From Eledone cirrhosa (Eukaryota), in the NCBI GenBank assembly GCA_964016885.1, contig OZ024742.1, positions 191,952,001 through 192,016,000 on the forward strand: DNA of 64,000 nt. The letters are read 5' to 3'. The notes under the pieces were generated by a model that was given only the letters and a program-made list of their open reading frames with translations, had not been told where the DNA came from and did no database searches. Shown piece after piece: positions 1 through 64,000 of this stretch. Each line of letters begins with the position of its first letter. Positions within the stretch are counted from its first letter, which is position 1. The position numbers and the translations under genes are program-made.

Positions 1-223
1 TTAGAATACATAAAACAAACAGCAACAAGAACAAAGTCAGTCCTCCAAATATTCAAGACGATGAACTTCTAGATTTATCGATTGACACACGATTTTTATG
101 GTTCCAATTAAAATATTGAGAACCGACATATGAAGTAGCTTATTAGAAAGCTGCACCTTTGTACAGACAGACAGACAGACATACACACACACACACCCAC
201 AAACATATATATATATATAAATG

Positions 224-258
<35 letters not shown>

Positions 259-587
259 ATAAGCATCAATATGTCCACGTGTGTGTAGTCACATAGTTAT
301 ATATGAGAATGTGCGTATGAGTGTGTGAGTGTTTGTGTGTGTGTGGGTGGGGGGGGGGGTATATGTGTGCACGTTTGCGTGTGTGCGTGCGTGTTTGTTT
401 CCTCACATGTGTAGTTATACAACGTAATCTTGTACACAATCTATATGAAATGTATGTTCTGCAAACTGTATCTCATATGGAACGCTAAGTGAAACTCGTA
501 CTGCAACTAACTGTCATGTAATGTTTTAAAATACAACGCACACCCATATATATATATATATATACACACATGTATATATATATATAT

Positions 588-904
588 AATCAAGGTTTAG
601 CAAATAAGAAAAAGTTTCAAAATAAATTTTAAAAAATTCGCTGTACTCACTATGGTTAGCTTTACCGAATCGGTTTCGAGTCTCAAAAATAAATGGACAG
701 TCCTTGCGGCCTTCCATTGCAAAGATAAACTCTCGTCAGAAGGATCTTTTCACTCGGAGAATATAAAATTCCCGAGTTCAAATTACGAACTGGCGCTATT
801 CAAAATTGTTCCCGAGATGAAAATAAATGATATGGAAGCAATTCCGTCCAGTGCCGTGTGTAAAGATAGAAGCGAAGGCAGGGAGGTCAGTCTACTACCA
901 CTAT
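588..904 (-). mobile_element. Family A hammerhead-bearing repeat
   Basis: Near-identical copies at 1071-1249 (partial) and 20495-20809, each abutting TA repeats; minus-strand hammerhead at about 659-744. Confidence 0.85.
659..744 (-). ncRNA. Type I hammerhead ribozyme motif (family A)
   Basis: Minus strand CTT-CTGACGA-GAGTTT...AGACTC-GAAA-CCGATTCGG-TA-AAG. The copy at about 20563-20648 has a perfect ACCTT/AAGGT stem I but GAAA>GTAA. Confidence 0.75.
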
Positions 905-1394
905 AACTAGCAGCAGTCAGAACTACCAAATTTTTTTCTCGACCAAGAGGAGAATAATAATAAAATATATATCCCTACACGCAAAAAGCGTCTAGGGACA
1001 CATATATTGTCCAACCATATGCCAATGTAGTTCAATGGCAGGTTAATAAATTAATGAGCCAGAACATATATAATCAAGGTTTAGCAAATAAGAAAAAGTT
1101 TCAAAATAAATTTAAAAAAATTCGCTGTACTCACTGTGGTTACCGAATCGGTTTCGAGTCTCAAAAATAAATGGACAGTCCTTGCGGCCTACCATTGCAA
1201 ATATAAACTCTCGTCAGAAGGATCTTTTCACTCGGAGAATATAAAATTCATACGATATTAACAAATGGAAACTATATTTATAAAATCATAGTTTCCATTT
1301 GTTAATATCGTAATTTTACTCCAATAATTTGTTGAGTGCTTTATATCAGTTATAAAAATATTTGCTTGTATCCCAACAATTTAAATAGAACTTC

Positions 1395-1448
<54 letters not shown>

Positions 1449-1885
1449 TATATGTATTCCTATCACAACTCCGACCAGCAAGAAACGTACACTAGACAAA
1501 TACAATGAGCACAATATACAATTACCCAATTATATAAAATTAAAACCAACGCAACATACTGGTACTAATAGGACGAACTTCAGCAGACTACAATCACCAT
1601 CACACATGTATCATTGACTTGTCTCTCATTTTCTCTCTTTACGTTGCATTACTACTTTTCTTTATTTACTGTCCCTCTTTCTCCACCCTATTCGCTCTGT
1701 CCCAATAACTTATTTTAGTTATTGCTCGCACCGATTTTGAGGTATCTGGTCTTTAATGCGAAGAAATATCGATGATAGTCAGGAGATCACTGATGATGGA
1801 CAGTCCCGTTTCTCGCTCTATTTTTCAATCATATGTATCACACTCTCAACACGCAGCACGCCATTTTTTCATTCATATATTTTTC

Positions 1886-1974
1886 TAAGGCGGGTAAAAT
1901 TCCCCAGATCCATGGACGAGTTCTCTCCAGCGGTCTCTGTCCCTCATTATCGCTTCCATGTCCTGCGTCTCCAA
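1886..1974 (-). mobile_element. RTE-like LINE 3' end fragment
   Basis: LETQDMEAIMRDRDRWRELVH matches the DRxxWR C-terminal signature of RTE-clade ORFs. Confidence 0.6.
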
Positions 1975-2129
1975 TATATATATATATATATGTATGTATG
2001 TATGTGTGTGTGTAAATGTATATGTATATATATATATATGAATGCGTCCATATTTTTTATACTTTCTTTTATGCATTATACATTAGAAACTACTACTACT
2101 AATACTACTACTAATACTACAACTACTGC

Positions 2130-2217
<88 letters not shown>

Positions 2218-2367
2218 TCTTCTTCTGGTGCCGCTGCTGCGAAACGTTACTTACGATGTCTCGAACCTTTCCCAGCTACAGTCGCAAAAATGTAAGTGAC
2301 TCGAAAATGTTATCTTTACATAGACATTAAAATGTCCATTGCTTATATATATATACATTGGATACAG

Positions 2368-2700
2368 AATGGTGTAGTGGTTAAGATATTCACTTAGCTA
2401 TCATCAGGTTCTGTTTTCGATGCCCTTGCTTGCCATGCTAAACAAAAATTGTCTTTTACCATAGTCTTGGATTGATTAATGCCTTTTGAGTGAACTTGGC
2501 TAAACGGAAACTATTTTGGAGGCCGTTGAATGGACTTAATCAGTAATATAATGAACCTGTTTTGTTACAGACTGTAGCACTATGAATGTCTCTGAGATTC
2601 AGATTAAGGGTACTCAGCCCCTTACGCGTTAATTTCCTGAGCAGGCTGTTATGTTGATCAATCAACTGGAATGGTCATCATCGAAATCGACAGGGGTCCA
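2368..2700 (+). mobile_element. Degenerate tRNA-derived SINE pieces
   Basis: A-box TGGTGTAGTGG and a decayed B-box; the 2580-2700 part resembles 16555-16690(-). Confidence 0.55.
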
Positions 2701-2827
2701 TTCCATGTTACACTGATATGCCTATATATAAATAATGATCTAATATATTTTCGTGAATTTCTGTAACCCAGTAATTATTTTTCATCCTTTTTTTCCTGTG
2801 TGAAGGATATTATATTGACTTGAAATG

Positions 2828-2974
2828 TTACATAGAAAATATTCGTCTATCCGTAGAGTCATCTATTGTAATTGTCAACATCAAAGCAGGACGTAATATT
2901 TCTTTTATCTCACATAGCTTTCGCTTCCTTATTGCACTTGGCATCAGATGACTAAGAATATGCAATTCACTTTT
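2828..2974 (-). CDS. Candidate terminal exon, phase-compatible with 4815-4926
   Basis: Acceptor GTATTGTATTTAG, then 48 open codons KSELHILSHLMPSAIRKRKLCEIKEIL...FSM-stop. Could be chance. Confidence 0.2.
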   Translation of the reverse strand, partial: KSELHILSHLMPSAIRKRKLCEIKEILRPALMLTITIDDSTDRRIFSM

Positions 2975-3615
2975 CTAAATACAATACTAATTCTAATACA
3001 ATTATATTAAGCCTTTCATTACCATATCTCTAATGAGAGACTGCCAATAATTTTTAGTTAATTTTGAAAATAACCAAACAACGTTTTGGAGAGGGGATTT
3101 CGTCATAGAATTAACATTTACATTATTAAATTGGTGTTTGGAACGTAAATAAGAAAGGTTCTTATATAAAATTATGATAGATGGTTTGTTGATAGGTAAA
3201 ACACTCTAAGACACATATTTTTATGATCAATCCAGGGTTAGTTTCAGGTAATATTGGTACGAAAATGCATAAAATAAGATTCATCGTTAAATTCACTAAG
3301 ATAGTAAATAAGTTAATGAGTAAAAAGAGAAGTAAGGTAAATGTTAATCATCACGAAGAGCAAAGGTCAAAAGAAATGTCCAATATTAGTGAAAGTCTTA
3401 CAGCTACATACATCGTAAAATTGCAACAAGAAAGTTGAATGAATATATGTGTGTGGGCGCCTGTAGGTTTATATTAGAATATATCTTCAAAATTCCGTAG
3501 TATTATAAACATTCCAACAATGAATGTGCACGCACACACATACACACACACACACACAGACACATACAGACACTCACACATACACACGCACATGCACACG
3601 CACTCTCACATACAC

Positions 3616-3673
<58 letters not shown>

Positions 3674-4224
3674 TTAAAAACACGTGCGATATATACCGGA
3701 AACAGAAACTTCGGAAGGGTAAAGTACACAGACAATTTCCGCCTATTGGTTGTCTTCTGGTGATCATTAGAGTTTCAGATGATTCCAAAGACTGGACTAT
3801 TCAACTCCAGTACATCAATAGGTTCTAAAGAAAGATATTTATTCGGAATGAAATCTTAATGGACGTTGGGTAAAAAAAATGAAATAACTACATACTGATA
3901 TGGGACAAGAAAATTGTTACAAACGAATGTAATACACAAATGTGGGTAAGTAACGGTAATAAGAATAAATAAATTAATAAAAGTATGTTCGAGCAATCAC
4001 ATTGGAACTAATATTAATAGGCATGAGATGTGTTGAAGTTGACTGAGCAGGTCACTAGTCAAATCAGAAAAGAATGTAATATAGGTTTGAACGGAATTTG
4101 GTTGATAGGGCAGTATTGAGAACCGAGAGAGAGAGGGAGGAAATTAAAGATTGATGGATATAGGAGTAGAAATAGAGATTGATGGATAGACGAGGGAGAG
4201 AGAAAGAAGTGAGGGATAGTGAAG

Positions 4225-4327
<103 letters not shown>

Positions 4328-4814
4328 CAGTAGTAGTAAACAACAGTTCTGATTTCAAGATTTGACTGTGTAGGTTAAAATGATAATATTTAAAACACGC
4401 ATAAAACATATTCAGGAAACAGAAAACTCGGAAGGTAGAGGTACATGGACAATACCCGCTCATCGGCTGTCTTCTTTGGAACATTATGATTTCGGATACT
4501 TCCTAAGACAGAACCTTTCACAACAGGTGCATCAATAGTATCAACAAGAAGATATCCATTTTCTTTTCATCCCGAATAGGTATCTTCTTTTATATATTAT
4601 TGAATCACTGGTGGGGAATAGAAGTGTCAATGGAAGCAACCGAAATTAAAACAATCCCCAGAAGACAGCTGACGAGCGAAAATTGCAGTTGAATAAAAAT
4701 AATATGAATAGAAATTCCTTATGCAGTTTCAATTCATTGGTATGCCATGGGCGAGTTATTCGTGTTGTTTCCTGAAAACCTTTCTGACATATGAATTACT
4801 TCAAACACACTCAC

Positions 4815-4926
4815 AATGTCATCACAAATTGGGTAACCAACATCTAACCATTTGTTGAAGATAGTCCTAATCTTAGTGCCTCTGGAACATTCAAGAAGGC
4901 AAGAAATATGTAAGGTTCGAACACAC
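4815..4926 (-). CDS. Candidate internal exon of an unidentified minus-strand gene
   Basis: Acceptor TTTTGTTTTCATGTAG, consensus donor GTGAGT, 112 nt, open frame CVRTLHISCLLECSRGTKIRTIFNKWLDVGYPICDDI. No family recognised. Confidence 0.35.
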
Positions 4927-5615
4927 CTACATGAAAACAAAATTAATAATAAATTTGGATACACGAAAATACGCACAGATTAGCACATACACCATCACAT
5001 CACTCATAAGACATTCACATCGCATATACACCCATTACATACATATGCATACTAATACACGCCTGTACACACACGATTTTGTATTCAAATATATATGTAA
5101 TTACACACACGCGTGTATATACGTTCAGACACACAAACACAAATATGTTATCTTGTTGACGAAAAAAGAACCACATATTCATAAATTTATTATCGTTTTT
5201 TTCTTACCTCTTCGACCTTTTTCACTTTTATTCTATTTCTTTTTGCCCTTCGCTCTATTTTCTTCCAAAATATCTTTTATACACTTTTATACAGTCAGTA
5301 ATGTCCTCAAACATTGATATCTATATGTAAACACTCAACACAGATTGAAAGCTATACACGCACAACCCCGCATGCAAAATGATGCACCACACATTCACTC
5401 ACATACACACGTACTACTAACAACCACATACGCATATATACACATATATAAACCCATATAGATACATACATAAACACATATATAAACACATATATATAAA
5501 CACATATACATAAACACATATATACATACATAAACATATATATATAATATATAAACGGTTATAAAAACATTGATAAACACATGTATAAATATATATATAA
5601 ACATATATATACGAG

Positions 5616-5656
<41 letters not shown>

Positions 5657-5785
5657 ATATAGAAACACAGAACTACACTACTAACATGCATGCATCATAT
5701 ACACGTGCATATATAATTGGGTAAGTGGCCCTCGTTAATCTACACTATGAAAAAACTTATTTCCCATTCGATTAATTTTCATTGA

Positions 5786-5823
<38 letters not shown>

Positions 5824-6017
5824 GGATATATATATATCATTTTTGACTTTTTCTAATATTTCTTACTCTGGGAATACCAAAGTAGGATAATTCGAATTAA
5901 ACTTTCTCAGGTTGTTTTCAAATTAGCTTCCCAAATATTTCAGAAAAAAATAAAAAATAAAACCTTACATTTTTAATGCTCCTGGCGCTTCCCACGTTCT
6001 TTAACTTATTAGTGATT

Positions 6018-6052
<35 letters not shown>

Positions 6053-6398
6053 AATGAGGATGATAATAATAATAATAGATCAAATTTTTTATGTCAAAAT
6101 TCTTCCTATAATTGTTTATGATAACTGATGACATCCCCAATTATTATTGTTTCATTATTTTACCTCCATCTATTTATATACACATTAATACATAGCTGTA
6201 TTATATATTAAGGATGGTTTTCCGATGAGAAATAGGAAATAATCACAGTTGAATAATGTAATAAATACGTCACTCAAGTATAAGTTATTCATTTTATATA
6301 TAAATGACTTCATCATAACTAGAAATATTTCATTCATATTAAATGTTCACAGTTTTAATCTTGTAGATGTAATTCTGTATCTCACTCTCCTTATCACC

Positions 6399-6482
<84 letters not shown>

Positions 6483-8620
6483 ACATACACACACACACAC
6501 ACTACGTCTGTCTACTGCCTGCAGATGGTGGATAGTTACAACCATAAACGGGAGCAAGAGCAAGGTACATATTTGTGAGCAGCTAAAAAATAATTGTTTC
6601 TACTTTAGGCACAATGCCAGCATTTACCCAGTGCATTACTGGTACTTTATTTTATCGACCCCGTAAGGATGAAAGGCAAAGTCAACCTCGACGGGATTTG
6701 AACTCAGATCGTAAAATGCTAAAAAATAATAAAATCGTTTACGAACTTGTGACGTTGTTATATTTACAACTTTTACATTTTAACGATATGAATGTAATAA
6801 TTTTGTTTTTCTGTCAAGGTAAGGAGTGGAAGACCGTGTGCTGCTTGATCCTTATTAGGTTCTCCAAAACTGTAGAGACCGACGAAGGTTTCCTCAAACC
6901 GTAGAGATTGCCCAAATCCATACAACAGTGGACATATTTAAAGGAATTGAAATGCCACAATGGGAATTTGAACTCAATAAAGTGCAGGATCAACTACCAA
7001 ATTTCATTTCACGCGAACGAATGAAAGGTAAAACTGACCTCGATGAGATTAGAGTACATATTTGTACTTCATTTATCGATAACGAAATGGGAACATCGAC
7101 AGGAATAGATTGTCAAGTCTAGAAATCCGGAACGGATTGAGCAAAGCATTCTGATCAATGATTAACGACTAGTCAATTTGCCGCCTTACAGTGGAATATA
7201 ATGAAATACGATGTAATATGATATGAAATAGCTACAGATATTACCAGACACTTTCTTTTTATGATAAACTGTCGAACGTTATAGCGTAACATTTTATATT
7301 ACATCTGGAAATAAATGTTTTCAACAGAAATTCTATAATACTTTATTTCATATAAACACGCACAAAGGCATATACACTTCGCACTCCTCAGACACACACA
7401 CGCACAGATATATGTTTCCCCTAAACCCCGCTACCTCTTTACTATATGAATTCAAAAGTAGTGTGTGTGGGGGGGGGGGGGGGCGTATAGCACAAAGACA
7501 ATGGAAAAATAAAGGAAAGACTGAATATATATATAATTGGATATATGAGAGAGATGAACACAGATATAAGTATACATGTGTTTCAATTAAAAATGACCAA
7601 GTTAGCTAGGTTAAAAAATATTAATTTAAAACAATATGGTTTGCCTGACTCGATTTAACGTAATAAATCAATAAAAAATAACAAACCTATATCGGGCAAA
7701 TAGCCGGATACCCGGACAGATGTAAATCTGTTTCACAATGATTATTAAGTGAAAGCTAGAATTCCTGTGCTCTTCTGCGGGTATCCATGAACATTCGTAC
7801 CTTTCACTTCAAATGATCAGGTATAAACGCACATGATACAGCGCCTAACGCGTCTCATACTCATGCCGCTAAAAATAGCTATTTAATTATAAAAGACTAT
7901 TTTGAGTTTCTGGTTCATCTGAATCATTGAGCGCTTGCCACACATCTCGGAAGTTGTTTTTCACTAATTCCAAAGCCGAAATACGATTCTCGCTAATTTA
8001 TATTTGTATTTATCTCCAGAGTCTAGCTATTGACCAGTTAATTTTCTTGATTTTTTTAGTTGATTCTATTGACTGATGAATAGCTTTTGTTAACTTATAA
8101 CCATTCTGTTGAGAGCTTAATTCGTTTTGTGATATTTTGCATTTTTGCAATAATATACACATAATGAATTTCATCCGCCAAAAATAAGGGTTGCCTCCCT
8201 TGTCGAGCCCCACGTGGGTATCGGTAACGGTCATTCTTTGCCTGGCACTTGAACTAAAATCTGTTGAGAAAGTGACTTACTTGTTCAATCATCTTACCAG
8301 AAGCCTAACATTACTTGTCTAAGCGGACAGTACTTGATTTAGGAGTCGCAGAAACCCAAATGCTGGAGTTTACTAACTATCCAGGGGTCCGGGTCAATTT
8401 TTTCAATCACATTTTTTTTATTTCTTTGACCCGAATTACTTGGTCGTTTCTATGGTTGTGCGGATGACGGTTTAACCATCGTCTCAGTGTGTTTGGCTTT
8501 TATCGTATGTTGTAGCTCTGGTTCGTCAGAATTATTGAGCGCTTGCCACACATCTCGGAAGTTGTTTTTCGCTAATTCCAAAGCCGAAATACGATTCTCG
8601 CGAATTTATATATATATATA

Positions 8621-8834
8621 TAGGAACAAGTATGACCTCAACGGCAGAGCTCAAGCCGTTTCGACGGCTATTTCTGGACTAAAATATTTTTTTTAGTCCG
8701 GAAATAGCCGTCGAAACGGCTTGAGCTCTGCTGTCGGGGTCATACTTGTTCCTATTACCCACTCTACTACCCTAAGTATTGAGTACTTTGATGCGTTATG
8801 GTCCATCTGGTTCCTTACAACAATTCCTTCGTTA
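8621..8834 (+). mobile_element. Family C fold-back mini-element (PLE pLTR-derived), type copy
   Basis: Inverted arm plus long arm ending CCTTCGTTA, in (TA)n. Other copies: about 12350-12490, 24745-24928, 48263-48415, 49739-49890, 49922-50110, 50979-51012, 51625-52070, 55444-55523, 59886-59940, 63276-63395, 63428-63612, 63638-63841. Confidence 0.9.
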
Positions 8835-8958
8835 TATATATATATATATATCCACAAACCCTCCATCTCAATTCTACTTTTGAAAAGCACAAGAACTGCG
8901 AAACCGGTAAAAGAACCAAATAACTCCAGTTGCATTTTCGATTTCATCATTTGATCCT

Positions 8959-9000
<42 letters not shown>

Positions 9001-9182
9001 TACACAGTTCAAGAGTAACCAATCTTAAAGAGAGAGATTGAGATAGTAGAGGAGATATGAGAGGAAAGATTGGTGAGTTAGTTAGAAGCCAAAGCGTAAA
9101 GGCATGTGCTCAATGTGCAATATGCAGTAGAAAGCAGCTAGGTGGGTGGGTTCGTGCAGAGGTTAGGTGTGCAGAGCTGGAA

Positions 9183-9692
9183 ATATTCATTAGTTAAGCA
9201 AAACAAGACCACAAATTTCACAAGGAAGACATTATTAAAAGATTGTCAACATATTTAGTTTGATGTAGGGAATGTAGAGAATAATAATAATAATAATATT
9301 AATAATAATAATGCACACAATGCAGCCTCGACAGATGAGTACTGCTTGATTATGGCTGACAGCTGATGAAACAAAGGTACTATAGTAAAACTAATATATG
9401 GAACATTATATTATGTAACATTATTTTAATTTATATTCCTCTGAGTTCCAATGAGCCACTCTGTTTTTTTAAATATGTTAATTATTTTCAACTGAACCAG
9501 ATCAATTATGATACATAGTCATCTGATCCAGAAATATTATACAGAGTAGCGAAACAATTGTAAACGGGCATTATTATTATTAACATTATTATTATTATTA
9601 TTCTCTACATTTCTTACATCAAACTAAATATGTTGACAATCTTTTAATAATGTCTTCCTTGTGAAATGTGTGGTCTTATTTTGCTTAACTAA

Positions 9693-9699
<7 letters not shown>
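9183..9699. repeat. About 125-bp inverted repeat pair
   Basis: 9183-9312 is the reverse complement of about 9575-9699. Confidence 0.9.
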
Positions 9700-9752
<53 letters not shown>

Positions 9753-9756
<4 letters not shown>

Positions 9757-10165
9757 TATTAGGATTGGTGCTCTGAAATAGCGATGTATGTATAGTATAT
9801 GTGGCAATATACCGTATGTTTAATTAAAAACATTTAGAAGACCATTCGCTATCAGTTTTAAAGTAGTCAATATGTCACTTACTTCTTTTCGGCGAAAGAA
9901 GGGAGAGAAGCTGACAGTATGTTTCACGCTGGTTGGCGTTCAGCAGAGTGCCAAATATACTATACATACATTCATGGATACACCGCTATTTCAGAGTACC
10001 AATCCTAATACCTAATTTTTGCTGGACCGGCAATCGCTCTGTATAATCAGCTCCTGATTATTACTGGAATAATATAACAATCCAGCTGCTATAACATTCG
10101 GCGGAAGCAGAGGTTTTCGTGGCTCTGATGAATGCCAACCAGAGTGAAACAGACTGGCAAGGGTC
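9753..10165. mobile_element. Family B hammerhead-bearing rearranged repeat
   Basis: Copies at 20944-21193 and 24995-25655; internal inversions; hammerhead cores on both strands. Confidence 0.85.
9910..9948 (-). ncRNA. Hammerhead motif (family B)
   Basis: Consensus from 9910(-), 10122(+), 20965(+) and 25120(-): GCT-CTGATGA-ACGC caacca GCGT-GAAA-CAGACTG-TC-AGC. Confidence 0.75.
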
Positions 10166-10569
10166 TCATGTGCCTACAATATTCAAACATTTAATCATTC
10201 ACCCACGAGATAGACGTTGATCGATCAAATAATTCTCAAGAACGAAACAGACGGAGGATCCAACATCATTTTAATATGATGACTCTAAACTAGTCTTGAT
10301 AATTCTTGTTCAACCGTACGTATGTTCTTATATATTCATTTATTATCATAGTCTATCATGAGATAAATGCAACATGGTATTCATAAAAATAGTTTAGTGA
10401 TAGATACAATGAACAGATCCCATTAAAATTATTTTACGATACATTTTCTAACGTTATAGACCAATAATTTATAGCAATACTGTTATGGAATGTGTTATAC
10501 AGAATTTCCATAACAATTAACTGCAGATAGACATATGTGTATATATTCATACATACACACGCACATGCG

Positions 10570-10601
<32 letters not shown>

Positions 10602-11351
10602 AGAAAAACATTAAGAAAGATGCTGATGTTACATAAATCGTTTATTCATAATTATTTCAACGGTTCTCTTATGCAATACCATATATATATATACATATAT
10701 ATATATGATGGTTGCAACTCCATTTCGAGTAATGCCATCTCTTGATACTGAAAAGTGAACATCATGGACATGGCTTTATAGTCCTGCTAGGGACTTGCCT
10801 ATAACCAGCAATGCCATGCAGCCCAAAAAATGTCGTAGCATATCAAGCGGTGCCAGTGCTTGAAGATTTTGTAAGCGAGGAAAGGCCTTGCATGGGGCGA
10901 ATACCACCTTCTGAGAACCGAATGCGTTTGACCATAAAGTAGAACTGGTGTACATCATTGGAAGCAAACGAAGTCATAGGTTTTATATCAGAGTGAGCTT
11001 CTAGAGAGATGACTTAATGAGGAATAATGTTCTCTCGCTAACCCCCCCCCCCCCCACACACACACACACACAAATATATATTGGTGGAGTTGCCGGGTTA
11101 GTCACCAACGATCCGACCATGCAAAGGTTGTACTGGTTTCATCATGTTACCAGTGGCACTGAAGAGCATCCTGCCATAATATATATATATATATATATTT
11201 TCATTCTGATGACTGAAAACAGATTTGTTTGCTTTCAAGAAATCACTGGTAAATGAAATAATTATCTTATGTTGTTTATTACATAACTAATAAGCTCTGT
11301 AACCAACATAGAGCACTCTTTTTTCCTGTACCTTTCCGACGGAATTACTTC

Positions 11352-12282
<931 letters not shown>

Positions 12283-12499
12283 ATTTGTTTCTACTTTAGG
12301 CACAAGGCCAGCAATTACCCAGTTCACTACATATATATATATATATTATTGAATACTGGTGGCTTAGTTCGGATCTAGGTGTTGAAACGGCCAGATCTCA
12401 ACCGTCGGGGGTTCTGACTCTTGTCATATTACCTACTCTACTAACCTAAGTATTGAGAACCCCGGTTCATTACATAACACCATCTTTATTATATATATA

Positions 12500-12578
<79 letters not shown>

Positions 12579-13404
12579 TGGTTGTCATGTAACAGGCTCC
12601 AGATTTCTGTTTGTGGCTAGTCCTATTCTGAAACAAATTGAAGCAATAACGGCATAGATTTATTTAATTCTATAATCAACACAGATCTTGTCTCATATAC
12701 CTAAATAACCTTCGTTTACTTTTTCAAGTTTTCACATTATCTACATAGTTAGTATTATATATCCACATTTACAGATGTAAGCTGTTCATCTACATATCTG
12801 CATTGTTTCCCTCTGGAGGGAGAATGTGCGAGACTTTTTGTCTATAGCAATTTCTTTCCAAAATGAGAATGTGTGTAAATGCCGAAACGGAACAAAAACG
12901 TAATGGAATGAAATATAGCCAAAAATAAAGAAAAATATATATTGGATAAAAAATTATAATAAATAATAAAAAAAAAATAAGGAAAATATTAAAAGAAATA
13001 TTCAATAATATTTGTAAAACATCAGAGACTGGTGTTCAGAAGGCAACATTTGGAATATTGATAAATACGATCAGGCTATTAAAGAAAAAAAGAGATACAT
13101 TTTTTTTTAAATCTTCCAAAACTTAGACTTAAACATTAGTTAGATCATTTATATATATCTGATGAACAAGAATTGGCATTCCTCTTCACAATTAATTTTG
13201 CGAAACAACATTACCAAAATTGTCTGGGTGATTGGTAGTTATCACAATTCCAGTTTGTATTTATTTTCTTGATTTATTTTTAAATTGAGTCTGGCAAACC
13301 CTATTGTCTATAGTTAGTATTCTTTTCACCTTAGCGAATCTGGTCCCTTACGATTTGAACACATATATGTATATATCTGTGTTCGGTTTTCTTTAATATT
13401 CAAT

Positions 13405-13442
<38 letters not shown>

Positions 13443-13636
13443 GTATATATGTATATATATATATGTATATTGGTTGACGGCTACCCCAATTTCGCTTAAC
13501 AAAGACCAGGTGCGAAATCGCGCTCCAGTCAAATAAATAAAATATAACAGAAAAATACGACACAGCCATATGCATAAAGTCACAGCACCTGTAGATGTTC
13601 GTTGTTATTTTCATAGCTATATATCTCCAATGCGCC

Positions 13637-13704
<68 letters not shown>

Positions 13705-14261
13705 CGTTTGTTTGTAAGTGTGCGTCCGTTTGTCTATGTATTCAATCCTATACATTTAAAATGTTCGACATATCCGAACGTTGTTTTCAAACCGTTTCGG
13801 GGAAGATCAAATTTGATCGAGGAAATTTATGATAAATTGTTAGAATCCTATCTTTGTTTCTTTCTTTTGCAATAAAGAATATTTAGGATTTTTTTTCTTT
13901 TGTTTCCTTTTCTATGAAACTGTATTCATCATTATAATAATGTGACTGAAGTGCCAGGAAATATTGAGCGGCTACTTAGAAGTCTTACTCATTCTCACCT
14001 CATTACATTTCCACGCCAAATTAGTTGAGTTCTGATCAATTTCTTAAAAGTATTCCAGTCTTGATCTTGTCCTTTTGGTTTTAGTTTCTTTTGTTTTTGT
14101 TAGGGCATAAATTATCAAGATCTGTATTATGTAATGTGCCCTTATATTCGTTTTAAAACAGAATAGGGTAATTTTGATTAGATATGTTTTCTATCTCTAG
14201 CATTCGGGCAACGGCGTAGATGATTCCTGTTATCTGGTTTCATACAAAAGTTAATGTTTAA

Positions 14262-14506
14262 AATTTTGTGAACCACGATCTACCACCAAATATATTCCAG
14301 CTATGATCAAAATTTTGTGAACCACGACCTACCACCAAATATATTCCAGCTATGATCATCCCACCTTTTTTCTTTCTCTTATTAATTTTGTGAACCACGA
14401 TCTACCACCAAATATATTCCAGCTATGATCAACATTTTGTGAACCACGACCTACCACCAAATATATTCCAGCTATGATCATCCCACCTTTTTTCTTTCTC
14501 TTATTA
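14262..14506 (+). repeat. Higher-order tandem duplication
   Basis: About 50-bp unit AATTTTGTGAACCACGA(T/C)CTACCACCAAATATATTCCAGCTATGATCA four times, arranged as (unit-unit-spacer) x2. Confidence 0.95.
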
Positions 14507-15095
14507 AGCATAGTGTATCTGAAACATAGTGTATCTTCTTTACCATTTTAAGATAGTAAATTATGATTTATCGCTGATTTAGCCGCACATTCTAAAATAT
14601 TGAGCGTTCCTGTAGAGGACTACTGGTTGACACGTGTTTGTTTCCACATAAAAGTTATATAATGCCATATCAGCTTTGATTAAGCAGAACTACGATCAAA
14701 TGTATTCTAGTCACTGCCATACCGATTAAAATATGCAATGTATATAGCATTGGATTTGGAGGAAATTTCGCTGCTATTTCTTACAAGATATGCGGTCACA
14801 TAAATGTCTATAATTTAGTACGCAACAGTTAGAAGCTGTTATCGTTTAACCGATCACCAGGCATGATCACGTAGGCCCAGGCTCAAAAACATTACAGTCG
14901 TAACTATCATAATTTTGTATTTTTAGGACATAGTATATCTTGGAATACATGAAATTTTCTTTTATCATTTTTAAAAACAGGAAGATCAATATAAGGGAAT
15001 AATTGACTGCTGTTTCTTGTAGATAGTACGGTTACGCACAGAGTAGTTATTCGAAGCTTCCACGCAAAAATGTGTTTTCTAAATAATAACCCCAT

Positions 15096-15181
<86 letters not shown>

Positions 15182-15383
15182 CACACACACCATCTACCAC
15201 ACTCGCATGCACACCCTTAAAAACCAGCATGAATATACGTACAGGTATTCATATACACACAATCAAATATAACCACACACGCGCACTCTCAGATGCCATT
15301 TCTTGCACACACGCGCACATGCACATTTTTTCTTCTCTTCCCCAATTCTCTTCATTTTTCACTTTTCCATTTATCTCTCTGCT

Positions 15384-15463
<80 letters not shown>

Positions 15464-15736
15464 CGGTATATGGTTGAAGGCTGATAGAAGAGACTACTCA
15501 ATACCGAAGTAGAGTTTGAATTTTGATTTTATTAAGCCTAGTCGTGTTATTCTGAAGTTTCTCCTGTGGCGAATCTCCGGGTTAACAAGAATCACTATAT
15601 AACCCATATATCTATCTATCTATATATATATATATAAATATAAAGATTTACATATACTTAAAGTCATAAATATATATGTGGCAACCGGTCACGTTGTGGC
15701 TCAATGAAGAATTAATAAATTAAATAATCAGAGCAA

Positions 15737-16222
15737 TATATCATAAATCATGCCCTTAGAATTATTAGATAAAATATATACCATTTCCTTTCCCAATTAG
15801 CATAATTAACCATATAAAAAATCAATTAGACCAGGCTATAAGAATCTAATCTTGAGTTTGTCTCCTGATGAGTCTGTTACACTAGGTCCATCCTAACAAT
15901 AGGATATCTAAAAATACGGACGAAACCATGGTAGAGATGTAATTACGGTATGTACACGTTTCTTCTAAGTTTAAATTTACACCTAATTGTGTATGGTTGA
16001 CGGTATATTTAGTCAGTTTCTACATGCTGTTGAAATGTTGGATAAATACTCTATTGGGGTCACCGCGAAGGGGCCGCTTTCGGTTATTTATCAAATATTT
16101 CTTCATAGGAGCCTTTATTCTTATAGCCTGGTCTAATTGATTTTGTATATGGTTAATTATGCTAATTGGGAGAGGAAATGGTATATATTTTATCTAATAA
16201 TTCTAAGGACATGATTTATGAA

Positions 16223-16227
<5 letters not shown>
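15737..16227. repeat. About 110-bp inverted repeats enclosing a hammerhead
   Basis: 15737-15845 versus 16117-16227, TA-flanked. Confidence 0.9.
15859..15939 (+). ncRNA. Minimal type I hammerhead ribozyme motif
   Basis: TCTC-CTGATGA-GTCTGT...ACGGAC-GAAA-CCATGG-TA-GAGA: stems I and II, palindromic stem III, GUA cleavage triplet. Confidence 0.85.
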
Positions 16228-16256
<29 letters not shown>

Positions 16257-16731
16257 ATATATATATAAGGTAACAACTAATAGTGTTGATAAGCGTTAAG
16301 CAGAATCAAGTTTGAAATTATGCATATTTTAAGCTTCTACACAACAGGTTTAATTACAATTTAATCGAGGCAATTAGGGTATATAAAGCCCTTCTGGCTG
16401 TGAAAGCGGTGCAGGTGATATGTTTTATCTGTTCTGCAGATGTTTACATTTTTCGGTTATTTCTTATTTAAACATGTCTTATAACTGCTTACAATAAGCC
16501 AATATACATACATACGTGCCCACGCACGCAGACATATATATATATAGAAGGTAGTTACGTCGGTTTCGAGATGAGTGTTCCAGATTTGCAATCGAAGGAA
16601 CAGCTTGCTCGAGAAATTAACATGTAAATGATTGAGATTTTCACCGTAAAATGTGTCCCTTTAACGTAATTCTCGAGAAGATTCTGTCTAACTCAGTGTA
16701 TGACTTAACTGCACCTTTAAATTACTGGTGA

Positions 16732-17055
16732 AGGCACATATGGATTAGTGGTTAGAGCATTGGGCTTTCAATTAAGAGGTTCTGATTTCGATTCTCGGAC
16801 CGGGTCATGCGTTGTGTCATTGAGCAAGACATTTTAATTCACGTTGCTCCAGTTTACTCAGCTGTAGAAATGAGTTGCGGCGTCATTGGTGCCAGTCATT
16901 GCCTTTCGCTTGGACGACATCGGTGGCGAGAAGAATGGAGACTGGTATGCATGGGCGTCTACTGGTCTTCCACAAAACAAACCTTGCCCAGGCTTGTGCC
17001 TCGGAGGGACATTTTCTATGTGCAAAACCATGGTCATTCTTGATCGAGTGGGGCC
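16732..17055 (+). mobile_element. tRNA-derived SINE, V-SINE-like central domain
   Basis: tRNA-like head (TGGATTAGTGG..TTCGATTC) followed by TTGAGCAAGACA..TTGCTCCAGTTTACTCAGCTGT; related heads at 33775-34019(-) and degenerate 28175-28570. Confidence 0.7.
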
Positions 17056-17404
17056 ATAGAAATTACTGGTGCAGTCAATCCATTGGGCTTCCAAAAACGT
17101 ATGTACGTGATTTCACTTGAAATGTTTGTTTCTGTTATAGTTTTAATGGAGGATAATATCATGGCGTTATTCTTGACATTTGTGGTGGTGTTAATGGTGG
17201 GGAAGTTGATGGTGGCGATGTTGATGGTGGTGGTGTTTATGGTGGTGATCTTGATGGTGGCAATATTCATGGTGGGTCAATTGATGGCGGGGTTGTTGAA
17301 GGTGGGGGTGTTGAGGGTGGGGGTGTCGTTGTTAACTCCACAACATTACTACAACACATCCTCTAATGTAGGTATATCTATATATATTCATTTACACGGC
17401 CATA

Positions 17405-20400
17405 TAACAGCGATTCTTTGCTGAAACTTTAATCTGTTACTAAAAAAGTCAATATGTGAACGCAGAAGTAAATATTTCAAAAAACGTTGCAACCGAAGAA
17501 AGACAGGAAGACGATACTTTGGTTCGTTGAAACGTTCTCTGGCAAAGAACGGAAAAAAAACGAAGATAATACGTCATTATTATACACACATGTATATATA
17601 TTTTTTTATATATGTTTTACGTGTATTTGGTGTATACGTTCATATGTGTGCGGGTACAGGCGTTGCGTGGGTTTTTGTATGTGTGCGCATGTTTTTGGTT
17701 ACGTGCATACCCATGGCGGGTGTTTTCGCGTATGCATGTGTATGTACGTATATGGATGCGTGCATGTATATATTTAATTATTGTTGATTTCAATAACCTC
17801 TGTAATTTATTTAGATTATTCTTAGCTCTGAAGCCGAGAATCATTCGGTTTCCTGAATAGAATTTTAGTCTACGACTTCATTCATACCATAAACGTGGTT
17901 TTGTCTTTGCGTGTAATTGCTCTCAACGTTCCACATAATGAAGTATTATCTTCGTTTTTTTCCATTCATTGCCAGGGAACGTCTCCACGAACCACCTAAT
18001 TTGAATAGTAGTCTACGACTTCATTCATACCATAAACATGGTTTTGACTTTGCGTGTAATCGCTCTCACCGCTCCAAATAATGACGTATTATGTTCGTTT
18101 TTTTACGTTCTTGCCAGGGAACGTTTCCACGAACCAAAGTATAGTCTGCCTGTCTTCCTTCGGTTGCAACGTTTTGGAACTCATACGGTGTATGAAATAT
18201 CGGAATAGCAGCAATTCCTTCCAGCTGGACCTGAAGAATAGAATTCGCTCTATTAATGATTCTAATGCCGTGCATGTCCACTCCGACAAAACTGGCTATC
18301 TATATCAAGTGGAGCGCAGTACTTACCATCAACTGCTATATAATGCTGTAACTAAGGATTACCGTAAAACTAATCGGAGTGTTATTAATGAATGGGTTTA
18401 AAATCACCTCTGATCTCAACGTCATGGACCGGATGAAAATCTGGAACCTATTTCTCCCCACTTTACCCTGAAGGATCACAAATCCAATTTCCCGAACAAC
18501 CCCTCTCCTCAGCTTATTAACCCTACGAAGACCGATTTAGGTAGACTTAGTAAAAGATTTTAGATAGAATTATACCTGAAATTAGAAGCTTGGCCCCTCT
18601 TGCACTGTGGAATAATTCTTTCGCGGTGATTGATTGGTTCAACGGCATATGCAACAAGGAACATTGCCGTTTTATCCAATTCGACATCAATAATTACTAC
18701 TCCTCTTTCACTTTACCACTTCTTCTTAGAGCTATCAATTTCGCTAAAACGCTCACGGTAGTTAAGGATTTCGAAGTTGATGTCATGCTCAATACCCGTA
18801 AGTCGGTGATTAATATCGACGACTTTATTTGGATTTAAAAATCTAATTGTACACGATTCTGCGGAGGTTACTGATCTTATCGGCCTTTTCCTTCTTTTCT
18901 CTATCAACGTGGGCGGTGGTTTGTACCGTGATGACGATCTTTTAACCATGACAAAGTGCGGCCCACATGCTTGCGACAGGTTCAGAAAATAACTCACAGC
19001 CTTCTTTAATGGTTTCAACTATTCCATACAGGTTGAGGCCAACCTCTCGGTCGTTAGTTACCTCGACGTTACCCTCAATTTGTCGAATGGCTTGCACTAC
19101 CTGTATAGAAAGCCGAATGATACGTTTAATTGCATAAGCAAGCATTCTACCCATCTTGCCAGCATAACCAAGAACCTGGTAAGAAACGTTTCTTGAGGCT
19201 TTCCCGTCTATCTACAAACGAGCATATTTCCATCAACCATTCCACATATTACAATGAAGCTCTTGCTCGGAGTGGATTTGTCGATAAGGTAGCATATACC
19301 GAGTATGAGCATAGACCTAGGAAATATACATCTCGACGCATTATATGGTATAACCCACCATATAATATGGAGGTGGCCACAGCATTAGCTAAGATCTTTC
19401 TCTCCCTTATTATGAAGCATTTCCCCCAGTACATAAATATAAAATTTTTAAGAGAAATACCATTAAAATTTCTTACTCTACGACTCCTAACCTTGCACAT
19501 AACATCGCTGCTTCAAATTTAGCTAAATTACCTAGTCGTAGGAACACGTGCAACCCTGTAGCTAGTACTAACTGTAATTGTAGGAATCGACTTGACTGCC
19601 CTCTATCCGGGAAATGCTTCTCTAGTAACATTCTCTACAGAGTGTATTAATATACACACAAGTATATATATTTTTTTATATATGTTTTATGTGTATTTGG
19701 TGCATACGTTCGTATGTGTGCGGGTAGAGGCGATGCGTGAGTTTTTGTATGTGTGCGCGTGTTTTTGTGTACGTGCCTGTATTTGCATACCCATGGTGGT
19801 TGTTTACGCGTATGCATGTGTATGTACGTATATGGATGCGTGCATGTATATATTTAATTATTATTGATTTTAATAACATCTGTAATTTATTTACATTATA
19901 CTTAACTCTGAAGCTGAGAATCATTCGGTTTCCTAAATAGAATTTTAGTCTACGACTTCAGTTATACCATAAGCGTGGTTTTGTCTTTGCGTGTAATTGC
20001 TCTCAACGTTCCAGATAATGACGTATTATCTTCGTTTTTTTCGTTCATTGCCAGGAAACGTCTCCGCGAACCACCTAATAGAATATTAGTCTACGAATTC
20101 ATTTATACCATAAACGTGGTTTTGTCTTTGCGTGTAATTGTTTTCACCGCTCCAAATAATGACGTATTATGTTCGTTTGTTTACGTTCTTTGCCAGGGAA
20201 CGTTTCCACGAACCAAAGTATCGTCTGCCTGTCTTCCTTCGGTTGCAACGTTTTTCGAAAAATTTACTACTGCGTTCACAGATTGATTTTTAGTTTCAGA
20301 AGATGCCATTAAGGGTGAAAGCAGCGATTCTTTGCTTAAACTTTAATATGTTATTTTAATAAATATTTGCTCTACGGTTCTGATATATAGTTATCCTTAT

Positions 20401-20440
20401 CGAGCCCTCTTTGGATTTTAGTCTTCAAAGTTATTATTAT

Positions 20441-20445
<5 letters not shown>
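17405..20445 (+). mobile_element. Degraded Penelope-like element with direct pLTRs and a 5' inverted segment
   Basis: About 600-bp direct repeats 17582-18176 and 19650-20255 flank RT relics (SDKT, TLKDHK..LINP, WFNGI..FIQFDI, GLYRDD, YLDVTLNL, IIWYNPPY, CNCRNRLDCPLSGKC). 17445-17582 is an inverted copy of the pLTR end. Confidence 0.9.
18180..19645 (+). pseudogene. Penelope-type reverse transcriptase relic
   Basis: Frameshifted ORF pieces 18081-18401, 18590-18838 and 19130-19522 carry PLE RT/thumb motifs; the GIY-YIG domain is absent after the Cys linker. Confidence 0.88.
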
Positions 20446-20497
<52 letters not shown>

Positions 20498-20813
20498 CAA
20501 GGTTTAGCAAATAAGAGAATGTTTCAAAATAAATAAAAAAATTCACTGTACTTACTATGGCTACCTTTACCGAATCGGTTACGAGTCTCAAAAATAAATG
20601 TAAAGTCCTTCGGGCTTCCATTGAAAAGATAAACTCTCGTCAGAAGGTTCTTTTCACTTGGAGAATATAAAATTCCCGAGTTCAAATTACGAACTGGCGC
20701 TATTCAAAATTGTTCCCGAGGTAGGAATGAATGATGTGGAAGCAATTCTGTCCAGTGCCGTGTGTAAAGATAGAAGCAGAGGCAGGGAGGGCAGTCTACT
20801 ACCACTATAAATA

Positions 20814-20946
<133 letters not shown>

Positions 20947-21193
20947 TAAGGCGGGGAGTAAATTGCTCTGATGATCGCCAACAGCGTGAAACAGACAGTT
21001 TGTTGGCTTCTCTCCATTATTTCGCCGAAGAAAAGAAGTAAGTGACATAGTCACTACTTTAAAACTGATAGCGTATGGTCTTCAAATGCTTTTAATTAAG
21101 CATACGGTATATTGCCAAATATACTATACATACATACATGTATACATCTCTATTTCAGAGCACCAATCCTAATACCTAATTTTTTAACACCAA

Positions 21194-22605
21194 TCTATAT
21201 ATATAAAACTGAGGTTGTCTGTCTGCCTGTCTGTCATTATGTCTGTCTGTCTACTAAAACGGTCGGCACACATCTACTCCTAAACCATACGTTCAAATGT
21301 CGGTGAAATTGCTATATTTATAGATGAAGGTCCGGCGGAGACATCGGTCAAAAAAATATTCAAATCGACTCTCGCCAAGGGCAAAGATCAAATTTGTAAT
21401 ATATTGATTTTTCAGTTCAAATGTATAAATAGAGATGAGAGACGAGTTATCTACCTTTTATGGCGTCATTTGTTTATCTATTTACGTTGCGAACGAACTG
21501 CGCATGCAAAAGAATAAAAAATACACGAACAGTTTTCGGGCCAGCAAAATTTTAACCTGCAAAATTCATGAGTTCGAAGTTTCAACAGTAAGCATCCATT
21601 TTGCTTCATTTATATATATAAAACTAAAGTTGTTTGTCTGTTTGTCTGTCTACTAAAACGGTCGGCACACATCTCCTCCTAAACCATACGTTCAAATTTC
21701 GGTGAAATTGCTACATTTATAGATGAAGGTCGGGGGGAGACATCGGTCAAAAAATGTTCAAGTCGACCCAGGCCAAGGGCAAAAATCGAATTTGTAATGT
21801 ATTGATTTTTCAGTTCCAATGTATAAATAGAGATGAGAGACGACTTTTTTCCCTTTTATGGCGTCATTTGCTTATCTATTTATGTTACGTATAAACGACG
21901 CGTGGAAAAGTACAAAAATACACAAACAACTTTCGAGCCAACAAAATTTTAACCTGCAAAATTCATGAGTTCAAAATTTCAACATTAAGCTTCCATTTTG
22001 CTTCATTTCCATTAAAAAGTCTTTTAAAACAATATTTTTACTTGAAAACAAGCCTATTTGAATACACCGTAAAACAAGCAAATATTTTGTAAAAAAAGCA
22101 TTCATCTCGAATAAAGCCTTATGAGATTTTCATTTAGAAGCAATGATTTTAAACGACAGACAGATAACGCATATTTTTTGGTTTGGTTTTTCATGTCCAT
22201 CCAATTTCTTTGTTTCAAAATAACTGATAGTTTGGTTACGCTGATGTTTTTTTCTCTGAGACAAGTGTTGCAGTGTTTACATTTTCGATTTGTTAATAGA
22301 TTACCAGTGCAGTTTGTATCCCCGGCATCCTCTTTTGTTTTAACATTCGGGTTATGATTATGTTTTCTTAACTTCATAAGGCATACTGTTGGTTGAGGGA
22401 ATATTAATCAAAAGTACCGCATGAAAGTCTACACTGTAGACTCTACAGTTTTTAAGCCAAGAAAGGAACTTAACATTGTAACTTTAACACAGCTACTGAG
22501 CAGCCCGAGCAACACCGGGCTTTACTGCTAGTTTCCATTAAAAAGTCTTTTTAAACAATATTTTTACTTGAAAACAAGCAAATATTTTTTTTTTAAAGGC
22601 ATTGA

Positions 22606-22645
<40 letters not shown>

Positions 22646-22801
22646 TATAATCTCGAATAAAGTCTTATGACAATTTCATTTAGTTACTACATGAAAGTCT
22701 ACACTGTAGACTCTACACTTTTTAAGCCAAGAAAAGAACTTACATTGTAACTTTAACACAGCTACTGAGCAGCCCCGCGCAACGCCGGGCTATACTGCTA
22801 G
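21194..22801 (+). mobile_element. Non-autonomous Helitron (outer copy, split by a nested copy)
   Basis: A|TCTATATATATAAAA 5' end; 3' hairpin GCCCCGCGCAACGCCGGGC then CTAG|T; no TSD; flanks rejoin as CACCAA|TCCTAATA. Confidence 0.9.
21609..22531 (+). mobile_element. Non-autonomous Helitron (inner copy, same family)
   Basis: Repeats the 5' about 415 bp of the outer copy; ends GCCCGAGCAACACCGGGC..CTAG|T; inserted at TTGCTTCA|TTTCCATT of the outer copy. Confidence 0.9.
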
Positions 22802-22803
22802 TC

Positions 22804-22879
<76 letters not shown>

Positions 22880-22880
<1 letters not shown>

Positions 22881-23011
22881 TCGGAGCTGCTCAGTAGCTG
22901 TGTTAAAGTTACAATGTTAAGTTCCTTTCTTGGCTTAAAAACTGTAGTCTACAGTGTAGACTTTCATGTGGTACTTTTGATTAATATTCCCTCAAACAAC
23001 AGTATACCTTA
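22880..23011 (-). mobile_element. Inverted fragment of the same Helitron 3' region
   Basis: Reverse complement of about 22376-22510, lying between two (TA)n tracts. Confidence 0.85.
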
Positions 23012-23860
23012 TATATATATATATATGACGTCTACCCCCTCGTTATCGAGTATGGCCATTGCACTATATTCCACTATTAATAATTATTAATTCATTCTAT
23101 TGTGCAATGCCTGTGCGTGAAGATATTTTTAAAGTGAGGAGAGACTGTGCACTGAGCCAATCCAACTCTCTGAGCGACATTAGCTATAACCTGAAAAGAA
23201 GAAAAGATCAACATCATCGGTAACGACTGAGCCGCAGGTTTTATATAGGAGGTATCCCAGTTTCCTGAGTTACCTTCTCCTAGAAGAATGCCCTGACAAA
23301 GGCTAGGGGTCTTTCACTCCCAGGAGTTAAAACAGCGCGTGTCCAGCCTGACTATTTCTATGTCCCTGCGCATATACATACACATGCACCCATGTATATA
23401 CACATATACATATACATACATATGTACATGTGTATATATACATATTTACATACTTTTGGATGGACGTTGACTCTTATGAGTTCTTCCGCCCTTTGTCAGG
23501 TTTTGTTTTTTGTCCTGCAGGACAAGTAAACTTTGTGTGGTTGCCGGTTTAGTCGCAGACGACGCAACCATGCGACTTGTTGTACTGGGTTACATGTTAC
23601 CAGTAGCACGGAACCTGAACTGTTAAGGTCTGATTCCGGGATATGTCACTATTTATAAAACAAATTTTGTATTTTATCTGATGAAAGCGTACCAAAGTGT
23701 TGGTACCCTTGAAATATATATGATAGAATAAATATGGTTTTATAAATATAGTTTCCATTTATTAATATCATTGATGTTATACTCCAGAAAAATCTGTCTA
23801 GAACTTCGAATCTGTTATAAATATATTTTTGGAATTACCAATGAATTAAATATCTCTTTG

Positions 23861-23934
<74 letters not shown>

Positions 23935-23941
<7 letters not shown>

Positions 23942-24423
23942 ATACTTTGGGAGGGTCATGTTGTCAATAAGAAACACACGCACCAGTTGCTTTCATTCCA
24001 ATTTATTATAAATTAAATTTATAAATTTGAGAATTTATAAATTTCCGGTTGGATGGTTCCATAACCGGACGGTTATTCATATATTGTCAAAGTTGTTTCG
24101 TCACACATTCTGTGACCTCTTCAGTGACTTGGGATTATTTTCTTTGTTTTGTGCCTCTCCTTTGTCCCCAAGTCACTGAAGAGGTCACAGAATGTGTGAC
24201 GAAAGAACTTTGACAATAGATGAACAACCGTCCGGTTAGGGAACCATCCCACCGGAAATTTATAAATTCTTAAATTTATAAATGTTATTTATAATAAATT
24301 GGAGTGAAAGCAACTGGTGCGTGTGTTTGTTATTGGCAACATGACACTCCCAAAGCATAACAATATAGGTTTCAACACACGTTTTCAGATACAGAATCTT
24401 GCTAAACAAATTCAGAAACGAAA
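23935..24423 (+). mobile_element. Family D fold-back element (about 200-bp inverted repeat + tail)
   Basis: 23935-24140 is the reverse complement of about 24165-24365; a shorter copy with the same ends lies at 61775-61965; TA-flanked. Confidence 0.9.
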
Positions 24424-24428
24424 TATAT

Positions 24429-24536
<108 letters not shown>

Positions 24537-24592
24537 CACACACACATATATATATATACATATATACATATATATATATATATTGAGAATAG

Positions 24593-24674
24593 ACTCCCTG
24601 ATGACGTAATGAATTCTTGATGGTTACATTGCGTAACTATCTTTATCCCATTACAGAAACTAATTAGTTGGAGT
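24593..24674 (+). ncRNA. Type I hammerhead ribozyme motif with extended stem II
   Basis: ACTCC-CTGATGA-c-GTAATG..GATGGTTAC/GTAACTATC..CATTAC-a-GAAA-CTAATTAG-TT-GGAGT. Confidence 0.8.
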
Positions 24675-24926
24675 GAAAATTTTAGTAAGTTAATTTTTAA
24701 TTTTTAAAATGTTCTTATTTAACGTCTTTCATATATATATATATACATAGAAGTTGTGGTAAGGAACCAGATGGACCATAACGCACCAGAGTACCCAATA
24801 CTTAGGGTAGTAGAGTGAGTAATAGGAAAATGTATGACCCTGACGGCAGAGCTCAAGCCGTTTCGACGGGTATTTCTGGAATAGCCAGAAATGGCTTGAG
24901 CTCCGCCGCCGGGAACATACATTTTC

Positions 24927-24998
<72 letters not shown>

Positions 24999-25650
24999 GA
25001 ATGTATGTATAGTATATTTGGCAATATACCGTATGTTTACTTAAAAACATTTTGAAGACCATACACAATTGGTTTTAAAGTATGTCACTTACTTCTTTTC
25101 GGCGAAAGAAGGGAGAGAAGCTAACAGTCTATTTCACTCTGTTGGTGTTCATCAGAGCCTCGCACTCCCCACTCTCGCCGAAAATTATAGAAGCTGGATT
25201 CCTATAGAATTCCAGTAATAATCAGGAGCTGATTATACAGAGCGATTGCCGGTCCAGCAAAAATTAGGTATTAGGATTGGTGCTCTGAAATAGCAGTCTA
25301 TACATGAATGTATGTATAGTATATTTGACAATATACCGTATGTTTAATTAAAAACATTTTGAAGACCATACGCTATCGGTTTTAAAGTAGTGACTATGTC
25401 ACTTACTTCTTATAGAAGCTGGACCGGCAATCGCTCTGTATAATCAGCTCCTGATTATTACTTGAATTCTATAAGATTCCAACTCCTATAATTTTCGGCG
25501 AATGCGGGGAGTGCGGGATGTAAGTGACTATGTCACTACTTTAAAACCGATAGCGTATGTCTTCAAAATGTTTTTAATTAAACATACGGTATGTTACCAA
25601 ATATACTATACATACATTCATGCATACATCGCTATTTCAGAGCACCAATC

Positions 25651-25694
<44 letters not shown>

Positions 25695-26982
25695 GGTGCT
25701 GGAGACGTTATTTTAAGTTCATTGACAACAACTATGCTATTAAAGATATTAATAATAAAACAATGTATTCTCCCATGACCGGTGAAGCTACCACTACCAC
25801 ATCCTACTACCAACAATTTCAGCAACAACAAATACAACGGCATCTAAATGTTCGAATAAAATGTAAAATAGATTTGTTTTATCGTTTTTTGTATGTGTTT
25901 TAATAACATACAAAATAAATAATTGCTATTGTTAGCTCTTCTTTCCCTTCCCTTAAACTGTTGGCCTTGTGTCTAAATCAGAAACCATTATCTGCGGTGG
26001 ATTGGCAGTATCGGTAGAGGCTCCGACGCCATGCTTTGACGCATAGAGTTACGGCCCTTGCCAGTCTGAGTTCAAATCCTTCCAAGGTTAACTTTACCTT
26101 TCATCCTTACGGAGTCGATAAAATAAAGTACCAGTAATACACTGGTAATTGCTGGCCTTGTGCCAAAAGTAGAAACAATTATTAGCTCTTTACACATCGT
26201 CGAAGGGTGGCTTTTTTGTATTTGCCTCTTCCTTGTTGCTAACAGTAAAGTTTATTAATTGTTTCTACTTTCGGCACAAGGCCAGCAACTAACCAGTGCA
26301 TTACTGGTACTTTATTTTATCGACCCCGTAAGGATGAAAGGCAAAGTCAACCTCGGCGGGATTTGAACTCAGATCGTAAAGGGACGTAACTATGCTGGAA
26401 AGCATGGTGTTTGACCCTCCACCGATACTGCCAATCCAGTTTATTAATGTCCCTCAATCGTATTTTATCTTTCCATTGCCGTTCAGCTTCATAAGCTGGA
26501 AGTGACAACCATGTGTTAAACAATTTGAAAATAATCCTCCGTAAAAAGAAAAGGAAATGAAAAAAATAAAAACAAATACTTCTTTAAAATCACGCATTAA
26601 AAAATAAAGTAAGCAGACGATAATGAAATATTTAGAACGCTGGTGATGGCAGGCAAGAAAAATTGAAAGAAAGATGTTTAATTTCCAGTCTGGATTAATG
26701 GTTAATATAAAATAAATCATGTAAAAAGCTTTTTTTTTTTCCAGGGCATTGAATCGTCAGGAAAAAAATGAAGATTCCACATAGTTTCCTTCAATCATCT
26801 TTGAAATTCCCCAAGAGTAAACTTTACTTTTCGTCTTGTCAAGATCGATGAAATAAGTAATTGTAAATAATATACTGGGGAATTTTCAATAGATTAATTT
26901 CCTGCTCTGCAAAGTCGTGTATTTTTTATATACGCGCAAACATATATACATACATACACACTCATATACATGTGTATATATA

Positions 26983-27040
<58 letters not shown>

Positions 27041-27160
27041 ATTAATTTTCGTAAAATGTACTTCAGCTTAAGATACAAAAGAAATACATAGTCTACATGT
27101 TGTAAATACAATAGTCTTACATTATAAATACCGGAAAATGAGTGATGGGAGAATAAAGCT

Positions 27161-27192
<32 letters not shown>

Positions 27193-27415
27193 TATATATA
27201 TATACAAAGGTTTTAAATTAAAAAGGAAAAATGTATTAGGGATATTTGAAATGTGAGAGTTACATATCGCAAATGACGAAAGTAATAGTAGTTCACTATA
27301 TATAAAAGTCGACAAAAACTCGAATGAACTTCATGTGGAGACGGAAGAAGTGGACAGTGACTCTTCTAACTATATACGCCGGCTCCTAGCGTATGTGAAT
27401 ATATCTATCTTTCTT

Positions 27416-27513
<98 letters not shown>

Positions 27514-27615
27514 CATATATATATATATACATACACACTCATATACATGTGTGTGTATTGTACAAAACTCACCTCCTACATATATATATATATATATATA
27601 TATAAATATGAGTGC

Positions 27616-27676
<61 letters not shown>

Positions 27677-29075
27677 CGCATGTATGTATATATACAAATA
27701 ATATATGAAAGGCCAGGGAATTTGAGGCAGAAACGAAACTGTGGGGGGAGGTTAGAGGCAACTGGGAGAAAACTGGGTGACGTGAGAAGTATATATATAT
27801 ATATAAAATTCAAGAGATGCATCATAAATCGCTCCACATTTAGCCTATATAATTATGTAAATAAGTGTTTATATTGTCTCCCTTTCACTCACTGCCTCCG
27901 TCTCTCCCGCTCTCCCAATCTCTCACTATTATAAGCAAATGCGATCCTACGCGCTGGCCGCCCTGCAGCTCCAGCTGACAGAATAAAGAAGGCGTTTCAG
28001 CGGAGGTTGGTGAGGAAGACTCATTGCAAGTTTTATTTAATGATTTCAATGGAATGCGTACTTGGGAAGAGCAATAATTTGACGGAATCATTATTCTTTT
28101 TTTTCCCCATTATATTAGTTTGTGATTTGAAGTAGATTACGCTTCTTTTTTTAAGTTGAAGCGTTGTGTCTTATTATTTAGGGTGTTCAACTCACGATGG
28201 TGAGTCTGGGATTTCGATTCCTAGATGTACATTATGTTCTTAAGCAAGTCATTTTACATAACATTGCGCCAGTACACTTAGCTGGCCCAAAGCGAGCTGT
28301 GGTCCTGTTTCAAACGGCCAACCTTTTCAGACAGTATGTCGCGCTGAAACTGGTTGAAAATTAGGTTAAAGCTGCATGTGTTTCAGAAATACCCAGCTAC
28401 GTACTCACTAAAATATATGATGGACTGTACATGTAATTCAAATAGGCAGCATTGTCACACGTCTGTCATGCAGAAGGTTCCTGAAAACTATGCTAACGGT
28501 ACATATATCTTCTCAGCCACTTGTTAAAGTTGACAAGAAGGAAGTTCAATGTGAGCAACTGGAACACTCTACGGGGCCACAATAGATCATCCAACATCAA
28601 CAATACGTCACATTTCAATCATAATGAAACCTTAAAATGTTGAGCTGTGTTTATTCTATGAATACAAAGCATGATGAAGAATTTTCCGACGATATATGTA
28701 TTGGCTTATGATGAAATCATACTGGATAAATAGACAGTAATTTATTTTCAGCGGACCTCAGATAAGTATATATGCTAAGAATGTTACACACACACAGAGA
28801 CACACACTCACATAAACGCGCGCACACACACACGCACCCACACACCCACACACCAACCCACACACACACACACACATACACACAAACACGCACACACACA
28901 CACGCACACACACACACAAACATTTATATATATATATATATGTATATACACACATAGTTTACGTATTATGCATTCTCTGTGTGTGTATATATATATATAT
29001 ACTCGTATATATACACTCATTTACATGGGCATATAACTATATTTATTTTCTTAAAGACACTCATTTGTGTATATG

Positions 29076-29106
<31 letters not shown>

Positions 29107-29254
29107 CCATAATTTGATAGATGTATGTGTGTGTGTACACCTATATATGGTCATGCCGATAGCCATGAAGGATTCTTTTCTTACGACACGAATATCATTT
29201 CATTTTTTTCCGTTCTCCGTTTCTCGACGGTTTTATTCAAAAATGACTACATAA

Positions 29255-29315
<61 letters not shown>

Positions 29316-29862
29316 TTGACATGAATGCGCTGCGTGTTAGTATACGGATGCTCAGAACCTTGCTTAAATAGCCTGTTTCCAGAGGCTATTTTTTATTAGA
29401 CGCAAGAAAACAATGAATATGCCTCCAGATGAGAAAATGGCGGAAAACGTGAATCTGTAAAAGATATTACGTCATTATTACATTTTGAGTTATAATGTGC
29501 GGAAAGCGGATAAGAGAAATGACGCGAGAGGCAGAAACATTATAGATATATAGACAGTATATTGAGGTAGATGTTTATATAAAGATATTGGAAGCAGAGG
29601 AAGGGGTTGTGTATAAATATCATTAAAAGGGAGTGAGTGGAAGGGTTCGATTTTCGTTCTTTCACGACTAAAAGTGCACAAAAACTGTCGCTTTTGAAAA
29701 CTTCACGTGTGGCTGTATGCGTCTATTGTCACCGACACAGTTATACGCGTGTGTATGTGAGTGTGTGCTTGGTGTGTACTGTAATTTTAGTGTATGTGTG
29801 TATGTATCGACTGTATTTCTATGCATACATATTTATTTATGTATATAAAGACACAAACACAC

Positions 29863-29931
<69 letters not shown>

Positions 29932-29957
29932 TATATACATATGTGTTTGTGTCTCTA

Positions 29958-31830
29958 TAGAAGGATCTGCACAATAGTTTCAGATAAATACACATGCTAC
30001 ACACGACTAAAAGAATTGAAGAACACACCAATCAGCAGAAACTACCCACCATCCCTAATTAACAATGGATTCCAACAAGCCCTAAAGGTCAACATCCAGG
30101 AACTCAGACACGCCAAACCCAGGAAAGAATAGCAACAGAAAACTCTACCATACATCTCCACACACAACCCCTCAGCAATGAGGCATTCGACACCATCCTC
30201 TAGAACAGTGCTTCTCAAACTATCTGATGTGGCAGACCGGCATTTTTTTTTTCAATGTGCCACGTACCGCTAATATTTCGTAGTAATATTAATTTATACC
30301 GGAAACGATATATATAATGAATATAATAATAGTTGACCATTTTTTTTATCTTCTATTTATTTTGTAAACAAATAACACAATATCAAAACATAAAAAAGCA
30401 ATAAAAAAATTCCTCAAATGATTCCTTAGCATGGCCTGTACACTGGCTGCGTACCGGTAGCTGATGGCTCGCGTACCGGCACCGGTCCACGGACCACCAC
30501 ATTGAGTAGCACTGCTCTAGAACATTCTTTACTAAAAAGTGACCCAAGAATGAACAAAATCCTCCAAACACACAACATCATAAAGAGCAAAAGCCAACCT
30601 AAATCCATAAAAAAACATCCTCACACAAGCCAAAATCCAACGAACCCTCACAATGAACCCTACAGTAAATAAAATGCGGAAGGCCCAACTGTGGTATATA
30701 TGCATACATCTAATAGAATGTTCAACATTCCATTTTAAACAAGGACAACATTTCACAGTTCAATACAACTTTACATGTGCATCTGAAAATCTAATCTATG
30801 TTTTGACCTGCTCAGGTTGTCGAGAACACTACATAGGACAGACAAAAAACAGCCTCCGACAACGTATGACCGTCCATAGATCACAAATCAAAATACACGA
30901 ATACAGAAAGATTGCTTTTAGTGAACATATCGCCTATTATACAGCTAACCAACATCCAAACTTTAAAATTTTCCCCATTTACAAATTCATAGACAACGCT
31001 TTTTCATCCATCGTACCAATAAGGAAACGCACTTAATTAACAAATTCCAGCCTCTACTTAATGGACTAAACTTCGGACTAAACTAAAACTGGAACGAATA
31101 ATGAACCAAAGCCCAATTCCTATGTTATCTAAAGAGTTACCCTCCTTACACCCTACCTAATCTCTTTTCTTATATAAATGAATTGCCCCCTCTCATTTCT
31201 CTCTCCCCTACCTGACCACCCTGAAACACCTCCCCCTGCATATTAACTCTCTAAAAAGGGAAATAATATCAAACCCCAGACTACCATTTGCCTCCATTAT
31301 GGACCAACCAGGCGCTCTTGCCATAATAACACATTTTTGAACTGCTTATCCCCAAGAACTATGCCTGTAAATAATATTATTCTTTCTTTCCCATTACCTT
31401 AACATGTTCCACATCACCCCCTTTTTTTTCTTTTTTCTTTTTACTTCAAAAACCTTGTTTCTAAATAATATTAAACTTTCATTCCCATTTCCTTAACATG
31501 TTCAACATCACATTATTTTCTCTCCAACATTTTATACCAATACAAATTCCCCCATTTGATAATGCATAAAATGCTGACACCGGTAATAGACAATTATTAA
31601 ATAAATAAATAAATAAATAAATAAATGCCATTGTTAAGTAATACATAAATTAACTAACACTTCCCACGAAGTAATACTTCACACAAAGTAAAATATTTTG
31701 TTTTAAACATTTTCTAACCCAGAAAAAAGAGAAAAAAATAAAAGGAAAAAATATATTTTTCTTCCTTATAATCCCTATTTTCATATATATATGTATTCAA
31801 ACTCGTGTGCTCCTTCTCCACATTTTATAA
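29958..31830 (+). mobile_element. 5'-truncated Penelope-like (Neptune-type) element: thumb + GIY-YIG endonuclease + 3' UTR
   Basis: RRICTIVS..RLKELK..RNYP thumb; NLIYVLTCSGCREHYIGQTKNSLRQRMTVHRSQI GIY-YIG (30653-31036); decayed hammerhead near 31555-31592; interrupted by a hAT MITE. Confidence 0.88.
30206..30514. mobile_element. hAT-Charlie/Buster-type MITE
   Basis: TIRs CAGTGCTTCTCAA / TTGAGTAGCACTG and an exact 8-bp TSD CTCTAGAA (30198-30205, 30515-30522), matching the NTCTAGAN Charlie target. Confidence 0.95.
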
Positions 31831-31831
31831 T

Positions 31832-31906
<75 letters not shown>

Positions 31907-32125
31907 AATGGAAGTACAGCATATTGGAAGTTCGAGCCGCAGCTAAGCCGACGAATGCATTCAGAAGTACAGCCAAGCACTCGACAAGGTAAAAAACCTC
32001 AGAGTAATGACATACAGTTTAAAGGGCTTTGCAAATTGAAGATAACGACCGGTAATTCAGCCGCGGGGTCCGTAGCAACGAAAGAACTGACTCGCGAGAA
32101 AAAATACATACATATATACATACAT

Positions 32126-32157
<32 letters not shown>

Positions 32158-32173
32158 TTATATTTATTATTAT

Positions 32174-32224
<51 letters not shown>

Positions 32225-32225
<1 letters not shown>

Positions 32226-32615
32226 GAGAGCAATCCCAAAAGTAAGGTCTCCTTCCGATATTGCAACCTTTCCGTGAAAATCCTGTGGATGGTGCTTCGG
32301 GAAACCTCAGGAACCAAAATGCAGAGAACATCCAGAGTGATTCGCCGATCTTTACGCATGTCTTCTCGGAAGGAGACCTTACTTTTGGGATTGCCCTCTA
32401 TATAATAACTGCGCGAAATTCGCACTTGGCGATAGCGTTCAACGGGAGCTCCATTCTCAACGGCTGCCCAGCCAAGATTGAACATCCCAACGAAGCGCGC
32501 GCATGCTTGTTTGGGAGTGAAGGAACCACCAATCACAACAGTGTTGCCAACAGCCGTACGAACAGTTTCTCTGCGTCGCCATCGCTTTGGAGACCTTACT
32601 TTTGGGATTACCCGC

Positions 32616-32616
<1 letters not shown>
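32225..32616 (-). mobile_element. Internally deleted mariner with three TIR copies
   Basis: TIR CGAGRGCAATCCCAAAAGTAAGGTCTCC at 32225-32252 and inverted at 32372-32399 and 32589-32616, TA-flanked; transposase pieces MELPLNAIAKCEFRAVI and DRRITLD..VSRSTIHRIF.ERLQYRK (HTH). Confidence 0.88.
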
Positions 32617-32652
<36 letters not shown>

Positions 32653-33035
32653 AATGTATACAATGTATTTGGACCAAATCTGTGTCAGTTCTCTTTCAAA
32701 GATAGCAGAATAGCACAACGAGTACAACAACATATATAAAACTCAGGCACATGCAAACAATCCTCGCCTCTTTAAAAACCTAACTGTAGGTTACGTAGCA
32801 GCCCAGTTTTGTTGCATATGTTTCAATCCTGTTCCACCGTTTCTTTCGCAAGTGTTTTGTTGCATAACGCAGAAGACCGTTTTTCGCGTTATAGGTTTTT
32901 TGTCCACGTTATGCTCATTTTTGTAGTTGTGAATGAAAATGCACGCAAAATCGGTCCACATACATTAAATATTTTAATCTACGAATCTATCTCTCTTCCC
33001 TTCTCTTTTTCCATCTTTATCTTTCTTTCTTTCTT

Positions 33036-33099
<64 letters not shown>

Positions 33100-34656
33100 G
33101 TTATGTCTCTCTTTTATTATATTTCTCTCTGCATTACTCTCCATGTCCCCTCAAAATGCCACACCGCTTGTTTTTCTCTGACCAGCTCTCCTGGTGCAAT
33201 CATTACCTGTATTTCGTATCTCATTCTATTAATCTTTCTTTCTTCCCTCGTTGAACGTTTTACTCTGTCTTCCACTTGGGTCTTATTTTTTTCAGCTCCT
33301 CCCTGGTCTCACTTTTCTTTCAACCGCCGGTTTCTTTTTCTAACCGACACTCCTCATTCTATTATTATCTGGTCGTAAAGGCTAATGATACTCTCCCTCC
33401 AGTGTTTTACCTCCTGCTCCAGTGTACTTATTTTATTTATATTCGAAAATATCAGTTCTGTTCTCATTGCTATTCTTATAGAGATAATTTCCGTGGGTGG
33501 TTCGGCATTCTTAATAGTGTATTGCCTCATTCTACTTTATTCTACTTTATATTCGTTTCTCGTTTTGTCTAATTGCTAGTGGCTTGAGTCTTATAAGCCT
33601 TTGCAACCATATGTCCGATTCTACCGTATGCATCAACATCGGTTTGTTGCAGAACTGATTCTTTCATGAAAAGAAGAGTGCAATAAATAGAAGAATCGAC
33701 TCCATTACTGCTACTTTATTTACTAAAAAGATCTAAAGATGGTCTCAAGTCAGAATGCCCATTAGGACGATTATTATCCCAGTTTCATGGCCTGAAGCGA
33801 CAGAGAGTACATGACACTCCCTGGATAGGTTGCCAGTCAATGGCAGAGTTTAACCCCTAGCTATTGCTGCTACCCGTTTTCAGCTGAGGTTACTGGAGCA
33901 ACGTGAAATGAAGTGTTTTTTTCAAAAACACCAAACATAACCCAGTCCAGGAATCGAACTCTGGACATTATGATCGTAAGCCCAACACCAACACACTTAC
34001 CACTAGGCCACACGCCTCCACTATTTACTTTAATGATCTCTAAATGATAAAACCAAATATTTAATATCATATCGTAGTAGAGCCGATATAAATACCGAGA
34101 CGCTTAATTCGACATATTAACGATTCTGCGTGTATATAATATAGATATATTATAATTTGTATACTTAATATCACATATCTTCTGTTCATAATATAGAAGT
34201 AAATAGAAGACGATGAGGGCGCAGACTTGTTAGAACATCGAATAGAAAACATTAGGGCATATCTGCACTCTGTGTTCAAATCCCACCGAAGTCAATGTTC
34301 CCTTTCATTATTTGGAGGCTGAATATGGCGGTGGACTGGCAGTATCGGTAGAACGTCGGACACCAGGCTTTGCAACATAGAGTTACGGTCCTTTATGATC
34401 TGAGTTCAAATCCCGCCGAGGTTAGCTTTGATTTTCATTCTTACAGGGTCCATAAATTAAAGCACCAGTAATGCACTGTTATCGATTTAATCTACTTTCC
34501 CTTCCCCCAAAATTGCTGGCCTTGAGCCTATAGTAGAAATCATTATTTGAAGGCTGAATAACAAAGCAACAATGCAGTAGTGATGTATATTCTTCATCAT
34601 CTTCTTCTTGTTAACTTTTTTCTTATTGTTCATAATTTTTTCTTCTTCTTCTTCTT

Positions 34657-34749
<93 letters not shown>

Positions 34750-34750
<1 letters not shown>

Positions 34751-35622
34751 CTTGAATCTCAGTCATTGATGTTGGTTAACTGGAAAGTCCGTTGGATTGA
34801 ATATCAAGCCACTACCTGCAGCCTCAGATATTCAGGACGTATCGGAGGGTTCTTGCTGTTCCAAGCAAGCATGCCTTTTGAAGCGTTCCAAAAAGCGTGA
34901 AGGGGCCGATTTTCTTTAACCATCCCTGGAAACTTTTGGAGATAGTCCCCAGTGCGCCTATGACAATCGGGATCACTTTGACTTCATGGCAGTTCCAAAT
35001 CCTTTTCACCTCCCACTTTAGGTCCTGGTATCGGTTAATTTTCTCCCTCTCCTTCTCTTGCACTCTCGTGTCGAACGGGCAGGCCACATCCACAATCAGA
35101 CACGATCTTTTTTCTTTGTCCACAACCACCAGGTCAGGTCTATTGTGTTCCAGTTTTTTGTCCGTCTGTATCCTAAAATCCCACAGCACCTTCACCTGAT
35201 TGTTCTCCATCACCGCCTCTGGCCTATGCTCATACCATTTCTCAGAATGTGGTAAATTGTTTACTTTGCACAGGTGCCAGTGGATCACCCTGCCCATCAC
35301 ATCGTGTCTCCAGCCCTTATAGTGGGTCTGGGCTAGGTGTTTACACTCGGACACAATGTGAGCCACAGTCTCCTCTCTCTCTCTCCACAGATCCTGCACA
35401 GTGGGCTAGCCTCCTCCTTGTAAATATGGTGCTTCAACCACTTCGTTTTGAGGGCCTGCTCCTGCGCAGCCATTAGCATTCCTTCTGTAGCCTTTTTGAG
35501 GTCTCCTCTTCTCAACCAGTTCCATGTCTGTGGATCTCTAAATTCAGTTTTCTCAAAGAAGGTACTATGAAGGGATTTTCCCTTAAGGCTGCTCTTCCTC
35601 CTTGATGTTATTTCCTCCTTGG
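34750..35622 (-). mobile_element. 5'-truncated second copy of the same R4/Dong LINE (RLE domain + 3' UTR)
   Basis: Closely similar to 35683-36556 with scattered substitutions; flanked on both sides by (TTA)n tracts (34686-34749, 35625-35662). Confidence 0.93.
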
Positions 35623-35624
35623 AC

Positions 35625-35665
<41 letters not shown>

Positions 35666-35682
35666 ATTATTGTTGTTATTAC

Positions 35683-38600
35683 TCTTTGAGTCTCAGTCAT
35701 TGCTGTTAGTTAACTGGAAAGTTTGTTGAAATGAATATTAAGCCACTACCTGCAGTCTCAGATATTCAGGACGTATCGGAGGGTTCTTGCTGTTCCCAGC
35801 AAGCATGCCTTTTGAAGCGTTCCAAAAAGCGTGAAATGGCCAATTTTCTTTAACCATCCCTGGAAACTTTTTGAGATAGTCCCTAGTGCGCCTATGACAA
35901 TCGGGATCACTTTGACTTCATGGCAGTTCCAAATCCTTTTTACCTCCCACTTTAAGTCCTGGTATCGGTTAATTTTCTCCCTCTCCTTCTCTTGCACTCT
36001 CGTGTCGAATGGGCAGGCCACGTCCACAATCAGGCACGATCTTTTTACTTTGTCCAAAACCACCAGGTCAGGTCTATTTTGTTCCAGTTTATTGTCCGTC
36101 TGTATCCTAAAATCCCACAGCACCTTCACCTGATCGTTTTCTATCACCGCCTCTGGCGTATGCTCATACCACTTCTTAGAATGTGGTAAATTGTTTACTT
36201 TGCACAGGTGCCAGTAGATCACCCTGCCCATCACATCATGTCTCCAGCCCTTATAGTGAGTCTGGGCTAGGTGTTTACACTCGGATACAATGTGAGCCAC
36301 AGTCTCCTCTCTCTCTCTCCACAGATCCTGCACAGTGGGCTAGCCTCCTCCTTGTAAATGTGGTGTTTCAACCACTTCGTTTTGAGGGACTGCTCCTGCG
36401 CAGCCATTAACATTCCTTCTGTAGCCTTTTTAAGGTCTCCTCTTTTCAACCAGTTCCATGTCTGTGGATCTCTAAATTCAGTTCTCTCAAAGAAGGTACT
36501 ATGAAGGGATTATTCCTGAAGGCTGCTCTTTCTCCTTGATGTTATTTCCTCCTTGAACATCCCCTGGCCTATTGTCCCCTCCTTCAGTACAGTTCTGAGC
36601 ATTGGCTCCGTACTATCAGTCACGTATTTGTGTAGGTTGTTTTTCTCCATCTGAACACAGTCCTCTATGCTGATAAGACCACTTCCACCCTCAGATCTCC
36701 TTAAGTAGAGTCTATCGATATCACTCCTCTTGTGTAACATGTTGTAGATAGTCAATAGCTTCCTAGTCTTCCTATCCATTTTTTTTGTTCAGCAACATTC
36801 CATCTCAGAATTCGCGCACTGTACCTAATAATAGACACAGCTCGGGAATTTACTGCACTTATGGCATTCCTACTGTTCAGATGTGACTTTAATACGCTCC
36901 TTAGTCTCCGAAGGTATTCAGTTCTTATCAATTCCTTCATTTTTTTGTTCTTGATGTCATCAGCCTCCAGAACGCCCAAATACTTGTATCCCTCCTCAGA
37001 GTCAATTTCCTTTATCATCTCACCTGTTGTTATCTGGATTCCGTTACTTCTGCTCAACTTACTCCTCCTCATCACAATGACTCCACACTTACTAATACCA
37101 AATTGCATACATATATCATTGCTGAAAATACGGACAGTGTCAACAAGCACATCCAACTCCTTCTCACTCTTCCCGAAGAGCTTAAGATCGTCCATGAAGA
37201 GGAGGTGATTGCTGGTAAGCCCTCCCTTTCCCAACCTGTATCCTGCCCTCACTTTTCGCAGTACACTGGTCAGGGGCATCAGGGCAACGACAAACAACAG
37301 AGGGGACAGACAATCTCCCTGGAAGATACCTCTCTTGATCTTCACGCTTCCCAAGGATTCTCCAGTTGATGTTAACTCTGTTTCCCAGGACTTCATACTT
37401 TTGCCCAACAACTGTCTGATGTTATCTGCCACCTTGAAGATCTCCAGGCTTTTGGTGATCCAAGAATGTGGCACCTTTTTGTAGTCTATCCATCCCATGG
37501 CAAGACCTGTGTGTCTCCTCTTGCAATTCCTCATTACCATCTTATCAATAAGTAACTGGTCCTTTGTACCACGTGACTTCTTTCGGCATTCTTTCTGTTC
37601 GTCCGGTAACAAGTTGTTTGTGTGGAGGTGATGGTAGATTTCCTCAGAAATAATGATTGTCAACAGTTTCCACATTACGGACAGATATGTGATAGGTCTA
37701 TAGTTGGTAACATCATTACCCTTGATTCGGTCTTTCATTATCAGAACTGTGGTACCTTTTGTCAACCACTCTGGTACCTCACCTGACATCAAGCAGTCAT
37801 TGAACATGGTTGTCAGTTTCGGGTGGAGGGATGTTATGTTTTTAATCCAATACCCCTGCACACCATCTGGGCCAGGTGATTTCCAGTTGGTTAGATTTGT
37901 GGCCTGCCCCTTAAGAGTTTCAACTGTGATACTCAAATCAGTTTGTTGGTGTGCCTGTTCACTAATCTCCTTCTGTACTGTCTCAATCCACACTGCCTGG
38001 TCATTATGTTTAACATCCTGCTCCCATATTCCTCTCCAGAATGTTTTAGTTTGTTCCGCCTCAGAGATCATGTCGTTGCCTCTTTCTTTCCCTTCAAGCT
38101 GTCCAAACAGCATCTTCTGGTTGTTGTCGAACATGCGGTTCTGTCTATATTTACTGACTCTGTTCTCGTATCGCCTGATTTTTGCACTCTTTGCTACAAT
38201 GCGTTGATTCAGTTCCTCTATGATAATATTTAGCTTTTTCCTCCTAGTTTTGTACTTTATTTTCAGTCTATTTTTAGTATCTATGTTTTTTAGTGTCCCA
38301 TTCAGTAGGGACTCAAGCTTTCCAATGTCATTTCTCATTTCCCTGATTTGACCACTCAGTCGTTTCTTCCACTGTTGTTTCCTCTCGCTTTTATACCAAG
38401 TAGTTTCCTCACCGTATTTGCTGTTGCTTTGAGGATATTGTTGCACTGGTGAAGGCTCCTCGCCTCAAGGTATGGGATGACTTTGTTTACCTTAGCTGTT
38501 GTTACTTTTAACTTTTTCCTGTCTACAAATCTTAGGTTCATAAGTCTCCCACTATCATTGTTCAATTCATCTACCACTAAGTTTAGGATGTCAACCAAAT

Positions 38601-39197
38601 CTTGTCCTAGCCCGTCAGCATTCATCTCCTCAGTGGCCGTATCTCTGTTCCAGGTATTATTTATCTCAGCATTCAGATCATTGTCTGCTTCGGGTGGTTC
38701 CTCCGTTCTCTCGACCTCTTCACCTCCATTTCCCACTGGCTCGTTTGCCTGGCTTACTCCACCCTCCATCTCCAAGCTAATCTCTCTGCTCAGTTCCTCC
38801 AGTTCCAGCTCGCTTATCCACCCATTAGTTCTTATTACCCGAGCCTGCCCGGCCAGTTTTTGTTCATCTAATTTAAATGGACCAATCTCGTTCCAGATGT
38901 TATGCATCCTTTTCCTATAGCCCTTCTCCTTGGGGTTACTGTTCAGGTAACATTGCATAACAGTTCTATTCAATTATTTCGTCCAGTTGGTTCTGGTCCC
39001 TTTCCTTCTTCTTCCTCTGACACAAGCAGTATTTGGTTGACAGCCAGGTCCCTGCTGTTGAGCCAGGGAGCACCTGTTGGGTGGGAGTCTGTCACATGAC
39101 ATTCTAGTCTCCTTTTCACCGTTATTCGAACTGTTTAGGTTCGACATTTAAACACTCTTATCGAGGATTGGCGAATGTATGGTTACATAACCACCTG
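35683..39197 (-). mobile_element. Near full-length, inactivated R4/Dong-clade non-LTR retrotransposon (RT + CCHC + restriction-like endonuclease)
   Basis: N-terminal GYRKRM..IW..EQKL..QAR motif (38356-38973); RT with KSPGPDG, NYRPI, RGIFQGDCLSPLLF, FMDDLK, YKYLG (36752-38446); CRICG..ETVAHIVSEC knuckle and RHD/PDLVV/K..Y RLE motifs (35758-36449); short 3' UTR abutting (TAA)n. Frameshifts, an in-frame stop near 36510 and loss of the usual AYDx residues in WIDYKK-VPH. Confidence 0.93.
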
Positions 39198-40311
39198 TCA
39201 ATTACTCGTCTCCGGTGGTTTCGTCACTCCTCGTGACTTTTGTGTGGCATTATCACGCTGTAGACGAACCCAAATAAACAAACAAACAAACAGGCAGAAA
39301 AAACCCCAAAAATGAATAAGCATAAGTTTCATTGTAATGTAGTGTTTGAATGTCTGATTTAGTTTTTCCCTTCCCTTCTCTGTCCGTCCGTTTGTTTTTC
39401 TCTTCATTTTTATTTCCTTTACGTTTTTCATTGTTACTGTGCTGCTTTGATTTTGATTTTTGTTTTTTTTTGATTTTGACCGAGTCATCAATTCAGTCTA
39501 TTTGTATATTTTGATGCCTTCCTCTTTTAATGAGAATTCTACAATGTAGCAGGGGCTAGCGGGAGAGAATAGCGGCGGTAGTGATAATGACGCAGCGGTG
39601 GCGGCGGTGGTGGCGGTGCTGTGCTAGCAGCAACTAGCAGGAGGTAGTGGGAGAGAATAGCGGCGGTAGCGATAATGAGGCAGTGGTGGTGGTGATGTGG
39701 TCGTATTACTGTAATGATGCTGTTGAAGATGGAGTAGAAATTTGAGTCGGCTTGACCAGAGTTTTCATCGTGGTAGTGGTGGTGGTATTGGTGGTGAAAT
39801 TATATTTAGTGAAATTATCATTAGTCGCGTATATGTGTTGACATATTTTCTTAATATTGGAATTAAACATTTTGTTAACACTAAAACTTGAGGCGATAAT
39901 AATAGTAATTATTATTATTATGTTGAGATTGGTGGTGGTGGTGGTGAAATTGCCGTTATCTGGCTGTTGTGTTTAGTGTACACAGAGGGGTGATGGGGTA
40001 GGTGGTGTATCTAGTTTCTGATGTTGGTGAAATTGTTGTTATTTGGCTGTTCTATATAGTGTAGACAGAGGGGGTTTTCTTCCATTTATAACCATTTTCT
40101 TTTTTGAATATAAAATGTATAATACAAAATTGAATATTTGAGCGATATAACAATATATTATGGATCCGAATTTTTTGGGACTCAAGCCGGACCTTTTATG
40201 CAACATTTGTACTAAGAATTGTTATTTCACAATTGATTTAAATATGTTAAAAAATCAAAACTTACGGGAGCGATTTCTCGACCTTCTATCCACCATGTGT
40301 GTCTCCTTCCC

Positions 40312-40377
<66 letters not shown>

Positions 40378-40462
40378 GTCTTCTTCTTCTTCTTCTTCTT
40401 CTTCTTCTTCTTCTTCTTCTTCTTCTTCTTCTTCTTCTTCTTCTTCTTCTTCTTCTTCTTCT
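40312..40462 (+). repeat. Compound (TTA)n(CTT)n microsatellite; representative of the many (TA)n, (CA)n, (CT)n and (ACT)n tracts
   Basis: Directly visible. Confidence 0.98.
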
Positions 40463-41412
40463 TTTTCATCTTCTTTCGTAATTAAACCTGGAGAGGTATT
40501 AGCGTCGCCGTGTTCAAAATGTTTAAAACTCGTCGTATGACGGCGCCCTCTACGATTTCATCAGGAACTATGAGATCAGTGAATTAATATAACTAAATAT
40601 ATTACAGTTTATGCAACATAAATTAGTCAGTGTTTTTTGTGACAGAAAAAAAAGCAGAATTAATGAGGAAACACAAAAACAAGTTGTAAGGATGGAGATA
40701 ATTGGTGGGAGAAATCATTATATTAAATCAATGTAGAAAATATAATGATACAAAAAATATCTTAGCCCAAAATATATCTGATAAAAGTTTGATTTTGATA
40801 AAGTATGATGGCTTCCCATGGATTTCTTTCACTAATTCTCTTAACTTATTTAATGATATTATTATTAAATGCTGTTGTTTTTCTGTTTGCTGTTACTGTT
40901 GTTAGGTGTTGTTGTAGTTGTAGCAACTGCTTTTGTTTTCGTTCTTACTGGTGTTAATATTTTTGGTGTTGGTGGTGGTGGTGGTGGTGGAGTTTTTCTG
41001 GTAATGGTAACATCATTGTTGTTGTTGGTGATGATGCTTTTTCTTCATGATTTACGTGTCAAATTTTAGAAATATTAATATGTACAAAAATACACGTATG
41101 CATGTGCGAGTATGTGTAATCCTGCATGCGCCTATGCGTGTTTGCGTGTATATATTCGAATATATTATGTGCGTGCATGAATCCATGCATGTGTGTTTGC
41201 TGTTTATAATGTGCGTGTGGATATATATTAATCGGTAAACATGTTTTGGTACTTAAGAATACGAAGGCGAGCTTTTGCATGTGTGTATGCTTGTGTGCGT
41301 GCACACACGTCATTGTTTGTGTGCCTTTGTGATTTGTAAGCGTGCTTGCGTGTCTTTATGCACGCGTATATATGTGCATGTATGTGTGTTTGCGAGTCTT
41401 TTATATATGTGA

Positions 41413-41479
<67 letters not shown>

Positions 41480-41481
<2 letters not shown>

Positions 41482-41752
41482 TGAGATTCTACAGGACTAG
41501 AACTGTTTCATTCTTCAGAAATCATCAGGAATCTGGGTATCAAAAAATAAATATGGTAATTATAGGTCTCTTCACCTGAAGCGACCTATAAATACCATAT
41601 TTATTTTTTGATACCCAGATTCCTGATGATTTCTAAAGAATGAAACAGTTCTCGTCCTGTAGAATCTCATCTATATCAAAACGTTTATACTCTGTAATGT
41701 ATTGAGTACCTTACTTACTGTGGTTACCTCCAATTCAACCCGGAATAACGTA
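41480..41752 (+). mobile_element. Family F fold-back element
   Basis: Near-perfect hairpin 41480-41671 plus a tail ending GGAATAACG|TA; second copy 62525-62732 has the same ends and a shorter hairpin. Confidence 0.9.
41617..41667 (+). ncRNA. Type I hammerhead ribozyme motif (family F)
   Basis: AGATTC-CTGATGA-tTTCTAAAGAAt-GAAA-CAG(loop)CTG-TA-GAATCT; antisense twin at 41484-41534; same pair at 62530-62646. Confidence 0.8.
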
Positions 41753-42505
41753 TATATATATATATTCATTTATATTAAGGCAAAAACGTGAATCTTGTTA
41801 TCCTGTGGTAAACAGGCGAAACTCCTAAGTAACAAGGCTCAAGTTTTAACCTAATATAAATGAATATTAAAATTGAAATTCTACTTCGGTATTGAACGCT
41901 ATTTTCTTTCAGCTGTCAACCACGTACATATATATATATGTGTGTGTGTGCGTGTGTGTGTGCGTGCGTGTGTGTGTGTGTGTTTACATTATACATATAT
42001 ATACATATATAAATATATATATATACATATATATATGGGAGGACGTGTGTGTATGCGTGTGTTTAAAGATGGCCGAATTGATAAGCTTGCACTCCAATGG
42101 GTCAAAGTTGTTGGAGTTGATATACGGTCATTTGTTACTTCCACTAAATCTGTGACCCCTTTCTGCTCCTCAATCTGTAGATTTAAACAGTTATGTAATA
42201 ACACATACACACACTCACCTATATACACTCACCTACATACACCCACACATATACACGCACCTACATGCACTCAACTACATACACACTCACTTGTTGGATC
42301 TTGTATCTGCTATCACGATTTAATCTTCTACTTCTTCGTTCAACAGAACTAATTATTGATTAACTTATAGAGAAATCTAGCCGTGTGTTCCATAGACAGG
42401 TGACCTCCTAACGTAATACTATTGTAGAATCTATGTAACACAATGTGGGACACACTATATGACATAGTGTCTGATACTCTGTGACATATGGTGCAAATAG
42501 ATAAG

Positions 42506-42823
42506 TACGAAGGTGGACTGAAAAATTCATAAAGGAGTAATGCTAGTGCTGCGAAATTTCACCACTTATTGATAACTGCATTGTTTCTTTCCAGTGACTA
42601 TATCTAGAAATAATCTTCGTATGGTCATTCCATGAGAGTATCTTGGTCAGACTATGAAGCAGTGATGCTAGAGCTGTGATATCTTGCATGTATTAATTTC
42701 AAGGTTCCTTATCAATAACTATATTTTTTTTATTTTCAAGGATTATGTTGAAAAATTAACATCATTCGGTCATTCCATGAGAGTATCTTGGTCACTCCAG
42801 TAATTTTTCAGCCGACACTCATA
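42506..42823. mobile_element. Old mariner-derived MITE
   Basis: Degenerate TIRs TACGAAGGTGGACTGAAAAATT / AATTTTTCAGCCGACACTCATA; internal repeat GGTCATTCCATGAGAGTATCTTGGTCA twice. Confidence 0.6.
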
Positions 42824-43749
42824 TACCACAGACATTGTAGCATTATTGTAATTATCATGTTGGATCTGAGTAGCGTAGTATGTAACATGTTGTAAATAAC
42901 TGGCAATTCTAAAGATATATGACATTTTCATGTAATACTTCGGTAGATTATGTATGACACAGTGTCTGACTTGGTGCAAATAGCTACGTAATCTCAAAAT
43001 ACTCGACGTCCTAATATAATTCTCGTGTAGGCTGTGTGTAACACAGTTTGTGACGTTGTGTTACTAGCTGAGTAATTAACAGACACTTAAAGTAATTTTA
43101 AGAAGATATTGTGTGCTATAGCATGAAGCTTAGATATTTATACTGCTTATTTAATCACAGAGGGATGTGCAATGATCATGATGCTTCGTTTCTCAAAGTC
43201 TTGGCAAGTAATGTGTTGAAGGGGTAGAGGACATTCTCAAACCTGAAACCTCACCTGGATTTGCAACAGTGCAAAAGATCACTACGGGCATTCAAGTGTC
43301 GGGTGATGAGCTAAATTGGTTGACAGATTAGTTCTACCACTCAAATTCAAAACGCAAAGGGCCAGGAACTAACACGGCACGTTATTTCTTCCAACGCTCT
43401 ACTAATCCCAACAATCTACTTGCTAAATTAGAGATTTATTTTATCATTTACGATTTCCTTTTGAATTACTGGTATAATTCTTTCGTTCTCAAATTCACAT
43501 ATAACACTTTGGTCCTCTTAAGGCGATAGTAGATGGCGCTTCCCTATACATATGTTATTGGAACGCAATAATAAAGAAAGCCATCAAATTGAAATACAAC
43601 TCGTCTTATAATATTTGTGACTACAGATAAAAAATATGCTGTTGTAGAAGTCAGCTCCCACCAACACATCAAACCAACCATAATACTAAAATAAACCGCA
43701 ACAATAAAAACCTTCACATATAACAAGTCGAGTAAATTCCACACCAAAT

Positions 43750-44990
43750 TTGACTAACTCCCTTGATATAATATTCACGAATGGTTGTAACTGTAGAAAC
43801 AAAAGAAATTGCCCATCAAAGGGAAATTGTCTTATTAATAACATAGTCTATAAATGTAAAATTAGCACTAAGGACTCTACTTATTCATATATAGGAGCTA
43901 CGTCTAACCAATTTAAAGTAAGATTTAATACCCACAAACATAGTTTTTAAAATGTCGCATTAGCTAATACAACATCCTTGGCTGAAACAATTAATAATTC
44001 TAGAAAAAAGAATATCGATTACAACCTGACCTGGAGTATGCTCAAAAGGGCCACCCCCTTATCAAAATAACAGATATGAGTGTAGATTATGCTCCAAGGA
44101 AGTTTTTGAAATAATGAAATCTAACGATATCCTATTAAATAAGCGACAAGAATTAATTATATCTTGCAATCATAGAATTAGAAGAACCTTCAAATATTAT
44201 AAACCTAATTAATATACACCTTACACTTATATTTTACATATTATTATAATTAGTTTTTTTAATTTAGTTAACCTATAATTAGTACTTTACTACAGAGAAC
44301 TTCATAATTTTATTTCCCTCTTACAGCTCTCTTTTCCTAAAATTAATACCTAAAAGTATACATATAAATTAATCTAATTTCCTGTTATGAATCTAGACTC
44401 CTTATAGTTTATATAAGATTGGTATTTCTCACTACTACCCTTATCCCAAAATTTTATTTTCTTCGTTTTTAACAAAATTCTTTAATAACATCTAATTCTT
44501 ATTTATCACATCTATATGAATTAATATAAATGTATCCCTATAAGTATACCAATCAATTAATTTAATTTCTTGTTACAGATCTAGATTCCTTGTGGTTTAA
44601 ATAAGATTGGTATTTCTCACTAATACCCTTACCCTAAAATTTTACTTTCCTTCGTTTTTAACATTATGCTTTAATAACATCAAATTATCGTGTACCTATC
44701 ACCGACTTGACCTCTTTTCATCCCCAAAGTATTCTTTTCATTCAAAGTATTCTTTCTATTCAAAACATAAGTCTGCACTCCTCTACCCATAAATTAAATT
44801 TCTACTACTACTATTATATCAACTTGACCTCTTACTACTTTTCTATTGGTCAATTCAAAATCTGTTCCCAAACAGATCTATTATATTAAATCTTAGTTGG
44901 TTTTTTTCAATAAACAAATTTTATCATTTCTGAAGACAGCATATATATGTGAAGGTATGTATATTTCCTCTGATAGTTTGTAATATTTTT
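43750..44990 (+). mobile_element. Penelope-like 3' fragment (Cys linker + GIY-YIG relic + 3' UTR)
   Basis: CNCRNKRNCPSKGNCLINNIVYKC...YIGATSNQFKVRFNTHKHSF; internal direct repeat about 44365-44500 / 44555-44682; decayed CTGAAGA hammerhead core near 44930. Confidence 0.85.
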
Positions 44991-45107
44991 ACATAGATCT
45001 ATATAATATACATACCAACACATATATATATCCTAGAAACGATCGTAAAATGATGAATTTTTTAATATAAGGAACTTGTTCTTTGTTTTTATTCATTGTT
45101 TTTATTA

Positions 45108-45157
<50 letters not shown>

Positions 45158-45639
45158 GCACATACAGCCTTTAGTGCACACACTATATATACAGGCACTC
45201 ACAGGCTCTAATGCACAGTCACACGAAGGCACTCACTGGCCTCAGTGCCCCCTGCCCTATATACACATCAATAAAAGATGTGACATACTATACCAAACTG
45301 AGTTGCACACACAGACACATACATACAGGAGATTTTGTATGTGTATGTGTCTCTGTCTGTAAGTACATATATATCATATGTGTATGTCTCAGCGTTTGTG
45401 TGTATGTGTGTCTGCGTATGTGTGTGTGCCTCTGTGTATGTGTGTGGGGGGGTTAGTAGGGGGTTTAGTTGGGGGTGGGGGTATGTGTGTGTGGGGAAGT
45501 GGGGGTGAGTGGGGGTAGCATTGGGGGACATGGGGGGGGGTAGTGTGTGTGCGTGTATGATACAAAGAGATCGACCGCCGCAGTAAGCAAAATAATTACG
45601 ACGAAATTACAGGCAGAAATGGAGTGACAGTGTATGTGA

Positions 45640-45647
45640 AAGACAGG

Positions 45648-45682
<35 letters not shown>

Positions 45683-46560
45683 TGATGGAGAGAAAGAGAG
45701 AGAGAGAACGTGTGTGTGCGTGTGTGTGTGTGTGTGTGTGCCTGCGAGAGAGAGAAAGGGTGAATGGATGAGTCGTTAGTAACGAAAATGAGGCTGAATA
45801 TAAAGAACAACGTGTTTGGGGTAAAGATGAGAGGGTAAGGGGAGATGGAGAGAAAGATTGAGGAAATAAGGGAGAGATAAAGGGAAAGTTGAGATAGAGA
45901 GAAAGGCTGAGGAAATGACGGAGAGATGAGATGAGGAGACGTTGGAAAGATGCAGAGAGAAAGAATAGAAAGATGGAGAGAAATGGAGAGAAATGTTTAG
46001 GAAACGATAGAGAGAGACGGGAGAAATGGAGAGAAAGGAAGGATAGAGAGAAATGTTGAGGAAACGAGAGAGAGATAAAGAGAGAGACTGGGAATAGAGA
46101 GAAAAGATGAGGAAAGGACAGTAGATACAGAAAAAGGGGAGATGAAGAAATGCAGATAAAGAGGGGGAAAGGAAGGAAGGAAGTAGACGTGATAGAGAAA
46201 TGCAGAGAAGAAAGAAGGGAACGAAAAAATGGCTGATTAAGTGATGAAAGAAAGAAAATAAATGGATAGAAAGGAAGAAAGAGATGGAGAGATGGGTTGA
46301 GAAAACGAGGGAGAGATTCAATTAGAGAAAGGGAAGGAAAGATCGAATAAAAAGGATAACTAAATGATGAATGAGTGAAAGTTATATAAATAGAAGGAAA
46401 GAAAGAAAGAAAGAAAGAAAGAGAGAAAGAAAGAGAGAAAGAAAGACAGAAAGAAAGAAAGAATGATGGAGAGAAAGGTTGAGAAAACGAAGGAGAAACA
46501 AAGAAATGAAGACAGAAAAAGAGAGATGTAGGGAGAAAGATAGAAAGAATGAAAAGAAAT
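45640..46560 (+). repeat. Long purine-rich (GA) low-complexity tract
   Basis: Degenerate GGAGAGAAAT/GAAA repeats. Confidence 0.9.
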
Positions 46561-46714
46561 AATGGTAGTGGAGGTGTAAGTGGTATAAAAGGTGTTGTTG
46601 TTGGTGGTGGTGACGGCGACGGTGGTGGTGGTGGTGGTAGTGTTGGTGGTGCTGGGGGCGACGGTGGTGGTCTTCTTATTTTTATTGTTATTGTTATTGT
46701 TAAAAATTAAAGTT

Positions 46715-47689
46715 GAGTTCAAATGCCGCCGAGGTTAACTTTGCCTTTCATACTTATGGGGTCAATAAAATAATATACCAGTAATGAACTGGGTCGATTT
46801 CTTCGACTTTCCCCTCCCTCAAAATTGTTGACATTGAGTCTAAATCAAAATATTAAATAGTAAAGCAATGTTGTGGAGTGGATCAGTTGATAGAGGTTCA
46901 GACAATATTCTTTTGCACAGTTTGTTCAAATCCTGCTGATATCAACTCTGCCTTCCATCCTTCTGGGATCCATAAAATAAAGTACCGAACAAGTACTAGG
47001 GTATATATAATCGACTTTACCGTCACCCCCAATTGCTGATCTTCTGCCTGCAATAGATATCATAGTTACGTCCCTTTACGATCTGAGTTCAAATCCCGCC
47101 GAGGTTAACTTTGCCTTTCATCCTTACGGGGTCGATAAAATAAAGTACCAGTAATGTACTGCGTAATTGCTGGCCTTGTGCCAAAAGTAGAAACAATTAT
47201 TAATGAGTAAGAAGGGCGGTGGATTGGCAGTATCTGTAGAGTCGGACACCATGCTTTGCAGCATGGAGTTCTGGTCCGTTACGGTCTGAGTTTAAATCCT
47301 GCCGAGGTCAACTTTGCGTTTCATGCTTACGGGGTCGATAAAATAAAGCACCAGTAACGTACTGGCGTCCATTTAATCGACTTTATCTACCCCAAAACTA
47401 CTGGCCTTGTGCCTATACTAGAAATCATTATAATAAAGTACGGTGGATTGGCAGTATCGGTAGAGGGTCGGACGCCATGCTTTCTAGCATAGTTACGTCC
47501 CTTTACAGTCTGAGTTCAAATCCCGCCGAGGTTAACTTTGCCTTTCATCCTTACGGGGTCGATAAAATAAAGTACCAGTAATGTACTGGATTATTGCTGG
47601 CTTTGTGCCTAAAGTAGAAATCATTATAATAAAGTACCAGTAATGTACTGGGTAATTGCTGGCCTTGTGCCTAAAATAGAAACAATTAT
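46715..47689 (+). repeat. Head-to-tail array of about six copies or fragments of the same SINE
   Basis: Units start near 46715, 46870, 47060, 47213, 47440 and 47630, with variable 5' truncation and divergence. Confidence 0.9.
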
Positions 47690-48127
47690 GAATGAATAAG
47701 ATGATAGTGTTCGTGTTTTGTTTTGTTTTTTGCTGATTGAATCAGTGAGTGAAGAAGAGCATGTAAAGAATTTCAAGTATCACGAGTGATGAAATGCAAC
47801 CCCAGCAAGATTGTTGTATAACATCCATGAGCTTGGTCATGCTTGGGAATCCAGCAGGATCAGTTGGAGGCAGTTGATTCTAACAGGACCCACTGGAAGG
47901 AGTGTTTGAGGATTCTGTCACCATGACCCTCTCGGGAATAAGTGTGTGGAGAAGAGAAAGTAAAAGGAGAAGTAATTCAAAACGCAACTGCAGTCTTTTG
48001 AGAATATTTATTTACCGGTTGCGCAGTTCTTATGATTTTTAAAAGTAAAATTGTGGTTCTGTTGTGGTTTGTCTCGCACACACACACACACGCCCACGCA
48101 CACACACACACACATACTCACACACAT

Positions 48128-48170
<43 letters not shown>

Positions 48171-48190
48171 CATATATGTATGTATGGATA

Positions 48191-48265
<75 letters not shown>

Positions 48266-48986
48266 CGAAGGAAATGTGGTAAGGAACCAGATGGACCATA
48301 ACGCACCAAAGTACTCAATACTTAGGGTAGTCGAGTGGGTAATAGGAACGAGTAGGATCCCAACGGCTGAGCTCAAAACGGCTTGAGCTCAGCCGTCGGG
48401 GTCCTACTCGTTCCTATATATATATATATATATATGTATCTATCTGCTCTTCCTTATTATTATTAATGCGTCCATGATCAGGTGCTGTTGATGTTGTTAT
48501 CGTCTACTTAGCGATCTTTATATTTTAAAAGTTTACTTAGAGAGAGAAAGACAGTGTCTATGACTCAAATGTTTACGAGGGTAGTGAGGAAATGGATGAA
48601 AGGTATCTTCAAGCCGAAGACCTGGTTCCAATCTTTGCTTAATGGTTCCCATGAACGAGGTAGGAGTTAAAAAGCACTTGATGAAGAAACATACGCCGCG
48701 GGGAAATTTGAACATAGAACACGGAAAGCCAGAAAATTACCACAAATTCTCATACCCGACATTTTAATGACTCCATAAGTCCACCGATCTTTACTGATTT
48801 TAACGACCGCGAAAGTAATCACCAAGGTATCGCTCCAATATTTGAAATCAGAGCAGCGCCGAGAAGTAGAGTAAATACCGACGCTCTAATGACTGAAAAT
48901 CTATAATCGGTGCTGTTGATATTATCTGCTTCGTTTTCTTCTTCTCCCTGATGTTGTTGTTGTTGTTGTTGTTGTTTTTGTTCTTC

Positions 48987-48994
<8 letters not shown>

Positions 48995-49046
<52 letters not shown>

Positions 49047-49145
49047 GAGACTCATTGCGGAGGAGTCCTCAAACACACATTTCAGGCAGGTCCGCTCAGA
49101 ACCAACCGTCTCCATCTGATTAGGCTGGATCCCCAAGCAAGACCA
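48995..49145 (-). mobile_element. RTE-like LINE 3' fragment with (GAA)n tail
   Basis: LGIQPNQMETVGSER followed by (AAG)n; homologous + strand fragment LGIQQDQLEAVDSNRTHWKE at about 47835-47930. Confidence 0.55.
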
Positions 49146-49680
49146 GCTAAACTCATTGATGTTATCCAACCATCTTGCTCGTTTACGTTATTGCTATTAA
49201 TAAACAGTAGTGTGCAGGAAGAGGTTGTGGTCGTTATAGTGTTGGTGTGGTCTACAGTACCGTAGTCTATAGGGAGTGATTTTTTGTTGTTGTTGTTGTG
49301 CTTGGTGCAGAAAGGAAGTGGAACCAACATACTGTTGCAAAAGCAATGTTTTGCGGACAACGTTAAACTCGTCACTTTCAACATTCTCTGATTACACGCA
49401 TGCATAAACACACACACATCACACACCACACACACACACACACATACACACACACACACACACACATTGTTAACATGAATGGTCCTGTTATTTTTTATTT
49501 AAAGACATTTTTTCCAATGCCAGCCCGGCAGTCATCTAAATAAATCTTATTTCTCATTCTTTCTTCTGATGAAGAACTAGCGTTCGAAACGTTAAAACCC
49601 TCTTCTACTATAGCAAGCGTTAACCTAATATATCCCTACCATATACTGTACTGATTGTGTTGTTATTTCTGTTTACTTTT

Positions 49681-49743
<63 letters not shown>

Positions 49744-50116
49744 AGATTCAGGACCCCGACGGCTTAGTTCTGGCCCTCGACAGCTAGGTCGGGGTCCTTA
49801 ATCTTTTCATATTACCCACTGTACTACCCTGAGTATCGAGTGCTCTGGTGCGTTATAGTCCATCTGGTATCTTACCACACCCTCTCTGTTAAATATATAT
49901 ATATTTATATATATATATATATAGGAAAAGGTACGACCCCGACGGCAGAGGTCAAGCCGATTCGAGGCTATTTCTGCAAATAGCCGTCGAAACGGCTTGA
50001 GCTCTGCCGTCGGGGTAATATCTTTTCCTATTTCCCACTCTACTACCGTAAGTATTGAGTACTCTGGTGCGTTATGGTCCATCTGGTTCCTTACCACAAT
50101 TCCTTCGTTATATCTA

Positions 50117-50175
<59 letters not shown>

Positions 50176-50773
50176 AAAAAATGAAATTTCATTTCTCACT
50201 CTTAGTACGGCTGATACTTAAATATAAGTATGTATACGTACATACATATATGTATACAGACGTACAGTAGTATGTATATACATACATACATGCACACATA
50301 TATACATGTACGTATGAGTTTACCGACCATTTATTATAATCCTCGGTTTGATTGTAAACAAACAGCCCGGGTCGGACGCATAGAGTTACGGCCCTTAACA
50401 TTCTGAGTTCAAATCCTGCCGAGGTTAACTTTGCCTTTCATCCTTACGGGATCGATAAAATAAAGTACCAGTAATGTACTGGATTATTGCTGGCCTGGTG
50501 CCAAAAGTAGAAACAATTATTATTATCGATTTATTAAGTTTATTGATAACCCCTATTGTTTTGGCGGCATCGAACACGGTTTCAGTACGTCCGGGTAATA
50601 TGTAATCGATTAATGTACACATTGTGTATGCATCTGTGTGTGTGTTTATGTATGTCTGTATGCATGTGCGTGTGCGTGCTCATTCATATTTCACGAAAAT
50701 TGACTACTGACAAAATGGCAAAATTAAATAATTATGTAGAGGACGGACACACATACGCATATATATACACACA

Positions 50774-50841
<68 letters not shown>

Positions 50842-50915
50842 CACATATATATATATATATATATACACATATATATATATACATATATATAAATATATAT
50901 GCACACACATACACG

Positions 50916-50981
<66 letters not shown>

Positions 50982-51009
50982 AACCAGGTTCCTTACCACA
51001 TTTCCTTCG

Positions 51010-51079
<70 letters not shown>

Positions 51080-51083
51080 CATA

Positions 51084-51182
<99 letters not shown>

Positions 51183-51185
51183 TTA

Positions 51186-51247
<62 letters not shown>

Positions 51248-51412
51248 GAAGAGAATGGGCTGTGTAGTTGCTAGAAAAGGTATGCTTAAAAATAAGAATA
51301 AGAAGAAAGCAAGAACGCGAGAAGTTTTCCTCGTCAGTTGTCTGCTGGGGGTCACATCCGACGAGAAAACTTCTCCCGTTCTTGCTTTCTTCTTATTATT
51401 ATTATATATATC

Positions 51413-51603
51413 AGGGTGGTGGATTGGCAGTATCGGTAGAGGGTCGGACGCCATGCTTTCCAGCATAGTTACGTCCCTTTACGATCTGAGTTCAAATCCC
51501 GCCGAGGTTGACTTTGCCTTTCATCCTTACGGGGTCGATAAAATAAAGTACCAGTAATGCACTGGTTAATTGCTTGCCTTGTGCCTAACGTAGAAACAAT
51601 TAT
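51413..51603 (+). mobile_element. tRNA-derived SINE (MetaSINE-like central domain), full copy
   Basis: A-box TGGCAGTATCGG, B-box GTTCAAATCC, conserved GCCTTTCATCCTTACGGGGTCGATAAAATAAAGTACC. Other copies: 6590-6712(-), 25994-26180(+), 26255-26438(-), 34327-34545(+), 50370-50520(+), 60758-60996 (two tandem). Confidence 0.9.
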
Positions 51604-51678
51604 TTTATATATATATATATATATATGAAAATGTTCAAGACCCCGACGGCAGAGCTCAAGCCGTTTTGACGGCTATTT

Positions 51679-51795
51679 CTCTCCATCTCAATCTTTTCGC
51701 GAACAGGTCGATCTTTGCGTGAGCATCCGTAGGTAAAGTTTTCTAGGTGGAACTGGGATGTTCTTGGTGGAGAAGTTGATAGTGTGTTTTCGCAT
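51679..51795 (-). pseudogene. N-terminus of a Penelope ORF attached to a family-C repeat
   Basis: ATG at 51795: MRKHTINFSTKNIPVPPRKLYLRMLTQ, then (frameshift) IDLFAKRLRWR. This resembles the YSxKNIPxP...KRMRWK start of PLE ORFs. Confidence 0.75.
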
Positions 51796-53080
51796 GATAG
51801 GTATTATGAAGAAACTGGAGCTGGGTGGAAAAGTCGGGATATGGCGTGGTAGGGTCGGAAAGTGTTCTACTACGGCGGTAGGAGCTAGATAACGAAGGAT
51901 GTGTGGTAAGGAACTAGATGGACCATAACGCTCCAGCGTACACAATACTTAGAGTCGTCGAAACGGCTTGAGCTCTGCCCTCGGGGTCTTGAACATTTCC
52001 TATTATCCACTCTACTACCCTAAGTATTGAATACTCTGATGCGTTATGGTCCACCTGGTTCCTTACCACACACACATATATATATATACATATATATATA
52101 TAAAGGATAACAAAAAATCGTTATTGGTAATCCAATTATTAATATTATTATTGATGATGTAATTTGAATTTGTTACACATATATGTTTTGATCAGTTTCC
52201 GATGATCTAGTAGAGTTAACATCGTATTTAAAATTGAGTGGCACTGCTTTTAGTGTTCACCAATTTTTAGACAACTCTATCAGTGAAACAATTGTTAGAC
52301 TGCAAATAAATCCCCTTTTTTGTACTGTTGACCATGTTATTCTCCACTTTCTCAACTATATATATGTATATGGGGTGTGAGAAAGCGAGTGAAAGAGAAC
52401 GAACGATATTATGTCTGATGGGATATTGAGAATATCGTTTCATCTATCTGTTTGTGCATGTGTGTATGTAAGTGTGCTTGAGCAATATATATATTCCTAA
52501 GCTGCCATCAATTTCCGCTAGGTTTCCGTTTCGCTTCTCAAACTTATGGGCATATTCCTCTTAAATGAGAATCCTTTCACTTGCTTATTTCAATACCAAC
52601 TAGCGACATATATAGCAATTAAGTGTAACCACAAATTCTAATACATGCTTTCACTAGTTGACAAAGACAAATTCTAAACCCCTCACTCCCATGATCCAAC
52701 GGAACATTCAGGCTGTAAAAGCTGCAGGAATAGAGAATCCTGCACCAGAACTAGGCTGGTTCTTTATTTATCAACCATGAAAGGAAGGGAGCCAAAGAGG
52801 ACCTCGGTGGGATTTGAACGCACAATCCAGAAACATGTAAAAAATATTCAACATTCTCATATATCTGTATAATAATGTATAATCTAAACCCAAGGCCGGC
52901 AATCTGCAGGAGCTAAAGGTTAACTTTACTTCAGTACCCTTCGATGTGGTAACAGCAGATGGACAATTTGCTCAGCACAGGTTAGAATCCAAGATCTCAT
53001 GATTGTGAATCAAATTTCCTAACTATCCAGTCGTATATATCTGTAAATCCATTAAATGTCGTGGGGCGAAAAATAATGGA

Positions 53081-53143
<63 letters not shown>

Positions 53144-53317
53144 CTTTCTCTCTCTCTGTTGTTCTGCTCTTTCTCTCTCTTTCCTTCTCTATCTTTCTCT
53201 TTCTCCGTAACCCAACGGCTTATTTTAAAAATATCCAATACTAATAATATAATTAAAGCTACAACTCCACTCTCCGGGAGCTTCCAACAGTAATGGTTGC
53301 ACTCTTTAAGGGTATGT

Positions 53318-53545
53318 CAATATTTATTTATAAAACTGATCTATATTATATTTTATCTGATGAAAGCACACCATAATTTAGCTTGGTGTCCTTGAAATAT
53401 GTATAATGGAATAACTATGGTTTTATAAATATAGTTTCCATTTGTTAATATCGTATTTTCACTCCAAATATTTGTTGAGTGTTTTATATCAGTTATAAAA
53501 ATATTTGCTTGTTATATCCCAACAATTTAAATAGAACTTTTACAT
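53318..53545 (+). mobile_element. Family E hammerhead-bearing repeat
   Basis: Related copies at 23648-23860 and 1250-1398 (fold-back fragment), all ending in (TA)n. Confidence 0.8.
53350..53412 (+). ncRNA. Hammerhead motif (family E)
   Basis: ATTTTAT-CTGATGA-AAGcACACCA..TGGTGTcCTT-GAAA-TATGTA-TA-ATGGAAT. The copy at 23671-23729 has a different but still paired stem II (GTACC/GGTAC). Confidence 0.75.
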
Positions 53546-53562
53546 ATATATATATATATTTA

Positions 53563-53639
<77 letters not shown>

Positions 53640-53773
53640 TTATTTATCTACATGTATATATACTTTTAATTTTTTTAACTGATATCAATCATCATATCAT
53701 CCCCAGTAGTGATTATATCGATCTTTATTATTTTGAATCTGTCTGTAGGTTACGAGACGTAAGGACGCACGCA

Positions 53774-53834
<61 letters not shown>

Positions 53835-53851
53835 ATATATATATATGTATG

Positions 53852-53971
<120 letters not shown>

Positions 53972-54110
53972 CGATATATATATGTGTGTGTGTGTGTGTA
54001 ACCGAGTGTACATACACATGATTTCTCTTAAAGAAAAATGTTTTCAGTTTCTGGTGAAGGACTAGCGTCCGAAACGTTCAGACTCTAGTCTTACTATATC
54101 AAGCATTAAA

Positions 54111-54141
<31 letters not shown>

Positions 54142-54660
54142 CTTCATTGATCTGTATCGTTTGCTTTTATCTTTACCGTTTACTTTTCGCATACATGTGT
54201 GTGTGTATGTTTGGGAGGAGGGGGGGTGTATGTGCTTCTCTATGACTGCGTGCATGCCTTGATGTATTTACGCATGCGTGTGTGAGCCTCTGTATCTGTA
54301 TGTGTGTGTTTCTGTGTGTCTACATTGCGTTGTTGCATGTCAACGTGTTTTACTTGCTTATCAATAAACCCACCATCCCCGACAACAGCAACATAAACAA
54401 CACCAACTCAGTTAAACCTAAGTTTTATTAGTCCGCATTAGATTTGTTTTTATCACAGGACACTAAACGACCACATCTGACCTGGGGTTATATCATCAAC
54501 AACAACAACAACAACAACAACAGCAGTTAGAAATATGTGACAAATATCCCCCGAATCACATCTTACTGTCCTATAAAATGAAAACTCTAGTTCCTCTTTC
54601 TCTCTATACCTCACTCACTCCTCCTCCCTCTCTCTCTCTCTCTCTCTCTTTATCTGTTTC

Positions 54661-56718
<2,058 letters not shown>

Positions 56719-57131
56719 ATTTATATATATATATATATTATGAAAGTAAAACACGCTCCAGTATTTTAACCCTTACATATATATATATATATGTATACAT
56801 GCATATATATATATATATATGTCTATGTGTATATATATGTATGTATGTGTATATAATTGTATAGATATTTATTTTAGCTAACCGTTTCTATTGTTAATAG
56901 TGCTGTTATTGTTATTGTTGTTGTTGTTGTTGTTGTACTTGTTACTGTTTTAGTTGCTGTGGTTGTTACTAACACACTTTTTGTTAATTACTTTTCCGTC
57001 ACAGAGTTTATGCGTGTGTTTGTTAATATAGTGATATATATATATTTATTATTATTACATTAATTATATAATTATCAAACTACACAACTCATTATATATA
57101 TATATATATATATATACATATATACTTTCAT

Positions 57132-57186
<55 letters not shown>

Positions 57187-57210
57187 CATGCCTTTCAATC
57201 GCTTGTAGTT

Positions 57211-57275
<65 letters not shown>

Positions 57276-57472
57276 GTTATTCAAGTCTTTCAGTCGCTTA
57301 TAGTTTATTTTCGGTTTTCATTCATCCATTCTTCTTGTCATTCTCTCGCTCACTTTCGTTTTCATAAATTCGTTACTTCTTTCTTCATTCCCTTTCAACT
57401 TAGTTTCTAATCAGTTTCTGACAAATTTCGCATCATCCCAAAGTTGTGGATATTGAAGTAAATACATACATA

Positions 57473-57504
<32 letters not shown>

Positions 57505-57589
57505 CATATATATACACACATATATATATATATACATATATATATAAACCTCTATTCTTTTAAATATATATATATATACATATATACAC

Positions 57590-57629
<40 letters not shown>

Positions 57630-57959
57630 GGAAAAAAAAGGAAAATAATTACTTTACTTGTAGTTCTAATCAATTTAATTCTATAATACTACAATTTTAC
57701 GATTTTGTATATCTCTACATATATACAATGACGAATAGATTACATATATACATACATATACAAAGCACATGAATATATATATATACATACATGAACTCAT
57801 GAACTAAAGCTTAAGCTAATTATCCATCGTCTACCCCCACGTATACATATTAACACACAACACACACAGACACATATATATATATATACATATACATATA
57901 ATCATATAAACACACATTTTATTATGTCTAAATAGTGAGAGTCTCGCCCGCTTATCTCA

Positions 57960-58112
<153 letters not shown>

Positions 58113-58140
58113 AATATATATATATATATATATATTATAC

Positions 58141-58172
<32 letters not shown>

Positions 58173-58533
58173 GTATGTATATATATATATATGTACGTAC
58201 GCATTAAAAGATAAGAGATAGTTGTTTGATTTTCTCAAACAGCCGACCACATTAATACCACGTTGATTTTAGTAAAAACAACAACAGTTATATGTGTCAC
58301 AGTAACGACAGCAACCCCCACCGCCCCGCCATCACTATTACTACTACTTGCAGAAAAATCAACACATGGAAAGGAGTTCTACTTTTAAATTGTTCGCTGC
58401 CTCTAAAGAGGCATGTGAGAGTGTATGTACATGCAAGAGTGTATGTGTGTGTGTGTGCATATCTGTATTTGTATGACTACTTTTAAAAGATCGGTAATGT
58501 GCACACGTACATACATGTAGGTCAGAAATCTTT

Positions 58534-58578
<45 letters not shown>

Positions 58579-58637
58579 ATATATATATATATATATAAAT
58601 ATATATATATATAAATATATATATATAAATATATATA

Positions 58638-58668
<31 letters not shown>

Positions 58669-59059
58669 TTATATATATATTTATATATATATAAATATAT
58701 ATATATTTATATATATGTATATATATGTGTGTGTGTGTATGCATATATGTGTGCATATATATGTATGATATATGCGCGTGTGTACAGGTGTTTATGTATG
58801 TATATGCATATGTTCATATAAATGTAAATATTATACATGCGTAATCAAACACAAACAAACATATACACACACACATACATTCATATATATATATATATAT
58901 ATAAACATATAAATATATAAATATATAAATATATAAATATATATATACATTTTATAGGCGCCAAAGCTAGATCCATACATATATATATAACATATCTGCC
59001 TACAAATATAATATATATTCATACATAACATATATATATATATATATACATGCATACAT

Positions 59060-59266
59060 AATTTACATACATACATAACATAAATACATACATACATAAC
59101 ATAAATACATACATAACATAAATACATACATACATAACATAAATACATACATACATAACATAAATACATACATAACATAAATACATACATAACATAAATA
59201 CATACATAACATAAATACATACATACATAACATAAATACATACATAACTTAAATACATACATACAT
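59060..59266 (+). repeat. Minisatellite of 18/22-bp units (ACATAAATACATACATA-type)
   Basis: Visible tandem units just upstream of the NOS1AP exon. Confidence 0.9.
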
Positions 59267-59398
59267 CCAGTTATTTATATGTATATATACACTATTCCGT
59301 GGATATCTACCGAGTAATTTGAATGAACCCCGTCACGATACGAAGAGGGAGTACTTATTTACAATCCAGCTAGACGTGGGTTCGAATCTTGTGCCAGG

Positions 59399-59506
59399 AT
59401 GCCGTCCAAAAAACAGTATGATTTGGTGTCGGACGATGGCTACGACAACCGAATTCCATTACACAGTGAGGAAGCATTTCAATATGGGATTTCCTTTCAA
59501 GCTAAG
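59399..59506 (+). CDS. NOS1AP: First coding exon of NOS1AP/CAPON (nNOS adaptor, start of PTB domain)
   Basis: Translates [36 protein letters not shown], matching the vertebrate NOS1AP N-terminus as I recall it ([35 protein letters not shown]). It ends at a phase-0 donor AAG|GTAAAA (GT at 59507). Exon 2 was not found in the window. Confidence 0.93.
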
Positions 59507-59566
59507 GTAAAATACTTGTTTTTATTATTACTTAACTCTTTCTCTCTCTCCCTCTCTCTCTATCTA

Positions 59567-59621
<55 letters not shown>

Positions 59622-59632
59622 CTATCTATCTA

Positions 59633-59677
<45 letters not shown>

Positions 59678-59704
59678 GCGTCTGTTTAGTATGTTGATAT
59701 ATAT

Positions 59705-59762
<58 letters not shown>

Positions 59763-59776
59763 CTGTGTGTGTGTAT

Positions 59777-59817
<41 letters not shown>

Positions 59818-59839
59818 TCTATCTATCTATCTATCTATA

Positions 59840-59884
<45 letters not shown>

Positions 59885-59937
59885 TCATACTCTACTACCC
59901 CAAGTTTCGAGTACTCTGTTGTACAACTGAATCCATC

Positions 59938-60055
<118 letters not shown>

Positions 60056-60254
60056 ATAGTACAAGGACGATTTGTTAAGCCTTCATTACGTTTACTCTTC
60101 CTATATATATATAAATATATGTAGATAAATCTACCAAGAGTTTACGGTAGTGTCCAATCCGTATGAAGAACTCAATGTATTCCGGATATCATGGAAAGAA
60201 GAGATGTAATGAAAATCCAGTTTCGGTGAAAGATAAACGGTATACAGAGTCAAG

Positions 60255-60373
<119 letters not shown>

Positions 60374-61242
60374 CATACACTCACACATACATATGTCACA
60401 TACTCAAATACATAATATACACGCTCTCTTTCTCTCTTTCCCGCTATACGTGACTCTTTCGACGCCGACTCTTTCGACATTCTCAATCCCTATATCTCTC
60501 TCTCACTTTCTATACTTTCACTTTAACACACTGTGTGTACAAAATCACTTGCAATGCTGTTCTACGACACCACCACCACTGTGACACCACCACCACTGCC
60601 ACCACCATCAGCATCTACTCACGCACACTTAGAATCGTGCGGAGAAAATGATCTGCTGTTATATATTCTTGCTTATTACACTCTAACTTTAAATCCCACT
60701 GCGGTCAACTTTGTATATTATCCTTCCTGGTTCGAGAAAATGTAATAAACTATTATTATATTTTCTCGCCGAGGTTGACTTTGCCTTTCATCCTTACGGG
60801 GGGTTCGATAAAATAAAGTACCAGTAATGCACTGGTAATTTGCTGGCCTTGTGTCTAAAGTAGAAACAATTATATTTTCTCGCCGAGGTTGACTTTGCCT
60901 TTCATCCTTACAGGGGGGTCGATAAAATAAAGTACCAGTAATGCACTGGGTAATTTGCTGGCCTTGTGCCTAAAGTAGAAACAATTATATTTTCTCGAAC
61001 TAAATATATCGGGAGTTACTTTCGCAATCGTGTGCTTCTAGGTTCAATCTCGCTATGCGGCACTTTGGGCAAGTGTCTTCTTTCAGAAACACGTTATATA
61101 TATATATATATATTGATTTGTATTATTATTTGTATTATTTATTATTTATTATATTTTTGTCTTTATTTGTTAATTTTTCATTCGCACCGTTTCCTTTCGC
61201 TATATGTCTCTCCACCACACCCCTACACACCTTTTGAACTCT

Positions 61243-61275
61243 CACCTGAAGAAGGGCTTATGCCCGAAACGTCGT
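61243..61275 (+). ncRNA. Minimal PLE-type hammerhead motif within a pLTR fragment (about 61100-61365)
   Basis: AC-CTGAAGA-A-GGGCTTATGCCC-GAAA-CG-TC-GT; related cores at 49566 (CTGATGAAGAACTAGCGTTCGAAACGTT) and 54051. Confidence 0.75.
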
Positions 61276-61724
61276 CCCCCACCTACCCCCCACTCTCCTG
61301 AGCGTGAATTTAATAAACATTTATCGTACTGCCTCTCTGTTCTGTCCCTGTTCAATTTTTCATTATATATATATATATATTAATACAATAACAGAGAAAG
61401 TTTACGCTAAACTCCGACTGGTAACCATCTCACTCAACAAACATTAGGTTATACGTTGTATACAAATATGCATATGTATCAGCTGCGCTAGAGCGTGAAA
61501 TAAAATTCTTATTTTATTTATATATATATATATCATTTTTTTTAGTGTGTGTGTGAGTGTGTTTCCTCGCAAATTAACGGTGCCACAGAAAAAAAAAAGT
61601 GTTCAGTTAAATAAGTAACAAATTTGGAAAGTAAATGCTGGTGTCGACTCACTATTGTGGTGACACAGCATGGCCGCTGTCTGCTGACTGAAACCATTAA
61701 AATAATATTTTGCCTTATTTATTT

Positions 61725-61768
<44 letters not shown>

Positions 61769-61963
61769 TATATATATTGTTATACTTTGGGAGGGTCATG
61801 TTGCCAATAATTATATTATATTATTATAAATATATAATAAATTGAAGTGAAAGCAACTGGTGCGTGTGTTTCTTATTGGCAACATGACCCTCCCAAAGTA
61901 TAACAATATCGGTTTCAACACACGATTTCAGATAAAGAATCTTGCTAAACAAATTGAGAAACG

Positions 61964-62023
<60 letters not shown>

Positions 62024-62371
62024 GAACGGGAATCCTGGGTTACATTCCACTACTTGTTGAGTAAAATTTGGTTGAAGGAACCAGTGCGGAAGCCCATGGC
62101 ATAGAGTTGTAACAGTAATTCAAAAGTCCAGCCTTGTCAATTATTACGTCAGGCTGTTTTACTTCAGAGTTTGTTTCATGTTGATTCGGCTTGTGAATTA
62201 AGTTACTCATACACGTGTTTTTGGAATACGCAAATATTTACACGCTACGTCAAATGACTGCTCGTCGCAAAAACCGACGGAGGATCTGTGACCATCATAT
62301 ATCTGTCATGCAATTACATACACAACGAAACTCAAGTACTAATCAACTTATACATACGTACACACACACAC

Positions 62372-62467
<96 letters not shown>

Positions 62468-62483
62468 TTATACACACACACAC

Positions 62484-62528
<45 letters not shown>

Positions 62529-62729
62529 TGAGATTCTACAGGACTAGAACTGTTTCATTCTTTAGAAATCATCAGGAATCTGGGTATCAATACCCAGATT
62601 TCTGATGATTTCTAAAGAATGAAACAGTTCTAGTCCTGTAGAATCTCATCTATATTAAAACTTTTATACTCTGCAATGTATTATGTACATTACTTATTGT
62701 GGTTACCTCCGGTTCAACCCGGAATAACG

Positions 62730-62806
<77 letters not shown>

Positions 62807-62941
62807 ACATATGTATGTATAAATACGACTCACTCTAACATATGTATTACCACATCAGAAAATATATATATTTTTAAATACTTTTTCAACTTATATACAT
62901 ATGAATATCGAACACAACGTTTCCGTATGATGTGCGGACAT

Positions 62942-62995
<54 letters not shown>

Positions 62996-63195
62996 ATATA
63001 GACAGATGCCTAGACTTCTGAACTACCGAAGTACCGAGTTGGAAATTTCAAAATGTGAGATACCCAAATTTAGAAAATAACTGTAATAACATTACCTACT
63101 TACAAATAATTGTTCAGAAAATGTTCTCGACCACTATGTAGAGTAATGGACTGTTTTTACTGTAACTTTCAGCTTTTGGAATACTCACATTCTCA

Positions 63196-63269
<74 letters not shown>

Positions 63270-63837
63270 ATATATAGGAAAAGAGTCAGGACCCCGACGG
63301 CTGAGCTCCGCCGTCGGGGTCCTGGCTCTTTTCCTATTACCCACTCTACTTACCTAACTATTGAGTACTCTGGTGCGTTATGGTTGACCTACCTGTTCTG
63401 TTCTGTTATATATATATATATATATATAAGGAAGTGTGGTAAGGAAGCAGATGGGCTATAACGCACGAGAGTACTCAATGCTTAGGATAGTAGAGTGGGT
63501 AATAGGAAAATGTTTAACCCCGACGACAGAGCTCAAACCGTTTCGACGGTTATTTCTGGACATAACCGTCGAAATGGCTTGAGCTCTGCCGTCGGGGTTA
63601 AACATTTACCTATATATATATATATATATATATATATAGCGAGGGAAAAGTGGTAAGGAACCAGGTGGACCATAACGCACCAAAGTACTCAATACTTAGG
63701 GTAGTAGAGTGGGTAATAGGAGTAAGTAAGACCTCGACGGCTGAGCTCAAGCCGTTTCGACGGCTAACTCTGTACTGAATTAGTACAGAATTAGCCATCG
63801 AAACGGCTTGAGCTCAGCCGTCGGGGTCTTACTTACT

Positions 63838-63942
<105 letters not shown>

Positions 63943-64000
63943 ATATATATATTATATTTATATTTATTTATGTGTGTATGTATGTTCGCGTGAATAGAGT

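What the first reader, a model, noticed from the sequence alone, without database searches (positions are those of the whole stretch)
8621..8834. Stereotyped hairpin-plus-tail architecture with fixed ends and a variable turn-around near the ribozyme
In family C the inverted arm consistently ends at TTCCTA|TA (or a close variant) and the long arm usually at CTTCGTTA|TA. The fold-back point wanders within about 30 nt of the GAAA core (loops at about 8680, 24880, 48377, 49975, 63306, 63555, 63780), removing the CTGATGA half. Families D (23935, 61775) and F (41480, 62525) show the same fixed-end, variable-loop pattern. Inference: prematurely ended cDNA self-primes at ribozyme stem hairpins, copies back, and joins the target through TA microhomology.
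Basis: partly seen in the sequence, partly recalled or inferred. Interest (0 to 1): 0.75.

Follow-up and report, generated by a model that had tools for sequence, protein, structure and literature searches.

The report
Hairpin stubs of Penelope-like retrotransposon
These lopsided DNA hairpins in TA repeats are very short insertions of an abundant Penelope-like jumping gene whose two fixed ends are the element's two usual 3' ends, so they were most likely made by both cut DNA strands copying the RNA rather than by one copy folding back on itself; the structure itself is a known kind.

Summary
Window 8621-8834 is a 64-nt inverted arm, a 6-nt junction, a 64-nt direct arm and an 80-nt one-sided tail, set in (TA)n. 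The same fixed ends with different junctions recur in the window, in families D and F, and about 20,000 times in the genome.

It is the 3' end of an abundant Penelope-like element (PLE): a 3,531-bp tandem unit with a 717-aa RT/GIY-YIG-like ORF.

- **The two "fixed ends" are ordinary 3' termini.** Long copies end at either one (16 versus 12), which matches the published PLE "tail" and its two RT start sites.
- **Hairpins almost always pair one end of each kind.** I found 46 mixed pairs and no same-end pairs.
- **Turn-arounds cluster.** 67 of 87 lie 125-145 nt from the tail end, in the 3' strand of a hammerhead-like helix II.
- **Snap-back self-priming does not fit generally.** In 24 of 87 hairpins the tail-less arm reaches further upstream than the tailed arm, and in 12 the arms share no sequence.

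Two-strand priming followed by cDNA-cDNA joining fits best; this step is inferred.

The architecture and the self-priming idea are already in print. Earlier notes of this scan on other DNA of this genome reached a similar reading.

The parts
8607..8620 (.). (TA)n target, left flank
   Evidence: sequence
8621..8684 (-). Inverted, tail-less arm. Its outer end is TTCCTA (site 1) and it runs to about -142 from the tail end.
   Evidence: L001: -142..-79
8685..8690 (.). Junction (T-rich, 6 nt) between the two arms
8691..8754 (+). Direct arm. It carries the 3' half of the hammerhead-like motif: helix II 3' strand, GAAA at 8713-8716, helix III with the palindromic GAGCTC loop, GTC at 8733-8735, then GGGGTC of helix I.
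   Evidence: no Rfam hit
8755..8834 (+). One-sided tail between the two alternative 3' termini; ends CTTCGTTA (site 2)
8835..8851 (.). (TA)n target, right flank
24754..24930 (-). Family C copy: tailed arm 24754-24883, short arm 24888-24930 with an internal deletion
48263..48417 (-). Family C copy: tailed arm to -113, tail-less arm to -123
49921..50110 (+). Family C copy: tail-less arm 49921-49976, tailed arm 49978-50110
50980..51012 (+). Mini copy: last ~30 nt of the tail preceded by a 7-8-nt inverted arm that ends in TTCCT
51627..52070 (.). Complex copy. The inverted cDNA starts at site 1, jumps from about -134 to unit position 208, and runs through unit position 1 into the preceding tail, which implies a multimer template. 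It is joined to a direct arm covering -128..-12.
55443..55524 (+). Tail-only copy (-81..0)
63277..63384 (+). Family C copy that turns in the GAGCTC palindrome (-118)
63428..63613 (-). Family C copy, arms to -138 and -133
63637..63842 (-). Family C copy, arms to -143 and -141
23937..24425 (+). Family D hairpin with 201-nt arms plus a tail ending GAAACGAA
61775..61965 (+). Family D hairpin with a 37-nt inverted arm, a longer direct arm, and the same ends
41474..41750 (+). Family F hairpin with 101-nt arms, each carrying CTGATGA...GAAAC, plus a tail ending GGAATAACG
62526..62735 (+). Family F hairpin with ~79-nt arms and the same ends

Best explanation
The 214-bp hairpin-plus-tail is a heavily 5'-truncated, head-to-head double insertion of an abundant endonuclease-type Penelope-like element in a (TA)n microsatellite. 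It was most likely made when the two 3' ends of the cut target each primed reverse transcription, one at each of the element's two start sites about 79 nt apart. The two short cDNAs are then inferred to have been joined by template switching or microhomology.

**Shown**
- The element is a 3,531-bp tandem unit with an RT/GIY-YIG-like ORF.
- Both hairpin ends are the two alternative 3' termini of ordinary copies.
- Hairpins are nearly always made of one arm of each kind.
- Arm 5' ends pile up at -125 to -145, with a cliff at -145.
- Many junctions are asymmetric or show no overlap between the arms.
- The two arms of one hairpin are more alike than arms of different hairpins.

**Inferred**
- Both strands prime on the same RNA, or on the same source.
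- The tail-less cDNA leads and the tailed cDNA trails.
- The stop reflects the hammerhead-like helix II, whose 3' strand is copied up to the apical loop.
- The two cDNA 3' ends then pair and copy each other.
For: **Identity of the element**
- The protein search found 29,450 candidates and arrays of period 3,531 bp. Array L072 is 99.95% self-identical at that period.
- The ORF is 717 aa with YRDDG and VIY..YIG motifs. It has 2,049 homologues at E<=1e-10, some with precomputed GIY-YIG hits. Atlas neighbours carry GIY-YIG or RVT_1.

**The ends are start sites**
- 16 of 28 long copies end TTCCTA|TATA and 12 end at the tail.
- Genome counts are 19,967 and 21,592.

**Mixed-end rule**
- Among the first 100 tail ends and 93 site-1 ends on contig C1 there are 46 mixed head-to-head pairs, 0 tail-tail and 0 site1-site1.
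- In the sequence-checked samples, 42 of 43 partners of tailed arms are tail-less. Of the partners of tail-less arms, 45 are tailed and 5 are tail-less arms, from 3 insertions (Fisher p about 1e-19).

**Against copy-back**
- 24 of 87 hairpins have the tail-less arm longer by more than 10 nt, and 12 of 87 have no overlap between arms.
- Five copies share the junction -58/-139, with TTAG/CTAA pairing between the two cDNA ends.

**Same source for both arms**
- Within-hairpin divergence has a median of 3.3%, against 7.0% between hairpins (70 hairpins, p=1.4e-11).

**Literature**
- The PAc protein cleaves and extends both strands and starts at two internal sites that bound the tail (PMC11167929, whole main text read).
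- The inverted 5'-truncated copy, the one-sided tail and the (TA)n bias are described for PLEs (PMC8557442 passages; PMC3846280 passages).
Against: - 55 of 87 junctions are symmetric within 10 nt. Long hairpins also turn at matching arbitrary positions: -231/-231, -450/-460, and unit positions 374/390 and 831/831. Snap-back predicts this directly. My model needs both cDNAs to end at the same point of one RNA.
- Nothing here shows directly that both target strands primed. No RNA or in vitro data exist for this element.
- If start sites were chosen freely, same-end hairpins should be common, so the mixed-end rule needs an extra assumption: each site on one RNA is used only once.
- A few copies (L184, L280/281, L288, L295, L300) have 15-25-nt inverted arms without TA flanks and look like true small snap-backs.
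- The cause of the stop at -139 is open. It is not the 5' end of the full-length template (0 of 19 upstream partial units start there). The RNA fold is no more stable than shuffled sequence (z=0.01).
Confidence: 0.6

Rival explanations
1. Snap-back self-priming. One cDNA primed at the tail end stops early, folds back, copies itself and stops at TTCCTA, where it joins the (TA)n target.
For: 55 of 87 junctions are symmetric within 10 nt, mostly with gaps of -6 to +9 nt. Long hairpins turn at matching positions. Thirteen of 70 hairpins have arms without any difference. A few short inverted arms without TA flanks exist. The published inference of self-priming rests on palindromes at inverted junctions (PMC3846280).
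Against: The inverted arm cannot be longer than its template, yet it is longer by more than 10 nt in 24 of 87 hairpins and shares no sequence with the tailed arm in 12 of 87. Its fixed end equals the alternative 3' terminus of ordinary copies. Copy-back should often run through the tail and give two-tailed hairpins, but only 1 of 43 was seen (L205) and 0 among 100 tail ends. The turn-around lies before the apex of helix II, so no stem is yet present in the cDNA.
Confidence: 0.12
2. A mixture of both routes. Two-strand priming gives the asymmetric copies, and snap-back followed by a block at the protein-bound start-site region gives the symmetric ones.
For: Both symmetric (55) and asymmetric (32) classes exist. 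Small snap-back-like arms exist.
Against: Both classes obey the same mixed-end rule and share the same stop positions, which favours one mechanism.
Confidence: 0.2
3. The hairpins are MITE-like non-autonomous units that arose once, or a few times, and then spread as hairpins.
For: Some junction types recur: 9 combinations were seen 2-3 times. L280 and L281 are identical including their flanks.
Against: 77 of 87 hairpins have a distinct combination. Recurrent combinations sit at the commonest stop positions. L280/L281 lie 26 kb apart and share flanks, so they are a segmental duplicate. Arm ends match the parent element's termini across several subfamilies.
Confidence: 0.04
4. The palindromes formed after insertion, by replication or repair errors at (TA)n cruciforms.
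For: (TA)n tracts are fragile and flank every copy.
Against: Breakage in the flanks would not place the arm ends at two fixed element positions, and would not pair one of each kind.
Confidence: 0.04

Closest known systems
Insertions of endonuclease-bearing Penelope-like elements with pLTR, an adjacent inverted 5'-truncated copy and a one-sided 30-40-bp tail (Arkhipova et al. 2013, PMC3846280; Craig et al. 2021, PMC8557442; passages read)
   Same: Tandem units and pLTR, heavy 5' truncation, a head-to-head inverted copy, a tail at one end only, a (TA)n target, and a hammerhead-like motif just upstream of the 3' end.
   Different: The tail here is about 79-80 nt. Most copies are only about 200 bp in total. 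The rule of one end of each kind, the stop hotspot and the asymmetric junctions are quantified here; I did not see them quantified in the passages I read.
PAc (Poseidon of Anolis carolinensis) in vitro reaction (Frangieh et al. 2024, PMC11167929; main text read)
   Same: Two adjacent internal RT start sites that bound the tail. Both target strands are cleaved and extended. The start sites lie tens of nt downstream of the hammerhead cut site. The target is AT-rich.
   Different: A different clade and host, and nothing was tested biochemically here. [quoted passage not shown]
Twin priming of LINE-1 5' inversions (Ostertag and Kazazian 2001; recalled, not read here)
   Same: The second target strand primes on the RNA, and the two cDNAs are joined by microhomology.
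   Different: As recalled, L1 inversions are not palindromes and the internal priming site varies. Here the second priming site is fixed and both arms cover the same stretch.
Minimal and variant hammerheads of PLEs, including the U3-A8 core variant (Cervera and de la Pena 2014, PMC4209133; passages read)
   Same: A type-I layout in the pLTR, a long helix II with a bulged base, a short helix I, a palindromic helix III loop (GAGCTC), and a U3-A8-type core (UUGAGAA) in the tandem unit.
   Different: Helix II here is about 60 nt long. No Rfam hammerhead model matches. Many subfamilies read CUGAGAA, a C3/A8 mismatch. Cleavage is untested.

Membership tests
Endonuclease-bearing Penelope-like elements (PLE) | Single ORF with a PLE-type reverse transcriptase | tested here: inconclusive
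   717-aa ORF with YRDDG. Pfam gave no hit at E<=0.01 and RVT_1 only at E=0.086. 2,049 homologues at E<=1e-10. Some Atlas neighbour clusters carry RVT_1 or HTH_animal. No tree against reference PLE RTs was made.
Endonuclease-bearing Penelope-like elements (PLE) | C-terminal GIY-YIG endonuclease | tested here: inconclusive
   The motifs NVIYQC...KAYIGLT, preceded by CNCPDRSICPLDNRC, were read by eye. The local Pfam scan of the C-terminal 186 aa gave no hit at E<=10. Homologue P0001 and Atlas clusters carry PF01541.
Endonuclease-bearing Penelope-like elements (PLE) | Tandem or partial-tandem units forming pLTRs | tested here: met
   Arrays of period 3,531 bp. Upstream partial units were present in all 18 full-length copies that matched the unit, out of 19 examined; one locus had no match.
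Endonuclease-bearing Penelope-like elements (PLE) | Inverted 5'-truncated copy adjacent to the 5' end | tested here: met
   44 of 65 tail-anchored copies have an inverted partner.
Endonuclease-bearing Penelope-like elements (PLE) | Optional tail at one end only | tested here: met
   Two alternative 3' termini about 79 nt apart. 46 mixed pairs against 0 same-end pairs.
Endonuclease-bearing Penelope-like elements (PLE) | Microsatellite (TA)n insertion bias (Neptune, Naiad and Hydra types) | tested here: met
   19,967 and 21,592 ends abut TATATA; flanks shown.
Hammerhead ribozyme (PLE variant) | Conserved core (CUGANGA or the U3-A8 variant, plus GAAA), three helices, GUH cleavage site | tested here: inconclusive
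   A hand parse fits: UUGAGAA, GAAA, GUC, helices I-III. The MFE fold of the unit gives the three-way junction. 88% of cells pair in 13 copies against 26-54% when partners are slid, but there are 0 compensatory changes. RNAalifold prefers another fold. Rfam gave no hammerhead hit at gathering score, at E<=1 or at E<=10.
Hydra clade of PLEs | Clade membership by RT/EN phylogeny; EN without the CCHH motif | not tested
No reference sequences were at hand. C, C, H and H residues are present around the GIY-YIG motifs, so I leave the clade open.

The most novel reading that the evidence does not exclude
The near-absolute pairing of one tail-less and one tailed arm means the PLE particle works as a two-headed machine. 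The two RT start sites 79 nt apart on one RNA are each used once, by the two strands of one cut. The trailing cDNA displaces the leading one and then copies it. The roughly 20,000 hairpin stubs are its abortive products, released at the apex of hammerhead helix II. This would explain the long-puzzling inverted pLTR and one-sided tail of all EN+ PLEs.
Probability: 0.4. Interest if true: 0.6.

Novelty: new member of a known kind. Interest (0 to 1): 0.42.

Why it matters
How Penelope-like elements build their inverted repeats and one-sided tail is still called undefined in the literature (PMC8557442, PMC11167929).

This genome holds about 20,000 very short insertions whose ends and junctions can be read at single-base resolution. 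They argue against general self-priming. They favour priming from both target strands at two different start sites. That gives concrete predictions for the existing in vitro system. The element itself is an ordinary, if very abundant, PLE.

Tried and rejected
- **Rfam.** No hammerhead hit for the window at gathering score, for four long copies at E<=1, for the tandem unit's pLTR at E<=10 or for a family F hairpin at E<=10. Only chance matches of the hairpin to miRNA models appeared.
- **Covariation.** I tested the hand-drawn hammerhead on 13 copies and found none.
[quoted passage not shown] RNA evidence could not be had: the run search gave only assembled contigs, and the single RNA run laid one 200-nt contig elsewhere on the stretch. 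A shorter RNA species ending at -139 is therefore not excluded.
- **Non-autonomous ~1-kb or ~2.2-kb element?** Rejected once the upstream sequence proved to be the endonuclease and RT coding region.
- **Random 664-kb census**. It gave too few copies (about 30), so I replaced it with position-ordered pattern samples.
- **Pfam** did not name the ORF.

Full report
**1. What is at the site.**
Window 8621-8834 reads, left to right:
- (TA)n;
- an inverted arm (8621-8684);
- a 6-nt T-rich junction;
- a direct arm (8691-8754) ending TTCCTA;
- an 80-nt extension ending CTTCGTTA (8755-8834);
- (TA)n.

The arms are 65 nt long by the repeat finder and 94% complementary. The repeat is not chance. A 25-mer of the arm occurs 10 times in the window against 0 in 100 shuffles. 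The tail-end 16-mer occurs 5 times against 0.10 expected.

Each lies in (TA)n, has the same two outer ends, and has its own junction.

**2. What it belongs to.**
The window is G000:C3:191952001-192016000 of a 3.0-Gb eukaryote genome. Walking upstream from long copies led into coding sequence with YRDDG and VIY..YIG motifs.

A protein search with that stretch found 29,450 candidates, of which 150 were scored. Many share identical scores, have open frames of 784 aa, and sit in tandem arrays spaced 3,531 bp apart. One array (L072) is 99.95% self-identical at that period.

The unit holds:
- a 717-aa ORF from ATG;
- a 3' untranslated region of about 1.1 kb;
- a hammerhead-like motif;
- TTCCTA ("site 1");
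- the tail, ending CTTCGTTA ("site 2").

After site 2 the next unit begins. I count positions from site 2 as 0. Site 1 is then at about -79/-80, the predicted GUC cut at -98, GAAA at about -118 to -121, and the 5' core box at about -180.

The local Pfam copy does not name the ORF. However, 2,049 proteins match at E<=1e-10, typically about 40% identical and about 705 aa long. Some carry precomputed GIY-YIG hits, and Atlas neighbours carry GIY-YIG, RVT_1 and HTH_animal.

Together with the tandem units, the inverted copies, the tail and the (TA)n targets, this is an endonuclease-type Penelope-like element. I leave the clade open.

**3. The two fixed ends are the element's two ordinary 3' termini.**
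I anchored a sample 290-450 nt upstream of the tail end, so it is blind to the 3' end. Of those 30 long copies, 16 end TTCCTA|TATA without a tail, 12 end at the tail, and 2 are disrupted. Some of these copies are arms of long hairpins.

Genome-wide, site 1 joined to TATATA occurs 19,967 times and site 2 joined to TATATA 21,592 times. The reversed control patterns occur 0 times.

This is the PLE "tail". Frangieh et al. 2024 (PMC11167929, main text read) showed for PAc that reverse transcription starts at two adjacent internal sites, that the tail is the stretch between them, and that both target strands are cleaved and extended.

**4. Hairpins pair one end of each kind.**
I took position-ordered samples on contig C1, which are unbiased by similarity: 65 distinct tail-anchored copies and 71 site-1-anchored arms.

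| Sample | Partner at site 1 | Partner at site 2 | Other | No inverted partner |
|---|---|---|---|---|
| Tail-anchored (65 copies) | 42 (one, L260, assigned by eye) | 1 (L205) | 1 | 21 |
| Site-1-anchored (71 arms) | 5 arms from 3 insertions | 41, plus 4 that start 12-28 nt inside the tail | 8 | 13 |

The 8 "other" cases in the second sample are mostly short inverted arms whose outer ends lie at -88 to -123. Fisher's test on the table as typed gives p about 1e-19.

From coordinates alone, the first 100 tail ends and 93 site-1 ends on C1 give 46 mixed head-to-head pairs within 700 nt. Of these, 45 lie 86-197 nt apart. There are 0 tail-tail and 0 site1-site1 pairs. These are exact-match lower bounds.

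**5. Where the arms end.**
Among the 87 mixed hairpins:
- 67 tail-less arms end between -145 and -125; the commonest positions are -139 (16), -135 (8), -138 (6) and -133 (6);
- none ends between -150 and -145, and only 5 end beyond -150;
- 53 tailed arms end in the same 20-nt stretch;
- the remaining tailed arms form smaller groups near -97 to -108 (the predicted cut site), near -72 to -84 (site 1) and at -57 to -59.

Copies without an inverted arm reach beyond -150 in 14 of 34 cases, and 9 of 34 stop in the hotspot.

In the RNA fold of the unit, -135 to -143 is the 3' strand of the distal part of helix II, and -144 to -147 is its apical loop.

DNA contigs of two coded runs show the same step. 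Summed depth rises about 15-40-fold within -163 to -123 and falls more than 100-fold after the tail end. These runs may be the assembly's own sample.

It is clustered rather than uniform, and not identical between copies: 77 of 87 hairpins have a distinct combination.

**6. Snap-back or two primed cDNAs?**
Symmetric junctions, with arm ends within 10 nt of each other, make up 55 of 87. Long hairpins also turn at matching arbitrary positions. Both models can give this.

But in 24 of 87 hairpins the tail-less arm reaches more than 10 nt further upstream than the tailed arm. The reverse holds in only 8. In 12 of 87 the tailed arm stops inside or just at the tail, so the two arms share no sequence at all. 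L206, L212, L225, L169 and L177 are examples. A copy cannot be longer than its template, so these need an independent cDNA started at site 1.

Five copies share the junction -58/-139. There the two cDNA 3' ends can pair by TTAG/CTAA.

Copy-back through the tail should also give two-tailed hairpins, which are nearly absent.

The arms of one hairpin are more alike than arms of different hairpins: median divergence 3.3% against 7.0%, over 70 hairpins, p=1.4e-11. This fits one RNA, or one source, for both arms.

The window's own complex copy (51627-52070) shows a cDNA that started at site 1, jumped with AGAA microhomology, and ran through a unit boundary. Its template was therefore a multimer.

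**7. Proposed mechanism (inferred).**
- The endonuclease cuts both strands of (TA)n.
- Each 3' end primes at one of the two start sites of one RNA.
- The site-1 cDNA leads and the site-2 cDNA trails.
- Most syntheses stop in helix II.
- The two cDNA ends then pair or template-switch and copy each other.

This accounts for several features at once: the mixed ends, the bias toward longer tail-less arms, the group of tailed arms ending near site 1, the templated filler at many junctions, and the symmetric junctions if both cDNAs end at the same point of the RNA.

What makes the two strands choose different sites is not shown. The nature of the -139 stop is also not shown. It is not the 5' end of the full-length template (0 of 19).

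**8. The ribozyme.**
By hand the motif reads as follows:
- helix I: ACCCC/GGGGU;
- core: UUGAGAA, a U3-A8 type that is published for PLEs (PMC4209133);
- a long bulged helix II;
- GAAA;
- helix III with a palindromic GAGCUC loop;
- GUC.

The structure is compatible with 13 copies: 88% of cells pair, against 26-54% when partners are slid. It has no compensatory change, and no Rfam model matches. Many subfamilies read CUGAGAA. I call it hammerhead-like; its activity is untested.

**9. Families D and F.**
Families D and F in the window repeat the plan with other sequences. In family F the arms include the whole CTGATGA...GAAAC motif, so loss of the 5' half is not a general feature.

**10. Known or new.**
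The following are already published:
- the inverted 5'-truncated copy, the one-sided tail and the (TA)n bias (PMC3846280, PMC8557442);
- self-priming as the inferred cause of palindromic junctions (PMC3846280 Discussion);
- two start sites and two-strand extension in vitro (PMC11167929).

My three literature searches turned up no paper that quantifies the mixed-end rule or the asymmetric junctions. That is not proof that none exists, and I did not open any supplementary file.

Earlier notes of this scan on other parts of this genome reached a similar reading. I tested it here independently, before reading them.

Noticed in passing
window 36752-38464 (-): A 570-aa open frame with an RVT_1 match (E=8.7e-17), belonging to another retroelement unrelated to family C.
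   Followed up: no
window 41474-41750 and 62526-62735: Family F hairpins carry CTGATGA...GAAAC on both arms, yet no Rfam hammerhead model matches at E<=10. Only chance matches of the hairpin to miRNA models appear.
   Followed up: partly
L074, L075, L073 (G000:C3:119684500-119690400, C1:363047700-363052900, C2:52526500-52531700): Palindromes with arms of 2.2-3 kb that cover most of the element. The arms are 99.8% identical to the unit in L074 and L075, and 96-97% in L073. Junctions lie at unit positions 374/390, 718/803 and 831/831.
   Followed up: partly
L280 and L281 (G000:C1:153358064-153360090 and 153384689-153386715): Two copies 26 kb apart with an identical junction and identical flanks; most likely a segmental duplication rather than two insertions.
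   Followed up: no
L014, L016, L183 flanks: A tRNA-like repeat (Rfam tRNA 29.4 bits in L016) recurs beside several loci; possibly a tRNA-derived SINE.
   Followed up: no
window 12364-12460 and 49789-49879: Diverged (75-82%) relatives of the family C 3' end with a different arm end. They suggest older or sister subfamilies.
   Followed up: no
window 14260-14507: Tandem repeat of 49/122-bp units at 98-99% identity.
   Followed up: no
L184, L288, L295, L300 (site-1-anchored sample): Direct arms preceded by only 15-25 nt of inverted sequence, with the outer end at -114 to -123 and without TA flanks. These look like genuine small snap-backs.
   Followed up: partly

Follow-up and report, generated by a model that had tools for sequence, protein, structure and literature searches.

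We analysed a 64,000-nucleotide stretch of the Eledone cirrhosa genome (contig OZ024742.1; hereafter the window) and found that one of its TA repeats carries a Penelope-like element (PLE) of the Hydra clade, inserted once and now dead. The insertion has three segments, which likely arose when the element's reverse transcriptase (RT) primed at two positions, both fixed and close to the start of the RNA, ran off the RNA 5′ end and jumped to the 3′ end of a short fragment of that RNA. We regard the identity as almost certain and the full mechanism as probable. Directly supported are the identity of the element, its intact copies, the paired ends at +56 and +139, a boundary at -12..+2, the landing of the junctions and a U3-A8 hammerhead fold. 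Taken alone, the window locus is an ordinary dead fragment, one of hundreds of copies from a known clade; the interest is in a family-wide pattern of apparent starts within the ribozyme and in junction fossils.

Anatomy and identity of the element

Positions in the element are numbered from the A of AGAAATAG, which is +1 of family C, an abundant repeat that the preliminary description had taken for a non-coding mini-element. On the minus strand, family C runs from 51955 to 51890, where it ends in …CCTTCGTTA. As that description had stated, the sequence continues past this usual end, through 94 nt (51889-51796; about 95 in the original estimate), to ATG 51795 and MRKHTINFSTKNIPVPPRKLYLRMLTQ. 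The ORF start found there had been called PLE-like, and over its first 25 aa it indeed shares 84% identity (E 1e-13) with an intact ORF of the genome. The frame is then shifted by the loss of one nucleotide near 51716, after which IDLFAKRLRWR is read as far as 51680. Here the sequence returns to family C, again in agreement with the earlier claim, with a 1-nt overlap; it stops at ~51626 in (TA)n.

On the plus strand, 51956-52069 is a separate inverted family C arm (inverted repeats I1 and I2), so that the insertion consists of three segments in the order (TA/CA)n, inverted arm +123..+10, direct +67..+342, direct +1..+56, (TA)n (Table 1; locus L252). The inverted arm finishes in (CA)n/(TA)n, not at the usual +139 end. 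Because it holds +57..+66, it was likely primed separately, from the other target strand. The second bulged hairpin has one mutated stem base in the window copy. In the last segment we recognized the 3′ strand of stem II, GAAA (here AAAA), stem III and the 3′ strand of stem I of a hammerhead, with a predicted cut after GTC at 51645. At the DNA level, the fragment is closer to a copy of an older subfamily (89% identity) than to the young subfamily (83%).

Table 1. Features of the insertion (window positions)
Feature	Positions	Strand	Remarks
(TA)n target, right flank	51606..51625	.	
Family C +1 to +56, hammerhead 3′ half	51626..51680	-	Finishes at the +56 putative priming site
Putative jump junction, ORF to family C +1	51679..51681	-	1-nt overlap at 51680
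ORF N-terminus (MRKH…LRWR)	51680..51795	-	RWK-type motif of Hydra PLEs; 1-nt deletion near 51716
Element 5′ UTR	51796..51889	-	Second bulged hairpin 51884-51864, after the +139 putative priming site
Family C 3′ part (+67 to +139), pLTR 'tail'	51890..51955	-	Head-to-head with the inverted arm
Inverted outer arm, family C ~+10 to +123/128	51956..52069	+	Holds +57..+66, missing from the minus-strand segments
(CA)n/(TA)n target, left flank	52070..52100	.	

When the 201-nt part of the locus outside family C was searched against the 3.0-Gb genome, 805 candidate matches came up; 40 were scored, and all of these but the window locus were 86-92% identical. The preliminary description had anticipated that a genome search would recover a full-length element, and this was the case: 10 matches, when extended, gave pLTR-ORF-pLTR elements, and intact 717-aa copies exist. 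An RT query of the genome yielded 105 scored matches, many of them within open frames near 784 codons, and 20 fetched stretches held 22 ORFs of >700 aa, all but one of which (21/22) differ mutually by 0-9 of 717 residues. Head-to-tail arrays with a period of 3,528-3,542 nt (3.53-kb tandem units) were also present; those at L186-L189 and L191-L192 (e.g. G000:C2:51274500-51290000) comprise three or four near-identical full-length units. Two near-identical truncated copies, L008 and L014, lie 1.2 Mb apart on C1 and are probably a segmental duplication.

Penelope-like elements are the closest relatives of telomerase, and the expected RT was recognized by its TERT-like predicted fold. The model of the 717-aa protein on a 117-row alignment reached a pLDDT of 93, with TERT 3du5 as the top Foldseek match (E 1.6e-8); the single-sequence fold of the ORF had a pLDDT of 32. 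The protein has at least 2,049 homologues at ~40% identity. As in EN+ PLEs, there is a single ORF with a telomerase-like RT (YRDD), and partial pLTR-ORF-pLTR tandems, inverted 5′ copies and a one-sided tail are present. The anticipated GIY-YIG endonuclease is assigned by motif to the C-terminus (VIY593…YIG608, R617, H621, E676, N689), and these residues are conserved in 116 homologues. The Pfam GIY-YIG model remained below threshold in the 717-aa ORF and passed only in homologue P0001; neither the ORF nor its profile found a match when Pfam and PDB were searched by sequence.

The element almost certainly belongs to the Hydra clade, a placement made by eye from motifs of published families. It carries R37 W38 R39 (RWK type, with K in 70% of homologues), D117 K118 T119 (DKT in place of DKG), the CxCx5C linker, CxxC and CxH around E and N with no CCHH, and a preference for insertion into (TA)n. 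Where Hydra-clade pLTRs have a canonical hammerhead, our element has a predicted type I fold with a U3-A8 core and a long stem II. The Naiad clade was rejected: its endonuclease is N-terminal (here C-terminal) and its motif is DKA (here DKT).

According to the available text of Craig et al. (2021, PMC8557442), Hydra-clade elements have the same single ORF with RW(K/R), DKT and the CxCx5C linker and the same C-terminal GIY-YIG with CxxC and CxH but without CCHH. As in our element, they insert into (TA)n, have a hammerhead in the pLTR (in ours a predicted one) and form partial tandems in which the 5′ copy is inverted and the tail lies on one side. The unit here is 3.1-3.5 kb long, whereas theirs is mostly <3 kb. 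In File S2 of that study, all 26 Hydra hammerhead rows show a CTGA core and a short stem II; in the hammerhead described here the core is TTGAnAA, stem/loop II extends over ~55 nt and a 9-nt loop closes the 5-bp stem III. Since the N-terminus and ribozyme of Hydra-1_Obim (PMC8557442) differ by eye from those of our element, we consider it another family.

The window contains other mobile elements as well. Decayed pieces of other Hydra-type PLE families lie at 18060-19650 (+) and 43708-43950 (+), with DKT, FDI, CxCx5C and YIG in their translations. The GIY-YIG endonuclease fragment at 30430-31036 (+) has internal cysteines and belongs to another type of PLE (Pfam GIY-YIG E 6e-5); a relative occurs in L021 (2335-2742). 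Another head-to-head palindrome (51290-51400), with CTGACGAG and GAAAAC motifs, is probably the end of a different hammerhead-bearing PLE. An abundant SINE-like repeat of ~180 nt adjoins the (TA)n flank of the locus (51420-51602; also 26256-26438, 47444-47626 and others, 91-96% alike). A non-LTR retrotransposon at 34824-38973 (-), presumably R4/Dong-like, has a Pfam RVT_1 match (E 9e-17), a C-terminal CCHC/restriction-like region and a duplicated 3′ end (34824-35405 and 35758-36339). The fragment at 32057-32695, which carries a short duplication and has no Pfam match, resembles, as we take it, the N-terminus of a Tc1/mariner transposase. At 23933-24367, two arms of 201 nt, separated by 33 nt and 94% complementary, form an inverted repeat.

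Paired outer ends and the nature of family C

Family C ends on its 3′ side at +56 or at +139, each time at a TA merging with the target. In a targeted set anchored on a long arm, 55/57 classifiable head-to-head pairs combined the two ends (+139/+56) and 2/57 were +139/+139, with 7 more pairs having an unclassified end. Random stretches together with the window gave +139/+56 in 10/10 classifiable pairs, and 8 more had an unclassified end. The same ends were found in all 12 readable ORF-junction loci (12/12, of 15) and in two full-length insertions with both ends in view. Both sites lie 4-6 nt before a bulged hairpin (L186, L022; the first hairpin is degraded in L021).

These paired ends match what has been reported in vitro for the Anolis carolinensis Poseidon element PAc (Frangieh et al. 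2024, PMC11167929, in its available text), namely two internal RT start sites that define the tail, together with cutting and extension of both strands at an AT-rich target. The PAc sites are 30-40 nt apart and within the ORF; in our element 83 nt separate the two putative sites, both of which lie in the 5′ UTR, at a TA ahead of a bulged hairpin.

A variable linker is common to both arms in 21/31 pairs, compared with 2.8 (max 8) after shuffling, and both outer arms of the window locus carry a linker found in 3/271 other copies. This indicates that the arms of a pair come from the same donor. Fold-back synthesis was rejected for six loci (the window locus, L247, L249, L254, L255 and L256), where part of the sequence in the inverted arm does not occur in the segments next to it.

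The preliminary description had presented the window locus as a 'Rosetta' copy. It is not unique: the genome contains 404 exact read-through junctions, and its ORF-to-family-C junction recurs at 14 other loci. Exact matches to the +139-(TA)n end and to the inner 24-mer number 33,167 and 27,752, respectively, the three counts coming from different patterns. In 80 evenly spaced 10-kb stretches we found 28 pLTR fragments, distributed over 18 of them, which scales to ~100,000 fragments genome-wide. At 63271-63845 of the window, three family C insertions are nested side by side within one (TA)n tract.

Family C most likely represents the first ~140 nt of the element RNA, inserted as head-to-head arms, and not a separate mini-element. 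The proposed tie to an autonomous partner is real as a link, but family C looks like the element's own abortive 5′-end cDNA. Were it instead a non-autonomous mini-element of SINE or retrozyme type, one that arose from the pLTR, propagates itself and is moved in trans, one could understand its roughly 80-fold excess over read-through copies (~1% of family C), the failure of any random fragment (0/28) to continue into the 5′ UTR, and the absence of two common arm linkers, CCTACTCG and CTTACTTAC, from 19 ORF-linked (read-through) copies; pLTR-derived retrozymes have also been described (bioRxiv 10.64898/2026.07.22.740005). We nevertheless consider this very unlikely. Family C copies are devoid of the ribozyme 5′ half and of the upstream TATA-like box, their palindrome centres vary between copies, most linker types occur in ORF-linked copies too, full-length elements are bounded by the same +56/+139 ends, and tandem monomers with whole hammerheads were not seen. 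A non-LTR retrozyme was rejected on similar observations, as the copies begin inside the ribozyme and occur as single head-to-head pairs, not as whole-hammerhead tandem monomers.

The predicted pLTR hammerhead and the inner boundary

It had been expected that the missing ribozyme half, CTGAnGA followed by GACGGCTA, would be found upstream. The half does exist, with a different core, TTGAnAA (U3-A8), which precedes GTTCGGCTA or GATCGGCTA. Whole pLTRs carry ACCCC-TTGAnAA-G(T/A/C)TCGGCTA upstream of +1 (2,328 exact matches, control 0, with a pattern that misses the young subfamily). The minimum-energy fold is a type I hammerhead with a three-way junction, in which stem I is ACCCC/GGGGU, stem II closes a long loop and stem III has 5-6 bp; the predicted cut falls after GUC at +36.

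Core position 7 is variable (all four bases), and 93% of the cells are paired in 35 distinct rows. In the same 35 hammerheads there were no compensatory pair changes and covariation was not above shuffles; the fold energy was likewise no better than that of shuffles (z -0.04). Rfam reported no hammerhead either in the window or in an intact pLTR, the motif escaping its models. By eye, 16 of the first 100 listed cores begin with C, 15 of them giving a C3-A8 mismatch. The subfamily represented by L123, L134, L135, L140 and L172 has the core CTGAGAA, which is either a C3-A8 mismatch or a register shift without position 7. An intron in the long ribozyme arm was rejected, as no spliced ribozyme was found (0/48 hammerheads shortened). 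So was a splice acceptor at the 5′ boundary of the copies (the boundaries include AG).

The same replacement of C3-G8 by U3-A8 in a type I pLTR hammerhead is known from the Schistosoma Cercyon PLEs (Cervera and de la Pena 2014, PMC4209133). Their hammerheads are described in the available text as minimal, with no real helix III, whereas ours has a stable helix III and a long helix II.

Family C begins inside this hammerhead and carries only its 3′ half. Among 78 copies chosen by the inner 24-mer, the 5′ boundary was at -12..+2 in 44, further downstream in 25 and upstream in 9 (in 3 of the latter the alignment had run on into the inverted arm). Per base, stops are 16 times as frequent at -12..+2 as in the downstream stretch. 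Over the whole genome, exact matches with a start at -5 after non-T number 14,275 and those with a start at -4 after non-A number 9,296, compared with 2,328 for the upstream hammerhead half, although the patterns differ and the last one misses the young subfamily. The boundary is located inside loop II, in the sequence TTAGTC (TCAGTA in one subfamily), and 29-32 nt upstream of it there is a TATA-like octamer, TATTTAAA, TATTTATT or TATTCATW (27 rows). We take TTAGTC and the octamer to resemble initiator and TATA elements, which is weak evidence in AT-rich DNA. A cap-derived G did not stand out clearly: by eye, the first 100 listed -5 starts follow G in ~42 cases, C in 52 and A in 6, many of the C being microhomology. 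Some junctions reach -8/-9 (TTTAG), so the start would be heterogeneous or U-tailed.

These observations suggest that transcription starts at the boundary, inside hammerhead loop II. In D. virilis Penelope, the transcript also starts inside the upstream pLTR, and a partial tandem is likewise needed for a full unit (Schostak et al. 2008, PMC2377424, in its available text). The promoter of that element is internal and TATA-less, with a DPE and an intron, whereas here we propose a TATA-like box and see no splicing in 48 hammerheads; the D. virilis promoter counts against the TATA reading. In PAc, it is the start codon that lies in the ribozyme (PMC11167929), where we place the transcription start.

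The main rival to an RNA 5′ end at this position, with the same element and priming sites, is an RT stall: the template would be uncut read-through RNA, the -5 boundary a stall in loop II, and switches would follow the stall. Unprocessed RNA is the dominant template of Anolis Poseidon, the only in vitro PLE system (PMC11167929, as far as its available text goes), the boundary is spread across ~14 nt and the cap-G signal is not clean. On the other hand, a stall would fall in a loop, once stem II is passed, and would not account for the TATA-like spacing or for TTAGTC/TCAGTA at the boundary. Moreover, the middle segments of 6/15 junction loci (L248, L250, L253, L257, L258, L259) begin at -5..+2 too, and L296 and L016 behave in the same way at +37, as true RNA ends would. 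We therefore regard a stall as unlikely and keep the RNA 5′ end as the preferred reading.

The predicted cut, with +37 as the first base, is where all three segments (inverted arm, direct and rejoined) begin at L296 and L016, one L016 junction being at +36/37, and where both arms begin at L173. In the 78-copy set, four 5′ ends are at +37/+38, by itself a weak excess. It is suggestive, at 3 loci in ~160 copies, that such starts look like copies of RNA whose 5′ end the hammerhead made. Palindrome trimming could explain L173; it does not explain the third segment of L296 and L016.

Junction fossils and the proposed cycle

An ORF anchor followed by a family C start within 30 nt was found at 15 loci including the window locus, with the ORF side near +340..+362. 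All 15 junctions land at -6..+2, most of them at -5/-4, even though -29 was allowed, and the same anchor with the landing motif at +58 gave 0 matches. This fits a jump from the RNA 5′ end onto the 3′ end of another RNA and is in line with the earlier suggestion that template switching is recorded here. Some junctions carry short untemplated A or T runs. Five of the 15 loci are 98-100% identical to the young subfamily, which indicates that the process is recent.

A later origin of the junction, through a deletion in the DNA or the insertion of another family C copy into the ORF of the resident element, would be compatible with the age of the window copy (89% to the nearest examined relative, frameshifted), and the 1-nt overlap says nothing either way. 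It is, however, highly improbable and largely refuted by the 14 other loci of the same junction class (several at 98-100% to the young subfamily, all at -6..+2, control 0), by a junction without (TA)n and by the rare linker common to both outer arms.

We also read the hit chains of 40 evenly picked loci from the 404 read-through loci: 26 are full length, 8 are rejoined 5′ fragments and 6 are otherwise broken. The rejoined fragments end at +196..+606, and family C lands in the -5 zone in 6, ~20 nt upstream in one and at +37 in one. A precise acceptor hot spot at +350 was rejected, since this sample shows a broad bias. Raw, unnormalised counts of junction anchors were 15 near +340, 0 near +630 and 1 in the endonuclease. 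Our guess is that short 5′ fragments are the usual acceptors because a protein-bound 5′ region is protected from decay.

At L281 (G000:C1:27009249-27013349), a -5..+249 fragment is copied twice with the same junction and followed by -5..+139; repeated jumps onto one RNA end, a circular template and later duplication are the alternatives. Tandems and rejoined fragments in general could come from circular RNA, cut and re-ligated by the hammerhead and copied by rolling circle, as proposed in PMC4209133 (in its available text). The arrays of 3.53-kb units and the repeated fragment of L281 would agree with this. Circles closed at the cut site, however, cannot give stops and junctions at -5, and the untemplated runs at several junctions fit linear 3′ ends, which makes a circular template quite unlikely.

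Returning to linear templates, the cycle may run as follows. Transcription would start at the A of TTAGTC (about -5), in hammerhead loop II, under a TATA-like box 29-32 nt upstream in stem/loop II. The ribozyme copy at the RNA 5′ end would lack one half and so could not cut; the 3′ copy would be whole, and the RNA would end after +36. Both strands of the nicked (TA)n would prime at the U-A sites just ahead of the twin bulged hairpins (+56, +139), and family C would result where cDNAs halted by the RNA 5′ end were joined head-to-head. If the cDNA jumped to the 3′ end left by ribozyme cutting, where -5..+36 is repeated, a full-length copy would arise, with no scar. Further jumps could produce an upstream partial copy, with pLTR and promoter restored, or tandems; the window locus would be the product of a jump onto a short piece from the 5′ part of the same RNA, ending about +342.

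The most specific version of this scheme, which we put forward tentatively, is that the core promoter is built into hammerhead loop II, so that transcripts start with a disabled half-ribozyme and end at a cut whole one, and strong-stop cDNA jumps via the 41-nt repeat to the cut 3′ end. In LTR elements, strong-stop synthesis is primed near the RNA 5′ end and runs off, and the product is transferred to the 3′ end, which shares a short repeat; template jumping is known for the R2 RT. The proposed cycle would work in the same way as the LTR strong-stop, although the element is not an LTR element: the primer is nicked target DNA, not tRNA, there is no integrase or RNase H domain, and the jumps reach non-homologous ends too. 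In the open-access literature we found no strong-stop or jump model of pLTR formation and no start inside a hammerhead. The fixed template 5′ end and the jumps that we propose are not described for PAc in the available text of PMC11167929.

The mechanism of pLTR regeneration was not known to Schostak et al. (2008, PMC2377424), and it is stated as an open question, together with the role of the hammerhead in PLEs, in the available texts of PMC2377424, PMC8557442 and PMC11167929. A young family with base-exact candidate priming sites, a template 5′ boundary and junction fossils makes a concrete pLTR cycle testable. For annotation, about 100,000 apparent SINE-like palindromes would be reassigned to one retrotransposon. 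If the reading with a promoter in loop II and strong-stop transfer is true, these family C stubs would be failed strong-stop products, an LTR-like strand transfer would regenerate the pLTRs and tandems, and both the ribozyme and the pLTR would gain a mechanism.
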